Assembly (NCBI GenBank): GCA_963666565.1
Contig: OY762911.1
Location: 1,344,001-1,408,000, forward strand
Reading direction: 5' to 3'
Source: Thermoanaerobaculia bacterium
GTDB taxonomy: Bacteria; Acidobacteriota; Thermoanaerobaculia; Multivoradales; Multivoraceae
Length of the DNA stretch: 64,000 nt
Positions 1-64,000 of this stretch are shown in pieces. The notes beneath the pieces are model-generated. The model was given only the letters and a program-made list of their open reading frames with translations, did not search any database and was not told the origin of the DNA. How positions within the stretch are numbered: position 1 is the stretch's first letter; each line of letters opens with the position of its first letter. A program made the translations under genes and the position numbers.

Positions 1-857
1 AGGGCCGCTCCTCTGCCGGAACCCACGCCACGACAGAGCCGCTGTACGTACTCGTGGAGTTCTTCACCAGGCACTTGAGCGAAGCCGTTGCCGACGTAGA
101 GCACTGCCTTCCTGCCTGGAACGCCGCTGAACGCCGTGACGACGTCCCAGAGGGCCTCGAGCCGCTCCGCCGTCCGCCGCCTCTCCCGCACTTCGTAACT
201 CCTGATGAGGGCCGTCGCCTGCGGGAACCCCGAACCGCAGCCATCGGCATACGGCGCGAAGAGGATGTCCCTGACCTGCTCCTTTGCGCGTTCAAAGTGC
301 AGCCCGGTCTGAATAGACCGCCACCGGGGCTTGGGCAACGCCTCGGCCGCGGCCAGTGCGGCGTCCAGATCTTCCGTCGGGGGCACCCGGATCTGCACGT
401 GGTCTCCGGACGTGACCAGGGCGAACCGCGCGTTCCAGGCGCGGAGGGCCTCCGCTTCGCGCTGCACTCTGTGCAGAAAGCGCCGGCGGTCGAAGAACCG
501 GGTACCGGCCTCGTCGAAGTAGACGATGACGTTGACGGGCGGTCCCGTCGGCGGGTCCGCCACGGCCGCGCCAGCGTCACCGTCCGTTGGCTGCTCACGC
601 AGGAGCGTCCGCTGGAACCCCGTGATCTCGACCCGCTCGCCATCGAGGTGGACGATGAAGTCCTCCTGCTCCAGGTCTGTCACCGGGCCGCCGCCCCGAG
701 CCGTCACCACGACGTGGACGAGTACCTCGGTCACGGACACCGTGTCCGCGAAGGTCTGTGCGGCGGCCGGCCCCGGGAACACGCCCGCGGCGACGCCCAG
801 TACGACTCCCAGGAACAGGGTCCCGATCAGCCGTCTGGCAGGGTGCAGGCGCCTAAC
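1..857 (-). CDS. VWA (VWFA-related Acidobacterial) domain protein, partial (runs off left edge); start approximate
   Basis: Manual minus-strand translation: signal peptide ...GVVLGVAAGVFPGPAAAQTFADTVSVTEVLVHVVVT...VTDLEQEDFIV...VIVYFD...PGRKAVLYVGNG, typical of this family. Absent from the ORF track because there is no stop in the window. Confidence 0.7.
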
Positions 858-969
858 GGAGCGGGTTGCGCCGGCGCCGCTCTGGCACCGGCCTCGGCTC
901 GTGCGGTCGCCGGCCTTTGGCCGGCGGCCCTTTCGTCCGGGCTGCGCCGCTCCGCGGCTCCGCCCGTGG

Positions 970-993
970 GCGGGTCGGAAGACCCGCGCACCC
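970..993 (-). repeat. REP-like palindromic repeat copy 1
   Basis: Reverse complement of GGGTGCGCGGGTCTTCCGACCCGC, intergenic. Confidence 0.85.
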
Positions 994-1063
994 AGCGGAA
1001 GGCTGGCTCGGCTGTGGGCAACCGGTTCCATGCAAGAGTCGAGTCGAGCAGCCGACATGTCAA

Positions 1064-1101
1064 GGCATGTTAGCCGTCCAGCGGCATGTTAGCCGTCCAG
1101 C
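1064..1101. repeat. 19-bp perfect tandem duplication GGCATGTTAGCCGTCCAGC
   Basis: Copies at 1064-1082 and 1083-1101; spans the stop codon of the adjacent minus-strand gene. Confidence 0.9.
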
Positions 1102-2450
1102 CGCGCCGCCCAGGCCGCGGCCCGCCGCCGCATCGCCGGCGCGTCCTCCGGCAGGACCATGCCCTGCTCGACGGCACGGTCCAGCGCCGCGTTCCAGGCA
1201 TCGAGATAGCTCTCGCTGTCCGGATACAGGGCCGCCAACTGCTCGCTGTCGAAGTCGGTCGCCGTGCCGTACAGGAAGCCGAACCGGTTCCCGTCCCGTT
1301 GCATGCCGGCGCCGCTGTGCGAGGCGGTCGGCGCCTCGAGATCCGGCAGGCGAATGCCGCCGACGGCGTTGCCGTGCTCGTCCCGGACGACTTCGGGACC
1401 GGAGTCGCCGGCCTTCATCTCCACGCGCGGCATTCGCGGCGGTTCGACGCCGTCCTTGATCCAGCGGTGCAGATGCCTGATCGCCGCCTCGTACACCGGG
1501 TTGTAGGCCAGCCAGTTCGAGCCTTCGACGGTGCGTTCCTTCGGCCTCGCCACGGATACGTGCGACGTTCCCGCTACCTCCCAGAGCCGGAAGCGGTCCG
1601 AGTCCGGCTCGCGCACGGGGTAGTACCGGGGCAGTTCGGTCTCGGAGTTCACGACGATGACGGGGACGTCCAGATCCGCCCTGATCGACGAGGCGCTGCG
1701 GCCCCGGCGTCCTCCGCCGCGCTCGGACGCGAACGGCACGACGCCGCCGAAGTCGATGTACGGCAGGAAGCCGTCGAACACTCCCTCCACCGGATGCACG
1801 CCGTTGATGTAGGTGCGGAGCCGCGCGGCCGACTGGGAAGCGCCCGCCGCGATCAGCCGCTCGACCTCCAGTCCGCCCATCGGGTCGAGGCCCTGCCGGT
1901 CGCGTTCCGGACCGATGGCGCGCGCCACCTGCGTGAAGATGTCGTAGGAGAAGGCGTCGCCGGGGTGCACGAGGGCGCCGTAACGTCCCGGGTCCCACGC
2001 CTTCAGTCCGCCGGGGTTGCCGGGAAAGCCGTCGATGCCGACCTTCTGCGCGGACACGCCCACCCAGGCGTAGCCGCGCAGGGCCTCGCCTCCCGCCGAA
2101 CCGAGCTCGAAGCCGGCGGTGACGTTCAGCCAGAACGCGATGACGGTGCCGTTGAACGCGGACGGGTCTTCGGGCCGGACCACCAGCATGCGCGTCCTGA
2201 AGTCCGCCTTGTCGGCGGACGCGCGGGTGTTCCACCGGCCGTCCGGGGTATGGGCGCCTTCGGTCAGTTCGTAGGCGGTCGCCTCGCCCTCGAGGAAGTA
2301 CTCCTCCGTCACGTAGCCGCGGTCGGCCACGTCCACCGCGTTGAACGGAGTCCCCCGTTCCCCGCCCGTGATGGGCCCGGACAGGGTCGCCGGATCCGAG
2401 GCGAACGCGAAGGCAAGGCTGAGCGCCGTCAGGATCGTTCCGATCGTCAT
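1089..2450 (-). CDS. secreted alpha/beta hydrolase domain protein
   Basis: Signal peptide MTIGTILTALSLAFAFA; EEYFLEGEA, GASQSA nucleophile-elbow-like motif, WEVAGTSH. Confidence 0.75.
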   Translation of the reverse strand: MTIGTILTALSLAFAFASDPATLSGPITGGERGTPFNAVDVADRGYVTEEYFLEGEATAYELTEGAHTPDGRWNTRASADKADFRTRMLVVRPEDPSAFNGTVIAFWLNVTAGFELGSAGGEALRGYAWVGVSAQKVGIDGFPGNPGGLKAWDPGRYGALVHPGDAFSYDIFTQVARAIGPERDRQGLDPMGGLEVERLIAAGASQSAARLRTYINGVHPVEGVFDGFLPYIDFGGVVPFASERGGGRRGRSASSIRADLDVPVIVVNSETELPRYYPVREPDSDRFRLWEVAGTSHVSVARPKERTVEGSNWLAYNPVYEAAIRHLHRWIKDGVEPPRMPRVEMKAGDSGPEVVRDEHGNAVGGIRLPDLEAPTASHSGAGMQRDGNRFGFLYGTATDFDSEQLAALYPDSESYLDAWNAALDRAVEQGMVLPEDAPAMRRRAAAWAARLDG

Positions 2451-2673
2451 TGGCAGGTCCTCTCTCTGGCTCGTTGCGGTTGGCGGCCGGCAGCTTGGCG
2501 CTCGGCCCGGAAGACGGTCGCGTTCGCGCGGTGCGGCGCCGGCTCCCGGCGTCTCGCCGGTTCCGGGTATCGTAGCCGCCCCCCGACAACCCGGTCGGCG
2601 CGTCCACGCGCCAGCCGCGAACCCGTCCCCAGGTCCGTCATCGGGCGCGGGGATGGCACTCCAGGAGTTCAGC

Positions 2674-4314
2674 GTGAAGGTAGCCCAGGGCGTCGCCGAG
2701 TACCTCAAGCGGGAGGGCGTCGAGTTCATCGTCGCCTACCCGGTCAACCCGATCATCGAGGCCGCGGCCGTGGCGGACATCCGCACCGTGATCGTTCGCC
2801 AAGAGCGGATCGGGCTGCACATGGCCGACGCGGTCAGCCGGCTGAGTTCGGGCAAGCAGCTCGGCGTCTTCACGATGCAAAGCGGGCCGGGGACCGAGAA
2901 CGCCTTCGGCGGCGTGGCGCAGGCCTACGGCGAGTCGGCGCCCATCCTGGTCATGCCGATGGGCTACAGCCGCCGGGCGATGCACGTGGCGCCGAACTTC
3001 AACGCGGTGGCGAACTTCCAGCACGTGACGAAGTGGTGCGAGCCGCTCAGCATGGGCAAGGCGCTGCCCGAGGTGATGCGCCGGGCCTTCACCCAGTTGC
3101 GTTCCGGCCGGCCGGGCCCGGTGATGGTCGAGGTGCCGGCGGACGTCTTCGGCGAGGACGTGCCGGACGATCTGGGACCGCGGCCCAGCGGCACCGTGCG
3201 TGTCGGCCCCGATCCGGACCTGGTGAGCCAGGCGGCGGAGATGCTGGCGGCGGCCGAGCGGCCGGTGATCTACGCGGGCCAGGGTGTTCACTACGCGGAG
3301 GCCTGGGACGAACTGCGGCGCTTGGCGGAGCTGCTCAACGCGCCGGTGACGACCAGCCTCGGCGGCAAGAGCGCGTTCAACGAAGACCACCCGCTGTCGC
3401 TCGGCTCGGGCGGCCGCGCGGTTCCGAAGACGGTGCACGAGTTCCTGGGCGCCGCCGACGTGATCTTCGGCATCGGCTGCAGCTTCACGACCACCGCGTT
3501 CGGCATCTACTTCGGCAAGTACACGCAAGCGAAGTACGTTCACGCGACGCTCGACCCGGTCGACCTGAACAAGAACGTCGCCTCGGACTGCGTCGTCGCG
3601 GGCGACGCGAAGCTGACGCTGGCCGCCCTGATCGCCGAGCTGGAAGGCCGGTCGCTTCCGCACGCGGCCTCGCGGGCTGCGTCCGTGCCGGCCGAGATCG
3701 AGCGGATCCGCGCCGGCTGGCTCGACGAGTGGATGCCCAAGCTGACCTCCGACGGCACGCCGCTCTCGCCCTACCGCGTGCTGTGGGACCTGATGGACAA
3801 CGTCGACCGCGACAACGTGATCATCACCCACGACGCCGGCTCGCCGCGCGACCAGATCTCCCCGTTCTGGCGCAGCACGACCCCGCTCTCCTACATCGGC
3901 TGGGGCAAGACGACCCAGCTCGGCTACGGCCTCGGCCTGGCGATGGGAGCCAAGCTCGCCCAGCCCGACAAGCTCTGCATCAACGTCTGGGGCGACGCGG
4001 CGATCGGCTTCACCGGCATGGACTTCGAGACGGCGGTCCGCGAACGCCTGCCGATCCTCTCCATCCTGTTCAACAACTTCTCGATGGCGATCGAACTGCC
4101 GATCATGCAGGTGGCGACCGAGAAGTACCGCAGCACCGACATCTCCGGCCACTACGCCGACATGGCGAAGGCCTTCGGCGGCTACGGCGAGCGGGTGACC
4201 GAGCCCGGCGAGATCGTCCCGGCGATCCGCCGCGGCATCGAGGCGACGGAATCGGGGACGCCGGCCCTGCTGGAGTTCATCACGGAGAAGGAGATCGGGA
4301 TCTCCAGCTATTGA
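2674..4314 (+). CDS. thiamine pyrophosphate-dependent enzyme (acetolactate synthase-like family)
   Basis: RQER..HMAD, SGPG, GRPGPV, GDAAIG...NN TPP-binding motif; GTG start after AGGAG. Confidence 0.85.
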   Translation: MKVAQGVAEYLKREGVEFIVAYPVNPIIEAAAVADIRTVIVRQERIGLHMADAVSRLSSGKQLGVFTMQSGPGTENAFGGVAQAYGESAPILVMPMGYSRRAMHVAPNFNAVANFQHVTKWCEPLSMGKALPEVMRRAFTQLRSGRPGPVMVEVPADVFGEDVPDDLGPRPSGTVRVGPDPDLVSQAAEMLAAAERPVIYAGQGVHYAEAWDELRRLAELLNAPVTTSLGGKSAFNEDHPLSLGSGGRAVPKTVHEFLGAADVIFGIGCSFTTTAFGIYFGKYTQAKYVHATLDPVDLNKNVASDCVVAGDAKLTLAALIAELEGRSLPHAASRAASVPAEIERIRAGWLDEWMPKLTSDGTPLSPYRVLWDLMDNVDRDNVIITHDAGSPRDQISPFWRSTTPLSYIGWGKTTQLGYGLGLAMGAKLAQPDKLCINVWGDAAIGFTGMDFETAVRERLPILSILFNNFSMAIELPIMQVATEKYRSTDISGHYADMAKAFGGYGERVTEPGEIVPAIRRGIEATESGTPALLEFITEKEIGISSY

Positions 4315-4412
4315 CGGATTCGATGCGCCGGAGCGTGTGAGGGGCGTTGGACGTGTCGGGCCTTCCCGTGTATTCTTTCCGGCGCCAGGGAAAGATAACC
4401 GGAGAAGCTGCG

Positions 4413-5021
4413 ATGATACCCACTCTGTCGGCGAACGAGGCCGCGTGCGTCACCGGCGTGCCCCTCAAGCATGTGCATCGCATCATCGACGCTGGCCTTC
4501 TGGGCGCCGCCGAGCGCGGCGGTGAACGCGCTCGTGCCGTACATCGCGACGCACTGGTGGGGCTCAAGCTTGCCCATGACACGATGGACCTCCTGACCTT
4601 GGCCGGACGGAGGCGTCTCGTCCGCTATCTCCTCGACCATCCTCGTGCGGGGATGGCACGCGAGCGCAACGTGTCCGTGGATCTGCGAGCGATGAAGAGC
4701 GAGGTGCGCAGAGGCCTTTCCGTGCTTTCGAGCGCTCGCGACGCGGTCGAGTGCGATGAGGCCGTGCTGTCGGGGGTGCCTTGCTTCAAGGGGACCCGCA
4801 TTCCGGTTCACGACATCGCCGACATGCTGGCCAACGGCGACAGTGCCCGGGCCATTCACGAGGCGTTTCCGCGGCTCACGGAGAGAAAGATCGAGCTGGC
4901 GGCCTTCTATGCGCGGGCCTATCCCCGGCGCGGGCGACCCCGCCAAGCACCCGTCTGGCGCGCGCGCAAGCCAGCCGTGACGGGAGAAGCCGCCATGGAC
5001 GACTTGTCCGCTTCGCCTTGA
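4413..5021 (+). CDS. DUF433-containing antitoxin (HTH + DUF433)
   Basis: VLSGVPCFKGTRIPVHDIADMLANG...FPRLT DUF433 signature; coupled to downstream PIN gene. Confidence 0.8.
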   Translation: MIPTLSANEAACVTGVPLKHVHRIIDAGLLGAAERGGERARAVHRDALVGLKLAHDTMDLLTLAGRRRLVRYLLDHPRAGMARERNVSVDLRAMKSEVRRGLSVLSSARDAVECDEAVLSGVPCFKGTRIPVHDIADMLANGDSARAIHEAFPRLTERKIELAAFYARAYPRRGRPRQAPVWRARKPAVTGEAAMDDLSASP

Positions 5022-5407
5022 AGTTCCTGATCGACGAGTGCCTCAGCCCCAGTCTCGCGATCATCGCCCGCGAGCGCGGATTCGCGGAATCCACCCATGT
5101 GACCTGGTTGGGTCTCCGGTCCCGGCAGGACTGGGTCCTGGTCCGGCGCGCGCTGGATGACGGCTACGTCCTCGTGACTCACGACACGGCGGACTTCACG
5201 GTCTTGATGGAACGCGAACCGCTCCATCCCGGACTGATCTGCCTGAACGTGGCGCACGGCCTCATGCGCCTCGACGTCCAGCGGAACCTGTTCGAGTACG
5301 CACTGACGACCAACGGGGACGCGGACCTTGCCGGGCACGTGCTGGAGGTCACGCTGGCGGCCGACGGGACGGTTCGGGTGGAACGCTACGCGTCCGCTAC
5401 AGAGTAG
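5018..5407 (+). CDS. DUF5615 family PIN-like toxin
   Basis: KFLIDECLS, HV, D, LVTHDTADF; TTGA overlap with antitoxin. Confidence 0.8.
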   Translation: MKFLIDECLSPSLAIIARERGFAESTHVTWLGLRSRQDWVLVRRALDDGYVLVTHDTADFTVLMEREPLHPGLICLNVAHGLMRLDVQRNLFEYALTTNGDADLAGHVLEVTLAADGTVRVERYASATE

Positions 5408-6008
5408 GGGGCCTTTCCTTCAGCCTGAGCGCGTGGCGCGCTTCGCGTTCGAAGATGTGGACGATGCGGGCCGGTCTGCTGGCGAGGGTCTTCAGGTCAC
5501 GTCCGTCGATCAGGACGATGGCCAGGTCGGAGTCGGCCATGACCCTCTTGGCGTAGCGACGCGCTCGAGCGTCCACTGCCCCCGTCGTCACGACGACGAT
5601 CACCTTGCCCTTGAGCAAGTGGGTCAGGCCGATTTCCTTGGCCACGTCGTCAATCGACATCCGCGCGCTGTTCTTGCACTGGATCTGCCAGCGGTTGAGA
5701 ACGAGACGGTTGCTCTGGAAGATCAGGCCCACTTCGGCACCGTCGGTCTGAGCGCCGCGCAGCCGAGTGCCGGCGTAGTCCATGTCGAGTATCCGCATGA
5801 GCTTGAATGCAAGAGCTTCCAGTGCAAGGCCCGCGAGGTCCCTGTCGGAGCTGTCGATGTCCGACAGGATTCCCTCAAGAGGTTGTCTGAGCAGGGCGAC
5901 CACTCCCGGATCGGCCCACACCGCCAGTCGCCTCAACTGGGGTTCCACGATCTCGGCCATCAGCTTCGCTGTCGGAGCGACGAGGAGAGTCGGTGCGTTA
6001 GTGTCCAT
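5397..6008 (-). CDS. restriction endonuclease (Mrr-like PD-(D/E)xK) C-terminal domain, probably truncated/inactive
   Basis: LEALAFKLMRILD...GAEVGLIF...WQIQCKN...IVVVTTG...IVLIDG. Confidence 0.6.
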   Translation of the reverse strand: MDTNAPTLLVAPTAKLMAEIVEPQLRRLAVWADPGVVALLRQPLEGILSDIDSSDRDLAGLALEALAFKLMRILDMDYAGTRLRGAQTDGAEVGLIFQSNRLVLNRWQIQCKNSARMSIDDVAKEIGLTHLLKGKVIVVVTTGAVDARARRYAKRVMADSDLAIVLIDGRDLKTLASRPARIVHIFEREARHALRLKERPPTL

Positions 6009-6076
6009 GGCTTGAGAATAGCCTCTGGCGGACTCGCGCCCGTTCCGTCGTGGACGTGACCGGCTAGAGTGCTCCG

Positions 6077-7240
6077 TCAACCGGAACCCTGCACGCCGGC
6101 CGTCGATCTCGTGGCCGACTGAGACCAGCCGGAAGGAGGTCCAGGGCACGAAATCTCGTAACGGAGCGCGCGTCCCCGCCCGGAGGAAACGAGTGCGCCC
6201 ATGTCGCGCAGCGCGGCCAGATCCCGGGTGGCGGTCGCCGGCGAACACCTGGCGATCGATACGTAGTTCCTGGCGGACAGCCCGCCCGCGAACCCGGCCC
6301 GCCCCTGTGCGAAGACGCGGGCGATGACCTTGCGCTGACGCTCGTTCAACCGGTCGCCGTAGCGGTCGTGGAACCGGGTCTTGTCCAGAACGAACGCCAC
6401 TTCGGCCAGGGCGATCTCCTGTGCGTGGACGATGGCGGCGGTGAAGTAGTCGAAGAACCCGCCGAGGTCGAGGTTGCCCCGGCCGACGGCTTCGAGCGCA
6501 TCGTAGTAGCCGTCCCGGCTCGCATCGATGGCGGCCGCCAGGCAGGCGAACGTCGGTCGGCCAAGGGACTGCGAAAGCGCGTGGTCCGAGATCGCGCGGC
6601 CCACGCGCCCGTTGCCGTCCTCGAACGGGTGGATCTTCTCGAACCAGACGTGCGCGACGGCGGCGCGAACCGGTCCGGCGAGCTCCCCGCTGTCGCCGTT
6701 GTACCAGTCCAGGAAGCGCTCCATTTCGGCGGGCACCTGGGCGGCGGGCGGCGCTTCGTAGTGAACGGTGCGCGGCCGGCCCGCACACCGGCCGCTGACG
6801 ATCCGCATCGGCTCGGGATTGTTGCGGTAGGCCCCGCCCATGACCGTGCTCGTCAATCGGTCGACGACGATCAGCGACTGCCAATGGCCCAGCGTGTCGT
6901 GCGACAGCGGGCGATGCCAGTTCCGGCGAACGTCGACGATCAGCTCGGTGGCGCCGGCCGCCCGGTCATCGTGGCGGTGGGCGCCGGGGATCTCGCCGAA
7001 GTGCCTGAGCAGGGAGGAGCGCACGGAATCGCGGTCCAGGCGTTCGCCCTCGATCGCGCTGGTGGCGATCACTTCGGAGAGCATCAGTGCGATCTGTGCG
7101 TCGGTTCGGTAGGCCTGCGACAGCGCTTCGACGCGCCCGGAAAGGCGTTCGGCCGCGCGATGAAACGCCTCGACACGTTCCGGGAACGCGGCCGGGTCGA
7201 AGACGAAGTTCGGCCAGTCGGGGTGTTGCCAGATCCACAT
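6077..7240 (-). CDS. Fic family protein (DUF4172 + Fic + wHTH)
   Basis: WIWQHPDWPNF N-terminus, TSAIEGE, HPFEDGNGRVGR, C-terminal SPATATRDL. Confidence 0.9.
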   Translation of the reverse strand: MWIWQHPDWPNFVFDPAAFPERVEAFHRAAERLSGRVEALSQAYRTDAQIALMLSEVIATSAIEGERLDRDSVRSSLLRHFGEIPGAHRHDDRAAGATELIVDVRRNWHRPLSHDTLGHWQSLIVVDRLTSTVMGGAYRNNPEPMRIVSGRCAGRPRTVHYEAPPAAQVPAEMERFLDWYNGDSGELAGPVRAAVAHVWFEKIHPFEDGNGRVGRAISDHALSQSLGRPTFACLAAAIDASRDGYYDALEAVGRGNLDLGGFFDYFTAAIVHAQEIALAEVAFVLDKTRFHDRYGDRLNERQRKVIARVFAQGRAGFAGGLSARNYVSIARCSPATATRDLAALRDMGALVSSGRGRALRYEISCPGPPSGWSQSATRSTAGVQGSG

Positions 7241-7242
7241 GT

Positions 7243-7288
7243 GAGGCGATTCTACTCGCCAATCGCCTCAAGAATCGGCGATTCTTGA
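7243..7288 (-). promoter_or_regulatory. Fic promoter region with overlapping inverted repeats (candidate operators) and -10 TAGAAT
   Basis: GAGGCGATT..AATCGCCTC (7243-7269) and TCAAGAATCG-G-CGATTCTTGA (7268-7288); TAGAAT on minus strand at 7249-7254. Confidence 0.5.
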
Positions 7289-7389
7289 TTTGATTGTCCG
7301 TTGGAATCCCATCGCCCCTGGCGCTTGAAGCGCCGGCGGCTTCCATGGAACTGGCCGCCCACCAACGGAGCCGCTTCGCGGCGCGAACT

Positions 7390-7432
7390 CCTGGCCGCCT
7401 TCGGCGGCAGCGGGTCAGAAGACCCGCGCACC
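7390..7432 (-). repeat. REP-like repeat copy 2 with second GCCGCCGAAGGCGGC hairpin
   Basis: Match to repeat core. Confidence 0.8.
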
Positions 7433-7474
7433 GACAGGGTGGCCAGTTCCCCGCGCGCCAGCGCTGGACGCTGT

Positions 7475-8884
7475 CTACCGCTCCGGCGGCCCCAGCAGGG
7501 ACGGCGCCGGCGCCTTGCGGGCGATGGCGCTGTCGATCGCCTTCGGCAGCACGGTGACGATCTTCTCGATCTCCTCCTCGCCGAGGATGAAGGGCGGGCC
7601 GAGGCAGACGACGTCGCGGGCCGGGTCGTTGCCGCCGGGGTAGAAGAAGACGTCCATCGAGAGTCCGGCGGCGGTCACCGCGTTGACGATCGCCAGATCG
7701 GCGGGGAACGGCTCCAGCGTCTCGCGGTCCTGGACGATCTCGATGCCGTAGAGCAGGCCGCGGCCGCGGACTTCGGCGACGTGGGGATGATCGGCGAAGG
7801 TCTCCCGCAGGCGCTCGCCCAGCGCCGCGCCGACGGTGGCGGCGCGTTCGACGAGGTCTTCGTCCTCGAGGATGCGGAGCACCTCGCTGGCCGCGGCGCA
7901 GGCGGGCGAGTGGGCGCCGTAGGTGAAGAACATGACGGAGTCGCCCGCCTCGGCGATGGGCGCGGTGACTTCCTCGCGGGCGCAGATGGCGACCAGGGGC
8001 GCGTAGCCGCCGGTCAGGCCCTTGCCGCCGACCAGGATGTCGGGCACGACGTCCCAGTGGTCCACGCAGAACTTGCGGCCGGTGCGGCCGTAGCCGGTCA
8101 TCACCTCGTCGGCGATCAGGAGCACGCCGTGGCGCCGGCAGATGCGGGCGACCCGCTCCAGGTAATCGCCGGGGGGCACGAGCGCACCGGCGTTCGAGCC
8201 GACGATCGGCTCGACGACAAAGGCCGCGATCTGCTCCGGGCCGATCTCCTCGAACACGCGCTCCACCTCGTCGGCGCAGGCGATGTCGCAGCCGGGATAC
8301 TCCTTGCCCAGCGGACAGCGCATGCAGTAGTGCGCCGGCGGCCGCGGCTGGTCGGTCCGGTCGTCGATCAGCCACGGCTCGAAGCCCGCGCGGCGGCCAT
8401 GGTGTCCGCCCACGGCGAGCGTCGCCATCGTGGCGCCGTGGTAGGAAAGCTGCCGCCCGAACACGCGCCAGCGCTCGGGGCGTCCGGCGGAAAGGTGGTG
8501 CTGGCGGGCGAACCGGATCGCCAGGTCCATCGCCTCGGAGCCGCCGCTGGCGAAGAGGACCCGGTCGATGTCGCCGGGCAGCCAGCGGGTCTTCATGCGG
8601 TGGACCAGGTCCGCCCGCGCCGGGGTCGCGAAGGGAGGCACGATGTAGTCCGTCTGCGCGGCGGCCTCCGCGTAGGCTTCCGCGACTTCGCGGCGGCCGT
8701 GGCCGATGTTGGAGACGATCGCGCCGCCGGCGGCGTCGAGGATCCGGCGACCGTCGGGCGCGATCATGTAGCAGCCTTCGGCGGACGCCACTTCCAGGGG
8801 CGATCTGCCCTGGCCGAGGAAGGGATAGTCGTGGGCGTGCGGGAACGGCACGCCGCTGGACGCTTCGGTATCGGCGGTGGTCAT
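7475..8884 (-). CDS. class III PLP-dependent aminotransferase
   Basis: SGGSEA, SYHG, EPIVG, LIADEVMTGYGRTG, DILVGGKG. Confidence 0.9.
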   Translation of the reverse strand: MTTADTEASSGVPFPHAHDYPFLGQGRSPLEVASAEGCYMIAPDGRRILDAAGGAIVSNIGHGRREVAEAYAEAAAQTDYIVPPFATPARADLVHRMKTRWLPGDIDRVLFASGGSEAMDLAIRFARQHHLSAGRPERWRVFGRQLSYHGATMATLAVGGHHGRRAGFEPWLIDDRTDQPRPPAHYCMRCPLGKEYPGCDIACADEVERVFEEIGPEQIAAFVVEPIVGSNAGALVPPGDYLERVARICRRHGVLLIADEVMTGYGRTGRKFCVDHWDVVPDILVGGKGLTGGYAPLVAICAREEVTAPIAEAGDSVMFFTYGAHSPACAAASEVLRILEDEDLVERAATVGAALGERLRETFADHPHVAEVRGRGLLYGIEIVQDRETLEPFPADLAIVNAVTAAGLSMDVFFYPGGNDPARDVVCLGPPFILGEEEIEKIVTVLPKAIDSAIARKAPAPSLLGPPER

Positions 8885-8970
8885 GGGTTGAGACTAGCGC
8901 TACAGCGGGTCGGCACCCGGCTGGCGCGTCCCTGCGCCGGCCGCGTCACAGCCCGAGCGCCCGTCTTCGG

Positions 8971-8997
8971 GCGGTCGGATGTCAGACCCGCGCACCC
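8971..8997 (-). repeat. REP-like repeat copy 3 (variant)
   Basis: GGGTGCGCGGGTCTGACATCCGACCGC on minus strand. Confidence 0.7.
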
Positions 8998-9060
8998 GGC
9001 GGCACGGCGCCTTGTAGACTGCCGGCCGGCCCCGGCGGCTCTTCGGCGGTTCGCGACGCG

Positions 9061-9654
9061 ATGAACGGAATCCACGACATGGGCGGCATGCACGGCTTCG
9101 GGGCTGTGGAGCGCCGCCGGGACGAGGTCCTGTTCCCGGAGGCCTGGCAGGGCCGCGTCTGCGCCCTCGCCGGGTACGCGATGGGCGCCGGGCTGGCGAA
9201 CATCGACGCCTTCCGGCACGCGATCGAGCGGATGCCGGCGGACCGCTACCTCGCCGACGGCTACTACGGGCGCTGGCTCTACGCGCTGGAGACGCTGGTG
9301 CGGGAACGGCTTGAGGGCGAGAGCGTGCCCGAACGGCCCGAGCACGTGGGATCGGTGGCCCGCGAGGTCGACCGGGAACCCCGGCTCGCGGTCGGCGACG
9401 CGGTGCGCACCTGGAACCGGCACCCCGAAGGCCATACGCGCCTTCCGGGCTACGCGCGGAACCGTCGCGGCACGGTCGCCGACGTGCATCCGGCGTGCGT
9501 CTATCCCGACACGAACGCGGACGGGCGGGGCGAGTCGCCGGAGTACCTCTACACCGTCGGCTTCGAGAGCCGGGAACTCTGGGGCGAGGAGGCGGAGGCC
9601 GGCGCCACCGTCTACATCGATCTGTTCGAGCCGTATCTGGAGAAGCTCGCATGA
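9061..9654 (+). CDS. nthB: nitrile hydratase beta subunit
   Basis: MNGIHDMGGMHGFG, FRHAIERM, GHTRLPGY, DLFEPYLE. Confidence 0.95.
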   Translation: MNGIHDMGGMHGFGAVERRRDEVLFPEAWQGRVCALAGYAMGAGLANIDAFRHAIERMPADRYLADGYYGRWLYALETLVRERLEGESVPERPEHVGSVAREVDREPRLAVGDAVRTWNRHPEGHTRLPGYARNRRGTVADVHPACVYPDTNADGRGESPEYLYTVGFESRELWGEEAEAGATVYIDLFEPYLEKLA

Positions 9655-10229
9655 CTATCGATTCGCCGGAGATCCGCACCGAGGCGATCGAGGCCCTGCT
9701 CGTGGAGAAGGGCCTGGTCCAGTCCGCCGCCGTCGACGCCCTGGTCGAGCGCTACGAGCAGGACATCGGGCCGCTGCGCGGCGCCCGCGTGGTCGCCGAA
9801 GCCTGGACCGATCCGGCCTTCAGGGCGCGGCTGCTCGAGGACGGCATGCCGGCGATCCGCGAGTTGGGCTTCGGCGACAACACGGACTCCCACGTCGCCC
9901 GCCTGGTGGTCAAGGAGAACACGGACTCGGTCCACAACCTCGTCGTCTGCACGCTCTGCTCGTGCTACCCGTGGGCGGTGCTCGGACTGCCGCCGGCCTG
10001 GTACAAGTCGCCCGCCTACCGGTCGCGGGCGGTGCGCGAACCGCGGCGTCTGCTCGCCGAACTCGGGCTCGACCTGCCGCCGGAGGTCGAAGTGCGGGTC
10101 TGGGACTCCAGCGCCGAGGTGCGCTACATGGTCCTGCCGCAGCGGCCGCCGGACACGGACGGCCTGGACGTCGAGGAACTGACCGGCCTCGTCAGCCGCG
10201 ACTCGATGATCGGCGTCGAGCGCCCGTAG
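9651..10229 (+). CDS. nthA: nitrile hydratase alpha subunit, cobalt type
   Basis: VVCTLCSCYPW metal-binding motif (Thr/Tyr = Co type), PPAWYKS. Confidence 0.95.
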   Translation: MTIDSPEIRTEAIEALLVEKGLVQSAAVDALVERYEQDIGPLRGARVVAEAWTDPAFRARLLEDGMPAIRELGFGDNTDSHVARLVVKENTDSVHNLVVCTLCSCYPWAVLGLPPAWYKSPAYRSRAVREPRRLLAELGLDLPPEVEVRVWDSSAEVRYMVLPQRPPDTDGLDVEELTGLVSRDSMIGVERP

Positions 10230-10237
10230 CGCGCGAC

Positions 10238-10675
10238 ATGAACCTTCCGGTCCGCCTGGACGAGGACGGTGCCGCCGCGCCCCCGCGCGAGAACGGCGAA
10301 CTGGCCTTCGAGGCGCCGTGGGAGAGCCGCCTGTTCGGCCTGACGATGGCGCTGGTCGAGGCCGGCCGGCTCGACTGGGAGGCCTTCCGCGAGCGGCTGA
10401 TCGCCGCCGTCGCGGCCTGGGAACGGCGGGCCGAGCGCGGCGCCCGTCACACCGGGGCGGTGGCGGCGAGGGAACCTTGGGACTACTGGCAACGCTGGCG
10501 GGAGGCGCTGGAGGCCTCGCTTGCGGCCGAAGACCTGGTGAGCCGACCGGAAATCGATGCCCTGACCTGCCGGCTGGCGGATCGGCCGCACGGTCACGAC
10601 CACGACTACCATCCGCATGAGCCCATGCACCACGAGCCCCTGCACAAATGGAGCGGCGGCGGACGCCGCGAGTGA
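10238..10675 (+). CDS. nitrile hydratase accessory/activator protein (P14K-like) with His-rich tail
   Basis: PPRENGELAFEAPWESRLFG; HGHDHDYHPHEPMHH tail; follows nthBA. Confidence 0.85.
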   Translation: MNLPVRLDEDGAAAPPRENGELAFEAPWESRLFGLTMALVEAGRLDWEAFRERLIAAVAAWERRAERGARHTGAVAAREPWDYWQRWREALEASLAAEDLVSRPEIDALTCRLADRPHGHDHDYHPHEPMHHEPLHKWSGGGRRE

Positions 10676-10701
10676 TCGGGCCCTTCCGGGGAGATCGACC
10701 A

Positions 10702-11571
10702 ATGACAGCTCAACTCCTTGCAGGCGGTCCGGTGGCCGAGGCCGTGCTGGCCGAGGTCGGGTCCGAGGTCGCGCGACTCCGCGAGGCGGGCGTGCGGCCC
10801 GGTTTGGGCACCATTCTGGTCGGCGACGACGCGGCCTCGGCCGGCTACGTCCGCAAGAAGCACGAAACCTGCGAGCAGGTCGGCGTCGCCTCGTTCCATG
10901 AGCAGGTAGCGGCGGACGCCGGCCAGGAGGAGCTTCTTGCCGCCGTCGACCGCTTCAACGCGGACCCGGAAGTCGACGCCTACATCATCCAGCACCCGGT
11001 GCCGTCCGGCTTCGACTTCAACGAGGCCCTGGCGCGCATGGATCCGAAGAAGGACGCCGACGGCCTGCATCCGGTGAACCTGGGCAAGCTGGTGCTGCAG
11101 GAGAAGGGCCCGGTGCCCTGTACGCCGGCCGGCATCCAGGCGATGCTCCTGCACTACGGGATCGACGTGAGCGGCCGCGAGGTGGTCGTCCTGGGCCGGG
11201 GCCCGACTCTCGGACGGCCGCTGGCGCTGCTGCTGACGCTGAAGCAGCCGGGCGCGAACGCCGTCGTCACCGTCGTGCATACCGGCGCGAGCGACGTGAC
11301 TCCGTTCACCCGCCGCGCCGACATCGTGGTCGCTGCCCTTGGCGTGCCGCGCTTCGTCAAGCCGGAGATGATCGGGCCGGGCGCGGTCGTCGTCAGCGGC
11401 GGCATCAGTTGGGAGGGCAGGAAGCTGCTGCCCGACGTCGACGAGTCGGTGGCCGAGGTGGCGAGCTGGATCACCCCGCGGCTCGGCGGCGTCGGCCCGA
11501 CGACGGTGGCGATGCTGCTGCGGAACACGGTGCTCGCGGCCGCGGATCGGCCAGCGACGGAGGGAGGCTGA
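10702..11571 (+). CDS. folD: methylene-THF dehydrogenase/cyclohydrolase (FolD-like)
   Basis: YVRKK, KDADGLHPVN, PCTPAGI, ITPRLGGVGPTT. Confidence 0.9.
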   Translation: MTAQLLAGGPVAEAVLAEVGSEVARLREAGVRPGLGTILVGDDAASAGYVRKKHETCEQVGVASFHEQVAADAGQEELLAAVDRFNADPEVDAYIIQHPVPSGFDFNEALARMDPKKDADGLHPVNLGKLVLQEKGPVPCTPAGIQAMLLHYGIDVSGREVVVLGRGPTLGRPLALLLTLKQPGANAVVTVVHTGASDVTPFTRRADIVVAALGVPRFVKPEMIGPGAVVVSGGISWEGRKLLPDVDESVAEVASWITPRLGGVGPTTVAMLLRNTVLAAADRPATEGG

Positions 11572-11572
11572 G

Positions 11573-13852
11573 ATGGCGCTGCGGAGACGCCGGCGCACCC
11601 GGTTTGCGCCGCAGAAGCTGCTGGTCGGGGCCTTGCCGCTCCTGCTAGCCGCGCCAGCGTTTCCGCAAGACTTGATCGGCTTCCATCCCGACCGCGTCGA
11701 AGCGCAGCGCGAGATGGAGCGGCGCGCCGACGAGCGGATCGTCGCGGACGAGCTGCTCGAGTGGAACCGGCTGATGACGCCGCGGCCTCACCACGCCGGG
11801 GCGCCGCAGACGGAGGCGAACGCGCGCTGGATGGTCGAGCGGTTCAGGGAGTGGGGCTTCGAAGCCGAGATCGAGACCTTCGACGTCCTCTTCCCGACGC
11901 CGCGGCTGCGGTCGCTGACCCTGCTCGAACCGACTCGCTTCGAGGCGTCGCTCGTCGAGGAACCGGCCCCGGGCGACGGCACCGCGGAGATCGCGGCGGC
12001 CGAAGGGTTGCCGCCCTTCAACGCCTTCTCGGCCGACGGCGACGTGACCGGGGAGCTGGTCTACGTCAACCGGGGCGTGCCCGAGGACTACGAGGTGCTG
12101 GAGCGGCTGGGAATCGACGTCCGGGGGAAGATCGTGATCGTTCGCTACGGCGGCTCCTGGCGCGGAATCAAGCCGAAGGTCGCCTGGGAGCGCGGCGCGA
12201 TCGGATGCCTCATCTTCAACGATCCTGGCGACGACGGCTACAGCCAGGGCGCCGGGTATCCGGACGGCTCGTTCAAGCACGCGAGCGCGGTGCAGCGGGG
12301 CTCGGTGCTCGACCTGCCGCTCCGCCCCGGCGATCCGCTGACCCCGATGCGGGGCGCCGTCGACGGCGAGCCGCGGCTCGCTCGGGAGGACGCGGAAACT
12401 CTGATGCGAATCCCCGTGCTGCCGATCGCCTGGCGGGACGCCCGGCCCCTGCTCGAGGCGCTGGGAGGCGAGACCGCGCCGCGGGAGTGGCGCGGCGGCC
12501 TGCCGATCACCTACCGGATCGGCCCGGGTCCCGCCCGGGTTCGGCTCCAGCTCGAGTTCGACTGGAGTCTGGCGCCGGCGCACAACGTGATCGCCCGCAT
12601 GGCCGGCGCGGAGAGGCCGGACCAGTGGATCCTGCGCGGCAACCACCACGACGCCTGGGTCATCGGCGCCCGCGATCCCATCAGCGGCCTGGCCGGCCTG
12701 ATGGCCGAGGCGAAGGCGCTCGGACAGCTGGCCCGGGAAGGCCACCCGCCGCGGCGCACGGTCGTTTACGCCGCCTGGGACGCCGAGGAGCCGGGTCTGC
12801 TCGGCTCGACCGAGTGGGCCGAGCACCACGCCGAGGCCCTGCGCGAGCACGGGGCCGTCTACATCAACTCGGACTCGAACAGCCGCGGCTTCCTGCGCGC
12901 GGGCGGCTCGCACGCCCTGGAAACCCTGGTCAACCAGGTAGCGGGGGAGGTCGAGGACCCGCAGACGGGCGTCAGCGTGGGCGAGCGTCTGCTCGCGTTC
13001 CGGCGGGTTAGCGGCAGCCGCGCCGAGTACGAGCGGCTCCAGTCGTCCGGCCGGCTTCGCATCGCCGCCCTGGGTTCGGGCTCGGACTACTCGCCGTTCC
13101 TCCAGCACCTCGGCGTGTCGTCGCTGAACGTCGGCTACGGCGGCGAAGGGGTCGGCGGCGAGTACCACACCGCCTTCGACACCTTCGACTTCTTCCGCCG
13201 CTTCGTCGACCCGGGCGCCGTGTACGGCGCCGCGCTCGCCCGCACCGGACTCCGCCTGACGCTGCGGCTTGCGAACGCCGACGTGCTCCCGTTCGAGTTC
13301 GGGACCACCGCTTCGACCGCCGGGCGCTACGTCGACGAGGTCGCGGACCTGGCTGACGAGGAGCGTCGCGAGATCGAGCGCGAGAACGAGCTTCTCGAGA
13401 GCGCCGCGCTGCGCCTGGCGGCCGACCCGACCGGGCCGTTCGTCGAGCCGGAGGCGACGCCGCCGGCGCCGCACCTGAGCTTCGCGCCGCTCAGGAACGC
13501 GCACGATCGTCTCTCACGGGCCGCGAAGGCGGCCGACCGCGCCCTGGCGGAGGCGGCGCGGAGCGGGGACGCGGCCGTCCAGGAGGCGCTCGACCGGCTG
13601 GTCGCCGGGAGCGAACGCCGGCTGACGCGGGACCACGGCCTGCCGCGGAGGCCATGGTTCCGGCACCACCTCTACGCGCCGGGCATGTACACCGGCTACG
13701 GCGTGAAGACGCTGCCGGGCGTGCGGGAGGCGATCGAGCAGCGCGACTGGGACGAGGCCCAGGAGCAGATCGGCATCCTGGCCGAGGTTCTGGCCGCCTT
13801 CGCGGACCAGTTGGAGCAGGTGGCGCGGGCTACGGGACCTTCGGAACCGTAG
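11573..13852 (+). CDS. M28 glutamate carboxypeptidase II-like peptidase (PA + TFR dimer domains)
   Basis: GNHHDAW, WDAEEPGLLGSTEW, GSGSDY, YHT, PWFRHHLYAPG. Confidence 0.9.
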   Translation: MALRRRRRTRFAPQKLLVGALPLLLAAPAFPQDLIGFHPDRVEAQREMERRADERIVADELLEWNRLMTPRPHHAGAPQTEANARWMVERFREWGFEAEIETFDVLFPTPRLRSLTLLEPTRFEASLVEEPAPGDGTAEIAAAEGLPPFNAFSADGDVTGELVYVNRGVPEDYEVLERLGIDVRGKIVIVRYGGSWRGIKPKVAWERGAIGCLIFNDPGDDGYSQGAGYPDGSFKHASAVQRGSVLDLPLRPGDPLTPMRGAVDGEPRLAREDAETLMRIPVLPIAWRDARPLLEALGGETAPREWRGGLPITYRIGPGPARVRLQLEFDWSLAPAHNVIARMAGAERPDQWILRGNHHDAWVIGARDPISGLAGLMAEAKALGQLAREGHPPRRTVVYAAWDAEEPGLLGSTEWAEHHAEALREHGAVYINSDSNSRGFLRAGGSHALETLVNQVAGEVEDPQTGVSVGERLLAFRRVSGSRAEYERLQSSGRLRIAALGSGSDYSPFLQHLGVSSLNVGYGGEGVGGEYHTAFDTFDFFRRFVDPGAVYGAALARTGLRLTLRLANADVLPFEFGTTASTAGRYVDEVADLADEERREIERENELLESAALRLAADPTGPFVEPEATPPAPHLSFAPLRNAHDRLSRAAKAADRALAEAARSGDAAVQEALDRLVAGSERRLTRDHGLPRRPWFRHHLYAPGMYTGYGVKTLPGVREAIEQRDWDEAQEQIGILAEVLAAFADQLEQVARATGPSEP

Positions 13853-13887
13853 CCCGGCCACCTGAGAGCCGGCGGCAGCGGGTCGAC

Positions 13888-14991
13888 TTACGCGGCCGCC
13901 GAACGAACTGAGGAGCGCAGGATGTTGTAGCCGGTCGCGTCCACGCGGCCGCGGCTGGCAACGTCCCGCTCGATGTCCCGGGCCCAGGCGCCCTCGGCGG
14001 CGCGCGGCCCGGCGATCAGGGACAGGATCTCGGAACCGAAGCCCGAGCCGTAGGAGAAGGCCGCGACCTGCTCGCCGACGTCCAGCCCGCGGAGCGCGTT
14101 CGCCACCGCGATCCACAGCGACGCGGTGTACGAGTTGCCGGACAGCCGGTTCCAGTTCATCGACGGCTCGACCTTGTCCCGGTAAATCTGCTGGATCCGC
14201 TCGGCCGACCAGCCGGCGACTTCGCCGACGAGGTGGAAGGCCTTGCTGACCATCTTCGGGAACGGCACGTGGAAGCAGATCGCCGAGAACTGCTCCAGCA
14301 CCTCGGCCGGGTTCTCGCCCCTGGTCAGCGCGGAGAAGCACTCCTGGGCGGCCTTCTTGTAGCACTCCAGGCTCAGCTTGCCGTCGACCCGCGGGTAGGA
14401 CTCGCCGACCGGACGGTAGAAGTCGAACGCCGGCTGGCTCCAGGCATGGGACTCGACCCCGACCGAGGCGATCTCGGGGCGCTCCACGACGAAGGCGACG
14501 GCGCCGGCGCCCTGGGTCGGCTCGCCGGGGTCGCCCTGCTCGTAGAGGGCGATGTCGGCGGCGAGGACGAGGGCGGCCTTGTCGCGGGCGGCGCCGGACA
14601 TGCGCCACTCGCAGGCCTGGCGCAGCGCGAGTGTGCCGCCGTAGCAGGCGTGCTTGACCTCGTAGGAGCGGATGTTCCCGGCGAGGCCGAGCTCCTCGGC
14701 CACGAAGGCGGAGAGCGGCCGGCTCATGTCGACGGCGGTCTCCGTGCCGACGGCGATCATGCCGATGTCCTCGACGTCGCCGTCCCAGCGCGACAGGGCG
14801 CGACGGGCGGCTTCGGAAGCGAGGTCCACGATGCCGAACTCCGGCGGGCAGAGAGAGATCTCGGAGCAGCCGAGCCCGATCCGGTACTTGTCCGGGTCGA
14901 CGCCGCGGAGCGACGCGAGCTCTTCGACCGGCATGGCGAGCGGCGGCAGGTGCAGTCCGATGGAGGCGATTCCTGTCTCGATCCTGGTCAT
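13888..14991 (-). CDS. mvaS: hydroxymethylglutaryl-CoA synthase
   Basis: GTETAVD, EVKHACYGGT (catalytic Cys), EPTQGAGAVA, FHVPFPKM, GNSYTAS, SYGSG. Confidence 0.85.
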   Translation of the reverse strand: MTRIETGIASIGLHLPPLAMPVEELASLRGVDPDKYRIGLGCSEISLCPPEFGIVDLASEAARRALSRWDGDVEDIGMIAVGTETAVDMSRPLSAFVAEELGLAGNIRSYEVKHACYGGTLALRQACEWRMSGAARDKAALVLAADIALYEQGDPGEPTQGAGAVAFVVERPEIASVGVESHAWSQPAFDFYRPVGESYPRVDGKLSLECYKKAAQECFSALTRGENPAEVLEQFSAICFHVPFPKMVSKAFHLVGEVAGWSAERIQQIYRDKVEPSMNWNRLSGNSYTASLWIAVANALRGLDVGEQVAAFSYGSGFGSEILSLIAGPRAAEGAWARDIERDVASRGRVDATGYNILRSSVRSAAA

Positions 14992-15093
14992 GTCGTTTCC
15001 TCGTTGAAGCGGGAGGCTGGACGGCTGCCTCGCTGGCGACGGGCCGGGGCGAAGTGTCGCCGGTGCGGTCAGTACGAAAACAAAAGCAGGAGG

Positions 15094-15102
15094 ACCGTAG
15101 CA
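15094..15102 (-). promoter_or_regulatory. extended -10 promoter TGCTACGGT
   Basis: TGn-TAnnnT motif upstream of the HMG-CoA synthase, in an AT-rich tract. Confidence 0.45.
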
Positions 15103-15357
15103 CAGGAAAGTGGCCCTGATGCGGTTTTTCTTTTTGAAACATGCCTGAACTGTTGGAACTTTCAGGAATCCGTGAACGCTCCGCGCCGGCGGCCACGTAC
15201 CGGGTGCGCCGGCGTGCCATTCGTGCGCCCGGTTACGGGCGCACGAACTGGTTCGCATGTGGCGCGGGCCGCGCCACCTGGGTTCCCGCCGGCTGCCGCC
15301 GGAGGCGGCCAGGAACGCGCCCGCGAGCGGCGACGATCGCGCGCTGCGTTCAGGCGC

Positions 15358-16284
15358 TCAGCGCGGGCTGCGGGCGCAGCGGAAGCCGGTGTTGTCGAGG
15401 CCGGAGTCGGGCGCGGAGTCGTTCCGGTTCGCGTTCCGGTAGCCCTCGCAGTAGCTCGCCGCGCAGAGCCAGGACCCGCCCTTCAGGACCTTGTGGCCGC
15501 CGGCGCCGTCGGGCCGGTACCAGTCGTCGATCCACTCCCAGACGTTGCCGCCGAGGTCGAACACGCCGAGAGCGTTCGGCGGATAGGAACCGACGGGCGC
15601 CAGGTAGGCGTGGCCGTCGGCCGCGTCGTCCCGGGCGGGGAAGTCCCCCTGCCAGACGTTCGCCACCCACTCGCCCGCGGGGGCCGGCGCCTCGCCCCAC
15701 GGGTAGCGGGCGTGGCCCGCGCCGTCGTTGCCGGCCGCGGCTGCGAGGTCCCATTCCGCCTCGGTCGGCAGGCGCTTGCCGCGCCACTCGCAGTAGGCCC
15801 GGGCGTCGCCCCAGCTCACATGGACGACCGGCAGGTCGGCTTCCGCCTCGGAACCGGGTCCGCGCGGATGCTGCCAGTCGGCGTCTTCGACGGCCAGCCA
15901 CCAGGGAGTCCCCTGGGGCCGCTGCTCCAGCTCCGGGTTGGCGGTGGCCTGAGGGTGGAAGACCAGGGACCAGCCCCAGCGTTCGGCCTCGGTCACGTAG
16001 CCGGTTGCGTCGACGAAGGCGGCAAAGTCGTGGTTCGTCGCCTCGTATGGGTCCAGGTCGAAGGCGGCGACGGCGAGGTCGCCCCCCGGACGGGAAACCG
16101 CGCCGGCGGGCACGCGGACCATCCCTGCCGGCGGCGGTCCCGGCGCCGCCGCGGGCACCTGGGCAGGCGCCGGAGCCGGCGTCGCGGCTTCCGGCGGATC
16201 CGGGCCGGCGTCCCCGCAGGCCGCCGCGACGAGCAGCCCGATCGCCAGCAGCAAGCCGTAGCGGTGCGAGAGTCGGCTGCACAC
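15358..16284 (-). CDS. formylglycine-generating enzyme (SUMF1/FGE) family lipoprotein
   Basis: PVVHVSWGDA, RLPTEAEW, GNVWEW, GGSWLCAASYCEGYR, GFRCA; LVAAAC lipobox-like. Confidence 0.85.
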   Translation of the reverse strand: MCSRLSHRYGLLLAIGLLVAAACGDAGPDPPEAATPAPAPAQVPAAAPGPPPAGMVRVPAGAVSRPGGDLAVAAFDLDPYEATNHDFAAFVDATGYVTEAERWGWSLVFHPQATANPELEQRPQGTPWWLAVEDADWQHPRGPGSEAEADLPVVHVSWGDARAYCEWRGKRLPTEAEWDLAAAAGNDGAGHARYPWGEAPAPAGEWVANVWQGDFPARDDAADGHAYLAPVGSYPPNALGVFDLGGNVWEWIDDWYRPDGAGGHKVLKGGSWLCAASYCEGYRNANRNDSAPDSGLDNTGFRCARSPR

Positions 16285-16285
16285 C

Positions 16286-16345
16286 GGGTGCGCGGGTCTT
16301 CCGGCCCGCTGCCGCCGAAGGCGGCCGGACAAACGCGCCGGCCGG
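16286..16345 (+). repeat. REP-like repeat copy 4 (extended form)
   Basis: Core plus GCCGCCGAAGGCGGC hairpin. Confidence 0.85.
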
Positions 16346-16376
16346 AAGGCCGGCGTCCGCCACGTCCGCACTGCCC

Positions 16377-16712
16377 TCACGGCCTCCACCCGAACCGCTC
16401 CAGGTCGATGCAACCCCGCCGGTCGAACACGATCCCCTCTTCCTGAAGCAGAAACCGCTGCCGGTCGACGCTCTCGATCGGGTCGAACCCACGGTCGCTT
16501 ATCGACCCCTTCACGTTGACCACCCGGTGCCAGGGCACGCTCCCGTCCTCCAGCCGGGCCAGCACGTAGCCCACCTGCCGCGCGTTGCGCGGATGTCCCG
16601 CGAGGGCGGCAATCTGGCCGTAGGTCGCCACCCGGCCCTCGGGAATCAGCCGCACGAGCCGGCGGAAGGTCTCGTGCCGGGAGTCCGTTCGTTGGCGGCC
16701 AGCCGCATTCAT
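16377..16712 (-). CDS. alkyltransferase-like protein (ATL/YbaZ, MGMT family)
   Basis: IPEGRVATYGQIA, PWHRVVN (Trp replaces catalytic Cys). Confidence 0.85.
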   Translation of the reverse strand: MNAAGRQRTDSRHETFRRLVRLIPEGRVATYGQIAALAGHPRNARQVGYVLARLEDGSVPWHRVVNVKGSISDRGFDPIESVDRQRFLLQEEGIVFDRRGCIDLERFGWRP

Positions 16713-16727
16713 CGCGTGAACCTTACC

Positions 16728-16785
16728 GGGTGCGCGGGTCTTCCGACCCGCTCGCCGCCGAAGGCGGACAGAAACGCGCCGGCCG
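16728..16785 (+). repeat. REP-like repeat copy 5 (extended form)
   Basis: Exact core plus second hairpin. Confidence 0.85.
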
Positions 16786-16832
16786 TCAGGACGGCTCCGC
16801 TCGGCGGCGTTCTGCTACCTTGCCGGCCAGGA

Positions 16833-18101
16833 ATGTCCTCCGCCGACCGAGGTCGCAGCCGCCTCGACCGGCGGCGCAACTACGCCGCGCTGCTCGCCCA
16901 CGGCCTGCTCGGCATGACGGGGTTCCGCCTGCTCCAGGCGCCGACCTTCCTGCCGACCTACATCAGCCTCCTGACCGGCGCCAACGCCGCGGTGGGCATC
17001 GCTTCGGCCTGCCAGAGCCTGGGCATGTTCGTGTCGCCGCTCCTGAGCGCCGCCCTCGTCGAGCACCGCCGCCACGTCAAGTGGGTCGCTCTGCTGTTCG
17101 GCGGCCTGATGCGGTTCCAGATGCTGCTGCTGGCCCTGGTGGCGCTGCTCGCCCCGGTCGAGGTGGCGGTCTTCCTGGTCTGGCCGGTGCTCCTGGTGTG
17201 GGGCGTCTCCAGCGGGATGCAGATGGTGGCGTTCAACCTGTTGTTCGCGAAGTCCGTGCCGGTCGGCCGCCGCGGTCGGCTCCAGGGAACGCGGAACCTG
17301 GCCGCCGGAATCTCCGTGATCCTGCTCTCCGTCGCCGCGGGCTGGGTGCTCGACCGCTACGGCTTCCCCCGCGGCTACGGCCTGACCTTCCTGGGCGCCG
17401 CGCTCCTGGCCGCGACCGGACTGGCGTTCATGGGCCTGATTCGCGAGCCCGCTGCGCTCGACGTCCACGACGCCGGGCTCAGCATGCGCGCCCGGTTGAG
17501 CAAGCTGCCCGTGCTGCTCCGCTCCGACCGGAACTACGCGAGCTTTCTCTCGGCGCGGCTGCTGGCCGGCGCCGCGCGGGGCGCCCTGCCGTTCTACGTT
17601 CTCCTGGTCGGCGAGCGGTTCGGCGTCAGCGGCGCGCGGCTGGCCGGGCTGACCGTCACCTTCGCGGCGGCGCAGTCGGCCGGCGCCCTGGTCTGGGGCC
17701 TGCTGGGCGACCGCTCGGGATACCGGGCGGTGTTCGTCCTGGCGCTCGTATCGTGGATTCTGGGCAGCGCGATCGTCCTGTGGGCGCCGGTCTTCCCGGT
17801 GGCCTACGCCGTCTTCCTGCTGGTGGGGGCGGGCTTCTCCGGCGTGATGCTCGCGTCCCAGAACCTCGTCCTGGAGTTCGGGCGGGAGCGAGACCGTCCC
17901 ATGCGCATCGCCGCCACGCAATCGCTGGCCGAGGCGTGCGCGGTGGCCGGTTTCGTGACGGCCGGCGCGGTGAGCCAGGTCGCGCCGGTCGAGAGCGTCT
18001 TCCTGCTGGCGACCGTGCTGCACGTGCTGGCGTTGCGGAAGCTGATCCGCATCGAAGACCCGCGCCGGACGGCGCGGGAAACGGTGGCCGACCGGGTATA
18101 G
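16833..18101 (+). CDS. MFS transporter
   Basis: About 12 hydrophobic segments, WGLLGDRSGYR motif; TGCTACCTT extended -10 at 16813-16821. Confidence 0.85.
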   Translation: MSSADRGRSRLDRRRNYAALLAHGLLGMTGFRLLQAPTFLPTYISLLTGANAAVGIASACQSLGMFVSPLLSAALVEHRRHVKWVALLFGGLMRFQMLLLALVALLAPVEVAVFLVWPVLLVWGVSSGMQMVAFNLLFAKSVPVGRRGRLQGTRNLAAGISVILLSVAAGWVLDRYGFPRGYGLTFLGAALLAATGLAFMGLIREPAALDVHDAGLSMRARLSKLPVLLRSDRNYASFLSARLLAGAARGALPFYVLLVGERFGVSGARLAGLTVTFAAAQSAGALVWGLLGDRSGYRAVFVLALVSWILGSAIVLWAPVFPVAYAVFLLVGAGFSGVMLASQNLVLEFGRERDRPMRIAATQSLAEACAVAGFVTAGAVSQVAPVESVFLLATVLHVLALRKLIRIEDPRRTARETVADRV

Positions 18102-18109
18102 GCCAGTCC

Positions 18110-18125
18110 TGGCACGCGTGTTGCT
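18110..18125 (+). promoter_or_regulatory. sigma54 (-24/-12) promoter
   Basis: TGGCAC-GCGTG-TTGCT, perfect consensus and spacing. Confidence 0.65.
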
Positions 18126-18134
18126 TCCTCCCCA

Positions 18135-18450
18135 CCGTGCCGGGACTGCAAGCGTCGTCCCGACAGATGTGGAATACACCGGAGGAGGTCCCTCACCAAC
18201 TCTCCCGCCCAGTTACCGAGAGCCGACCGGCGGCGCCGCAGCCGCGCTCACGACGCTTGTTCGAGCCGTTGCCCGCGCCACTTCTCGCCGGTTGAGCCTC
18301 CTGCTCGGATCTCCTTCTTGCCCGGCACCTTCGGGCGAGCCTTCCAGGATCCTCACCCCGGACCTCCTCCGCTTCCGCTTCCCCAGTCTGCCTTCCATGC
18401 GCCGTTGCCGCCGTCGACTGGCGGCGCCGGCACCGTACTGCGCCAGAATG
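18135..18450. ncRNA. candidate small RNA / small-ORF locus
   Basis: Long intergenic region downstream of the sigma54 promoter, 12-bp inverted repeat, GGA-rich minus strand. Confidence 0.3.
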
Positions 18451-18456
18451 GCGCGG

Positions 18457-19980
18457 TCAGAGGCTGAGACGCTCGTCCAGGTAGCGGGACACCGCGTCCA
18501 CGGACAGCCGATCCTGGGTGCCCGTGTCGCGGTCGCGGACGGTGACCGTCCGGTCGTCGAGGGTCTGTCCGTCGACGGTGAAGCAGAAAGGCGTGCCGGC
18601 CTCGTCCATGCGCGCGTAGCGCTTGCCGATCGACTGCTTCGCGTCGTACTGGATGCGGTAGCGCCGGCGCAGCTCGAGGTACAGGGACTCCGCGATCTCC
18701 GGCATGCCGCCCTTGTTGACCAGGGGGAAGACGCCGGCGTGGACCGGCGCCAGGCGGTGCGGGAAGCGCATCAGCTCGGAGGACGGCCGGCTCTCGTCGA
18801 CGGCGTACGCCTCGCAGAGCAAGGCGAGCACGCCGCGGGTCAGGCCGGCGGCAGGCTCGATCACGTGCGGCGTGAAGCGTTCCCGCGTCTGCTGGTCGAA
18901 GGTGGCCAGCTTGACGCCGCTCCACTCCTGGTGCTGGTCGAGGTCGAAGCTGCCGCGGTGGGCCACGCCCTCCAGCTCGCCGTATCCCGGGTCGGTGAAC
19001 GGGTACATGTACTCGATGTCGAAGGTGCCTTCCCCGCTCTGGGCGTAGTGGGCCAGTTCGGACGCCTCGTGGCGGCGCAGGCGCAGGCGATCGCCGGCGA
19101 GGCCGAGGCCGCTCCACCAGTCTCTCCGCGCTTCGGTCCAGAACTCGAACCAGACCTTCGCCTCGGAGGGGTGGCAGAACCACTCCATCTCCATCTGCTC
19201 GAACTCGCGGGTCCGGAAGATCCAGTTCCTGGGGGTCACCTCGTTGCGGAACGCCTTGCCGATCTGCGCGATGCCGAACGGCAGCCGGACCCTCGACGTG
19301 TCCAGCACGCCCTTGTAGTTCAGGAAGATGCCCTGGGCCGTCTCGGGCCGCAGGTAGGCGGCGTTGTCCTCGCCGGAGGCGGCGCCGATGAAGGTCCTGA
19401 ACATCAGGTTGAAGTCGCGCGCCTCCGTCAGGGTGCCGGGCTGCGAGGCGCCGGGGGCCCAGACTCGCGCCCGCGCTGCCTCGTCGAGTTCGGAGAGGGG
19501 CAGCGACTCGAAGTCGTCGAGGCCGGGCCGTCCGCGCATCGCCTTGCGGGCGGTCCGGAGCGCCGGTTCCGGTTCGCCTTCGAGGTAGGCGAAGTACGCG
19601 GGCGTCTCCAGTTCGCGCTTCGGCCGCAGGACGTGCAGGTGGTCGGCGCGGAAGCGGGCCTTCGTCTGGCGGCAGTCGACCATGGGGTCGGAGAAGCCGC
19701 CGACGTGGCCGCTCGCCTCCCAGGCCCTCGGGTTCTGGATGATCGAGGAGTCGATGCCGACGATCGAGAGCGGCGCGCCGTCGGGGCCGAGCGGCGGGCA
19801 CTCGACCATGTCGCGCCACCAGGCGTCGCGCAGGTTGTTCTTGAGCTGGACGCCGAGCGGCCCGTAGTCCCAGAAGCCGTTGATGCCGCCGTAGATCTCG
19901 GAGGCCGGGAACACGAATCCGCGGCGCTTCGCGAGCGCCACGATCCGTTCCATCCGTTCGTTGCCTGTGGGCTCGGACAT
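18457..19980 (-). CDS. glyQS: glycine--tRNA ligase (alpha2 type)
   Basis: EIYGG, YLRPETAQGIF, FRNEVTPR, FRTREFEQME, PHVIEPAAG, SIGKRYARMDE. Confidence 0.95.
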   Translation of the reverse strand: MSEPTGNERMERIVALAKRRGFVFPASEIYGGINGFWDYGPLGVQLKNNLRDAWWRDMVECPPLGPDGAPLSIVGIDSSIIQNPRAWEASGHVGGFSDPMVDCRQTKARFRADHLHVLRPKRELETPAYFAYLEGEPEPALRTARKAMRGRPGLDDFESLPLSELDEAARARVWAPGASQPGTLTEARDFNLMFRTFIGAASGEDNAAYLRPETAQGIFLNYKGVLDTSRVRLPFGIAQIGKAFRNEVTPRNWIFRTREFEQMEMEWFCHPSEAKVWFEFWTEARRDWWSGLGLAGDRLRLRRHEASELAHYAQSGEGTFDIEYMYPFTDPGYGELEGVAHRGSFDLDQHQEWSGVKLATFDQQTRERFTPHVIEPAAGLTRGVLALLCEAYAVDESRPSSELMRFPHRLAPVHAGVFPLVNKGGMPEIAESLYLELRRRYRIQYDAKQSIGKRYARMDEAGTPFCFTVDGQTLDDRTVTVRDRDTGTQDRLSVDAVSRYLDERLSL

Positions 19981-20015
19981 CGCTCCTCCTGCTTCCCGGT
20001 TTCCGGCGGGCGCAA

Positions 20016-20024
20016 ACCGTAGCA
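20016..20024 (-). promoter_or_regulatory. extended -10 promoter TGCTACGGT of glyQS
   Basis: Same motif as at 15094; 36 nt upstream of the ATG, which has an AGGAGG RBS. Confidence 0.5.
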
Positions 20025-20049
20025 GCTTGCGGAGTGGCGCCGGTCGTGG

Positions 20050-20073
20050 GCGGGTCAGAGGACCCGCGCACCC
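20050..20073 (-). repeat. REP-like repeat copy 6
   Basis: Match to core. Confidence 0.8.
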
Positions 20074-20127
20074 AGCGGACTACTTGGTACGATTCCTTTC
20101 CCCTCTTCCCGATCAGGAGCACCATCG

Positions 20128-21522
20128 ATGGCAACCGCGCCCGCAACCGTTACTCCGGAGCAGCCGCTGGCCCGGCCCCTTCATCCCGAAGGCGACTGGC
20201 GCCACGTCTTCTCGTACCACCCGATGGACGTGGAGATCGAGCGCGCCGAAGGCGTGTTCATCTACGACCGGGACGGCAACCGGTACTTCGACGTCTCGGG
20301 CGGGCCGATGGCGGTCAACCTGCCGCACAACCATCCGCGGATGAAGCGGGCGATCGCGGCGCAGCTCGAAGACTACGCCTACACCCATCCGTCTCTGGCC
20401 AGCCCGAAGCGGGCCGAGTTCTGCCGGCTGCTCGCCGAGATCACGCCCGGCGACCTCGATCACACCTACCTCGTGTCGGGCGGTTCCGAAGCGGTCGAGA
20501 CGGCGATCAAGCTGGCCCGCCAGGCGCAGATTGCGCTCGGCAACCCGGCGAAGTACAAGATCGTCAGCCACCGGGACTCCTACCACGGCATGACCCTCGC
20601 CACCCTCGGCGTCTCGCACAACCCCGCCAGCCAGTCGCGGTTCGAGCCGATGTTGCCGAAGTGGCCGGGCATCCGGCAGTACTCGGACTTCGACCGGCCG
20701 GAGGGGACGAGCCGGGAAGAGTGGGGCGTTCAGTGCGCCCAGGCGCTGGAGACCGCGATCCACTACGCCGGCCCGAAGACTGTCGCGGCGTTCCTGGCGA
20801 CGCCGCACGGCTGCGGCGCGGACTACGCCTGCGTGCCGCCGGAAGGCTACTGGCGCGCGATCCGGGAGATCTGCGACCGCCACGGCGTGCTGATCATCGC
20901 CGACGAGGTGGTCACCGGGTTCGGGCGCACCGGCAAGTGGTTCGCGATGGAGCACTTCGGCGTCGACCCCGACATCATGACGATGGCGAAGGGCATCACG
21001 AGCTGCTACGTGCCCTTCGGCGCGGTGTCGGTGTCCAGCAGGCTGAACGAGCCGTTCGAGAAGGGCTACTCGTTCGTTCACGGCTTCACGTTCGGCGGCC
21101 ACCCGCTGGGCTGCGCGGCGGCCTGCGAGGCGATCGACATCATCCGCGACGAGAAACTGATCGAAAACTGCAACGAGCAGAGCCCGCGGCTCTTCTCGTG
21201 GCGCGACGAACTGCTCTCCCATCCGACGGTCGCCGACGTCCGCGGCTGGGGCCTGATGATGGCCATCGAGCTTGTCGCCGACAAGGAGACGATGGCGTTC
21301 TTCGACAAGAGCGTCGACGCCCAGACGCTCTTCCAGTCCCTCGCGCTCAAGAACGGCCTGGCGATGTACAGCTCGCTCTACGGCGCGGCCCGCCACCCCG
21401 CGATGGCCCGCGGCCTGCCCATCTGGGTGGCGCCGCCCCTGTCCATCGACGCCGGCCAGGTCGACGAGATGATGGGACGACTGCTGACGATGCTCTCCGA
21501 GTGGGAGAGCGCCGTTCTGTAG
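20128..21522 (+). CDS. class III PLP-dependent aminotransferase
   Basis: [43 protein letters not shown]. Confidence 0.9.
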
Positions 21523-21565
21523 CGGCGGCTTGGCACCCGCCGGCGGAGGGACGGCGTTGCCCGCT

Positions 21566-21625
21566 GGGTGCGCGGGTCTTCCGACCCGCTCCCGCCGCAG
21601 GCGGCCGGCAAACGCGCCGGCCGTC
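21566..21625 (+). repeat. REP-like repeat copy 7 (extended form)
   Basis: Exact core plus second hairpin. Confidence 0.85.
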
Positions 21626-21646
21626 AGGCCGGCTCCGCTCTGGCGA

Positions 21647-22528
21647 TCAGTTCCCTTCGGCTCTCTCTTCCAGGCGGCTCTCCAATTCCGCCAGCCGCTC
21701 CTTCAGGCTCTCCAGCCGTTCCTCCAGCGCCTTCATGTCGGGGCGCCGCTCGTGAAGGAAGCGCTGCATCCGTTCATGCCGCTCTTTCCACTCGTCGCCG
21801 TCGAAGTACTCCTGGATCTTCTCCTGCAGGCCCTCGAGGTTGTCGGGGCCGATGAAGACGTCGACCTCGCCGTCGCCGTCGAGGTCTTCGCGACCGCGCG
21901 TGAAGTAGAAGGAGTTGGCCCGGAGGTCCGGTCGCGGCCGTTCGTCGAGGGTTGTACTGAGGGTCTCGACCTTGCCGTCGCGCCACACCTCGAGGTCGGC
22001 CGGATCCCCGGCTTCGGCCTTCCGCACCATGGTCGTCAGCTTCCGGGAGCTCGTCACGTCCTCGCCGTCGAAGCGGGTGACGATGTCGCCGACCTGCACG
22101 CCGGCGCGGGCCGCCGGGCTGCCGTCGACGACGTTGGAGACCAACACTCCGCTGCCTTCGGGCACGCCGAAATGAGCCCTCAGGGGCTCGTTCAGATTGA
22201 CGAGTTCGACGCCGAGATACGCGCCGCCCCAATGCAGGGCAAGTGTCGGTCGGCCTCGATAGGCGAACTCGCGGGCCACCTGGGCCTCGCGGGCCTCCCG
22301 CTGGGCCACGGCGGCGAGCTTCACCGCCAGCACGCGGTCGTCCTGGCCATCCTCGATGACTTCGACCTGCCCATCCCCGAGCACCATGACCCGGACGGAG
22401 CGGTCCTCCTCTTCGGGTTCCTGTGCGAAGGCCACGGTGCCCAGGCCTGCGGCGACGACCGCGGCCAGGGTCGTGACGAGAGTGAGTCGGGAGGGGAAAC
22501 CGGGGACGACGAAACTGCTCGTGGTCAT
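21647..22528 (-). CDS. exported PDZ-domain protein with C-terminal coiled coil
   Basis: YLGVEL...GVLVSNVVDGSPAARAGVQVGDIV; no protease domain. Confidence 0.8.
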   Translation of the reverse strand: MTTSSFVVPGFPSRLTLVTTLAAVVAAGLGTVAFAQEPEEEDRSVRVMVLGDGQVEVIEDGQDDRVLAVKLAAVAQREAREAQVAREFAYRGRPTLALHWGGAYLGVELVNLNEPLRAHFGVPEGSGVLVSNVVDGSPAARAGVQVGDIVTRFDGEDVTSSRKLTTMVRKAEAGDPADLEVWRDGKVETLSTTLDERPRPDLRANSFYFTRGREDLDGDGEVDVFIGPDNLEGLQEKIQEYFDGDEWKERHERMQRFLHERRPDMKALEERLESLKERLAELESRLEERAEGN

Positions 22529-22540
22529 GACCAAATGCTC

Positions 22541-22954
22541 CTATTGGATTCTGCGGCTTCCGGTCGACGCAAGGCTGACGGGAAGCGGTTCGATGTCGCG
22601 GAGGTCGAAGAGGACCTCGGTTCGGGGATCGATGGAAACCGGTACGAAGGGCTGCGTGTCTTCGGCGAGTCGGTGGAAGGACTCCAGTTCCCGGCTCAGT
22701 TCCTCGTACTCCGACCTGAGCTGTTCAAGGCTCTCCGCGGTGACTGTCGCCGGTTCGGCTGGCGCGGATTGCCGTGTCCACCAGGCGCCGGCCGCGGTCG
22801 ATACGACCACGACGGCGACAGCGGCCACGGCCAGCCTGAGTCGCGGCGCGGGCTGGCGAGCCTGATCCGTCCGCACGCGACGCAGCACGCCGGCGGTGAA
22901 GCCGTCGGAGGCGTCGACACGGGGCAAGCGTTTCAGGTCGAGATGGTCGGTCAC
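22541..22954 (-). CDS. putative membrane anti-sigma factor
   Basis: Single TM; GTGA coupling to the ECF sigma gene. Confidence 0.6.
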   Translation of the reverse strand: MTDHLDLKRLPRVDASDGFTAGVLRRVRTDQARQPAPRLRLAVAAVAVVVVSTAAGAWWTRQSAPAEPATVTAESLEQLRSEYEELSRELESFHRLAEDTQPFVPVSIDPRTEVLFDLRDIEPLPVSLASTGSRRIQ

Positions 22955-23616
22955 TTCGATCCTCCGTTCCAGTATCCGCTCAGGTCGTCGCGGAGAAGGT
23001 CCTTGCCGCGGTGGACCCGCGACTTGACGGTTCCCTCGCGGCAGCCGAGCGCTTCGGCGATGCGGGCGTAGGGCCAGCCCTCGATCTCGCGGAGGACGAC
23101 GGCCGCGCGGTAGTGGAGGGGCAGGCGGCCGATAGCCTCGGTGACGGCGTCGACCGCTTCGCCGCTCAGGACCGCGCTCCTGGGCGACCGCGCCGTCGGC
23201 CGCCGCCGCTGCTCGGCGACGAGGGACGGCAGCAGGCCCCGCCAGCGGGCGGCGCGGCGCTGTTCGCTCCGCAACCGGTTCGTGGCGATCCGGAACAGGA
23301 ACGCCTGGAACTGGCCCCGTTCCCGGTAGCGCCCGGCCGACAGGTAGACGCGCACGAACGCGTCCTGCGCCAGGTCCTCGGCGCGTTCGCGGTCGCGGGT
23401 CATCCGGGTCAGGTAGTTCACGAGGGGGTTCTTGTAGCGGTCGACGAGATCGGCGAAAGCCCGTTCGTCGCCCTCCTTGACGCGGGCCATGAGGGCGCCG
23501 TCGTCCGGCGCGCGATCCGCCCGCGCCGCCGGCGTTGCGGCGGTCGTCTGCGCCGGGGCGCTTCGGGGTCTCCTCGGCGCCGCCAGCGGGTCGGGGCTCA
23601 GCGCGGCCACCGGCAT
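22951..23616 (-). CDS. ECF RNA polymerase sigma factor
   Basis: AEDLAQDAFVR, FLFRIATN, LREIEG, IAEALG..EGTVKSRVHR. Confidence 0.9.
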   Translation of the reverse strand: MPVAALSPDPLAAPRRPRSAPAQTTAATPAARADRAPDDGALMARVKEGDERAFADLVDRYKNPLVNYLTRMTRDRERAEDLAQDAFVRVYLSAGRYRERGQFQAFLFRIATNRLRSEQRRAARWRGLLPSLVAEQRRRPTARSPRSAVLSGEAVDAVTEAIGRLPLHYRAAVVLREIEGWPYARIAEALGCREGTVKSRVHRGKDLLRDDLSGYWNGGSK

Positions 23617-23627
23617 CTCATCCCTTG

Positions 23628-23653
23628 TAACGCGCGAGGCGGCGAAGTGTTCC
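23628..23653 (-). promoter_or_regulatory. ECF-type (autoregulatory) promoter GGAAC-N16-CGTTA
   Basis: Immediately upstream of the ECF sigma ATG (23616). Confidence 0.65.
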
Positions 23654-23670
23654 AGTCCAGCGCCCACACC

Positions 23671-23730
23671 GGGTGCGCGGGTCCTCCGACCCGCTGCCGC
23701 CGAAGGCGGCCGGAGACAACGCGCCGGTCG
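23671..23730 (+). repeat. REP-like repeat copy 8 (extended form)
   Basis: Core plus second hairpin. Confidence 0.85.
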
Positions 23731-23802
23731 CGGGCCGGCGTCCGCTTCGCCGGGCTACACTCCGTCACTTCCCACAAGCATCACTCACCAGGAGGAGCGC
23801 GC

Positions 23803-24621
23803 ATGACCGTAGCCGAGATGAAGACCGCCCCCGAGCCGGAGTTCAAAGTCGACGTCCAGGACCGAGTCGCCCTGCTGACGCTGAACCGTCCGAAGAAGCT
23901 GAACGCCCTCTCCGCCGAGATCACGGCTGGCCTGCAGGAAGAGGTTCCCCGGCTCGCCGCCGACCCGGACGTCGGCGTCATCGTCCTCACCGGCGAAGGC
24001 CGCGCCTTCTGCGCCGGCGGCGACGTTTCCGGTATGGGCGGGTCGAGCGGCGCGCCGTCGACCCTCGAGGAGCGCATCGACAATCTTCGACGCGGCCAGG
24101 AAGCGGCCTGGCTCGTCCACTCGGTCCCCAAGGTCACGATCGCGGCGGTCAACGGCTTCGCGATGGGCGCCGGCCTCGGTCTGGCGGCCAGCTGCGACCT
24201 GCGCCTCGCCTCGAGCGCCGCGAAGTTCGGCACCGCCTACTCCAAGGTCGGCTTCGGCGGCGACTGGGGCACGACCTGGCAGCTCACTCGGCTGGTCGGC
24301 CCGGCTGTGGCCAAGGAGCTGTTCTTCACCGCCGACATCATCGACGCCGAGGAGGCGCGCCGCATCGGTCTCGTCAACCGCATCTACGACGCGGAGACCT
24401 TCCGCGCCGAGGCGATGGAGTACGCCTCGCGGCTCGCCCACGGGCCGCTCGTGAGCTACCGCTGGATGAAGGAGAACGTGAACCTCGCGGTCAACTCGGA
24501 CTTCCGGTCCACCCTCGACCGCGAAGCGATCTCGCACATCCGCTGCGGCCAGACGGAAGACCACAAGGAAGGCGTCACCGCCTTCATGGAGAAGCGGGCG
24601 CCGAAGTTCAGGGGCCGCTGA
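23803..24621 (+). CDS. enoyl-CoA hydratase/isomerase family protein
   Basis: LNRPKKLNAL, AFCAGGD, AAVNGFAMGAG, DHKEGVTAFMEKR. Confidence 0.9.
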   Translation: MTVAEMKTAPEPEFKVDVQDRVALLTLNRPKKLNALSAEITAGLQEEVPRLAADPDVGVIVLTGEGRAFCAGGDVSGMGGSSGAPSTLEERIDNLRRGQEAAWLVHSVPKVTIAAVNGFAMGAGLGLAASCDLRLASSAAKFGTAYSKVGFGGDWGTTWQLTRLVGPAVAKELFFTADIIDAEEARRIGLVNRIYDAETFRAEAMEYASRLAHGPLVSYRWMKENVNLAVNSDFRSTLDREAISHIRCGQTEDHKEGVTAFMEKRAPKFRGR

Positions 24622-24679
24622 TCGAAGGCGCTTCCGACACGCTCCGGGTCGTGGCGCCCGTGAGTTACGATGGCTTACC

Positions 24680-27600
24680 GTGTTCGTCGCACATCGTCCG
24701 GTGACGTTCGCTCTCTCACGTACAGCATTCGGTCGCATTCGTGTCGCGTTGCGCGCGAGCGCGCCGTTTGCGGTGGCCTGCGGCCTGCTCCTCCTCCAAC
24801 TCGCCGGCGGCGGCGCCGCGGCCGCCGCCACGATCGACTCGCTGACGGTGGGCGACGCGAACCTCACCGTCAAGTGGTCCGAGGGCGGCGGAATCGACCC
24901 GGTCACGTCCAACGATCTCCGCTACATCCGCACGGACGCGGACGAGACGGTCGATGCGAACTGGACCGTCGTCACCGGGATCTGGAGTTCCGGCCCGCGC
25001 GAGTACGTCCTCACCGGGCTGACGAACGGCGTGGGGTACGACGTCCAGGTGCGACCGGTCACGACGAACGCGGGATTGTGGTCGGCCACCGTCGCGGCGA
25101 CGCCGATCGATCCCGGCAGCACCCGGGCGACGGCGACCGCCCTGTCGTTGACCGCCCCGTTCCTGGGCGCGATCTCCCCTGGCGACGACGTCGACTACTT
25201 CGAGATCGCGTTGAGCGGCGCCACCGGCCTCGCGGTCTACACGACGGGCGCCCTGGACACGGTCGGCGTACTCGAGAGCTCGACGGGAACGACGCTGGTC
25301 AGCAACGACGACGGCGGCATGGCGGGCGGTCCCAGGAACTTCCTGCTCCTCCATTCCGCGTCGGCGTCGGCGACCGTCTACGTCAAGGCGACGAGCTACG
25401 GTACGGCGACGGGCGCCTACGCGATCCACGCCCACGCCATCGCCGACACGAGCGGCACGTCGGACGCGAGCGACATCGCGCTGGGCGGCTCGACGCTGGG
25501 GATCATCGACCCCACGGGCGACGACGACTACTACAAGTTGACGCTCGCCGCGGCCGCCGACCTGGCGATCTGGACGACGGGCACCGTCGCCGACACGATC
25601 GGAGAACTCCAGAACACCGGCGGCACGAAGGTCGCCGGCAACGACGACGGCTATCTCCATACGGGCGAACGCCAGTTCCTGATCCGGGCGTCGGTCGCTT
25701 CGGGGACGTACTACGTCAAGGTCAGTCCCTACGGTGAGGCGACCGGGCTCTACCGGCTGCACGTCCGGGGGCTGACCGAACCGGGAAGCACGATCGGCGC
25801 CGCGGGCAGCCTCGGTCTCGGCGTGATGACAGGCGGCGCGATCGATCCGACGACGGACGAGGACTACTTCCGCATCGATCTGGCCTCGGACTCCTGGGTG
25901 TATCTGCGCGCCGTCAGCACGACGGTGGACATCGACGGCGCGCTGGTCGACAGCGGCGACAACGAGGCGACGACGAATCTCTACGAGCAGACCCTGGGCA
26001 GCGGCAACTCGACGACCTACGCCTTCACTCTCTCGGACCAACTTGCGGCCGGGACGCACTACCTCAAGGTCAGCCGGTCCGGCGGCGCGGCTACCGGGAA
26101 TTACGGCGTGCTCGGATTCGCCGACGCCGCGCAGGAGGGCCTGCTGACCGGGTGTTCGGGCGGCGCCGCCGGCAGCATCGAGGACCCCCAGTACAAGTGC
26201 CAGTGGCACCTGAAGAACACGGGCCAGCTCGGCGGGACGTCCGGCGAGGACATCGACATCGAGGGCGTCTGGGCCTCCGGCCGGCGCGGCGCCGGAGTCC
26301 GGGTCGTCGTCGTGGACGACGGCATGGACTACCGCCACGAGGACCTTGCGGCCAACGTCGACACGACGAGGAACCACGACTACGGCAGCGGCGACGTATT
26401 CGACCGCAAGGAGAACCACGGCACCGCGGTTTCCGGGATCGTCGCCGCGCGCGACAACGAGGTCGGGGGCCGGGGGGTCGCTCCCCGGGCGACCATCTTC
26501 AGCCACCGGCTGCTCGGGTTCACCACCGCGGCCAACGAGGCGGACGCGATGACGCGCAGTTCGGACGTCGCCGCGGTGTCCAACAACAGTTGGGGACCCA
26601 CGGACGATCCGGACCTGAATCCCGCCTTCGCGCTCTGGCGCCAGGCGATCGTCACGGGCGTCACGACCGGCTACGGAGGCAAGGGCGTCTTCTATGCGTG
26701 GGCCGCCGGCAACGGCGCCGGGGACGGCGACTACTCGAACCTGGACGAGTATTCGAATCACTACGGCGTCGCCGCGGTGTGCGCGGTGAACGACCTCGGC
26801 AAGAGGTCGTGGTATTCGGAGATGGGCTCGAACCTGTGGATCTGCGCCCCTTCGAGCGACGGCCAGCGGGACCGTCCGGGCATCTTCACGACGAACAACT
26901 ACAGCCGCCACACGGCGCGCTTCGGCGGCACCTCGGCGGCGACGCCGATCGTCTCCGGCGTGGCGGGGCTGGTCCGCAACTCCTACCCGAACCTGAGTTG
27001 GCGCGACGTCAAGCTGATCCTGGCCGGCTCGGCGCGCAAGGTCGACGCTGGCGATGGGGGTTGGGAGACGGGGGCCGCGAAGTACGGTTCGAGCGGCGGC
27101 AGGTACGAGTTCAACCACCAGTACGGTTTCGGCGCGGTCGACGCGGCGGCGGCGATGCGGCTGGCCGCCGGGTGGACAGGCGTGCCCGCCCAGTTGGACA
27201 CGACGTCGAGCACGGTGTCCTCGTCCCTGACCGTCCCCGACGCGGCCGTGGACGCCGATGGCACGACGGTCACGAGCAGCGTCGAGGTCGCGTCCCAGAT
27301 CGACTTCGTCGAGTACGTGGTGGTCGACGCCACCTTCGCGGCGCCCGCCTTCCGGCATCTGCTGTTCGAACTCGTCTCTCCGTCGGGCGCCGTCTCCAGG
27401 CTCTCGGTTCCCTACTTCCAGGCGACGGGGTTCCACGCTCTCGACGGGCAGTTCCGGTTCGGTTCGGCCCGGCACCTCGGCGAGCGGGCGTCCGGGGAGT
27501 GGACGCTGCGGCTGACGGATCAGGTGAATCTCGGAACGGAGAGCGAACTCACGTCGTGGAGTCTGAAGTTCTACGGCCACAAGTCGCGCCCGCGGACCGG

Positions 27601-28606
27601 CGGTCCCGGCGGTGCGGCGCCTCCGGCCATCGACTCGATCGGGCCGGGGCCCGGCTCGCTCACCGTGGCCTGGTCGGCGCCCCCGGGGGCGGGTTCCGCG
27701 GTCTCGTCCTGGGACCTGCGCCTGATCCGAACCGCTGCGACGGACCGAGCCGACGAGAACTGGACCGTGTTCAGCGGTCTGGCCGCCGACACGTTGAGGG
27801 TCACCTTGTCGGACCTGGCCGGGGAGACCTCGTACGACGTGCAGGTCCGGGCGGTGACCGGCGCCGGCGCCGGTCCCTGGTCGGAGACGGCCAGCGGGCG
27901 CACGGAGGCCGCCGGACCGCCGCCGCCGAGCGGTCCGCCCGAGGCGGCTTTCACGGTCGGCGTGGACTGCCCGGAAGATCTCTGCGGGGCCAGGACCGGC
28001 GAGCGCGTCCGGTTCCAGGACACGAGCGCCGGTGTCGTCAGGCGCCGGACCTGGGACTTCGGCGACGGACGGACGTCGACGAGCGCGTCGCCGTCCCATG
28101 TCTGGTCGTCGCCCGGCTTCTACACCGTGACGCTGACCGTCGGCGACGGGACGGTCGAATCGACCGCGAGCCGGGTCTTTCTGGTCGAGGCCAGCGAACC
28201 GGCGGGAAGCTGCGTGCCGGACCGGACGACCCGCTGCCTGCGGGACTCGCGCTACCAGGTGCGGGCCGAGTGGTGGACGGCGGCGGCCGCGGCCGAGGGC
28301 GAAGAGCCGGTCCCGGCGCGCGTCGTCCGGCTGGGGACGAACGACTCCGGCGTGTTCCAGTTCTTCGGCCGGGAGAACTGGGAGGTCCTGATCAAGGTGC
28401 TGGACGGCTGCGCCATCAACGGGCACGTCTGGGTGTTCGGCGCGTCGGCGACGGACCTCGGGCTCGCGGTCGAGGTGACGGACACGGTGACCGGGGCGAC
28501 CCGCCGCTACGCCAAGGAACCCGGCCCGGCGGCGTCGGCGATCGCCGACAACCGGGCCTTCGCCGGGAGCTGCGCGGCGGCCGTGCAGCGGGGCGGCGTG
28601 GGCTAG
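24680..28606 (+). CDS. kexin/furin-like S8 serine protease, multidomain (FN3, PPC repeats, S8, P-domain, FN3, PKD, C-terminal Cys domain); start approximate
   Basis: VVDDG / NHGTAV / AAGNG / GGTSAATP catalytic motifs; LSWRDVK, HQYGFGAVD, P-domain HLGERASGEWTL; PKD WDFGDG. Confidence 0.9.
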   Translation: MFVAHRPVTFALSRTAFGRIRVALRASAPFAVACGLLLLQLAGGGAAAAATIDSLTVGDANLTVKWSEGGGIDPVTSNDLRYIRTDADETVDANWTVVTGIWSSGPREYVLTGLTNGVGYDVQVRPVTTNAGLWSATVAATPIDPGSTRATATALSLTAPFLGAISPGDDVDYFEIALSGATGLAVYTTGALDTVGVLESSTGTTLVSNDDGGMAGGPRNFLLLHSASASATVYVKATSYGTATGAYAIHAHAIADTSGTSDASDIALGGSTLGIIDPTGDDDYYKLTLAAAADLAIWTTGTVADTIGELQNTGGTKVAGNDDGYLHTGERQFLIRASVASGTYYVKVSPYGEATGLYRLHVRGLTEPGSTIGAAGSLGLGVMTGGAIDPTTDEDYFRIDLASDSWVYLRAVSTTVDIDGALVDSGDNEATTNLYEQTLGSGNSTTYAFTLSDQLAAGTHYLKVSRSGGAATGNYGVLGFADAAQEGLLTGCSGGAAGSIEDPQYKCQWHLKNTGQLGGTSGEDIDIEGVWASGRRGAGVRVVVVDDGMDYRHEDLAANVDTTRNHDYGSGDVFDRKENHGTAVSGIVAARDNEVGGRGVAPRATIFSHRLLGFTTAANEADAMTRSSDVAAVSNNSWGPTDDPDLNPAFALWRQAIVTGVTTGYGGKGVFYAWAAGNGAGDGDYSNLDEYSNHYGVAAVCAVNDLGKRSWYSEMGSNLWICAPSSDGQRDRPGIFTTNNYSRHTARFGGTSAATPIVSGVAGLVRNSYPNLSWRDVKLILAGSARKVDAGDGGWETGAAKYGSSGGRYEFNHQYGFGAVDAAAAMRLAAGWTGVPAQLDTTSSTVSSSLTVPDAAVDADGTTVTSSVEVASQIDFVEYVVVDATFAAPAFRHLLFELVSPSGAVSRLSVPYFQATGFHALDGQFRFGSARHLGERASGEWTLRLTDQVNLGTESELTSWSLKFYGHKSRPRTGGPGGAAPPAIDSIGPGPGSLTVAWSAPPGAGSAVSSWDLRLIRTAATDRADENWTVFSGLAADTLRVTLSDLAGETSYDVQVRAVTGAGAGPWSETASGRTEAAGPPPPSGPPEAAFTVGVDCPEDLCGARTGERVRFQDTSAGVVRRRTWDFGDGRTSTSASPSHVWSSPGFYTVTLTVGDGTVESTASRVFLVEASEPAGSCVPDRTTRCLRDSRYQVRAEWWTAAAAAEGEEPVPARVVRLGTNDSGVFQFFGRENWEVLIKVLDGCAINGHVWVFGASATDLGLAVEVTDTVTGATRRYAKEPGPAASAIADNRAFAGSCAAAVQRGGVG

Positions 28607-28617
28607 AGTCGTTCCCG

Positions 28618-29273
28618 ATGGGCCTCAAGCGACGATTGGATGTAGCCGCCCGTCGCCCCCGGACTTGCGCTTTCGCGGCCGGTCTCGGTCTCCTGGCGGT
28701 CGCGACGGTCCATGCCCAGCCCGGGCAGACGCCCGCGAAGGCCCCGGAAAGTGCCCCCGCCGTCCAGGGCGAGCCGGCGCCGAAGCCGCTCGCGCCGCCG
28801 GCCGGGGTCGCCGCGCCGGCCCGGGTCCAGGGTCCCGTCTACACCTGGGAGGACGGGGACCGGACGATGCGCGCGAGGCTTCAGCCGGACCTGGTCGTCC
28901 GCGAGGACGGCGCCGTCGGCGAGCGTGAGACCTACGTCGCCAGGGCCGGCGACCGGACGATCGTGCGCTCCGGGAGCCGGGCCGCGGAGGGCGGCCAGCC
29001 GGTGTTCCGGTCCGAGTCCGGCAGGTTGATGACCCTGCCGGGCGGCGTGGTACTCATTCTCGACCCGGACTGGACGGAACCGGATCTCTCGGCCTTCTTC
29101 GCCGCGAACGGCGTCGGGATGGACCGGGTGTCCCGCTGGCCGGCATTCCGGGCGCCTGGTTCGTGGAGACGGCGCCGGGCTTCCCTTCCCTCGATCTCGC
29201 GAACGCGCTGGCCGGGCAGGACGGGGTCGAGGTCTCGAGCCCGAACTGGTGGAGGGAAGCCGTTCCCCGGTGA
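28618..29273 (+). pseudogene. exported S8 pro-domain/chaperone-like protein, frameshifted near 29131-29135
   Basis: Frame from the ATG gives ...FFAANGVGMDRVS; the -1 frame continues PLAGIPGAWFVETAPGFPSLDLANALAGQDGVEVSSPNWWREAVPR*. Confidence 0.6.
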
Positions 29274-29382
29274 ACCGGCGGCCGCGGCACTGCCTGCGCC
29301 GGGTCGGTGAGGGTACGAGCCGGCGGCAGCGCGCCTCGCCGCCGCCGTCGGGCGCCGACGAGGCGTTCCGCCGCGTCTTCGG

Positions 29383-30075
29383 TCAGAACGAGAAGCCGAT
29401 GCCGGCCAGGAAGTCCACCGGCTGCTCCGGCAACGCGTCGCTGTCGAGCGCGTCGACGTAGCTGACGAACGCCGACCAGGCGCCGCCCGAGAGGCCGAAG
29501 GTGACGTTGCCGTCGTACATGCCGCCGCTCGTCCCGCCGTAGGCCGCGGCGAAGTCGTCGCCGGCCCAGCCGGCCGAGACGTCGACGCTCCAGGCCAGGG
29601 CGTCGCTCACGTCGCCGCCGAACGAGACGCCGACGTTGGCGTAGAAGTCCTTGACCTCGTCGATGTCGTAGTAGACGGAGACGCTGGGCGACGCGGTCAT
29701 GTCCCAGCCGACGGTCACGTAGAGCTCCCGCGTGCCGGCGAACGCCGTGTTCGGGAACAGGTACTCGATGAAGCCGACTTCGGCCGAGACCGCGTCGGTG
29801 CCGAAGCCGTAGGAAGCGGTGAGATCGATCTCGTTGAACTCGCCGCTCATGTCGTTCGCGTCGTCGATGTCCAGGTTGCCCCAGACGTTGATCGCGAAGC
29901 CGCTGGCGTTCGAGGCCGTGACCGAGGGCTGCCACACGGCCCCGTCGGTGAACGTGATGCCGCGCCACACGTAGGCGGAAGCGAAGTCGAGGGCGTACTC
30001 GGCATCGGCGGTTGCCGGAGCGGCCGCCAGGCCGAGCGCCGCGACGGTCAGGAGAATGGTCGATTTCCGGAACAT
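29383..30075 (-). CDS. outer-membrane beta-barrel protein (TorF/Gcw_chp-like putative porin)
   Basis: Signal peptide, SAYVWRG, EIDLTASY, C-terminal GIGFSF; AGGAGG RBS. Confidence 0.75.
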   Translation of the reverse strand: MFRKSTILLTVAALGLAAAPATADAEYALDFASAYVWRGITFTDGAVWQPSVTASNASGFAINVWGNLDIDDANDMSGEFNEIDLTASYGFGTDAVSAEVGFIEYLFPNTAFAGTRELYVTVGWDMTASPSVSVYYDIDEVKDFYANVGVSFGGDVSDALAWSVDVSAGWAGDDFAAAYGGTSGGMYDGNVTFGLSGGAWSAFVSYVDALDSDALPEQPVDFLAGIGFSF

Positions 30076-30126
30076 TGGGTAGAACCTCCTTGTAGGGCGA
30101 ACGTTCGCCGGTTGCGCCGCTTCGGT

Positions 30127-30142
30127 AGCAACTCAGGTGCCA
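30127..30142 (-). promoter_or_regulatory. sigma54 (-24/-12) promoter of the beta-barrel gene
   Basis: Minus strand TGGCAC-CTGAG-TTGCT, 52 nt upstream of the ATG. Confidence 0.85.
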
Positions 30143-30243
30143 ACGATGCGGTTTGGTCTCAGAGGGATGAGAAGTCGTTGCCGGCCAAACCGTTTCCGAC
30201 ACCGTTCCCGGTCCCCCGAAACGCCCGTCCGACGGCGTCGATA

Positions 30244-30257
30244 CTACAATTCTGTAG
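30244..30257. promoter_or_regulatory. candidate enhancer (UAS) palindrome CTACA-N4-TGTAG
   Basis: About 100 bp upstream of the sigma54 promoter. Confidence 0.4.
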
Positions 30258-30321
30258 CAGTCCGGGGTGACGACAGACAATCGTGAGTCTGACGCCGACC
30301 AGTCAGCGGCGCCGCCGCCGC

Positions 30322-31845
<1,524 letters not shown>

Positions 31846-32071
31846 AGTCGTCCAGCTGATCGCCGCCGTTGTCGGGACGAGATTCCCGTCCGCCGGGGCC
31901 GGGACGCGGCCGACAACTTCGTCCTTCGGCGGCGAGACGTGCGTTGCCTTGGCGGCGGATCCTGTCACAGCCCCGGTCCGGTCGGTCATGGAGGTCCGTC
32001 GGAGCAAGAATCGGGCCGGGGCGCGGCGGCATGGCGTCGCCGGCGGCCGCGATAGCTTCGGACTCGGCGCG

Positions 32072-33244
32072 ATGAGCGATCCATCTTCCAGATCCCCCGA
32101 TGGTGCGCGCCGGTCCGCCGAGTTCGGCGACGGGCGGGGTCTGGAACCGCTCGCGCCGCTCGATCTGAACGCCGTCGACTCGTTCTCGGACCTGCTCGCG
32201 GCGATGAAGTCGACGTCCTTCGGCGGTCGCCAGCTCGGCGAGGCGGCGGACGTGCTCCACGAGATGGCGGCGGACGAGGACTGCCTGGTCGTCGGCACCT
32301 TCACCGGGGCGATGACGGCGGCCAAGCAGGGGCTGGTGCTGTGCGAGATGATCGACCACGGCCTGCTCGACGCGATCGTCTGCACCGGGGCGCTGATGGT
32401 CCACGGCTTCGTCGAGTCCGCCGGGATGATCCACTTCAAGGCGCCGCCGGGCACGCTCGACGACCGCAGCGCGTACTACGCCGGCTACGACCGGATCTAC
32501 GACACCCTGGAACTGGAGAGCAACCTGGACCGGGTGGAGCTCATCGTCCACTCGGTCCTGGAGGAGTGGCCGGAGGGCGAGGTCGCCTGTTCGCGTCTCC
32601 TGAACGAGGCGTTCGGCCGGTGGCTGAGCGAAGCGGAGGGTGCGCCGCCGGTGAGCGGTCTGCCCGGAGAGCCGGCTGCCGGCTCGGATTCAGGCGTGCC
32701 AGGAGCTTCCCCGGCGAGCGGACGGCCCGGAGACGCCACGCCGGTCCGTGGCGTCCTGTCTTCCGCCTGGCGCCGCGGCGTGCCGGTCTACGTGCCGGCG
32801 TTCACGGACTCGGAGATCGGGCTCGACTTCGCTCTCTTCAACCGGGCGCGGGCGCGGCGCGGCCTGGCGCCGGTGCGGTTCGACCCGTTCCTCGACCTGG
32901 AGCACTACACGGAGCTGGTCGCCGGGGCAAAGCGGCTCGGCATCTTCACGGTAGGCGGCGGCGTGCCGCGGAACTGGGCGCAGCAGGTTGCGCCGTACCT
33001 GGAGGCCGCTGCGCGCCGTGCCGGCGAGGACGCGCCGCCCCGGCGGTTCCGCTACGGCGTGCGGATCTGCCCCGAGCCGGAACACTGGGGCGGCCTCTCG
33101 GGCTGCGGCTACAGCGAGGGCGTGTCCTGGGGCAAGTTCGTCCCCGCCTCCGAGGGTGGCCGGTTCGCCGAGGTCCCAGCGGACGCGACCCTGGTGTGGC
33201 CGCTGCTTGTCGCCGGCGTACTGGAGCGGATGGGTCTGCGCTAG
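32072..33244 (+). CDS. deoxyhypusine synthase-like protein (bacterial, likely homospermidine synthesis)
   Basis: RIYDT, PAFTDSEIG, GGGVPRNW, GGLSGC..SEGVSWGK, DAT. Confidence 0.85.
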   Translation: MSDPSSRSPDGARRSAEFGDGRGLEPLAPLDLNAVDSFSDLLAAMKSTSFGGRQLGEAADVLHEMAADEDCLVVGTFTGAMTAAKQGLVLCEMIDHGLLDAIVCTGALMVHGFVESAGMIHFKAPPGTLDDRSAYYAGYDRIYDTLELESNLDRVELIVHSVLEEWPEGEVACSRLLNEAFGRWLSEAEGAPPVSGLPGEPAAGSDSGVPGASPASGRPGDATPVRGVLSSAWRRGVPVYVPAFTDSEIGLDFALFNRARARRGLAPVRFDPFLDLEHYTELVAGAKRLGIFTVGGGVPRNWAQQVAPYLEAAARRAGEDAPPRRFRYGVRICPEPEHWGGLSGCGYSEGVSWGKFVPASEGGRFAEVPADATLVWPLLVAGVLERMGLR

Positions 33245-33561
33245 AGGCGCTGCAGCTTCACTGCGGTCCCGACCGCCAGCAGTTCCGCGGCGCCGCTGGT
33301 GATCACCGAGGTCGTGAACCGCACCGCCACGACGGCGTCGGCGCCCAGGCTCTCCGCCTCGGCGATCATGCGGTCGAGCGCCTGCTCCCGGCTCTCGGCG
33401 ACCATCTTCGTGTACTCGGTGACCTCGCCGCCGACGAGGTTGCGGAGAGCCGCGGTGATGTCCCTCCCTACGTGACGGGCGCGGATCGTGTTGCCGCGCA
33501 CCAGGCCAAGCGTCTGCGCGATGTCGTGTCCTGCGATCGTCTCGGTGGTGGCAATCAGCAT
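33241..33561 (-). CDS. YbjQ/UPF0145 family protein
   Basis: LGLVRG, GGEVTEYTKM, GADAVV, GTAVK. Confidence 0.9.
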   Translation of the reverse strand: MLIATTETIAGHDIAQTLGLVRGNTIRARHVGRDITAALRNLVGGEVTEYTKMVAESREQALDRMIAEAESLGADAVVAVRFTTSVITSGAAELLAVGTAVKLQRL

Positions 33562-33571
33562 CTCGGCCTCC

Positions 33572-33808
33572 TCACCTCTCGATGTCCCTGTACGGGTCCG
33601 TCTTGCGGGCGATCAACTGCTGCCGGAGCACGGACAGCAGCAGGAGCGCCAGGCCGCCGTAGAGCCCGCCGACGCCCAGCTTGATGTAGAGCGGCGTCTC
33701 GGCGTCGAAGACGAAGAAGTAGATGGCGACGCCGGCCAGGACCAGAACGCCGCCGGCGAAGAGCAGCCAGCCGAGGCCGCGCGCGATTCCGACTGTCGTG
33801 TCCGCCAT
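33572..33808 (-). CDS. small 2-TM membrane protein
   Basis: Two hydrophobic helices, C-terminal DPYRDIER; in operon with msrA and YbjQ. Confidence 0.7.
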   Translation of the reverse strand: MADTTVGIARGLGWLLFAGGVLVLAGVAIYFFVFDAETPLYIKLGVGGLYGGLALLLLSVLRQQLIARKTDPYRDIER

Positions 33809-33832
33809 CTTCGTTTCTCCTGTCCGCGGCGC

Positions 33833-34498
33833 TCAGACCGCCTGTCGGGCCGGCGCCTCGAGGCCGGTCGGGCAAGCGACGCCGGTGCCGCCCAGGCCGC
33901 AGTAGCCGCCGGGGTTCTTGGCCAGGTACTGCTGGTGGTAGTCCTCGGCGAAGTAGAAGTCGGGAGCGTCGAGGATCTCCGTCGTGATCGGACCGTACCC
34001 GGCGGCCGCCAGACGCTGCTGGTAAAGCGCCAGGGAGTCCCGGGCGGCGCGCCGCTGGGCCTTCGAGCAGGCGTAGATGCCCGAGCGGTACTGGGTGCCG
34101 ACGTCGTTCCCCTGCCGCATGCCCTGGGTCGGGTCGTGGCTCTCCCAGAAGATGCGGAGCAGCTCGTCGTAGGAGATGCGCTCCGGATCGAACACGACGC
34201 GGACCACCTCATTGTGGCCGGTCAGCCCGCTGCAGACCTCCTGGTAGGTCGGATTCGGGGTAGCGCCGGCGGCGTATCCGACCGCGGTCGTGATCACTCC
34301 CTGGGCTTCCCAGAACTTGCGCTCGGCGCCCCAGAAGCAGCCGAGTCCGAACATCGCGAGTTCGCTGCCTTCCGGGTAGGGCGGCGCGATCGGAGCGTCG
34401 AGGACGTAGTGGCGCGGCGGCACGGGCATCGTCTCGTCCCGGCCGGGCAGCGCTTCGCCCGGTTCCGGCATGCGGACCTTGTTGAAGAACCAGCTCAT
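33833..34498 (-). CDS. msrA: peptide methionine sulfoxide reductase A
   Basis: [35 protein letters not shown]. Confidence 0.95.
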
Positions 34499-34534
34499 CG
34501 AACCGATTGTAACGCCAGATCGGAGCCGGCCTCC

Positions 34535-34592
34535 GGCCGGCGCTGTTCTCCGGCCGCCTGCGGCGGCAGCGGGTCGGAAGCCCCGCGCACCC
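34535..34592 (-). repeat. REP-like repeat copy 9 (extended form)
   Basis: Core with one mismatch plus second hairpin. Confidence 0.8.
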
Positions 34593-34681
34593 AGGGGACG
34601 GCCTTGTTCCCCGCGCGACAGCGCGGGCGAAGCGCCGGCTGCTACCGTTCCAAGATCGGCAGGGCATCGAAGGAGCCAACG

Positions 34682-35980
34682 ATGAAGGAACGGACGCGCG
34701 GCATTCACGAGGTCTTCGCCGCCGACCCGGAACGGGCCGACCGGGAAGTCTGGGGCCGGCGTGCCGACCCTCGCACCCGGCGGGGCTTCCTCAAGGGTCT
34801 CGGCGCGATGTCGGCCCTGCTCGGCGCCAGGATCGTCTTCCACGACCTCATGCCCGCGGGCCTGATCCCGGCGGCGTTCGCGAATCAGGCCGAGCCCTTC
34901 GCCATCGAAGGCAAGGACGGCCTGACCGTCCTGAACGACCGGCCGCTGTGCGCCGAGACGCCGGCGCACCTGCTGAACGACGACGTCACGCCGGCGAACC
35001 GCCTGTTCGTCCGCAACAACGGGGTCCCGCCGGAGCAAGTCGACACGCGGAACTGGACCCTGACCGTCGACGGCGAGTCGGCGGCCCGCGCGAAGACCTA
35101 CGCGCTGGGCGACCTGAAGCGGCGCTTCGAGAACGTCAGCCGGCAACTCGTCATGGAGTGCGGCGGCAACGGCCGCTCGGAGTACGACCCGCCGGCCTCC
35201 GGCAACCAGTGGACCGTCGGCGCGGTGGGGTGTCCGCGCTGGGACGGCCTCCGCCTGCGCGACGTGCTCGAGGACTGCGGCTACCGCGACGACGCCGTGT
35301 ACGTCGCGTACTACGGCGCCGACACGGCGGCGGGCGGCGAGGGAGTCCCGATCTCAAGGGGCGTGCCGCTCGCCAAGGCCCTGGAAGCCGAGTCGATGAT
35401 CGCGTGGGGCATGAACGGCGAACCGCTCCACCCGATGAACGGCCATCCGCTCCGCCTCGTCTTCGGCGGCTGGCCGGGGTCCACCTCGGGCAAGTGGCTC
35501 ACCCGGGTCGCCGTCCGCGACATCGTCCACGACGGACCGAAGATGACCGGCATGTCCTACAGCGTGCCGCGCCAGCCGGTGGCGCCGGGCGCCGAAGTGG
35601 CCGAAGAGGACATGCGGATCATCGAGGCGATGCCGGTCAAGTCGCTCATCACGTCTCCGCGGAGCGGCTTCCAGCACCGGCTCGGCGAGGCGCTGCCCCT
35701 CCACGGCCATGCCTGGACCGGCGACAACCGGGTCGAACGGCTGGACGTCTCCATCGACTTCGGCCGGACCTGGTCCCGCGCCGATCTGCAGCCGCCGGCG
35801 AACCGCCTCGCCTGGCAGAACTGGGACCTGGATCTGGCGTTCCCCGAGGCCGGCTACTACGAGGTTTGGGCCCGGGCCGCCGACGCCAACGGCGAGGTGC
35901 AGCCGGTGGTCCTGCCTGGCTGGAACCCGCGGGGCTACCTGAACAACGCCTGCCACCGGATCGCCGTCTATGTGGCGTAG
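34682..35980 (+). CDS. Tat-exported sulfite oxidase family molybdoenzyme (SorA/SorT-like)
   Basis: RRGFLK Tat motif, FVRNNG, ECGGNGR (Mo-Cys), [20 protein letters not shown]; TGCTACCGT -10 at 34640-34648. Confidence 0.9.
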
Positions 35981-36074
35981 GCGCCAGCGCGTCAGGAACC
36001 GGGGTGGGGCCGCTGCAGCGAGCGTCGGTGCGCCGACCTTCTGGCCAGCCCTGCTTGTCACGCTTGCGTCCGCT

Positions 36075-36098
36075 GGGTGCGCGGGTCTTCCGACCCGC
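36075..36098 (+). repeat. REP-like repeat copy 10
   Basis: Exact core. Confidence 0.85.
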
Positions 36099-36134
36099 AT
36101 CGAGCGCGAGGCTGCGAAGCAGCGAGCGCGAGTC

Positions 36135-36506
36135 GTGCTCCATGCCGGGCTCGGCCTGGTCCTCCTGATGGCCTTGGACACCGCTGCCGTGGCACAGGCA
36201 CCGCTTACCGACCCCGAGACCGGCCTGGTCCAGGACGCCGCCGGCGTCTGGAAGACGGTGCGCGCTCGCTGCACCGAATGCCACTCCGCCACGTTGCTGC
36301 AGCAGAACCGTACGAGCCGCGACGGCTGGATCCGCATCATCCGGCGCATGGAGAAGGACGAGGGTCTCGAGCCGCTCGGTGACCTGGAGAAGCCGATCCT
36401 CGACTACCTGGCCGCAGCTTACGGCGTGCAGGTCAAGCCGACCGAACTGAGGCGAAGGCGGGCGCCGCTGCGACAACCGCCGGTCGAAGGGGAAGCCGGC
36501 CGGTGA
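36135..36506 (+). CDS. monoheme cytochrome c partner of the sulfite oxidase; start approximate
   Basis: CTECH heme motif, W..IIRRM, ILDYLA. Confidence 0.8.
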   Translation: MLHAGLGLVLLMALDTAAVAQAPLTDPETGLVQDAAGVWKTVRARCTECHSATLLQQNRTSRDGWIRIIRRMEKDEGLEPLGDLEKPILDYLAAAYGVQVKPTELRRRRAPLRQPPVEGEAGR

Positions 36507-36594
36507 AACCGCGGTGCAAGCGGTCGTCGGCTGCCGCTGGGCGAACGAGCGATGAACATCGACAGGGCGCTCGGAGAGGCCGGCGCTCCGGACG

Positions 36595-38493
36595 ATGACC
36601 GCATCCACTGGCCTGACCGACAGCGACGATCGCGTAGACGCGCTCGAAGGGCAGGTGCGGGCGCTGAGGGAGGAGGTAGCGGAGCTGCGGCGCGCGGTCG
36701 CGGGAGAGGGTTCCGCGACGGCGGCGCCCCGGGAAGCGGCCGACGCGCCGTCGCCGTCACCCATGGCGGCTCGCCGATCTCAAGGGGCCGACCTGCCAGG
36801 TTCCGAGGCGAGTCGCCGGCCGGCGGAGGCCGCCCCGCCGCCCCGACGACCCGCGCGCGCCGCCTGGCGCGACATCGACTTCGAGTCGCTGATCGGCGGC
36901 CGCTGGCTGAACCGGATCGGCATTCTCACGCTTCTCATCGCGGCCGCGTTCTTCCTGCGCTACGCGTTCGAGAACGAGTGGATCGGGCCGATGGGGCGCG
37001 TCCTGATCGGGCTCGTGAGCGGCCTTGCCCTGGCCGGTTACGGCGAGTGGCTGGCGGCGCGGGGCATGCGCTACTTCGCCGAGGGGATGACGGCGCTCGG
37101 CGCCGGCATCGTCTACCTCTCCGGCTATGCCGCTTGGGACTTCTACGCCCTCGTGCCGCAGCCGGCGGCGTTCGCGTTCCTCGCCCTCGTCACCGCGGCC
37201 GTCATCGGTCTGTCTGTGCGGCGCGACTCGCAGCGGCTGGCGGCGCTCGCGCTCGCCGGCGGCTACCTGACGCCCGCGCTGCTCAGCACCGGCGCGGACG
37301 CCCAGGTCGTGCTCTTCAGCTACCTCGCGCTGCTCAGCGCGAGCCTCCTCGCGTTGGCCCTGCTGCGCGGCTTCCGGGTCCTGGCGCCGGCCGCCCTGGT
37401 GGCGACTGCCGTCTACTTCATCGCCTGGTACGTCGAGTTCTACGCCGGCGAGCGACTCCTCTCGACCGCTCTCTTCGGCACGCTCCTCTACGTCATCTAC
37501 TTCGCCCTGCCCGTCGCCAGGGCGCGCATGGCTCGACTTGCGGCAAGTTCTTCCGACGCCTGGACTTCGAGCCTCCGGGCGGGCAGGCCCCGGCGGCTGC
37601 ACCCGACCGAGATCGGTGTGCTGGTTCTGTCGCTCGGCCTCTACGTCGTGCTGCTGCAGCAGCTCCTCTACGAGGACCGGCGGTGGTGGCTGACCGGCGC
37701 CGTTCTGGCCCTGGCGGCGGTCCACCTTGCCGTGTCCCGGGCGCTCGGGCGCTGGAGCGCCGGAGTAGAGCGAAGAAGCCGCCAACTGCGGGTCCTGTTC
37801 GCCGTCCTCGGCGCGTTGCTGGCCACGATCGCTTTCCCCATCCGGCTCGAAGGCGACTGGATCACTCTGGCCTGGACCGCGGAGGCCGTGGCGCTGGCGG
37901 TCGCCGGAACACGGCTGCCGTCGATCTGGATGCGCGCCTTCTCCGTCGCGCTCTTCGGCGTCGTCCTGCTGATGACGCCTGCCGCCTTCGGCGGAGAGCG
38001 CGAGGTCCTCTTCGTCAACCTGCGCTTCCTGACCCTGGCCGCCGTGGCGGCCAGCCTGGTCGTCGCCGGCCTCTACGCGCGGCGGCGCCTGAAGACCCCG
38101 GTCCGAATGGAGGCCCCGGTGTGGACCGCGGCGCTTGGCATCGCCAACCTGGTCGCTCTCGTCGCCGTCTCGGCCGAGATGTGGGACGTTGTCCAGGGGC
38201 TCGACGTCGACCTCGACCTCGATCTGGCCGCCCAGGTCGTCCTGTCGGCCGTGTGGCTCCTCTGGGCGGCAGCCCTGATCGCCGCCGGCATCCGCGGCCA
38301 CGCCCCGGGCCTTCGCTGGCAGGGCCTGGCCCTGCTGCTGGTCGTGGTCGGCAAGACCTTCCTCATCGACCTGTCGTTCCTCGAACAGGGCTACCGGATC
38401 CTGTCCTTCCTGATCGTCGGCGTCCTGCTGGTGGCGGTGTCGTTCCTGTACCAGCGAAGTCAACGTGGCGGCGAGAACTCCGAAGCCAGTTAG
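36595..38493 (+). CDS. DUF2339 family polytopic membrane protein
   Basis: FESLIGGRWLNRIG, many TMs, KTFLIDL...YRILSF. Confidence 0.8.
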   Translation: MTASTGLTDSDDRVDALEGQVRALREEVAELRRAVAGEGSATAAPREAADAPSPSPMAARRSQGADLPGSEASRRPAEAAPPPRRPARAAWRDIDFESLIGGRWLNRIGILTLLIAAAFFLRYAFENEWIGPMGRVLIGLVSGLALAGYGEWLAARGMRYFAEGMTALGAGIVYLSGYAAWDFYALVPQPAAFAFLALVTAAVIGLSVRRDSQRLAALALAGGYLTPALLSTGADAQVVLFSYLALLSASLLALALLRGFRVLAPAALVATAVYFIAWYVEFYAGERLLSTALFGTLLYVIYFALPVARARMARLAASSSDAWTSSLRAGRPRRLHPTEIGVLVLSLGLYVVLLQQLLYEDRRWWLTGAVLALAAVHLAVSRALGRWSAGVERRSRQLRVLFAVLGALLATIAFPIRLEGDWITLAWTAEAVALAVAGTRLPSIWMRAFSVALFGVVLLMTPAAFGGEREVLFVNLRFLTLAAVAASLVVAGLYARRRLKTPVRMEAPVWTAALGIANLVALVAVSAEMWDVVQGLDVDLDLDLAAQVVLSAVWLLWAAALIAAGIRGHAPGLRWQGLALLLVVVGKTFLIDLSFLEQGYRILSFLIVGVLLVAVSFLYQRSQRGGENSEAS

Positions 38494-38619
38494 CACACTT
38501 GGCGTTTAGCCCCATGCCCTATACTCAGGCGGCTACCGATCGGCGGGTGCCGAGAGAACGGTGCCGGACGGACTCGCGACGATCCCGTAGCGTCGGGATG
38601 TACGGAGAAGGACCGCCTC

Positions 38620-40374
38620 ATGAACTCAGTCCCAACGTCGAAAGGCCTCAAGCGTTGGCCGTTCACTGCTCTGGTGGCCCTCTTCTTGGCCGCCCCGGCT
38701 CTCTTGGCGCAGGAACCAAGCACGTCATCGGGCCAGCTAGACCTCACGGTCATTGTCGTGGCAGGGGACCTGACGTTGAAGCCGGTACCCAAGTGGGCTT
38801 TCGAGACGCGCTCAAGGAACACGAACGCGACGTACAGCCTGACTACGGGCTTTGATGGTCGGGCTCAACTCGATCTTCCTCCTGGTTCCTACGAGATCAC
38901 CGCCACCAGACCGCTGACGTTCGAGGGTCAGGAGTTCACCTGGAGTGTCTCCTTCGATGTAGCTGAAGGTAGGGTGACGACTCTGGAGTTGTCCAACGAC
39001 AACGTCGTTAGCCGGCCGGGCTCTGCACCTGCTGCAGGGGCAGCCGCGAATCTCAGTGAAGGCGAACTCTATCGGAAGATCCAGCACAGCGTGTTCAAGG
39101 TGATATCAGAGACTGGACACGGAAGCGGCTTCTTGGTGTATCCGTGGGCCGGCGTCATCTTGACGAACCACCATGTTGTCGCGAACTCGGACTATCTGGC
39201 CGTCCTCCTGTCACCCGGAAACAAGCACTCCGCTCATGTACTCGCCTTTGACGAGATCAACGACTTGGCAGTTCTTCAAGTACATCCTCGACTTGTTGAG
39301 AGTCTCCTCGCTCCGCCACTCGCGGAGGACGAGCCGGCTGCTGCTCCTGTCGAGGTCGGAGACACGGTCGTTGCCGTCGGAAGTCCACTTGCCACGGAGA
39401 CGATCTTGACGAGTGGTCTGGTCAGCAAACTGGAAGATGGGGCGATCTACAGCGATGTCAGCATCAACCCGGGAAACTCGGGAGGGCCGCTCTTCAACCT
39501 CCGTGGCGAGGTCGTGGGTATCAGTACGTTTGGGCTGAGTAGCGGTGGAGTCTCCCCCGGCTTGGCGGGAATCGTGCGCGTTCACTTGGCCAAAGCCGTG
39601 GTGGACCGAGCGCTTGAGTCGCCGCGCCTGAACTCGCCTCCGACTGACCGAAGATTGGCAGTTGCGTCGGAAACGCCGTTTCCAGCCGAAGTTCTCAGAG
39701 AACTGGTCGCTTCCGGTTCGTTCACTTCGGCTCGTCAGGCCAGAGTCACGGGCCGGCAGGTCAAGGAGTACCAGGTCGAAGCCGGCAAGTTCGATGTGCA
39801 GTTGATCACGCCGGTCCTGACAGCAGCGCTTGAAGTGGCCGAGGAGCGTGAGGCGGCCGGCGGTCGCACGAAGAGGAACAGAAGAAAGCAGGCCAAGGAT
39901 TACGCCGTAGGCGACCACTTCTACGAGTGGCGGAGATACGCCGGCGACTATCGAGCGGTGGTCACAGTCCAAGCTGTTCCTGAGATTCGACTGACGACCG
40001 GTTCGATCTTCGGCGCTGTCGCTGGTGGACTTGCGGGAGTGGCAACGCCACAGAAGTACCGCTTCAAGACTGACTTCGACAGGATGGCCCTTCTTCGCGA
40101 CGGGGTCGAAGTGGAGCCGATTTGGCCGGGTCGGGTTGCCAATGTTGTGCACGAAGAGGGCTTCGTGAGCATGAAGGACGTGGGCTACTACGGGATCTAC
40201 GAGTATCCACCCGAGGCGTTCGAGCCGCCCGCGGAACTCACCTTGAAGATCTGGAAGCAGGGTGTGGAGCAGCCGATCATCAAGGTGATTCCACAGCAAA
40301 AGCAGTGGCAAGTTTGGGAGGACTTTCGTCTCTACTTCGGCGCGGTCGAGAAACAGGGATCTTCCGGTCGATAG
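38620..40374 (+). CDS. exported trypsin-like (S1C) serine protease with N-terminal carboxypeptidase-regulatory-like domain
   Basis: GSGF, TNHHVV, NDLAVL, INPGNSGGPL. Confidence 0.85.
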   Translation: MNSVPTSKGLKRWPFTALVALFLAAPALLAQEPSTSSGQLDLTVIVVAGDLTLKPVPKWAFETRSRNTNATYSLTTGFDGRAQLDLPPGSYEITATRPLTFEGQEFTWSVSFDVAEGRVTTLELSNDNVVSRPGSAPAAGAAANLSEGELYRKIQHSVFKVISETGHGSGFLVYPWAGVILTNHHVVANSDYLAVLLSPGNKHSAHVLAFDEINDLAVLQVHPRLVESLLAPPLAEDEPAAAPVEVGDTVVAVGSPLATETILTSGLVSKLEDGAIYSDVSINPGNSGGPLFNLRGEVVGISTFGLSSGGVSPGLAGIVRVHLAKAVVDRALESPRLNSPPTDRRLAVASETPFPAEVLRELVASGSFTSARQARVTGRQVKEYQVEAGKFDVQLITPVLTAALEVAEEREAAGGRTKRNRRKQAKDYAVGDHFYEWRRYAGDYRAVVTVQAVPEIRLTTGSIFGAVAGGLAGVATPQKYRFKTDFDRMALLRDGVEVEPIWPGRVANVVHEEGFVSMKDVGYYGIYEYPPEAFEPPAELTLKIWKQGVEQPIIKVIPQQKQWQVWEDFRLYFGAVEKQGSSGR

Positions 40375-40442
40375 CGCTCGCAGTGCAGCCCTGCTGGCTT
40401 GGGATTTGTCGCGTCGAGAGACGACGTGGTCGATAGAATCGG

Positions 40443-40751
40443 ATGATGCGGTTCCCCGAAACGGTCGAACGTCTACTCTGGGAGTACGACCTCGAAGCGC
40501 TGAGGGCGGCGCCCGAGTTGCCCGAGGTCGTGATCGAGCGCGTGATGGCACGCGGCGGCTGGGAGCCGATGCGCTGGCTGCTGTCGACATGCAGTCCGGA
40601 ACGGCGACGGCGTTTCCTGGAGGAACGCGGCTGGAAGGTGCTGCCGCCCCGGGAGCTCAGTTTCTGGGCTTTTGCCAGTTCCGTCTCTGAGGAACGGACG
40701 GCCGAGTGGGTGCGAGAGGCGCGCAAGCGCGAAGCCGCGTGGCGGGGATGA
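40443..40751 (+). CDS. small antitoxin-like partner of AbiEii nucleotidyltransferase (DUF6922-like)
   Basis: LLWEYD, VIERVMARG, FW; ATGA coupling. Confidence 0.65.
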   Translation: MMRFPETVERLLWEYDLEALRAAPELPEVVIERVMARGGWEPMRWLLSTCSPERRRRFLEERGWKVLPPRELSFWAFASSVSEERTAEWVREARKREAAWRG

Positions 40752-41404
40752 GTTCGCTTGACTGGGAGGCTCTGGAGCCGAACGCGCGCGAGGCCTTCGC
40801 CGCCGTCTCGCTGGCGTTGGCCGGGGGCGACTTCTACCTGGCGGGGGGAACCGCACTTGCCCTCATGGAGGGGCATCGAGTTTCGGTGGACCTGGATGTC
40901 TTCGCCGAGCGGCTGCGGAGCACTGAGGACGTGCTGGGCCGTCTACGCGCCCAGATCCCGGAGTTTTCGGTCACGTCGGTGAGCGCGGGCACGGTCTACG
41001 TCGAGATCCTGGGGGTTCAGGTTTCGGTGATCGAGTACAGGTATCCGCTTCTCGGTCCTACCGTGTCCTCTGGTGCTGACGGCCTGGAACTGGCAAGCCG
41101 AGACGACATCGCGGCGATGAAGCTCTCGGCGATCGCGAATCGCGGCAGCCGGAAGGACTTCGTCGACCTCTGGATCCTGTTGAGTCGCCATCGGTCTCTG
41201 GCGGAGTACCTGGGGATCTACCTGAAGAAGTTCGAAGTACGGGACGCGGGCCACGTCGTTCGCAGTCTCGTTCACTTCGACGACGCGGAACGCGATCCGC
41301 CGCTTCGTCTCCTGATCGATCTCGACTGGCAGGAGCTCAAGACCGACTTCCGGTCGCACGTTGAGAGTCTGCTGGAGGATTGCCGAACCGCCAAGCGGGA
41401 CTGA
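40748..41404 (+). CDS. AbiEii/AbiGii-family nucleotidyltransferase toxin
   Basis: FYLAGGTALAL..GHRVSVDLD, IAAMKLSAIANRGSRKDFVDL. Confidence 0.85.
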   Translation: MSSLDWEALEPNAREAFAAVSLALAGGDFYLAGGTALALMEGHRVSVDLDVFAERLRSTEDVLGRLRAQIPEFSVTSVSAGTVYVEILGVQVSVIEYRYPLLGPTVSSGADGLELASRDDIAAMKLSAIANRGSRKDFVDLWILLSRHRSLAEYLGIYLKKFEVRDAGHVVRSLVHFDDAERDPPLRLLIDLDWQELKTDFRSHVESLLEDCRTAKRD

Positions 41405-41489
41405 CGCAACGAGCCCGCCGGAGGCTTCGAGGATGCGCCGGCGGACCAGCCTCGCGGGTGATCCTGTTGCGATGTCCGCCACCCCCGGG

Positions 41490-42914
41490 TCACGGCCTCA
41501 CGTTGGGCGCCGCTTCAAGGGGCCCGAAGTCCGTGCCGAGCACTCGGTCCGCATGGCGGTAGGCCTGCGCCGCGTGCGGCGCCGCGGAGGCGCCGGGTTC
41601 GTTGCGGTCCGGGTTCAGCGAGAACCGCAGGAAGCCGCCCATCGGGCCCGGCCCGAACCGGATCGTGATCGCGGCGTCTTCGCCGGCTTCAGCCTCGCGG
41701 TAGTCGTCGCCGTCCCGCACCAGGGCGATCTTGCCGGCGCCGGCGAGCGGGAGGGGCGTCGTCCGGCCGCCGCCACAGACGCGGTTGGCGTCGGCCGTCT
41801 CGACCACCGCGCGTTCGAGCAGGTCCGGCCGGTAGTCGAGCGGCTCGCCTTCGGAGATGGCCATGCAGAGCGGAACGAGCGGAAAGTCGCCGAGCGCCAG
41901 GGCCAGCGTGGCGATGCCCGCGCCGGGGCGCGGGTTGAGTTCCGTCGGCAGGAACCCTTCCTCGGTCAGGACGCCGTCGATCGAGAAGGCGCCGCGATAG
42001 TCGATCCGTTCGCGGAGCGCCGCGCCGACGCGGCGGGCGAGTCGGCGCATGGTCTCGCGGTCGTCCGGCCTCGGGTCGAACCAGGTCGAGCAGCCGACAT
42101 AGAAGAAGCGGTCGCCCGTCGTGGGACGGAGGACGAGCATCTCGACCGGCCGCAAAGCCGCCACCGCGTCCGGGAACACGATGCCGTGAATGCTCGCCGG
42201 GATTCCCTCCAGGAACGGCATGACGCGCACCCGGTCGGCGGACCGGGCGAGAGACGCCGCCGCCTCGCTTCCGTCGTCGCCGGGGCGTACCCAGCGCAGG
42301 CCCTCGCCGCCGCCGTTGGGACCGTCGCGGCTGTCCGCCGCCCAGACGGTGCCGTGGCCGCGGTCCACGGCGTCGGCGGCGGCGCGGAGCGCTCCGAGCT
42401 CCGCCGGGACGACCCGGGACGGCGCTCGCGGCACGCCGGCCGCGTCCCAGAAGGCGTCGATCACGATCTTGTCTTCGAGGGCGATCCACTCGGGCTGCCG
42501 CGGGGCGTAGGCGGCCCGGCCGGCCACCGGCTGGGGCTCGGCGATCGGGTCCGTGTGGAGGGTCCGCGCCGAGCCGTCCGGATCCCAGGCGTCGACCGCG
42601 TCCTGCACCGCGGACGGCAGGTCGGCCAGGGCACGGTGGACGGTGCGGTTGTAGTCCAGAGGGTCCGTCCCGCGGAGGTCGAGTACTTCCAGGGCCGCTT
42701 CGTCCTCGGTCGGCGGCGCGCCGGTTCCCAGGCTGCCGGCGATCAGGAAGGGCCGCGCCGCGCCCAGGGAGCGGAGTTCGCGCGCCACGCGCCCGAGCAC
42801 CGGGGCGACGTTGCCGGGCAGCAGCAACTTCCGGCCTTCGAAGACGGGCCGCAGCAGTTGCCTGTAGTACGCGGTGGCTTCTTCCAGAAGCGGTGAAGTC
42901 GGCGTGTCGCTCAC
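41490..42914 (-). CDS. ATP-grasp-like protein of unknown function
   Basis: LEDK, VMPFLEG, FSIDG, TELNPR. Confidence 0.6.
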   Translation of the reverse strand: MSDTPTSPLLEEATAYYRQLLRPVFEGRKLLLPGNVAPVLGRVARELRSLGAARPFLIAGSLGTGAPPTEDEAALEVLDLRGTDPLDYNRTVHRALADLPSAVQDAVDAWDPDGSARTLHTDPIAEPQPVAGRAAYAPRQPEWIALEDKIVIDAFWDAAGVPRAPSRVVPAELGALRAAADAVDRGHGTVWAADSRDGPNGGGEGLRWVRPGDDGSEAAASLARSADRVRVMPFLEGIPASIHGIVFPDAVAALRPVEMLVLRPTTGDRFFYVGCSTWFDPRPDDRETMRRLARRVGAALRERIDYRGAFSIDGVLTEEGFLPTELNPRPGAGIATLALALGDFPLVPLCMAISEGEPLDYRPDLLERAVVETADANRVCGGGRTTPLPLAGAGKIALVRDGDDYREAEAGEDAAITIRFGPGPMGGFLRFSLNPDRNEPGASAAPHAAQAYRHADRVLGTDFGPLEAAPNVRP

Positions 42915-42991
42915 GGTGAGATGTCCGTGTTGCCGGAGTCCGCCGCCGGGCGCTATCTTCGACGGATCGTGCCCTTCTACCCTATCCGCAG

Positions 42992-44341
42992 GTGACTCGG
43001 CAGCCCGCCAGCGCCGGCCTGTTCGACGACGCCGCGGCGACGAGCGCCGTTTCTGCGGCCGCGCCGCTCGCCGAGCGGATGCGCCCGGCCTCGTTCGACG
43101 AGTTCGTCGGCCAGGAGCACATCCTCGCCGAAGACAAGGTCCTGCGCCGGTCCATCGACGCGGACCGGGTGCCGTCGCTCCTGTTCTGGGGACCGCCCGG
43201 GTCCGGCAAGACGACCCTCGCGCGGCTGATCGCCACCGTCACGCGCGCCCACTTCGAGCCGGTCAGCGCCGTCTCGGCCGGCGTGGCGGACCTGCGCCGC
43301 GCCGTCAAGGGCGCCGGGGATCTCCGCTCCCTCTACGGCCGCCCGACGATCCTGTTCGTCGACGAGATCCACCGCTTCAACAAAGGTCAGCAGGACGTCA
43401 TCCTGCCGCACGTCGAGGACGGCACGATCACCTTCATCGGCGCGACGACGGAAAATCCGTCCTTCGAGGTCAACGCGCCGCTTCTCTCGCGCTGCCGCGT
43501 GTTCACGCTGCACGCCCTGGACGAGGACGCCATGACGGGAATCGTCCGGCGGGCGCTGGAGGACGAAGAGCGGGGTCTCGGCCTGCTGGCCCCGGAACTG
43601 GAGGAAGACGCGTTGGCGCACCTCGTCAACATCGCGAACGGCGACGCCCGCGTGGCGCTGAACGCCCTGGAGATGGCCGTCGTCACCGCCGAGCCGGGGG
43701 AGGACGGCGTGCGCCGGATCGGCGTCGAGGCGATATCGGACGCTTTGCAGCGACGCACGCCCCAGTACGACAAGGCCGGCGACAGCCACTACGACACGAT
43801 CTCGGCCTTCATCAAGTCCGTGCGCGGCTCCTCGCCCGACGGCGCCCTCTACTGGCTCGCCCGAATGCTGGAGGCCGGCGAGGACCCGCTGTTCATCGCC
43901 CGCCGGCTGGTCATCCTGGCCGCCGAGGACATCGGACTCGCCAACCCGGGGGCCCTGCCGGTCGCCGTCGCGGCCCAGCAGGCCGTCCACTTCATCGGAC
44001 TGCCCGAGGGCCGCATCCCTCTGGCCGAGGCGACGGTGTACCTGGCGACGTCGGCGAAGAGCAACGCCGCCTACGTGGCGCTGGGCCGCGCGACGGAGGA
44101 CGTGCGGAACGCGCCTCACGAACCGGTGCCGCTGCACCTGCGTAACGCGGTCACGGGCCTCATGCGCGGCATGGGCTACGGCAAGGGTTACAAGTACGGC
44201 CACGACTTCGAGGGCCACTTCGAGAAGCAGGAGTACCTGCCGCCCGGCCTGTCGGGCCGCCGTTACTACGAGCCGTCGGACCAGGGCGCCGAGGCCAGGA
44301 TCGCCGAACGCCTGCGTAGCTGGTGGGGCGACGACGACTGA
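42992..44341 (+). CDS. rarA: replication-associated recombination protein A
   Basis: PLAERMRP, GPPGSGKTT, DEIHRFNK, GATTENPSF, SAFIKSVRGS, VPLHLRNA. Confidence 0.95.
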   Translation: MTRQPASAGLFDDAAATSAVSAAAPLAERMRPASFDEFVGQEHILAEDKVLRRSIDADRVPSLLFWGPPGSGKTTLARLIATVTRAHFEPVSAVSAGVADLRRAVKGAGDLRSLYGRPTILFVDEIHRFNKGQQDVILPHVEDGTITFIGATTENPSFEVNAPLLSRCRVFTLHALDEDAMTGIVRRALEDEERGLGLLAPELEEDALAHLVNIANGDARVALNALEMAVVTAEPGEDGVRRIGVEAISDALQRRTPQYDKAGDSHYDTISAFIKSVRGSSPDGALYWLARMLEAGEDPLFIARRLVILAAEDIGLANPGALPVAVAAQQAVHFIGLPEGRIPLAEATVYLATSAKSNAAYVALGRATEDVRNAPHEPVPLHLRNAVTGLMRGMGYGKGYKYGHDFEGHFEKQEYLPPGLSGRRYYEPSDQGAEARIAERLRSWWGDDD

Positions 44342-44523
44342 CCGCACCAGCCGGAGCGGCCGCTGAAGGCGGCTGATCGTTCAGGGAGACCGTTGGAGGA
44401 TCTGGCCTGGTCTCGGGCCTGGGCAAGCTGTGCAGAATCTGCACAGGTTCGGTGGGGAACGCGCCGGCGAGCCGCCCGCCGGGTCGGGGACTTGTATTCT
44501 GCGCCGTGGGCGGAACGCAGCGT

Positions 44524-46110
<1,587 letters not shown>

Positions 46111-46132
46111 GCCCAAGACAGGCCCGCTGCCC

Positions 46133-46561
46133 ATGATTGGCGCCGATACGACCTTCTTCAGGGAGTGTCTGGACCGGCTGGAGAGCTACTGCCGATTTCT
46201 GGACCGCGACCGCGAAGATGAAACCGACCGCCGATTCGGGCGGGAGATGTGCATCGAGCGGTTCGAGGTCGCTCTCGAACAGAGCGGCAAGCTGCTGAAG
46301 AAGACGTTGCGCCCGTGGTTCCCAAGCAACCGCGCGGTCGACCGACTGACGTTCCGGGACGCGTTCCGGCACGCGGCCAAGCACGGCCTGATCGACATCG
46401 AGGCGGCGGAGCGCTGGCTGACCTACCGTGACAGCCTGAACGGCACGGGCGATCCCGACGGCGACGACCCCGTCGTAATGGCGGCCGTCCAGCGGATGCC
46501 GGCCTTCGTCGCCGACGCCCGGGCGCTGGCCTCGATCATCGACCAGGCGCCCGATGACTGA
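46133..46561 (+). CDS. HEPN-fold nucleotidyltransferase substrate-binding protein (HI0074-like), degenerate RxxxxH
   Basis: [38 protein letters not shown]; alternative GTG start at 46097. Confidence 0.75.
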
Positions 46562-48122
46562 ACATCTCCACCTGCTTCCGCGCCACCGGGCGCAACTCGA
46601 AGCCCTCTTGAGCCAGCATCTCCCCGGCGTGGAGGTGTGGGCCTACGGCAGCCGCGTGAAGGGCCAGAGCCACGACGGCAGCGACCTGGATCTCGTGCTG
46701 CGGGGCTCCGGATTGCAGGAGATCGACCTCGATGCGCTCGCCGACTTCAGTCACGCGCTGCACGATTCGACGATTCCGTTCCTGGTCGAGGCCCGGGACT
46801 GGGCGCGGCTGCCGGAGCGGTTTCATCGGGAGATCGAGCGGGAGTATGTGGTGGTCAGAGAACCGACCAAGCATCGACCGGAACCCGCGGAGTGGCTGGA
46901 ACGCACTTGGGGCGATCTGGCGACGCTTGAGTACGGCAAGTCTCTTCGGGGCTACCGAGAAGGCACCGGTACCTGTCGGGTCTTCGGAACCAACGGGCCA
47001 ATCGGTTGGCATACCGACGCACTTGCCGACGGCCCAGGCGTGGTGATCGGCAGAAAGGGCGCCTATCGCGGAGTTCACTACTCGCCTGAGCCGTTCTTCG
47101 TAATTGATACCGCCTTCTACCTGAAGCCCAAGACGGACGATGACTTCGAGATGCGGTGGGCCTACTACGAGCTTCTTTCGCAGGACATCAATGGCCTGGA
47201 CAGCGGTTCGGCGATTCCGTCAACCAGCAGGGACTCCTTCTACTCGATGCCGGTGCAACTGCCGCCACCCCGCGACCAGCGCGCCATCGCCCACATCCTC
47301 GGCACGCTGGACGACAAGATCGAGCTGAACCGACGGATGAACGAGACGCTGGAGGCGATGGTGCGGGCGCTGTTCAAGTCCTGGTTCATCGACTTCGACC
47401 CGGTTCGCGCGAAGATCGAGGGTTGGGACACCGGATTGCCGCAAGACATCGCCGCCCTGTTCCCTGATCGGCTCGCGGACTCCGAGATCGGCGAGATACC
47501 CGAGGGGTGGGCGGTCGCAGGACTTGCCGAGTTGATTGAAATCAATCCGAGACGAGTGTTACGGCGAGGGGAAGTCGCTCCGTATCTCCCCATGGCGACC
47601 ATGCCGACTCGCGGACATGTGCCGACTTCGGTTGATCGTCGACCCTTCGGCTCGGGCATGCGCTTCGCGAACGGTGACACGCTGGTGGCTCGCATCACTC
47701 CATGTCTGGAGAACGGAAAAACAGCCTACGTCGATTTCTTGAGACAAGGTGAGGTTGGCTGGGGCTCTACGGAGTACATCGTCTTGAAGCCGAAACCGCC
47801 TCTTCCTGACCAGTTCGCCTACTGTCTTGCGCGCAGTGCAGCGTTCCGGGAGTTCGCGATCCGGAACATGAGCGGTACGAGCGGGCGTCAGCGGGTATCG
47901 GCAGCCGCGGTGAGCGGGCTCCTGACGGTCTCTCCTCCGGTGCGGCTCGTGGCCGTGTTAGGAGAGGTCATTGAGCCACTCTTCAAGCGAGCCAGTAGGG
48001 CTGCTCGTGAGTCGCGCCTGCTCTCGGCTCTCCGCGACACCCTCCTCCCCAAGCTCATCTCGGGCGAGATCCGCGTGCCGGACGCGGAATCGCTCGCCTC
48101 AGCGGCCCTTTCGGTGCAATGA
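46554..48122 (+). CDS. hsdS: MNT nucleotidyltransferase fused to type I R-M specificity subunit
   Basis: N-terminal VWAYGSRVKG..SDLDLV; then TRD1, QRAIAHILGTLDDKIELNRRMNETLE, EIPEGW, TRD2, LRDTLLPKLISGE. Confidence 0.9.
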   Translation: MTEHLHLLPRHRAQLEALLSQHLPGVEVWAYGSRVKGQSHDGSDLDLVLRGSGLQEIDLDALADFSHALHDSTIPFLVEARDWARLPERFHREIEREYVVVREPTKHRPEPAEWLERTWGDLATLEYGKSLRGYREGTGTCRVFGTNGPIGWHTDALADGPGVVIGRKGAYRGVHYSPEPFFVIDTAFYLKPKTDDDFEMRWAYYELLSQDINGLDSGSAIPSTSRDSFYSMPVQLPPPRDQRAIAHILGTLDDKIELNRRMNETLEAMVRALFKSWFIDFDPVRAKIEGWDTGLPQDIAALFPDRLADSEIGEIPEGWAVAGLAELIEINPRRVLRRGEVAPYLPMATMPTRGHVPTSVDRRPFGSGMRFANGDTLVARITPCLENGKTAYVDFLRQGEVGWGSTEYIVLKPKPPLPDQFAYCLARSAAFREFAIRNMSGTSGRQRVSAAAVSGLLTVSPPVRLVAVLGEVIEPLFKRASRAARESRLLSALRDTLLPKLISGEIRVPDAESLASAALSVQ

Positions 48123-48602
48123 GCGAGAAGATGAGCCAGGCGACAGACCACGGCGAGGCAGTGCCGGGCGGCGGGCTCGTCGTCTACGAGGCCGCGGAGG
48201 GCGGGCTCGAACGGGCCGCAACTACCGAGAATTCCTCGGTGGTTCGATCCGAGGCCGCGGGTTCGACGCTGGGTTCTCGGGCGACGAGTCGGAGCAGGCG
48301 GCAACTGCGAAGGATCTCTTCGTAGTTCGATCCGAGAGAGTCCTTGGGTTCGACGTGCGGTGACCCACTACAACCTCGACGCGATCATCTCGGTCGGCTA
48401 CCGGGTGAGCTCGAGGCGTGCGGTCCGCTTCCGCCAGTCGGCGACCCGCACGCTCCGGGAGCACTTGGTGAGCGGCTACACCCTCAACCAGCGACGGCTG
48501 GCCGAGCGCGGACTGCGGGAGGCCCGAGAGACGCTCGACCTGCTTGCCCGGACCCTGCGCGGCCGGGTGCTGACCTTGGAGGTGGACGAGGTGACATACT
48601 GA
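48119..48602 (+). pseudogene. RhuM/virulence-family protein remnant
   Basis: LVVYE.., duplicated AT....VVRSE segment, HYNLDAIISVGYRVSS..RFRQ.AT..LREHL.GYTLN; broken frames. Confidence 0.7.
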
Positions 48603-48635
48603 CTTCGCTCGAGGTGAGCTGCAACCGGAGGCGAC

Positions 48636-48821
48636 ATGGACCATACCTACTTCGTGGAGATCTCCTGGGACGAGGAGGCAGGCGTGTGGCACGTGTCGGA
48701 TACGGACTTCCCCGGCTTGGTCGCCGAGGCGGCATCGGAACGCGACTTGGTGGAGAAGATCCGAGCACTCCTGCCGGAACTGTACGATCTCAACCGGAGT
48801 TTCTTCGATGATCGGCGCTGA
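48636..48821 (+). CDS. DUF1902 / HicB-like small protein
   Basis: WDEEAGVW...DFPGLVAEA..ERDLVEKI..LLPEL; GGAGG RBS. Confidence 0.7.
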   Translation: MDHTYFVEISWDEEAGVWHVSDTDFPGLVAEAASERDLVEKIRALLPELYDLNRSFFDDRR

Positions 48822-48866
48822 AGCGACTCCGATGCAGATGACGGCGAACAGGCTGGAGGCGATCCC

Positions 48867-50090
48867 GTGAAGGCGCCAGTACCACCCCGCGTCACGTGGC
48901 TGAAGGTGAGGAACTACAGGGCGCTGCGAGATGTGACGCTCTCGAACCTGACTCCGCTGACCGTGCTGCTGGGCCCGAACGGGAGCGGCAAGTCAACGGT
49001 CTTCGATGTCTTCGCCTTCCTGTCGGAGTGCTTCTCGGAGGGCATTCGCCGGCCGTGGGACCGACGTGGTCGGTTCCGTGAGCTAAGGAGTCGAGACCGC
49101 GGCGGTCCGATCATGATCGAGTTGAAGTACCGCGAGCGTCCCAAGACTCCGCTCATCACGTACCACCTGGAAATCGACGAGGAAAGGGGCCGTCCCGTCG
49201 TTACCCACGAGTGGTTGCGGTGGACACGCGGAAGCGGTGCCGGGCGGCCGTTCAACTTCATGGAGTACCGGCTCGGAGAAGGCGTAGTCATCACCGGGGA
49301 GGCGCCGGAGAGAAACGACAAACGGGTGCCCCGCAGCCTCGCGGGGCCCGATGTGCTGGCTGTCAGCACTCTCGGCATGCTGGCCGAGAATCCGCGGGTG
49401 ATCGCACTTCGCGACTTCGTGACGAGTTGGCATCTCTCCTACCTTTCTGCAGATGCCGCCAGAGGCAACCCGGAGGCGGGCGGGGAGGAGAGGCTGTCGC
49501 CGACGGGTGACAACTTGGCGAACGTTGTGCAGCACCTGAAGGAGGAGCATCCGGATCGCCTGGAGGAGGTGTTCGGGATCTTGCGTCGTCGCGTGCCCCG
49601 GATCGAAGAGGTCCAGGCCGAGAGCATGGCGGATGGACGACTCCTGCTTCGGCTCAAGGATGCGCCATTCGCAACGCCGGTGCTGTCTCGGTTCGCCTCT
49701 GACGGCACCCTGAAGATGTTGGCGTACCTGACGCTTCTCTACGATCCCGACCCGCCCAGACTGATCGGCATCGAAGAGCCGGAGAACTTCCTTCACCCTC
49801 GCCTCCTGCCGGAACTGGGCGAAGAGTGCCGCGCCGCTTCGGCTCGCACACAGTTGCTGATCACGACCCACTCGCCGTTCTTTCTGGACGCCCTGAGACC
49901 TCAGGAAGTGCGGGTGCTCTGGCGGGACGGAGACGGCTACACGCGTACCGAGTTGCTCTCGAAGATCAGGGGTGTCACGGAGTTCGTGAGGGAGGGCGCG
50001 AGACTCGGCGATCTCTGGATGGAAGGACACTTCGGCGTCGGGGACCCGTTGGTCAACGAGGGCGCCGCGGTCGGCGGGAGAAGCAGGTGA
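48867..50090 (+). CDS. ABC/AAA_21-type ATPase
   Basis: [36 protein letters not shown]. Confidence 0.9.
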
Positions 50091-50710
50091 CGGAGACGAG
50101 CGTGCGTCACTTCGAGTTTCTGGTCGAGGAACCGTCGATGGAAGCGTTCCTCCGTGTGCTGCTTCCACGTCTGCTGCCGCACGACCGTACGTTCCACGTT
50201 CACGCTTTCGGAGGCAAGCCTGATCTTCGGCGCAAGCTCGACGAACGCTTGCGCGGCTACTCAAAGTGGCTGCCGACGGACTGGCGAGTTGTCGTGATGG
50301 TGGACCGCGACGAGGACGATTGCCTGGTCCTCAAGGCAGAGATGGAAGCAGCGGCGGCAGCCGCGGGCCTCCGTACTCGAAGCGCGGTGTCGGCAGCGTC
50401 TTGGCAGGTGGCGAACCGCGTCGTGGTTGAGGAACTGGAGGCGTGGTTCTTCGGCGACTGGCGGGCGGTTCGCGGTGCGTACCCGCGTGTAGCGGCAAGT
50501 ACGCCGAAACAGAGGCGCTATCGCGACCCGGACTTGATCGTGGGTACCTGGGAGGCATTCGAGCGTATTCTGAGAGGGCATGGCTACTTCGTCACTGGCT
50601 TGCGCAAGACGGAGGCGGCGCGTGCCGTTGCCGCTTACATGGAGCCCTCGGTCAATCGGTCGCATAGTTTTTGCGTCTTCAGAGATCTGATTCTGGAGGC
50701 TGTGGCCTGA
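50087..50710 (+). CDS. DUF4276 family protein (TOPRIM-like)
   Basis: [37 protein letters not shown]; GTGA coupling to the ATPase. Confidence 0.75.
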
Positions 50711-50744
50711 CCGAGCCGCTTGTCCGGGTGGAATCGTTGGGCGC

Positions 50745-53918
<3,174 letters not shown>

Positions 53919-54061
53919 ACCCGGCGGCACCTGTACTTCGACCACTTTCCGATGATGTGCGAGTTTGAGTGAGGCGGAGTGGCTGTTCGCCATCGTCCAG
54001 CCAGGCCGGGAGCCTCCCCCTCGGGGCCCCGGACTGGCGGGTGCCGCCACCCGCCGCCGCG

Positions 54062-55402
54062 TCACCGAATCACCAGCACCCGCGCCTGCGGCGGATGCAG
54101 CCACTCGATGCCGCGGTCGGTGATCAACGCGTTCTCCTCGACGTTGATCGGTATCTTGTTGCCGTCCCACTCCTCGGCCGGCATGAAGACGATGTACTCG
54201 AGCGAGATGATCGAGTTGGGGCGGACGACGTACTTCGTGCGTTCCGGGTAGATCTCGAACAGGCTCGCGGCCATCTCGTGGCCGATGTTGCCGGCCCCGT
54301 GCATGCCGACGTTGACCTCGATGCCGGGGACGTCCTGGGCGGCCACTTCCAGCTCGGTGTAGACGTAGCCGGCGTCCCGGATGATCTGCTTCAGTTCGTC
54401 GAGCTGCTCGCGGCCGGTGCGGCCCGAGCGGACGTGCTTGCGGATGATCTCCTGCACCTTCTTCGATTCGGCGAACGTGTTCAGCACGCCGGCCGGCGGC
54501 TCGGTCTCGCCTTCGCGCAGGACGTAGGCGAAACGCTTGATGTCGGTCGAGAAGTGGTTCCGGCCGGTGCCCCAGTCGATCTGCAGGACATCGCCGCGCT
54601 GGATCACACGCTCGGTGCCGCCGATCTCGCCGCCGTCCGGGAGGTGGGTGTAGACGGTGGGAAACCAGCCGCGCAGCAGGTCGTGGTCGTGCAGCTTCTG
54701 CTCCAGCCAGCGGGCGACGTCGTTGTGCGTCGTCTTGCCCGGGGTGATGACCTCGTTGGACAGCGCTCGCTCCAGCAGCCGCCGCGTGAGGTCGCCGACC
54801 TTCGCGAACTCGACGATCTCGCCGGCGACCCGCTCTCCGCGAAAGTCGGCGATCAGGTGCTGGGCGGAGGTGAAGCGGGCCGCGTACTTCTCGCCGAGCT
54901 CGCTCGTGAGGAACTTGAAGTCCGTGTGCGTGAGTCCGTCCGCTACGTGGAGGCCTTCGGCGTTGTAGGGAACCGCGAGGTAGTTGAGACCGATGGTCCG
55001 GGGATCGCGCTCCTCGACGATCGACCGCAGCTCTTCGAACCGCCCGAACCGGTCGTAGGCGCCGCATTCCGCGGCCAGATCGTTCTCGCGGCCGAGTTGG
55101 ATCCGTTCGATGCGGTCGCCGCCGCGGTCGATGAAGATGAAGAAGCTCTGGCCGTTGACGGTCGAGATGCCGAAGTCGCGGGTCATCGGCTGGGTGCCGC
55201 GGCCCCGATCGGTCACGATCCACATGTCGATGCCGTTGCGCCGCATGGCGCCCGGCAGCACGTAGTCGAACTTGTCGTGCCGGATCATGCAGGAGGCTTC
55301 CCACCTCGAACGCACGTCGTCGGGTTCGGTGCTCGAAGCCGGCGCGGCGACTGCGACGGTCGTCAGGGCCGCGGCGAGAACGGTTGGCAGCACACGTTTC
55401 AT
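54062..55402 (-). CDS. exported M24 (Xaa-Pro) peptidase family protein
   Basis: Signal MKRVLPTVLAAAL; GDVLQIDWG, TDIKR, HGAG, SLEY, EEN. Confidence 0.8.
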   Translation of the reverse strand: MKRVLPTVLAAALTTVAVAAPASSTEPDDVRSRWEASCMIRHDKFDYVLPGAMRRNGIDMWIVTDRGRGTQPMTRDFGISTVNGQSFFIFIDRGGDRIERIQLGRENDLAAECGAYDRFGRFEELRSIVEERDPRTIGLNYLAVPYNAEGLHVADGLTHTDFKFLTSELGEKYAARFTSAQHLIADFRGERVAGEIVEFAKVGDLTRRLLERALSNEVITPGKTTHNDVARWLEQKLHDHDLLRGWFPTVYTHLPDGGEIGGTERVIQRGDVLQIDWGTGRNHFSTDIKRFAYVLREGETEPPAGVLNTFAESKKVQEIIRKHVRSGRTGREQLDELKQIIRDAGYVYTELEVAAQDVPGIEVNVGMHGAGNIGHEMAASLFEIYPERTKYVVRPNSIISLEYIVFMPAEEWDGNKIPINVEENALITDRGIEWLHPPQARVLVIR

Positions 55403-55418
55403 CTTGTTCTCCTGGACT

Positions 55419-55461
55419 GGGTGCGCGGGTCTTCCGACCCGCTGCCGCCGGAGGCGGCCGG
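55419..55461 (+). repeat. REP-like repeat copy 11 (extended form)
   Basis: Exact core plus second hairpin. Confidence 0.85.
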
Positions 55462-55627
55462 AAGGACTTGTGCCGGTCCTCAGGCCGCTGCCGCCCCTGG
55501 CGGTCAGGTTTCGTGCAAGCTGAATCGAATCACTATAGCCCCGCCGCCGGCCGGCCGAGAGGGCGATAGCGTCGGGCGCCGGCCGGTACGGCCGGTGCGT
55601 CCCATCCGCACAACCTGGAGAGACCGA

Positions 55628-57637
55628 ATGACATCCGACCCACGCCGCCTCCTGCTGCCGTTCCTCGTGCTCGCCGTCCCCGCCTGCGCGGCGCCGGACG
55701 GCGACGGCGCCGCGAACGGGGCCATTCCAGGCGCCGCCGTCACCCGCACGGAAGACCGGCCCGCCTGCCTCGACGCCACGCCGCTCCGCCAGGCGCTGTT
55801 CGGCGACCTGCACGTCCACACCAGCTTCTCGTTCGACGCCGCGGCCAACAGCACCGGCGCGACGCCGGCGGACGCCTACCGCTTCGCGAAGGGCGAGTCG
55901 ATCCCGTTCTGGCCCATCGGCGCGGACGGCGCGCCCGAGGGCAGCATCGCGATCGACCGGCCGCTCGACTTCGTGGCGGTCACCGACCACGGCGAGTTTC
56001 TGGGCGAACGCCGCCTGTGCCGGGATCCGGAGTCGCCGCGTTACGGCTCGGAGTTCTGCACGACGTTCCGCTCGGACCAGCGCGTGGGAATGCAGATGCT
56101 CGGCGCCGTCATCACGACCGAGACGCCGAGCAGGACCGAGGAACTGTGCGGCGAGGACGGGTCGCTCTGCCGCGATTGGGCAATGAGCCCGTGGCAGGAG
56201 ATCATCGAAGCGGCCGAGGATGCCTACGACCGGACAGGCGCGTGCAGTTTCACCACCTTCGTGGGCTACGAGTACACCGGCACGCCGGGGATCTCGAATT
56301 ACCATCGAAACGTCGTCTTCCGGAGCGCGGACGTGCCGGAGCTGCCGGTTTCCTACATCGACGCGCCGACGGACAGCCTGCTCTGGGAGCGGCTCGATGA
56401 AGTCTGCGGCGACGGGTCGGCGCGGCCCGGTTGCGACTACCTGACGATCCCGCACAACAGCAATCTCGCGAACGGCCGGATGGCGCCGTACCGGGGACTG
56501 GACGGAACGCTCGAAGCGCGCCGCGCCTACGCGGAGAAGCGGCTGGAGCGCGAGCCGATCGTCGAGATCTTCCAGCACAAGGGCGGCTCCGAGTGCATCA
56601 ACGGCCTGGCCTCCGTGTTCGCCGAACCGGACGAACTGTGCGACGTGGAGGCGGTGCGGGTGCTGGGTCGCGAAGAGACGGTCCAGTCCCTCCTCCAGGG
56701 CGAACTCACCGAGATCACCGGGGAGTGCCCGGAGGGTGAGAACGGCAACCAGGGCATGCTCGGCGCCGGCTGCGTCGACCGGACCGACTTTGTTCGCTCC
56801 GCGCTCGTCGTCGGCCTGGAGGAGGAGATGGAGACCGGCCTCAATCCGGTCAAGCTCGGCATCGTCGCGTCCACGGACACGCACACGGCGACGCCGGGAG
56901 CCGTGGCGGAAGAGGACTGGCGCGGCGCGGTTTCCCTGGAGGCGACGCCGGCGGAGCGCCTTCAGCCCGGTCTCCTGACCAGCGGCATCGACGGCAACCC
57001 CGGCGGCCTGGCCGGCGTCTGGGCGGTCGAGAACTCCCGCGACGCGATCTTCGAGGCGATGGAGCGGCGCGAAGTGTTCGGCACCTCGGGTCCGCGGATC
57101 CGCCCGCGGTTCTTCGGCGGCTGGGGCTACGCCGGGAACCTGTGCGACCGGACCGATCTGCTCGATCAGGCCTACGCCGGCGGCGTGCCGATGGGCGCCG
57201 ACCTGCCGGCGTCCGCCGACGGCGCCGCGCCGACCTTCCTCGCCTTCGCCGCCCGGGACCCGGCGGACGGCGCCGGACTCCTGCAGCAGCTCCAGCTCGT
57301 CAAGGGCTGGGTCGACGCCGACGGCACGGGCCGCACCCAGGTCGTCCCGATCGCCGGATCGCCCGACAACGGAGCGAGCGTCGATCCGTTGACGGGCGAG
57401 CGGAGCGGCCAAGGCCACGACAGCCTCTGCGCCGTCTACCGCGACGAGGAGTTCGATGCCGGTCAGCACGCCTACTACTATCTGCGGGTGGTGGAGAACC
57501 CCAGCCTGCGCTGGAGCTGGTACGACTGCCAGCGCCTCGCCGAGGAAGACCGGCCCGCCGTGTGCTCGGACGGGTCCTACCTCGAGACGATCCAGGAGAT
57601 GGCCTGGACCTCGCCGATCTGGTACCGGCCGGAGTAG
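55628..57637 (+). CDS. DUF3604 (PHP-like) lipoprotein
   Basis: FGDLHVHTSFSFDA, VTDHGE, HRNVVFR, IPHNSN, STDTH, AWTSPIWY. Confidence 0.85.
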   Translation: MTSDPRRLLLPFLVLAVPACAAPDGDGAANGAIPGAAVTRTEDRPACLDATPLRQALFGDLHVHTSFSFDAAANSTGATPADAYRFAKGESIPFWPIGADGAPEGSIAIDRPLDFVAVTDHGEFLGERRLCRDPESPRYGSEFCTTFRSDQRVGMQMLGAVITTETPSRTEELCGEDGSLCRDWAMSPWQEIIEAAEDAYDRTGACSFTTFVGYEYTGTPGISNYHRNVVFRSADVPELPVSYIDAPTDSLLWERLDEVCGDGSARPGCDYLTIPHNSNLANGRMAPYRGLDGTLEARRAYAEKRLEREPIVEIFQHKGGSECINGLASVFAEPDELCDVEAVRVLGREETVQSLLQGELTEITGECPEGENGNQGMLGAGCVDRTDFVRSALVVGLEEEMETGLNPVKLGIVASTDTHTATPGAVAEEDWRGAVSLEATPAERLQPGLLTSGIDGNPGGLAGVWAVENSRDAIFEAMERREVFGTSGPRIRPRFFGGWGYAGNLCDRTDLLDQAYAGGVPMGADLPASADGAAPTFLAFAARDPADGAGLLQQLQLVKGWVDADGTGRTQVVPIAGSPDNGASVDPLTGERSGQGHDSLCAVYRDEEFDAGQHAYYYLRVVENPSLRWSWYDCQRLAEEDRPAVCSDGSYLETIQEMAWTSPIWYRPE

Positions 57638-57682
57638 GAACGACGTGGCGGAAACCTCACGGAGGGCGTCGCTTCCGGGACC

Positions 57683-57795
57683 GGGTGCGCGGGTCTGCCA
57701 TCCGTGCGCCCGAATGACGGACGCACGGACTGGGTCACGGGTGGCGCGGTTCGCGCCACCCGGGTTCCGACCCGCATCCGGCGCGAAGCGCCGGT
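57683..57795 (+). repeat. REP-like repeat copy 12 (variant) with adjacent hairpins
   Basis: GGGTGCGCGGGTCTGCCATCCG, similar to the 8971 variant; further stem-loops follow. Confidence 0.6.
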
Positions 57796-59357
57796 CTGAA
57801 AGACAACCAACCCATTGGGCGAGCAGCTTCGTCGCGTCACGGATCGCGGTCACCGCGGTTCTCCTCGCCGCCTGCGCCGACGCCGGCGGGAACCCGCCGC
57901 CGGCCGCCAGCCAGGAACCGACGCTCGGCGAGAGCCTGGTCGCCCGCGGCCAGGAACACGAACTCGACACCGTCCGCGTGCCGCCGCCGGGCGACTTCAT
58001 CGAGCACGAAGCCGCCGGCTTCGCCAAGGTCCTGTGCTCCGCCGTCTTCCTGACCGGACTCGACTTCGAGGGCGCCCAGACCTGGATCGGCGGGTTCACT
58101 TCCCGCCACCGCTACCGCGACCGGCTGCCGGGTCGTCAACTCGACCGTGAGAACCGGCGCGTGCACATCACGACCGACACGGGCGTCACCCGCACCGCGG
58201 TGCTCCACGGCGATCAGGGCTGCGTCGCCCTGCCCAGCGGGGAAGACGCCCCGTTCTACGAGACCGTTCCCGTCACCAGCACCCTCGACGAGAGCGCCCC
58301 CTGGCCGATGGGCGACGCGCTGCCCGACGAGCCGCTGCCCGACGACATCGACGCGGCGAAGCTCGCCGCGGCGGTGGACGCCGCCTTCGACCCGGACGCG
58401 ATGACCCTCGCCTTCGTCGTCCTCCACCGCGGCCGCCTGATCGCCGAGCGCTACCGCGAGGGGATCGACAAGGACACGCCGCTCGAGAGCTGGTCGATGA
58501 ACAAGAGCCTGTCGGCCACGCTGATGGGCGTCCTGATCGAGCAGGGCGCCTACGCGCTCGACCAGTTGGCGCCGGTCGACTCCTGGCACGAGGACCCGGA
58601 CGACGTTCGCGGCACGATCCGCATCCAGGACATCCTCCGCATGTCGAGCGGCCTGCGCTGCGTGAACGCCGGCGACCCGGAGTACGACGAGGCCGCGATG
58701 GGCTATCCGGACCACCTCTATCTCTACACCGGCACGGTGAACTCCCACCTCTGGGCCACCGAACGGCCGCCGCAATGGCCGCCGAACACGATCGGCCGCT
58801 ACCGGAACTGCGACCCGATCCTGACCAACCACCTGGTGCGTCTGGCCGTCGAGGGCCGCGGCGACAACTACCACCGGTTCCCCCAGAAGCACCTCTTCGA
58901 CCGGATCGGCGTCCGGCGCTTCGTCGCCGAGGCGGACCCCTACGGCAACTTCCTGCTGAACGGCTACGGCTTCGGGTCCGGCCGCACCTGGGCGCGTCTC
59001 GGCCAGCTCTACCTGGACGACGGCATCGCGCCCACGGGCGAGCGCGTGCTCCCCGAGAGCTTCGTCGAGTTCGTCAGCACCCCGGCGCCGGCCTGGGTCG
59101 CCGACGGCCGGCCGATCTACGGCGGCTTCTTCTGGATCAACAACCCGCCGCGCGGCGGCGGCAAGCGCTACCCGTCACTGCCGAACAGCGCGTTCAGCAT
59201 GCAGGGCGCCGGCGGCCAGAGCACGATCGTCGTGCCGTCGCACGAGATGGTGGTGGTGCGGCTCGGGCTCTACGAGGGGTCGTTCGGCGGGCATGCCGAT
59301 GCGTCGCTGCAGAGCGCACTGGCTCTGCTGGTCGAGGCGATTCCGGTGGCGCGCTGA
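57714..59357 (+). CDS. serine hydrolase / beta-lactamase family lipoprotein; start uncertain
   Basis: AKVLCSAVF, SWSMNK (SxxK), LRMSSGL, YRN, GAGGQ. Confidence 0.8.
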   Translation: MTDARTGSRVARFAPPGFRPASGAKRRSERQPTHWASSFVASRIAVTAVLLAACADAGGNPPPAASQEPTLGESLVARGQEHELDTVRVPPPGDFIEHEAAGFAKVLCSAVFLTGLDFEGAQTWIGGFTSRHRYRDRLPGRQLDRENRRVHITTDTGVTRTAVLHGDQGCVALPSGEDAPFYETVPVTSTLDESAPWPMGDALPDEPLPDDIDAAKLAAAVDAAFDPDAMTLAFVVLHRGRLIAERYREGIDKDTPLESWSMNKSLSATLMGVLIEQGAYALDQLAPVDSWHEDPDDVRGTIRIQDILRMSSGLRCVNAGDPEYDEAAMGYPDHLYLYTGTVNSHLWATERPPQWPPNTIGRYRNCDPILTNHLVRLAVEGRGDNYHRFPQKHLFDRIGVRRFVAEADPYGNFLLNGYGFGSGRTWARLGQLYLDDGIAPTGERVLPESFVEFVSTPAPAWVADGRPIYGGFFWINNPPRGGGKRYPSLPNSAFSMQGAGGQSTIVVPSHEMVVVRLGLYEGSFGGHADASLQSALALLVEAIPVAR

Positions 59358-59524
59358 GCGTCCGCGGCGACTGCCTGCTCGAGTAGGTCAGACTTCGTCG
59401 CAAGATCGCGGTGGCCGCTTTGAATGGCGCCGATCAGATCGCCAGCCAGTTCGGCACAAGTCGGCGTTGCCGGCGGCCGCTTGACTGAGCGTGCGGGTAT
59501 GCGCTGGATCGTAGTACGATTCGC

Positions 59525-59553
59525 TGCTAGTGTGATCTAGCTAGACTAGCTAG
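59525..59553 (+). promoter_or_regulatory. TA promoter (TGCTAGTGT) with CTAGCTAG operator palindromes
   Basis: TCTAGCTAGA (59536-59545) and CTAGCTAG (59546-59553) between the -10 and the RBS. Confidence 0.6.
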
Positions 59554-59564
59554 GAGGAAGCAAG

Positions 59565-59795
59565 ATGCTCGTCAACATGCACGCCGCCAAGTCACAATTG
59601 TCGAAGCTCATCGTCGCCGCCGAAGCGGGCGACGACGTGATCATCGCCCGCAGGGGCAAGCCCGCGGTGAGGCTGGTTCCGGTGACGTCGAAGACGTTCC
59701 GTTTCGGCAGTTTGGCGCATCTCGTCAAGACCGTGCCTCACTTCGATGAAGCGATGGACGAGACCGAACTGGCTCTCTGGGAGGGAACGTCCTGA
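59565..59795 (+). CDS. Phd/YefM family antitoxin
   Basis: VNMHAAKSQLSKLI...IIARRGKPAVRLVP. Confidence 0.9.
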   Translation: MLVNMHAAKSQLSKLIVAAEAGDDVIIARRGKPAVRLVPVTSKTFRFGSLAHLVKTVPHFDEAMDETELALWEGTS

Positions 59796-60187
59796 GTTCG
59801 GTCCTGCTGGACACTCACGCGTGGATCTGGAGCCTCATGGCGCCGGACCGTCTCGCCGGCGCTGCGGAGGCCGCCGTGCTCGATGCCGACGTGGTCTATG
59901 TCAGCCCGATCAGCGTCTACGAGGTGACGAGAAAGGTGCGACTGGGCAAATGGCAGGAAATGGCGCCGCACGTCGACGCCTTGGTGACCGAGACCGAGAC
60001 CCTGGCTGCTCCCTTCACTCGGGCCATCGCAGCTCGGGCCGGAATGCTCGGCTGGGCGCATCGCGATCCGTTCGATCGTTTCATCGCCTCCTCCTCGATC
60101 GAACTGGGCTGCCCGCTGATCTCCAAGGACGCAGAGTTCGACGCACTCGAAGGGACGTCGGGCTGGCGGGGGCGGATCTGGTCCTGA
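59792..60187 (+). CDS. vapC: VapC PIN-domain toxin (probable CTG start)
   Basis: LLDTHAWIW, SVYE, HRDPFDR, LISKD; the N-terminal catalytic Asp lies upstream of the first ATG. Confidence 0.85.
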   Translation: MSSVLLDTHAWIWSLMAPDRLAGAAEAAVLDADVVYVSPISVYEVTRKVRLGKWQEMAPHVDALVTETETLAAPFTRAIAARAGMLGWAHRDPFDRFIASSSIELGCPLISKDAEFDALEGTSGWRGRIWS

Positions 60188-60232
60188 CCGCCGAGTCGGC
60201 GCCGCTGTCGATGAGCGGCGCACTCAGTGGTG

Positions 60233-62209
60233 CTACGCGTCGGGTTCTTCAGTGATCAGGATGTTGCCCAGCGCGCCTGCGTCGAGTTCCCCGTCGCCGG
60301 CCGGGAACTCGTTCACCTGCAGCATGTAGGTGAGGATGTCGAGGTAGGTTTCCCGCGGCAGGCTGGCCGGATTGTCGGTCGGCATGGTGGTCCGGATCGC
60401 CTCATACAGTTCGTGCAGCGTTTTGTCTCCCCACAGGAACTGGAAGCTGACGCCGACGAGGCCGGGGGAGTTGCTGCCGCCGCCGAGATCTTCGCCGTGG
60501 CAGGTGGCGCAGTTCTGGACATACGGCCTGGTGCCTCGCTCCGCCTGCTCGACGGTGTAGACGCCGTCCCAGACGGTGAGGGAGGCGCCGGCCGTCGCCG
60601 CTGCTCCGCCGCGGTCCGCCGCCGTGGTGCGGGTTCGTTCGGCCGTCGCCTGCAAGTCGGCGGGCAGCGCGAAGACGTGGATCGAGTTGCCGTTGGTCGG
60701 GCGCCGCACGTGGGGGATGAGGTCCCGCGGCACCATCGTGGCCCAACTGGCGCCGCCCGTGCCCACAGGAATCGCCACGTACTGGCGGCCCCCGGCGAGA
60801 TAGGTCACCGGGAAGCCCTGGGCCGATGTGGGCAGCCGGGTCTGCCAGAGGATGCGGCCGGTCCGCGCCTCGTAGGCGTACACGTAGCGGTCGTAGTCGC
60901 CGGCGAAGACGACGCCGCCGCCGGTCGCCAGCGCGGCGGTGTTCATCGGCGACAGGGTCCGGTGCCGCCACATGATGTCGCCCTCCCTGACGTCGATCAC
61001 CATCAGCTCGCCGAGGTTGCCTCCCGAGTAGGGATGCAGCGTGTTGATGCGGCGTACCGGGCCGGCGCCGCCGCCGCCGAGGACGCGCTCGACGGGGCCG
61101 AAGGTGGCGAGTTCGCAGTTCATCGTCATCGGGATGTAGAGGGCGCCCGTGTTCGGGTCGTAGGACATGGCGCGCCAGCTCTTGAACCCGGATGTGCTCG
61201 GGCACATGTTGATCTCGACGCCGATCTCCGGGATCAGTTCCGGGCGGTAGGTCACCTCGCCCGTCTCGCGGTCGACGTCGACGAGGTTCTGGTAGCCGAC
61301 ATCGATCGCGTCCAGGAACTCACCCGTCTCCCGGTCTAGCTCCCACAGGATGCCGAGCTTGCCCATCTTGTAGAGCTTCTTCCGGCCCTCGACATCGATG
61401 AGGAGCGTCTCGAAGACTTCGTCCATGTCGTGGGTCTCGCCGGGCAGGTACTGGTAGTACCAGAGCAGCTCGCCGGTGTCGGGGTCGAGCGCAAGGCTGG
61501 AGTTCGTGTACAGCGCGTCGCCGTCCGTGCCGCGGACGGAGCGGGCCCACGGCTTGGCCTGGGAGGTGGCCCAGTAGACGATCCTGAGTTCCGGGTCGTA
61601 GCTGCCGGCGATCCAGGCGTCGCTGCCGGCACGGAAGCGGAGCGGCAGGTCGCCCCAGGTATCGCCGCCCGGCTCGCCGGGGCGCGCCACGGTCGAGGTG
61701 CGCCAGATCTCCTCGCCGGTGTCCGGATCGTGGCCGGTGATGAAGCAGACGTCGTCCTTGTAGCGGCCGCAGCCGGTGATGCCGGTGACCAGCTTGCCGT
61801 CGGCAACGATCGGGCCGGCGGTGTAGCGGTAGCCGAGAGCCGGGTCGGCGGTCCGCGTCTCCCAGATCGGCTTCCCGTCGCGGGCGTCCAGCGCGAAGAT
61901 CGTCGCCCAAGGGCTGGCGCCGAAGATGCGGTCGCCGAAGATCGCGATGTTCTTCTGCACGCCGCGGCCGAAGGCGCCCGATCCGTCGCCCACGGGTTCC
62001 GGCCGATACTCCCAGAGCAGATCCCCGGTGGCGGCGTCCAAGGCCTGGACCACCGCGCCGGGGTTGGGCAGGTACATGACGCCGTTGTGGATCAGCGGCG
62101 CGGCCTCCTGCGGGGCGGTCTCCTGAGCGGCCGTTTCCTGGGCGGCCGGGCCGGCGCTCAGGAACGACATCGCGGCCAGCGAGCAGGCGAGGCGCGTCAA
62201 CGACTTCAT
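60233..62209 (-). CDS. PQQ-dependent dehydrogenase-like beta-propeller with C-terminal cytochrome c; N-terminal deletion suspected
   Basis: ALDAATGDLLW repeats, SYDPEL, ETHDMD, CATCH. Confidence 0.85.
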   Translation of the reverse strand: MKSLTRLACSLAAMSFLSAGPAAQETAAQETAPQEAAPLIHNGVMYLPNPGAVVQALDAATGDLLWEYRPEPVGDGSGAFGRGVQKNIAIFGDRIFGASPWATIFALDARDGKPIWETRTADPALGYRYTAGPIVADGKLVTGITGCGRYKDDVCFITGHDPDTGEEIWRTSTVARPGEPGGDTWGDLPLRFRAGSDAWIAGSYDPELRIVYWATSQAKPWARSVRGTDGDALYTNSSLALDPDTGELLWYYQYLPGETHDMDEVFETLLIDVEGRKKLYKMGKLGILWELDRETGEFLDAIDVGYQNLVDVDRETGEVTYRPELIPEIGVEINMCPSTSGFKSWRAMSYDPNTGALYIPMTMNCELATFGPVERVLGGGGAGPVRRINTLHPYSGGNLGELMVIDVREGDIMWRHRTLSPMNTAALATGGGVVFAGDYDRYVYAYEARTGRILWQTRLPTSAQGFPVTYLAGGRQYVAIPVGTGGASWATMVPRDLIPHVRRPTNGNSIHVFALPADLQATAERTRTTAADRGGAAATAGASLTVWDGVYTVEQAERGTRPYVQNCATCHGEDLGGGSNSPGLVGVSFQFLWGDKTLHELYEAIRTTMPTDNPASLPRETYLDILTYMLQVNEFPAGDGELDAGALGNILITEEPDA

Positions 62210-62283
62210 GCGGAACGCGCGATGCTACTTCACCGCCGAAGCCCGCATCGCATCGGGGATCGCCGAACCGGTGGCGAAGCTCC

Positions 62284-62676
62284 TCAGCCCTTGAGGCGCT
62301 TGAAGACCCAGATCGCGCTCACGGCAGCTACGCCGGCGTAGAGAAAGATGCCGAGCCCGCCAAGCGTTCCGGTGAGCCCTTCTCCGATGTACGGGATGTG
62401 CGTAAGCACTCCGTGAGCGTGCGACGCGTGCCCATGCTCGTCCATGGCGTTGCTCCACCCGGGTTCCCGCCGGCTTGCGACGCCGACCGCGATGGCCAAT
62501 ACCAGGAATCCGGTCGCGTCCTCGACATCGACCTTCACCGCGGCGTACGCGATGCCGACGACGATCAGAAGGAGCGTGTCCATCGGCACCACTTCGGGTG
62601 CGAAGCCCCTCAGGAGCGCGAGTATCGCGGCCAAGGCCACGAGGATTCTGCCAGCCGTGTCTCTGCTACTAGGCAT
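62284..62676 (-). CDS. small 4-TM membrane protein with His-rich loop
   Basis: Hydrophobic helices; DEHGHASHAH loop; GGAGAG RBS. Confidence 0.6.
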   Translation of the reverse strand: MPSSRDTAGRILVALAAILALLRGFAPEVVPMDTLLLIVVGIAYAAVKVDVEDATGFLVLAIAVGVASRREPGWSNAMDEHGHASHAHGVLTHIPYIGEGLTGTLGGLGIFLYAGVAAVSAIWVFKRLKG

Positions 62677-62873
62677 GTCATCTCTCCCAGGGTCCGCTCT
62701 CGCCTGATCGCGAGAAACTCATGGAGAGATTACACCTTTGCTCGGTGTACTCGTGCTCGCCGCGGGCCACCTTCGTCCAGCCCGGTCCGCGGCCGTTCCG
62801 CGCGCGATGGCGTCGCGACAGCCTTGCTAGAGTCCCGGCCTTGGTTCCCGGTGCAGGAAACGGAGGCGATGCA

Positions 62874-64000
62874 GTGAAGAGTGCTCGCGCGCTCGGAGGC
62901 GGGTCGGCGGTGACGGTCCTTGCGCTGAGCATCGGATTCGGCGCCGTACTCCAGGCCCAGGACGCGGCATCGACCTTCGTGCCGGTTACGGACGAGATGC
63001 TCCGGAATCCGCCGGCGTCGGAGTGGCTCATGTTCCGGCGCACGTTCGACAGTTGGGGGTACAGCCCGCTCGACCGGGTCGACCGCGAGAATGTCCACCG
63101 GTTGAGCCTGGTCTGGTCGCGGGAGATCGAGGTCGGCACCTCCGAGATCACGCCCTTGGCCTACGACGGCGTCCTCTACATCCCCTCCTTCGAGGACACG
63201 ATCGAGGCGTTCGACTCGACCACCGGCGCGTTCATCTGGCGCTACACGCGGGAGCAGCCCGAGGACCTCTACGCGCAGGTCGGCTTCAACGCGAAGAACA
63301 ACCGGAACATCGCGATCTACGACCGCCTGATCCTGAACAACAGCGACGACAACCACGCCTTCGCCCTCGACGCCGAGACCGGCGAGCTGGTCTGGGAGAC
63401 GCGGATCCTGGACTGGCAGGTGAATCCCGCCACCCACAGCTCGGGCCCGATCGTCGCGGACGGCCGCGTCGTCTCGGGAAGGAGCTGCCGCCCCTGGGGC
63501 GGGCCGGAGTCCTGCATCATGATCGCGCTCGACGCGCTGACCGGCGAGGAACTCTGGCGGACGCGGACCATGCCGGCCCCGGGCGAGCCGGGCGACGAGA
63601 CCTGGGGCGACGTGCCGTTCGAGAAGCGGCACCACGTCGGCACCTGGATGGTGCCGAGCTACGACCCGGAACTCGAACTCATCTACTTCGGCACCGCCGT
63701 CACCTCGCCGGCGCCGAAGTTCATGCTGGGCGGCACGGAACTCACGCACCTGTACCACAACTCGACCCTGGCGCTCGACGCGGAAACGGGCGAGATCCGT
63801 TGGTACTTCCAGCACCTGAACGACCACTGGGACCTGGACCATCCGTTCGAACGCATCCTCGTCGACCTTCCGGTTTCGCCCGACCCGGAGGCGGTGCGCT
63901 GGATCCGGGAGGGCCTCGAACCGGGAGAGACGCGCAAGGTGATGACGGGCATCCCCGGCAAGACCGGCTTCGTCTACACGCTGGACCGTGAGACCGGCGA
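62874..64000 (+). CDS. PQQ-dependent dehydrogenase, partial (runs off right edge)
   Basis: Manual translation: VTDEMLRNPPASEWLMFRRTFDSWGYSPL, TPLAYDGVLY, SYDPEL, DHWDLDHPFE; TGCTAGAGT -10 at 62825-62833. Confidence 0.9.
   Translation, partial: MKSARALGGGSAVTVLALSIGFGAVLQAQDAASTFVPVTDEMLRNPPASEWLMFRRTFDSWGYSPLDRVDRENVHRLSLVWSREIEVGTSEITPLAYDGVLYIPSFEDTIEAFDSTTGAFIWRYTREQPEDLYAQVGFNAKNNRNIAIYDRLILNNSDDNHAFALDAETGELVWETRILDWQVNPATHSSGPIVADGRVVSGRSCRPWGGPESCIMIALDALTGEELWRTRTMPAPGEPGDETWGDVPFEKRHHVGTWMVPSYDPELELIYFGTAVTSPAPKFMLGGTELTHLYHNSTLALDAETGEIRWYFQHLNDHWDLDHPFERILVDLPVSPDPEAVRWIREGLEPGETRKVMTGIPGKTGFVYTLDRETG

Follow-up and report, generated by a model that had tools for sequence, protein, structure and literature searches.

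A minimal nucleotidyltransferase domain fused to the specificity subunit HsdS in type I restriction-modification operons

Type I restriction-modification (R-M) operons harbour HEPN nucleases and toxin-antitoxin (TA) cargo, and to our knowledge the wiring of such cargo to the restriction complex is understood for PrrC only. It was for the HI0073/HI0074 pair that HEPN was reportedly first proposed to be the substrate-binding subunit of a two-protein nucleotidyltransferase. In type VII systems, as set out in PMC11586414, the tyrosine of an RX4HXY motif is the NMP acceptor and the minimal nucleotidyltransferase (MNT) carries the motif GSX10DXD. Section 10 of PMC3710099 develops the idea that an R-M complex restrains a HEPN protein as a second line of defence, with PrrC as the example.

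Here we describe an intact type I R-M operon with the gene order hsdM–HEPN–MNT::hsdS–…–hsdR, located in a 64,000-nucleotide stretch of a Thermoanaerobaculia bacterium contig (OY762911.1), hereafter the window. Its features are as follows.

44452..46110, + strand: hsdM, type I methyltransferase subunit, 552 aa (Pfam N6_Mtase, 3.8e-105; HsdM_N, 5.7e-29)
46097..46561, + strand: HI0074-type HEPN / NTase_sub_bind gene, 154 aa by longest ORF (Pfam PF08780, 1.6e-09)
46424..46471, + strand: HEPN "Y-loop", aa 110-125, aligned to RNITSHTY of HI0074 and to RNDTAHDY of most relatives
46554..48122, + strand: MNT::HsdS fusion ORF, 522 aa, uninterrupted reading frame
46554..46844, + strand: MNT domain, aa 1-97, with G32 S33, D44 x D46, E79 and D82 (1no5 match, fold)
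46839..46877, + strand: linker, aa 96-108, predicted to be disordered (pLDDT <50, AlphaFold2 model)
46896..47261, + strand: HsdS TRD1, aa 115-236 (Pfam Methylase_S at aa 113-267; AlphaFold2 model)
47268..47390, + strand: central conserved helix, aa 239-279 (AlphaFold2 model; strongly conserved across the alignment of full-length relatives)
47472..47933, + strand: HsdS TRD2, aa 307-460 (AlphaFold2 model; PADLOC PDLC03089 at aa 159-516; without a Pfam match)
47940..48062, + strand: C-terminal conserved helix, aa 463-503 (AlphaFold2 model)
50745..53918, + strand: hsdR, 1057 aa, all domains present (Pfam HSDR_N, SWI2_SNF2, T1R_D3-like, T1RH-like_C)

The specificity subunit is encoded with hsdM and hsdR, both with full domain sets, and the HEPN gene lies inside this type I hsd operon, adjacent to the MNT. 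A first-pass annotation of the DNA had read about 100 N-terminal residues with a GS..DxD MNT motif running without a stop into a two-TRD HsdS, and the ORF, Pfam, PADLOC and fold evidence all agree with it: the encoded protein consists of an HI0073-type MNT (aa 1 to ~97), a disordered linker of ~12 residues that varies among relatives in both length and sequence, and a complete HsdS. The AlphaFold2 model of the fusion protein has a mean pLDDT of 87.2, and the modelled HsdS part contains two TRDs, each with a conserved helix after it. This part matches PADLOC Specificity_I (PDLC03089) with an E value of 6.4e-107, and its Foldseek matches include 1ydx (5.9e-18), 1yf2 and 7vs4_C. Pfam detects TRD1 only and gives no match to TRD2 at E<=1, so that TRD2 is identified by its fold and by the match in PADLOC. 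The MNT domain itself appears to be covered by at least one of the PADLOC specificity models.

The N-terminal domain is a minimal nucleotidyltransferase, as judged by the motif G[GS]x9-13DxD, a third acidic residue, and sequence and fold matches. The motif is formed by G32-S33 (46647-46652) and D44-L45-D46 (46683-46691). The domain matches HI0073 (1no5) with an E value of 5e-13 over aa 11-111, and its fold matches 1no5_B with a TM score of 0.76 on the target. The match to Pfam NTP_transf_2 is marginal (21.9 bits, cutoff 21), the Polbeta score (22.6 bits) lies under the cutoff of 26.9, and the MntA_antitoxin equivalog of NCBIfam (21.6 bits) also falls short of its cutoff of 60. In both sequence and fold, the domain resembles 8xeh/8xeo, 7bxo and 6m6u weakly. 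Among the 80 relatives shown, G32, S33, D44, D46 and D82 are kept in all and E79 in 79, with D in the remaining one; the motif columns are invariant in the family alignment, and E79/D82 supply the third acidic residue. The MNT is under purifying selection, fused lineages included, with dN/dS of 0.13-0.20 in all clades and of 0.14-0.20 where the HEPN loop is non-canonical. The domain had been taken at first pass to be an MNT of the antitoxin kind, and this assignment is borne out by its HI0073/MntA-type sequence and fold and by the HEPN gene directly upstream.

In 4 of 4 runs, drawn from 2 studies, contigs cross the junction at ~46860 without a single difference or gap (X1 record 2, X2 record 10, X4 record 21 and X5 record 25; one run may be the window's own source), and the fusion locus is present in a single copy in the genome. 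Together these findings rule out an indel at the junction or an assembly artefact, the latter a trivial origin that the first-pass annotation had considered. Depth rises in a spike at 47258-47405, around the central conserved helix, from other community members.

Another trivial origin that it had considered, a one-off loss of a stop codon, is ruled out by the spread of the architecture. Of 1559 candidate protein clusters with lengths of 287-914 aa, 1357 carry this MNT domain at E<=1e-3, and 119 of the 120 clusters listed from these 1357 also contain Methylase_S (PF01420). Full-length proteins at 61-69% identity share the arrangement (P0002, P0003, P0008 and P0011), others have a tandem MNT-MNT-HsdS order (P0005, P0006, P0007, P0018 and P0067), and some relatives carry a DUF559 endonuclease-like insert. 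A second kind of MNT, of the Polbeta type, is fused to HsdS at L046, for which an upstream HEPN of its own is shown, and at L049 and L076. A tblastn search of a plasmid collection found no fusion; all matches, in 21 records and with identities of 33-36%, were HI0073/HI0074-type pairs that stand alone.

Relatives of the MNT are encoded in 443 genome stretches, and our counts of fused and split forms rest on the best 80 of these 443 loci. This set spans six phyla. In 47 of its loci the MNT is fused to HsdS, and in another 9 it is a separate gene next to hsdS; HEPN lies directly upstream of the MNT in 69, and an Hsd gene lies within 4 kb in 69. Split loci are interrupted by an in-frame stop with a new start 3 nt later (L018, L020 and L027) or by a 4-nt overlap (L005-L007 and L009). 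The operon of the window belongs to a large type I family ordered hsdM–HEPN–MNT–hsdS–…–hsdR, whose MNT and hsdS are either fused or translationally coupled. MNT identity is 64-86% across the six phyla, which implies that the arrangement was transferred as a whole, successfully and more than once. On a HEPN+MNT tree, parsimony requires 18 changes of fusion state, at least 8 of which are forced by well-supported branches, and fusion state shows scarcely more clustering than expected from shuffling of the labels (a value as low arose in 37 and in 50 of 500 shuffles). Because fused and unfused forms interconvert this freely, covalent tethering is not essential and looks dispensable.

The architecture is widespread yet seemingly undescribed. 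Our full-text literature searches found no description of an MNT–HsdS fusion. Figure 5 of PMC3710099 bears the label "RM_TRD" and might depict such a fusion. Databases already annotate the architecture silently as "restriction endonuclease subunit S".

The HEPN partner matches 1jog with an E value of 2.9e-4 alone and of 1.6e-12 with the family profile. As relatives are ~140 aa long, its translation probably begins with the ATG at 46133; its stop overlaps the ATG of the fusion by 8 nt (ATGACTGA). At the position of Rx4HxY the window HEPN reads LNGTGD…G, with other residues in place of R, H and the AMP-acceptor Tyr; it lacks the type VII motif RX4HXY, and AMPylation control at the canonical site is impossible here. 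The loop is canonical in 39 of 68 HEPN family members, and the 29 non-canonical ones are spread over several separate clades. Loop state shows no link with fusion state among these 68 members (canonical, 23 fused and 16 unfused; non-canonical, 19 and 10). We rejected RDAFRH (aa 87-92) as the Rx4H motif, since it aligns to FKDILRE of HI0074, reads K-x4-H in most relatives and falls within the predicted MNT interface.

A pseudogenised HEPN is ruled out by the intact ORF and by dN/dS values of 0.25-0.34 against relatives of the window's clade, where HEPN, at a dN/dS of 0.25, is under purifying selection. In the Legionella system, according to PMC11586414, R98A and H103A barely changed RNase activity and the Q44/E47 metal site mattered. 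The equivalent of E47 (E57) is kept in the window HEPN, so the altered loop does not prove loss of RNase function. From its sequence, this HEPN is in a non-canonical and possibly disarmed state.

Structure prediction supports HEPN–MNT binding. The modelled pair has an ipSAE of 0.83, and the best control has 0.41. Among solved complexes, 116 of 157 attain that mark, as do 2 of 215 mismatched pairs. Related complexes of HEPN with MNT have been solved, and the score obtained here may owe itself to resemblance to these. At least 97% of contacts are shared between the model runs, and the partner has a pLDDT of at least 80. The predicted interface involves residues 41-44 and 70-77 of the MNT, beside the catalytic Asp residues, and residues 85-112 of HEPN, a conserved stretch that includes ERWLxYRD and ends just before the Y-loop. 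A second conserved HEPN surface (F56 E57 L60 E61 Q62 S63 G64 K65) lies outside this interface.

The reading we favour, with a probability of about 0.5, is that the operon carries a type VII-like HEPN/MNT module whose antidote resides inside HsdS, a genuine selected chimera that in the window is in a non-canonical and possibly disarmed state. We infer that across the family HEPN would be a toxin-type RNase restrained by MNT binding, and that in canonical members the MNT would also AMPylate the Tyr of Rx4HxY, following type VII TA logic. The antidote would be made only within HsdS or together with it, so that neutralisation would need continued hsdS expression and would occur on the M2S/R2M2S complex. 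The R-M system could thereby gain an addiction or guard function, by analogy with PrrC and EcoprrI. In the window, we consider it most likely that the two partners survive as an appendage of HsdS, HEPN being bound to the MNT and either disarmed or neutralised through binding alone.

The first-pass annotation had proposed that an AMPylase tethered to the M2S/R2M2S complex could link antitoxin status to R-M integrity or might modify Hsd subunits, and its interpretation survives in part. The conservation of the architecture and its recurrence in other MNT subfamilies favour a functional link to the R-M complex. On the other side stand the absence of R, H and Tyr from the window HEPN, the free interconversion of fused and unfused forms, and the possibility of an internal start for HsdS. 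The favoured reading itself is weakened by how often the toxin loop decays (29 of 68), which is unlike a strongly selected lethal guard.

A serious but unlikely alternative is neutral hitch-hiking, in which a selfish HEPN–MNT cassette sits between hsdM and hsdS with no functional coupling to restriction and is decaying in the window. With MNT and hsdS so tightly packed, stop codons would come and go without consequence and a fused MNT would be a tolerated appendage, an account that suits the intermixing of fused and unfused forms on the tree, their difference by an in-frame stop or a 4-nt overlap, the variable and disordered linker and the frequent loss of the canonical HEPN loop. However, hitch-hiking does not sit well with the repeated successful transfer of the arrangement, the Hsd genes near most of the best 80 loci, or the tandem MNTs and other MNT subfamilies that are also fused to HsdS, and both the conserved catalytic residues of the MNT and the purifying selection on HEPN and MNT, even in the window's clade, argue against it. 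We hold it very unlikely that functional HsdS instead starts at an internal GTG (46848 or 46851), with the full-length fusion minor or unstable and unimportant. The sole in-frame alternative starts, GTG GTG (46848-46853), lie in the linker, and a Shine-Dalgarno-like GGGAG at 46840-46844 precedes them by 3 and 6 nt; split relatives begin hsdS just past the MNT end, with such sites inside the MNT coding tail. Yet GGGAG-TAT-GTG-GTG merely codes for E-R-E-Y-V-V, the conserved terminus of the MNT, and is therefore not independent evidence of a start, and purifying selection acts on the MNT in lineages where it is fused. Moreover, a ribosome initiating at 46554 meets no stop codon at the end of the MNT and always yields the fusion.

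It is also conceivable, although we give it little credence, that the family represents a two-subunit nucleotidyltransferase tethered to the restriction complex, which would modify something other than, or in addition to, the HEPN Tyr and in which HEPN acts as adaptor or substrate-binding subunit. Its target might be HsdR or HsdM, through which it would regulate restriction; other candidates are nucleic-acid ends and anti-restriction proteins of phages. That the MNT keeps its catalytic residues where the acceptor Tyr is gone hints at another substrate: the active site is also intact in lineages that belong to the 29 with a HEPN devoid of the acceptor Tyr or of catalytic residues, and MNT dN/dS is equally low in clades with non-canonical HEPN. 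The same residues may stay for structural reasons, however, or the motif loss may be recent, and the canonical acceptor loop is still present in 39 of 68 members. The conserved HEPN surface from F56 to K65, beyond the predicted MNT interface, would suit an adaptor, and "domesticated" HEPN domains without RNase residues serve transferases according to PMC3710099.

In well over a thousand protein clusters and in six phyla, an enzyme of the antidote type is built into the specificity subunit itself, and under the favoured reading the family would offer a concrete case for physical coupling of a type VII-like TA module to an R-M complex. Repeated loss of the HEPN loop with retention of the transferase site leaves room for the transferase to be doing something else on the complex. 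If its substrate does lie outside HEPN, type I R-M systems would possess an unrecognised layer of enzymatic control or counter-counter-defence.

The closest solved relative of the MNT is found in HI0073/HI0074 of Haemophilus influenzae (1no5 and 1jog), and HI0074 is the closest to the upstream HEPN. Unlike in that pair, HEPN here precedes the MNT, which is fused to HsdS within a type I operon, and whereas HI0074 has the RNITSHTY-type loop, the window HEPN has lost it. HepT/MntA (Legionella pneumophila 8xeh/8xeo and Shewanella 7bxo) likewise combines a GSx10DxD MNT with a neighbouring HEPN gene, and most members of our family share its RX4HXY with an AMPylated-type Tyr. The systems differ in that the antitoxin here is within HsdS instead of being a free protein of ~100 aa, in that the toxin gene comes first, and in that the acceptor Tyr, R and H are absent from the window HEPN.

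PrrC–EcoprrI, a type Ic R-M operon with a HEPN anticodon nuclease, provides the precedent for a HEPN-family protein encoded inside an hsd operon. PrrC differs in having an ABC ATPase domain and in lacking an MNT, and an HsdS fusion is not described for it; the window HEPN is a single-domain protein of 154 aa with no such ATPase domain, and coupling is predicted to run via a nucleotidyltransferase fused to S. Like canonical HsdS proteins (1ydx, 1yf2 and PacII 7vs4_C), the fused subunit has two TRDs, two conserved helices and an operon with hsdM and hsdR, to which the fusion adds an enzymatic-type N-terminal domain of ~100 aa.

A single open frame at 46554-48122 on the forward strand encodes a 522-residue protein, and its organization bears out the claim of the first-pass annotation that a minimal nucleotidyltransferase (MNT) with an intact GS..DxD motif runs without a stop into an HsdS carrying two target recognition domains (TRDs). 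The gene lies directly behind a HEPN gene whose stop codon overlaps its ATG (ATGACTGA). The parts of the two genes are as follows.

46097-46561, + strand: HEPN partner of the NTase_sub_bind/HI0074 type (Pfam, 1.6e-09; match to 1jog)
46554-48122, + strand: MNT::HsdS fusion
residues 1 to ~100, + strand: MNT, with G32-S33 and D44-L45-D46 read from the sequence
residues 96-108, + strand: linker, pLDDT <50 in the AlphaFold2 model
residues 113-267, + strand: HsdS part, Pfam Methylase_S profile match
residues 159-516, + strand: HsdS part, PADLOC Specificity_I PDLC03089 (E 6.4e-107)
residues 115-236, + strand: TRD1, AlphaFold2 model
residues 239-279, + strand: first long helix, AlphaFold2 model
residues 307-460, + strand: TRD2, AlphaFold2 model
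residues 463-503, + strand: second long helix, AlphaFold2 model

The MNT part matches HI0073 (PDB 1no5; E 5e-13, residues 11-111) and, weakly in sequence, the MNT antitoxins 8xeh and 8xeo. It narrowly passes the Pfam cutoff for NTP_transf_2 (21.9 bits; cutoff 21), falls under that for Polbeta (22.6 bits; cutoff 26.9), and at 21.6 bits does not reach the NCBIfam MntA_antitoxin cutoff of 60. The AlphaFold2 model, computed from 82 fused homologues (mean pLDDT 87.2), retrieves HsdS structures with Foldseek (1ydx at 5.9e-18, 1yf2 and 7vs4_C), and its N-terminus retrieves HI0073 (1no5_B; TM 0.76 on target). TRD2, which has no Pfam match at E<=1 when searched alone, is identified from the PADLOC match and its fold. 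We regard the anatomy of the fusion and its conservation as secure.

The genome is one 4.79-Mb contig in which this MNT is present as a single copy. The first-pass annotation had singled out the junction (~46860) as the place to inspect reads, and contigs of four public runs (two studies in all) were aligned to 46000-48200. Each run bridges the junction with no differing letters and no gaps, although the four are not all independent, since one may be the source of the window itself.

46514-47309: junction-bridging contig, run X1 record 2
46626-47309: junction-bridging contig, run X2 record 10
46796-47306: junction-bridging contig, run X4 record 21
46665-47309: junction-bridging contig, run X5 record 25, from the other study

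These contigs rule out an assembly artefact at the junction.

The same alignments contain traces of other arrangements. In run X4 a single contig (depth 18.3; 30 nt on its shorter side) joins 46850 to 47286, skipping 435 nt in frame; this would give an MNT directly on the central helix and TRD2, and the contig may derive from another organism. Short fused proteins of 293-366 residues occur among relatives (protein clusters P0020, P0022, P0027, P0037, P0070 and P0102). Contig depth rises roughly 4-fold at 46592-46665, the conserved MNT core, in two of the four runs; across 47258-47405, which covers the central conserved helix of hsdS, it climbs 25- to over 100-fold. Loose contig ends lie at 46822 and 47277-47296, and contigs diverge at either edge of TRD1. 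It seems that other community members have the MNT core and central helix segments in common with the window at >=95% nucleotide identity but carry different TRD1 cassettes, a pattern that recombinational TRD exchange could produce.

The architecture is widespread. A protein database search with residues 1-112 only, limited to targets of 287-914 residues, returned 1357 clusters at E<=1e-3 from 1559 candidates. The combination of NTP_transf and Methylase_S domains sought by the first-pass annotation is thus common, as PF01420 is present in 119 of the 120 clusters listed among the 1357; one listed cluster is labelled ‘restriction endonuclease subunit S’ by its source. Positions 7-316 of 485 in the published PADLOC model PDLC03138 align to fusion residues 10-330, and we infer that this model was itself made from fused proteins.

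Among species-representative genomes, 443 stretches encode a relative of the MNT. The best 80 of these (MNT identity 64-86%) span Acidobacteriota, Pseudomonadota, Rhodothermota, Gemmatimonadota, Chloroflexota and Ca. Binatota. Within this set the MNT is fused in frame to HsdS in 47 loci, is separate with hsdS immediately 3′ in 9, and has no adjacent hsdS in 24; a HEPN gene lies directly 5′ in 69, and at least one Hsd gene is within 4 kb in 69 (BLAST to the window's proteins). A one-off loss of a stop codon is ruled out by the 1357 clusters and the 47 fused loci. Beyond the conserved MNT end (…EREYVV[VL]) the linker varies in both sequence and length, and the type of TRD1 changes from locus to locus; the MNT is thus a conserved N-terminal unit carried by a wide range of specificities.

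The fusion state itself is labile. On a tree of concatenated HEPN and MNT sequences (68 rows; 13 loci without a usable HEPN left out), the fused or unfused label changes 18 times by parsimony, and branches with good support force at least 8 of these changes. Shuffled labels require hardly more (mean ~21), with 37 and 50 of 500 shuffles as low as observed. Both states occur among the nearest relatives, with loci L001 and L010 fused and L003-L007 and L009 unfused; L037 counts as fused on the basis of ORF length. In L037 (3956-5618) the stretch matching HsdS belongs to a second ORF, out of frame with the first and overlapping it by ~160 nt, reflecting a frameshift in the gene or an error in the sequencing. 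In the 9 split loci with an adjacent hsdS, the two genes lie close together. Five loci have a 4-nt overlap (L005-L007, L009 and L019), seen as a GTGA stop/start in L005-L007 and L009; the overlap is 28 nt in L060; and in L018, L020 and L027 an in-frame stop is followed 3 nt later by a start, behind a GGAG-rich tail. Other variants include tandem MNT-MNT-HsdS proteins (clusters P0005, P0006, P0007, P0018 and P0067), a DUF559/MTES_1575 endonuclease-like domain inserted within HsdS (P0031, P0067, L046 and L076), and a different, Polbeta-type MNT fused to HsdS after a first HEPN–MNT pair (L046, L049 and L076), which in L046 has its own HEPN in the order HEPN–MNT–HEPN–MNT::HsdS.

According to passages of PMC11586414, which cites the original HepT/MntA work (Yao 2020; Songailiene 2020), HEPN toxins use an RX4HXY motif whose Tyr takes NMP from a GSX10DXD MNT. 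The window HEPN matches 1jog at E 2.9e-4 alone and 1.6e-12 with the family profile. Its aligned Y-loop, RNITSHTY in HI0074 and RNDTAHDY in most relatives, has R, H and Y all replaced. The acceptor Tyr is certainly lost, and by the canonical criterion RNase activity has likely been lost as well. We say likely because, in the same passages, R98A and H103A hardly altered the RNase activity of a Legionella HEPN, while its Q44/E47 metal site did matter. The family profile matches that protein (8xdj) weakly (E 0.025), and in this weak alignment E47 falls on E57 of the window HEPN, a near-invariant residue, and Q44 on E54.

Among 68 HEPN partners (67 loci plus the window), Rx4HxY is present in 39 and absent in 29, the latter forming several separate clades (10 in the window's clade, 6 in an ‘AVDG’ clade, 6 in a Rhodothermales ‘RNHTEN’ clade, and singles). 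Y-loop state shows no link to fusion across these partners (canonical, 23 fused and 16 unfused; non-canonical, 19 and 10). HEPN dN/dS is 0.25 in the window's clade (median of 44 pairs) and 0.16 in canonical members; the window's own pairs give 0.25-0.34, so the gene remains under selection and as a whole is not decaying.

A model of MNT residues 1-105 with the window HEPN predicts that the two bind, with an ipSAE of 0.83 (best control 0.41), a mark that 116 of 157 solved complexes attain, as do 2 of 215 mismatched pairs; these counts are only rough because our own alignments were used. At least 97% of contacts agree among runs and partner pLDDT is >=80, although the pass may reflect likeness to solved related complexes instead of binding of this copy. 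The predicted interface joins MNT 41-44 and 70-77, flanking the catalytic Asp residues, to HEPN 85-112, which may explain why the …ERWLxYRD stretch is strongly kept and would place the lost Y-loop beside the MNT active site. Outside this interface lies another patch of conserved HEPN residues (F56 E57 L60 E61 Q62 S63 G64 K65).

In the family, a toxin-type HEPN would be paired with an antidote-type transferase made within HsdS or strictly alongside it. Neutralization of HEPN would thereby be bound to hsdS expression and the restriction-modification (R-M) complex, a tie that could serve addiction or guarding. In the window the canonical AMPylation site is gone, and the pair is most likely a non-canonical appendage on a functional HsdS, bound and possibly disarmed, a reading to which we give a probability of about 0.5. 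Neutral hitch-hiking with free turnover of stop codons, a rather unlikely reading, is favoured by the frequent changes of fusion state; the MNT dN/dS of 0.13-0.20 in every clade speaks against it. A tethered transferase acting on another substrate would be in keeping with an MNT active site conserved unbroken even where the Tyr is lost: G-S, D-x-D and D82 are kept in the 80 MNT relatives compared, and E79 is replaced by D in one. We consider this quite improbable. The internal HsdS start that the first-pass annotation had raised does have a candidate, an in-frame GTG at 46848/46851 behind GGGAG (46840-46844), but the GGGAG merely codes the conserved E-R-E and is not independent evidence of a start; we retain this explanation as very doubtful.

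Further genes lie within and near the operon. Between hsdS and hsdR, an AAA_21/AAA_15 ATPase (48867-50090) and a DUF4276 protein (50093-50710) match HEC-01A (5.9e-156) and HEC-01B (2.5e-82), a candidate defence pair in PADLOC that also occurs 3′ of the fusion in L011. An 80-residue RhuM-family fragment at 48360-48602 (Pfam profile positions 22-72 of 252; PADLOC PDC-S05/S23) is apparently a truncated remnant, perhaps including 48119-48325; in L077 and L078, ORFs of 350-446 residues overlapping or following hsdS match it. A 68-residue ORF that overlaps the stop of hsdS matches no family, and 48636-48821 encodes an orphan 61-residue DUF1902 protein (4e-13) without an evident partner beside it. 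At 40443-41401 a small DUF6922-like ORF (under cutoff) precedes an AbiEii-type nucleotidyltransferase toxin (PF08843, 8.8e-18); the two apparently form a further, unrelated TA/Abi pair of the NTase type, ~5 kb upstream of the R-M operon.

HEPN–R-M linkage and HEPN/MNT toxin-antitoxin modules are already known: many HEPN clades are linked to R-M systems, and a PrrC-like second-line defence has been proposed (PMC3710099, section 10). Passages of PMC3632139, PMC4621449, PMC12839542 and PMC2701414 contain nothing on an MNT–HsdS fusion. Full-text literature searches turned up no printed account of a large, conserved family in which an MNT is covalently joined to HsdS, although such proteins are silently present in databases. 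In the MNT–HEPN dyads described in parts of PMC3710099 the MNT is almost always 5′, whereas the order in the window is reversed, and it is this order, HEPN then MNT, that makes fusion of the MNT C-terminus to HsdS possible.
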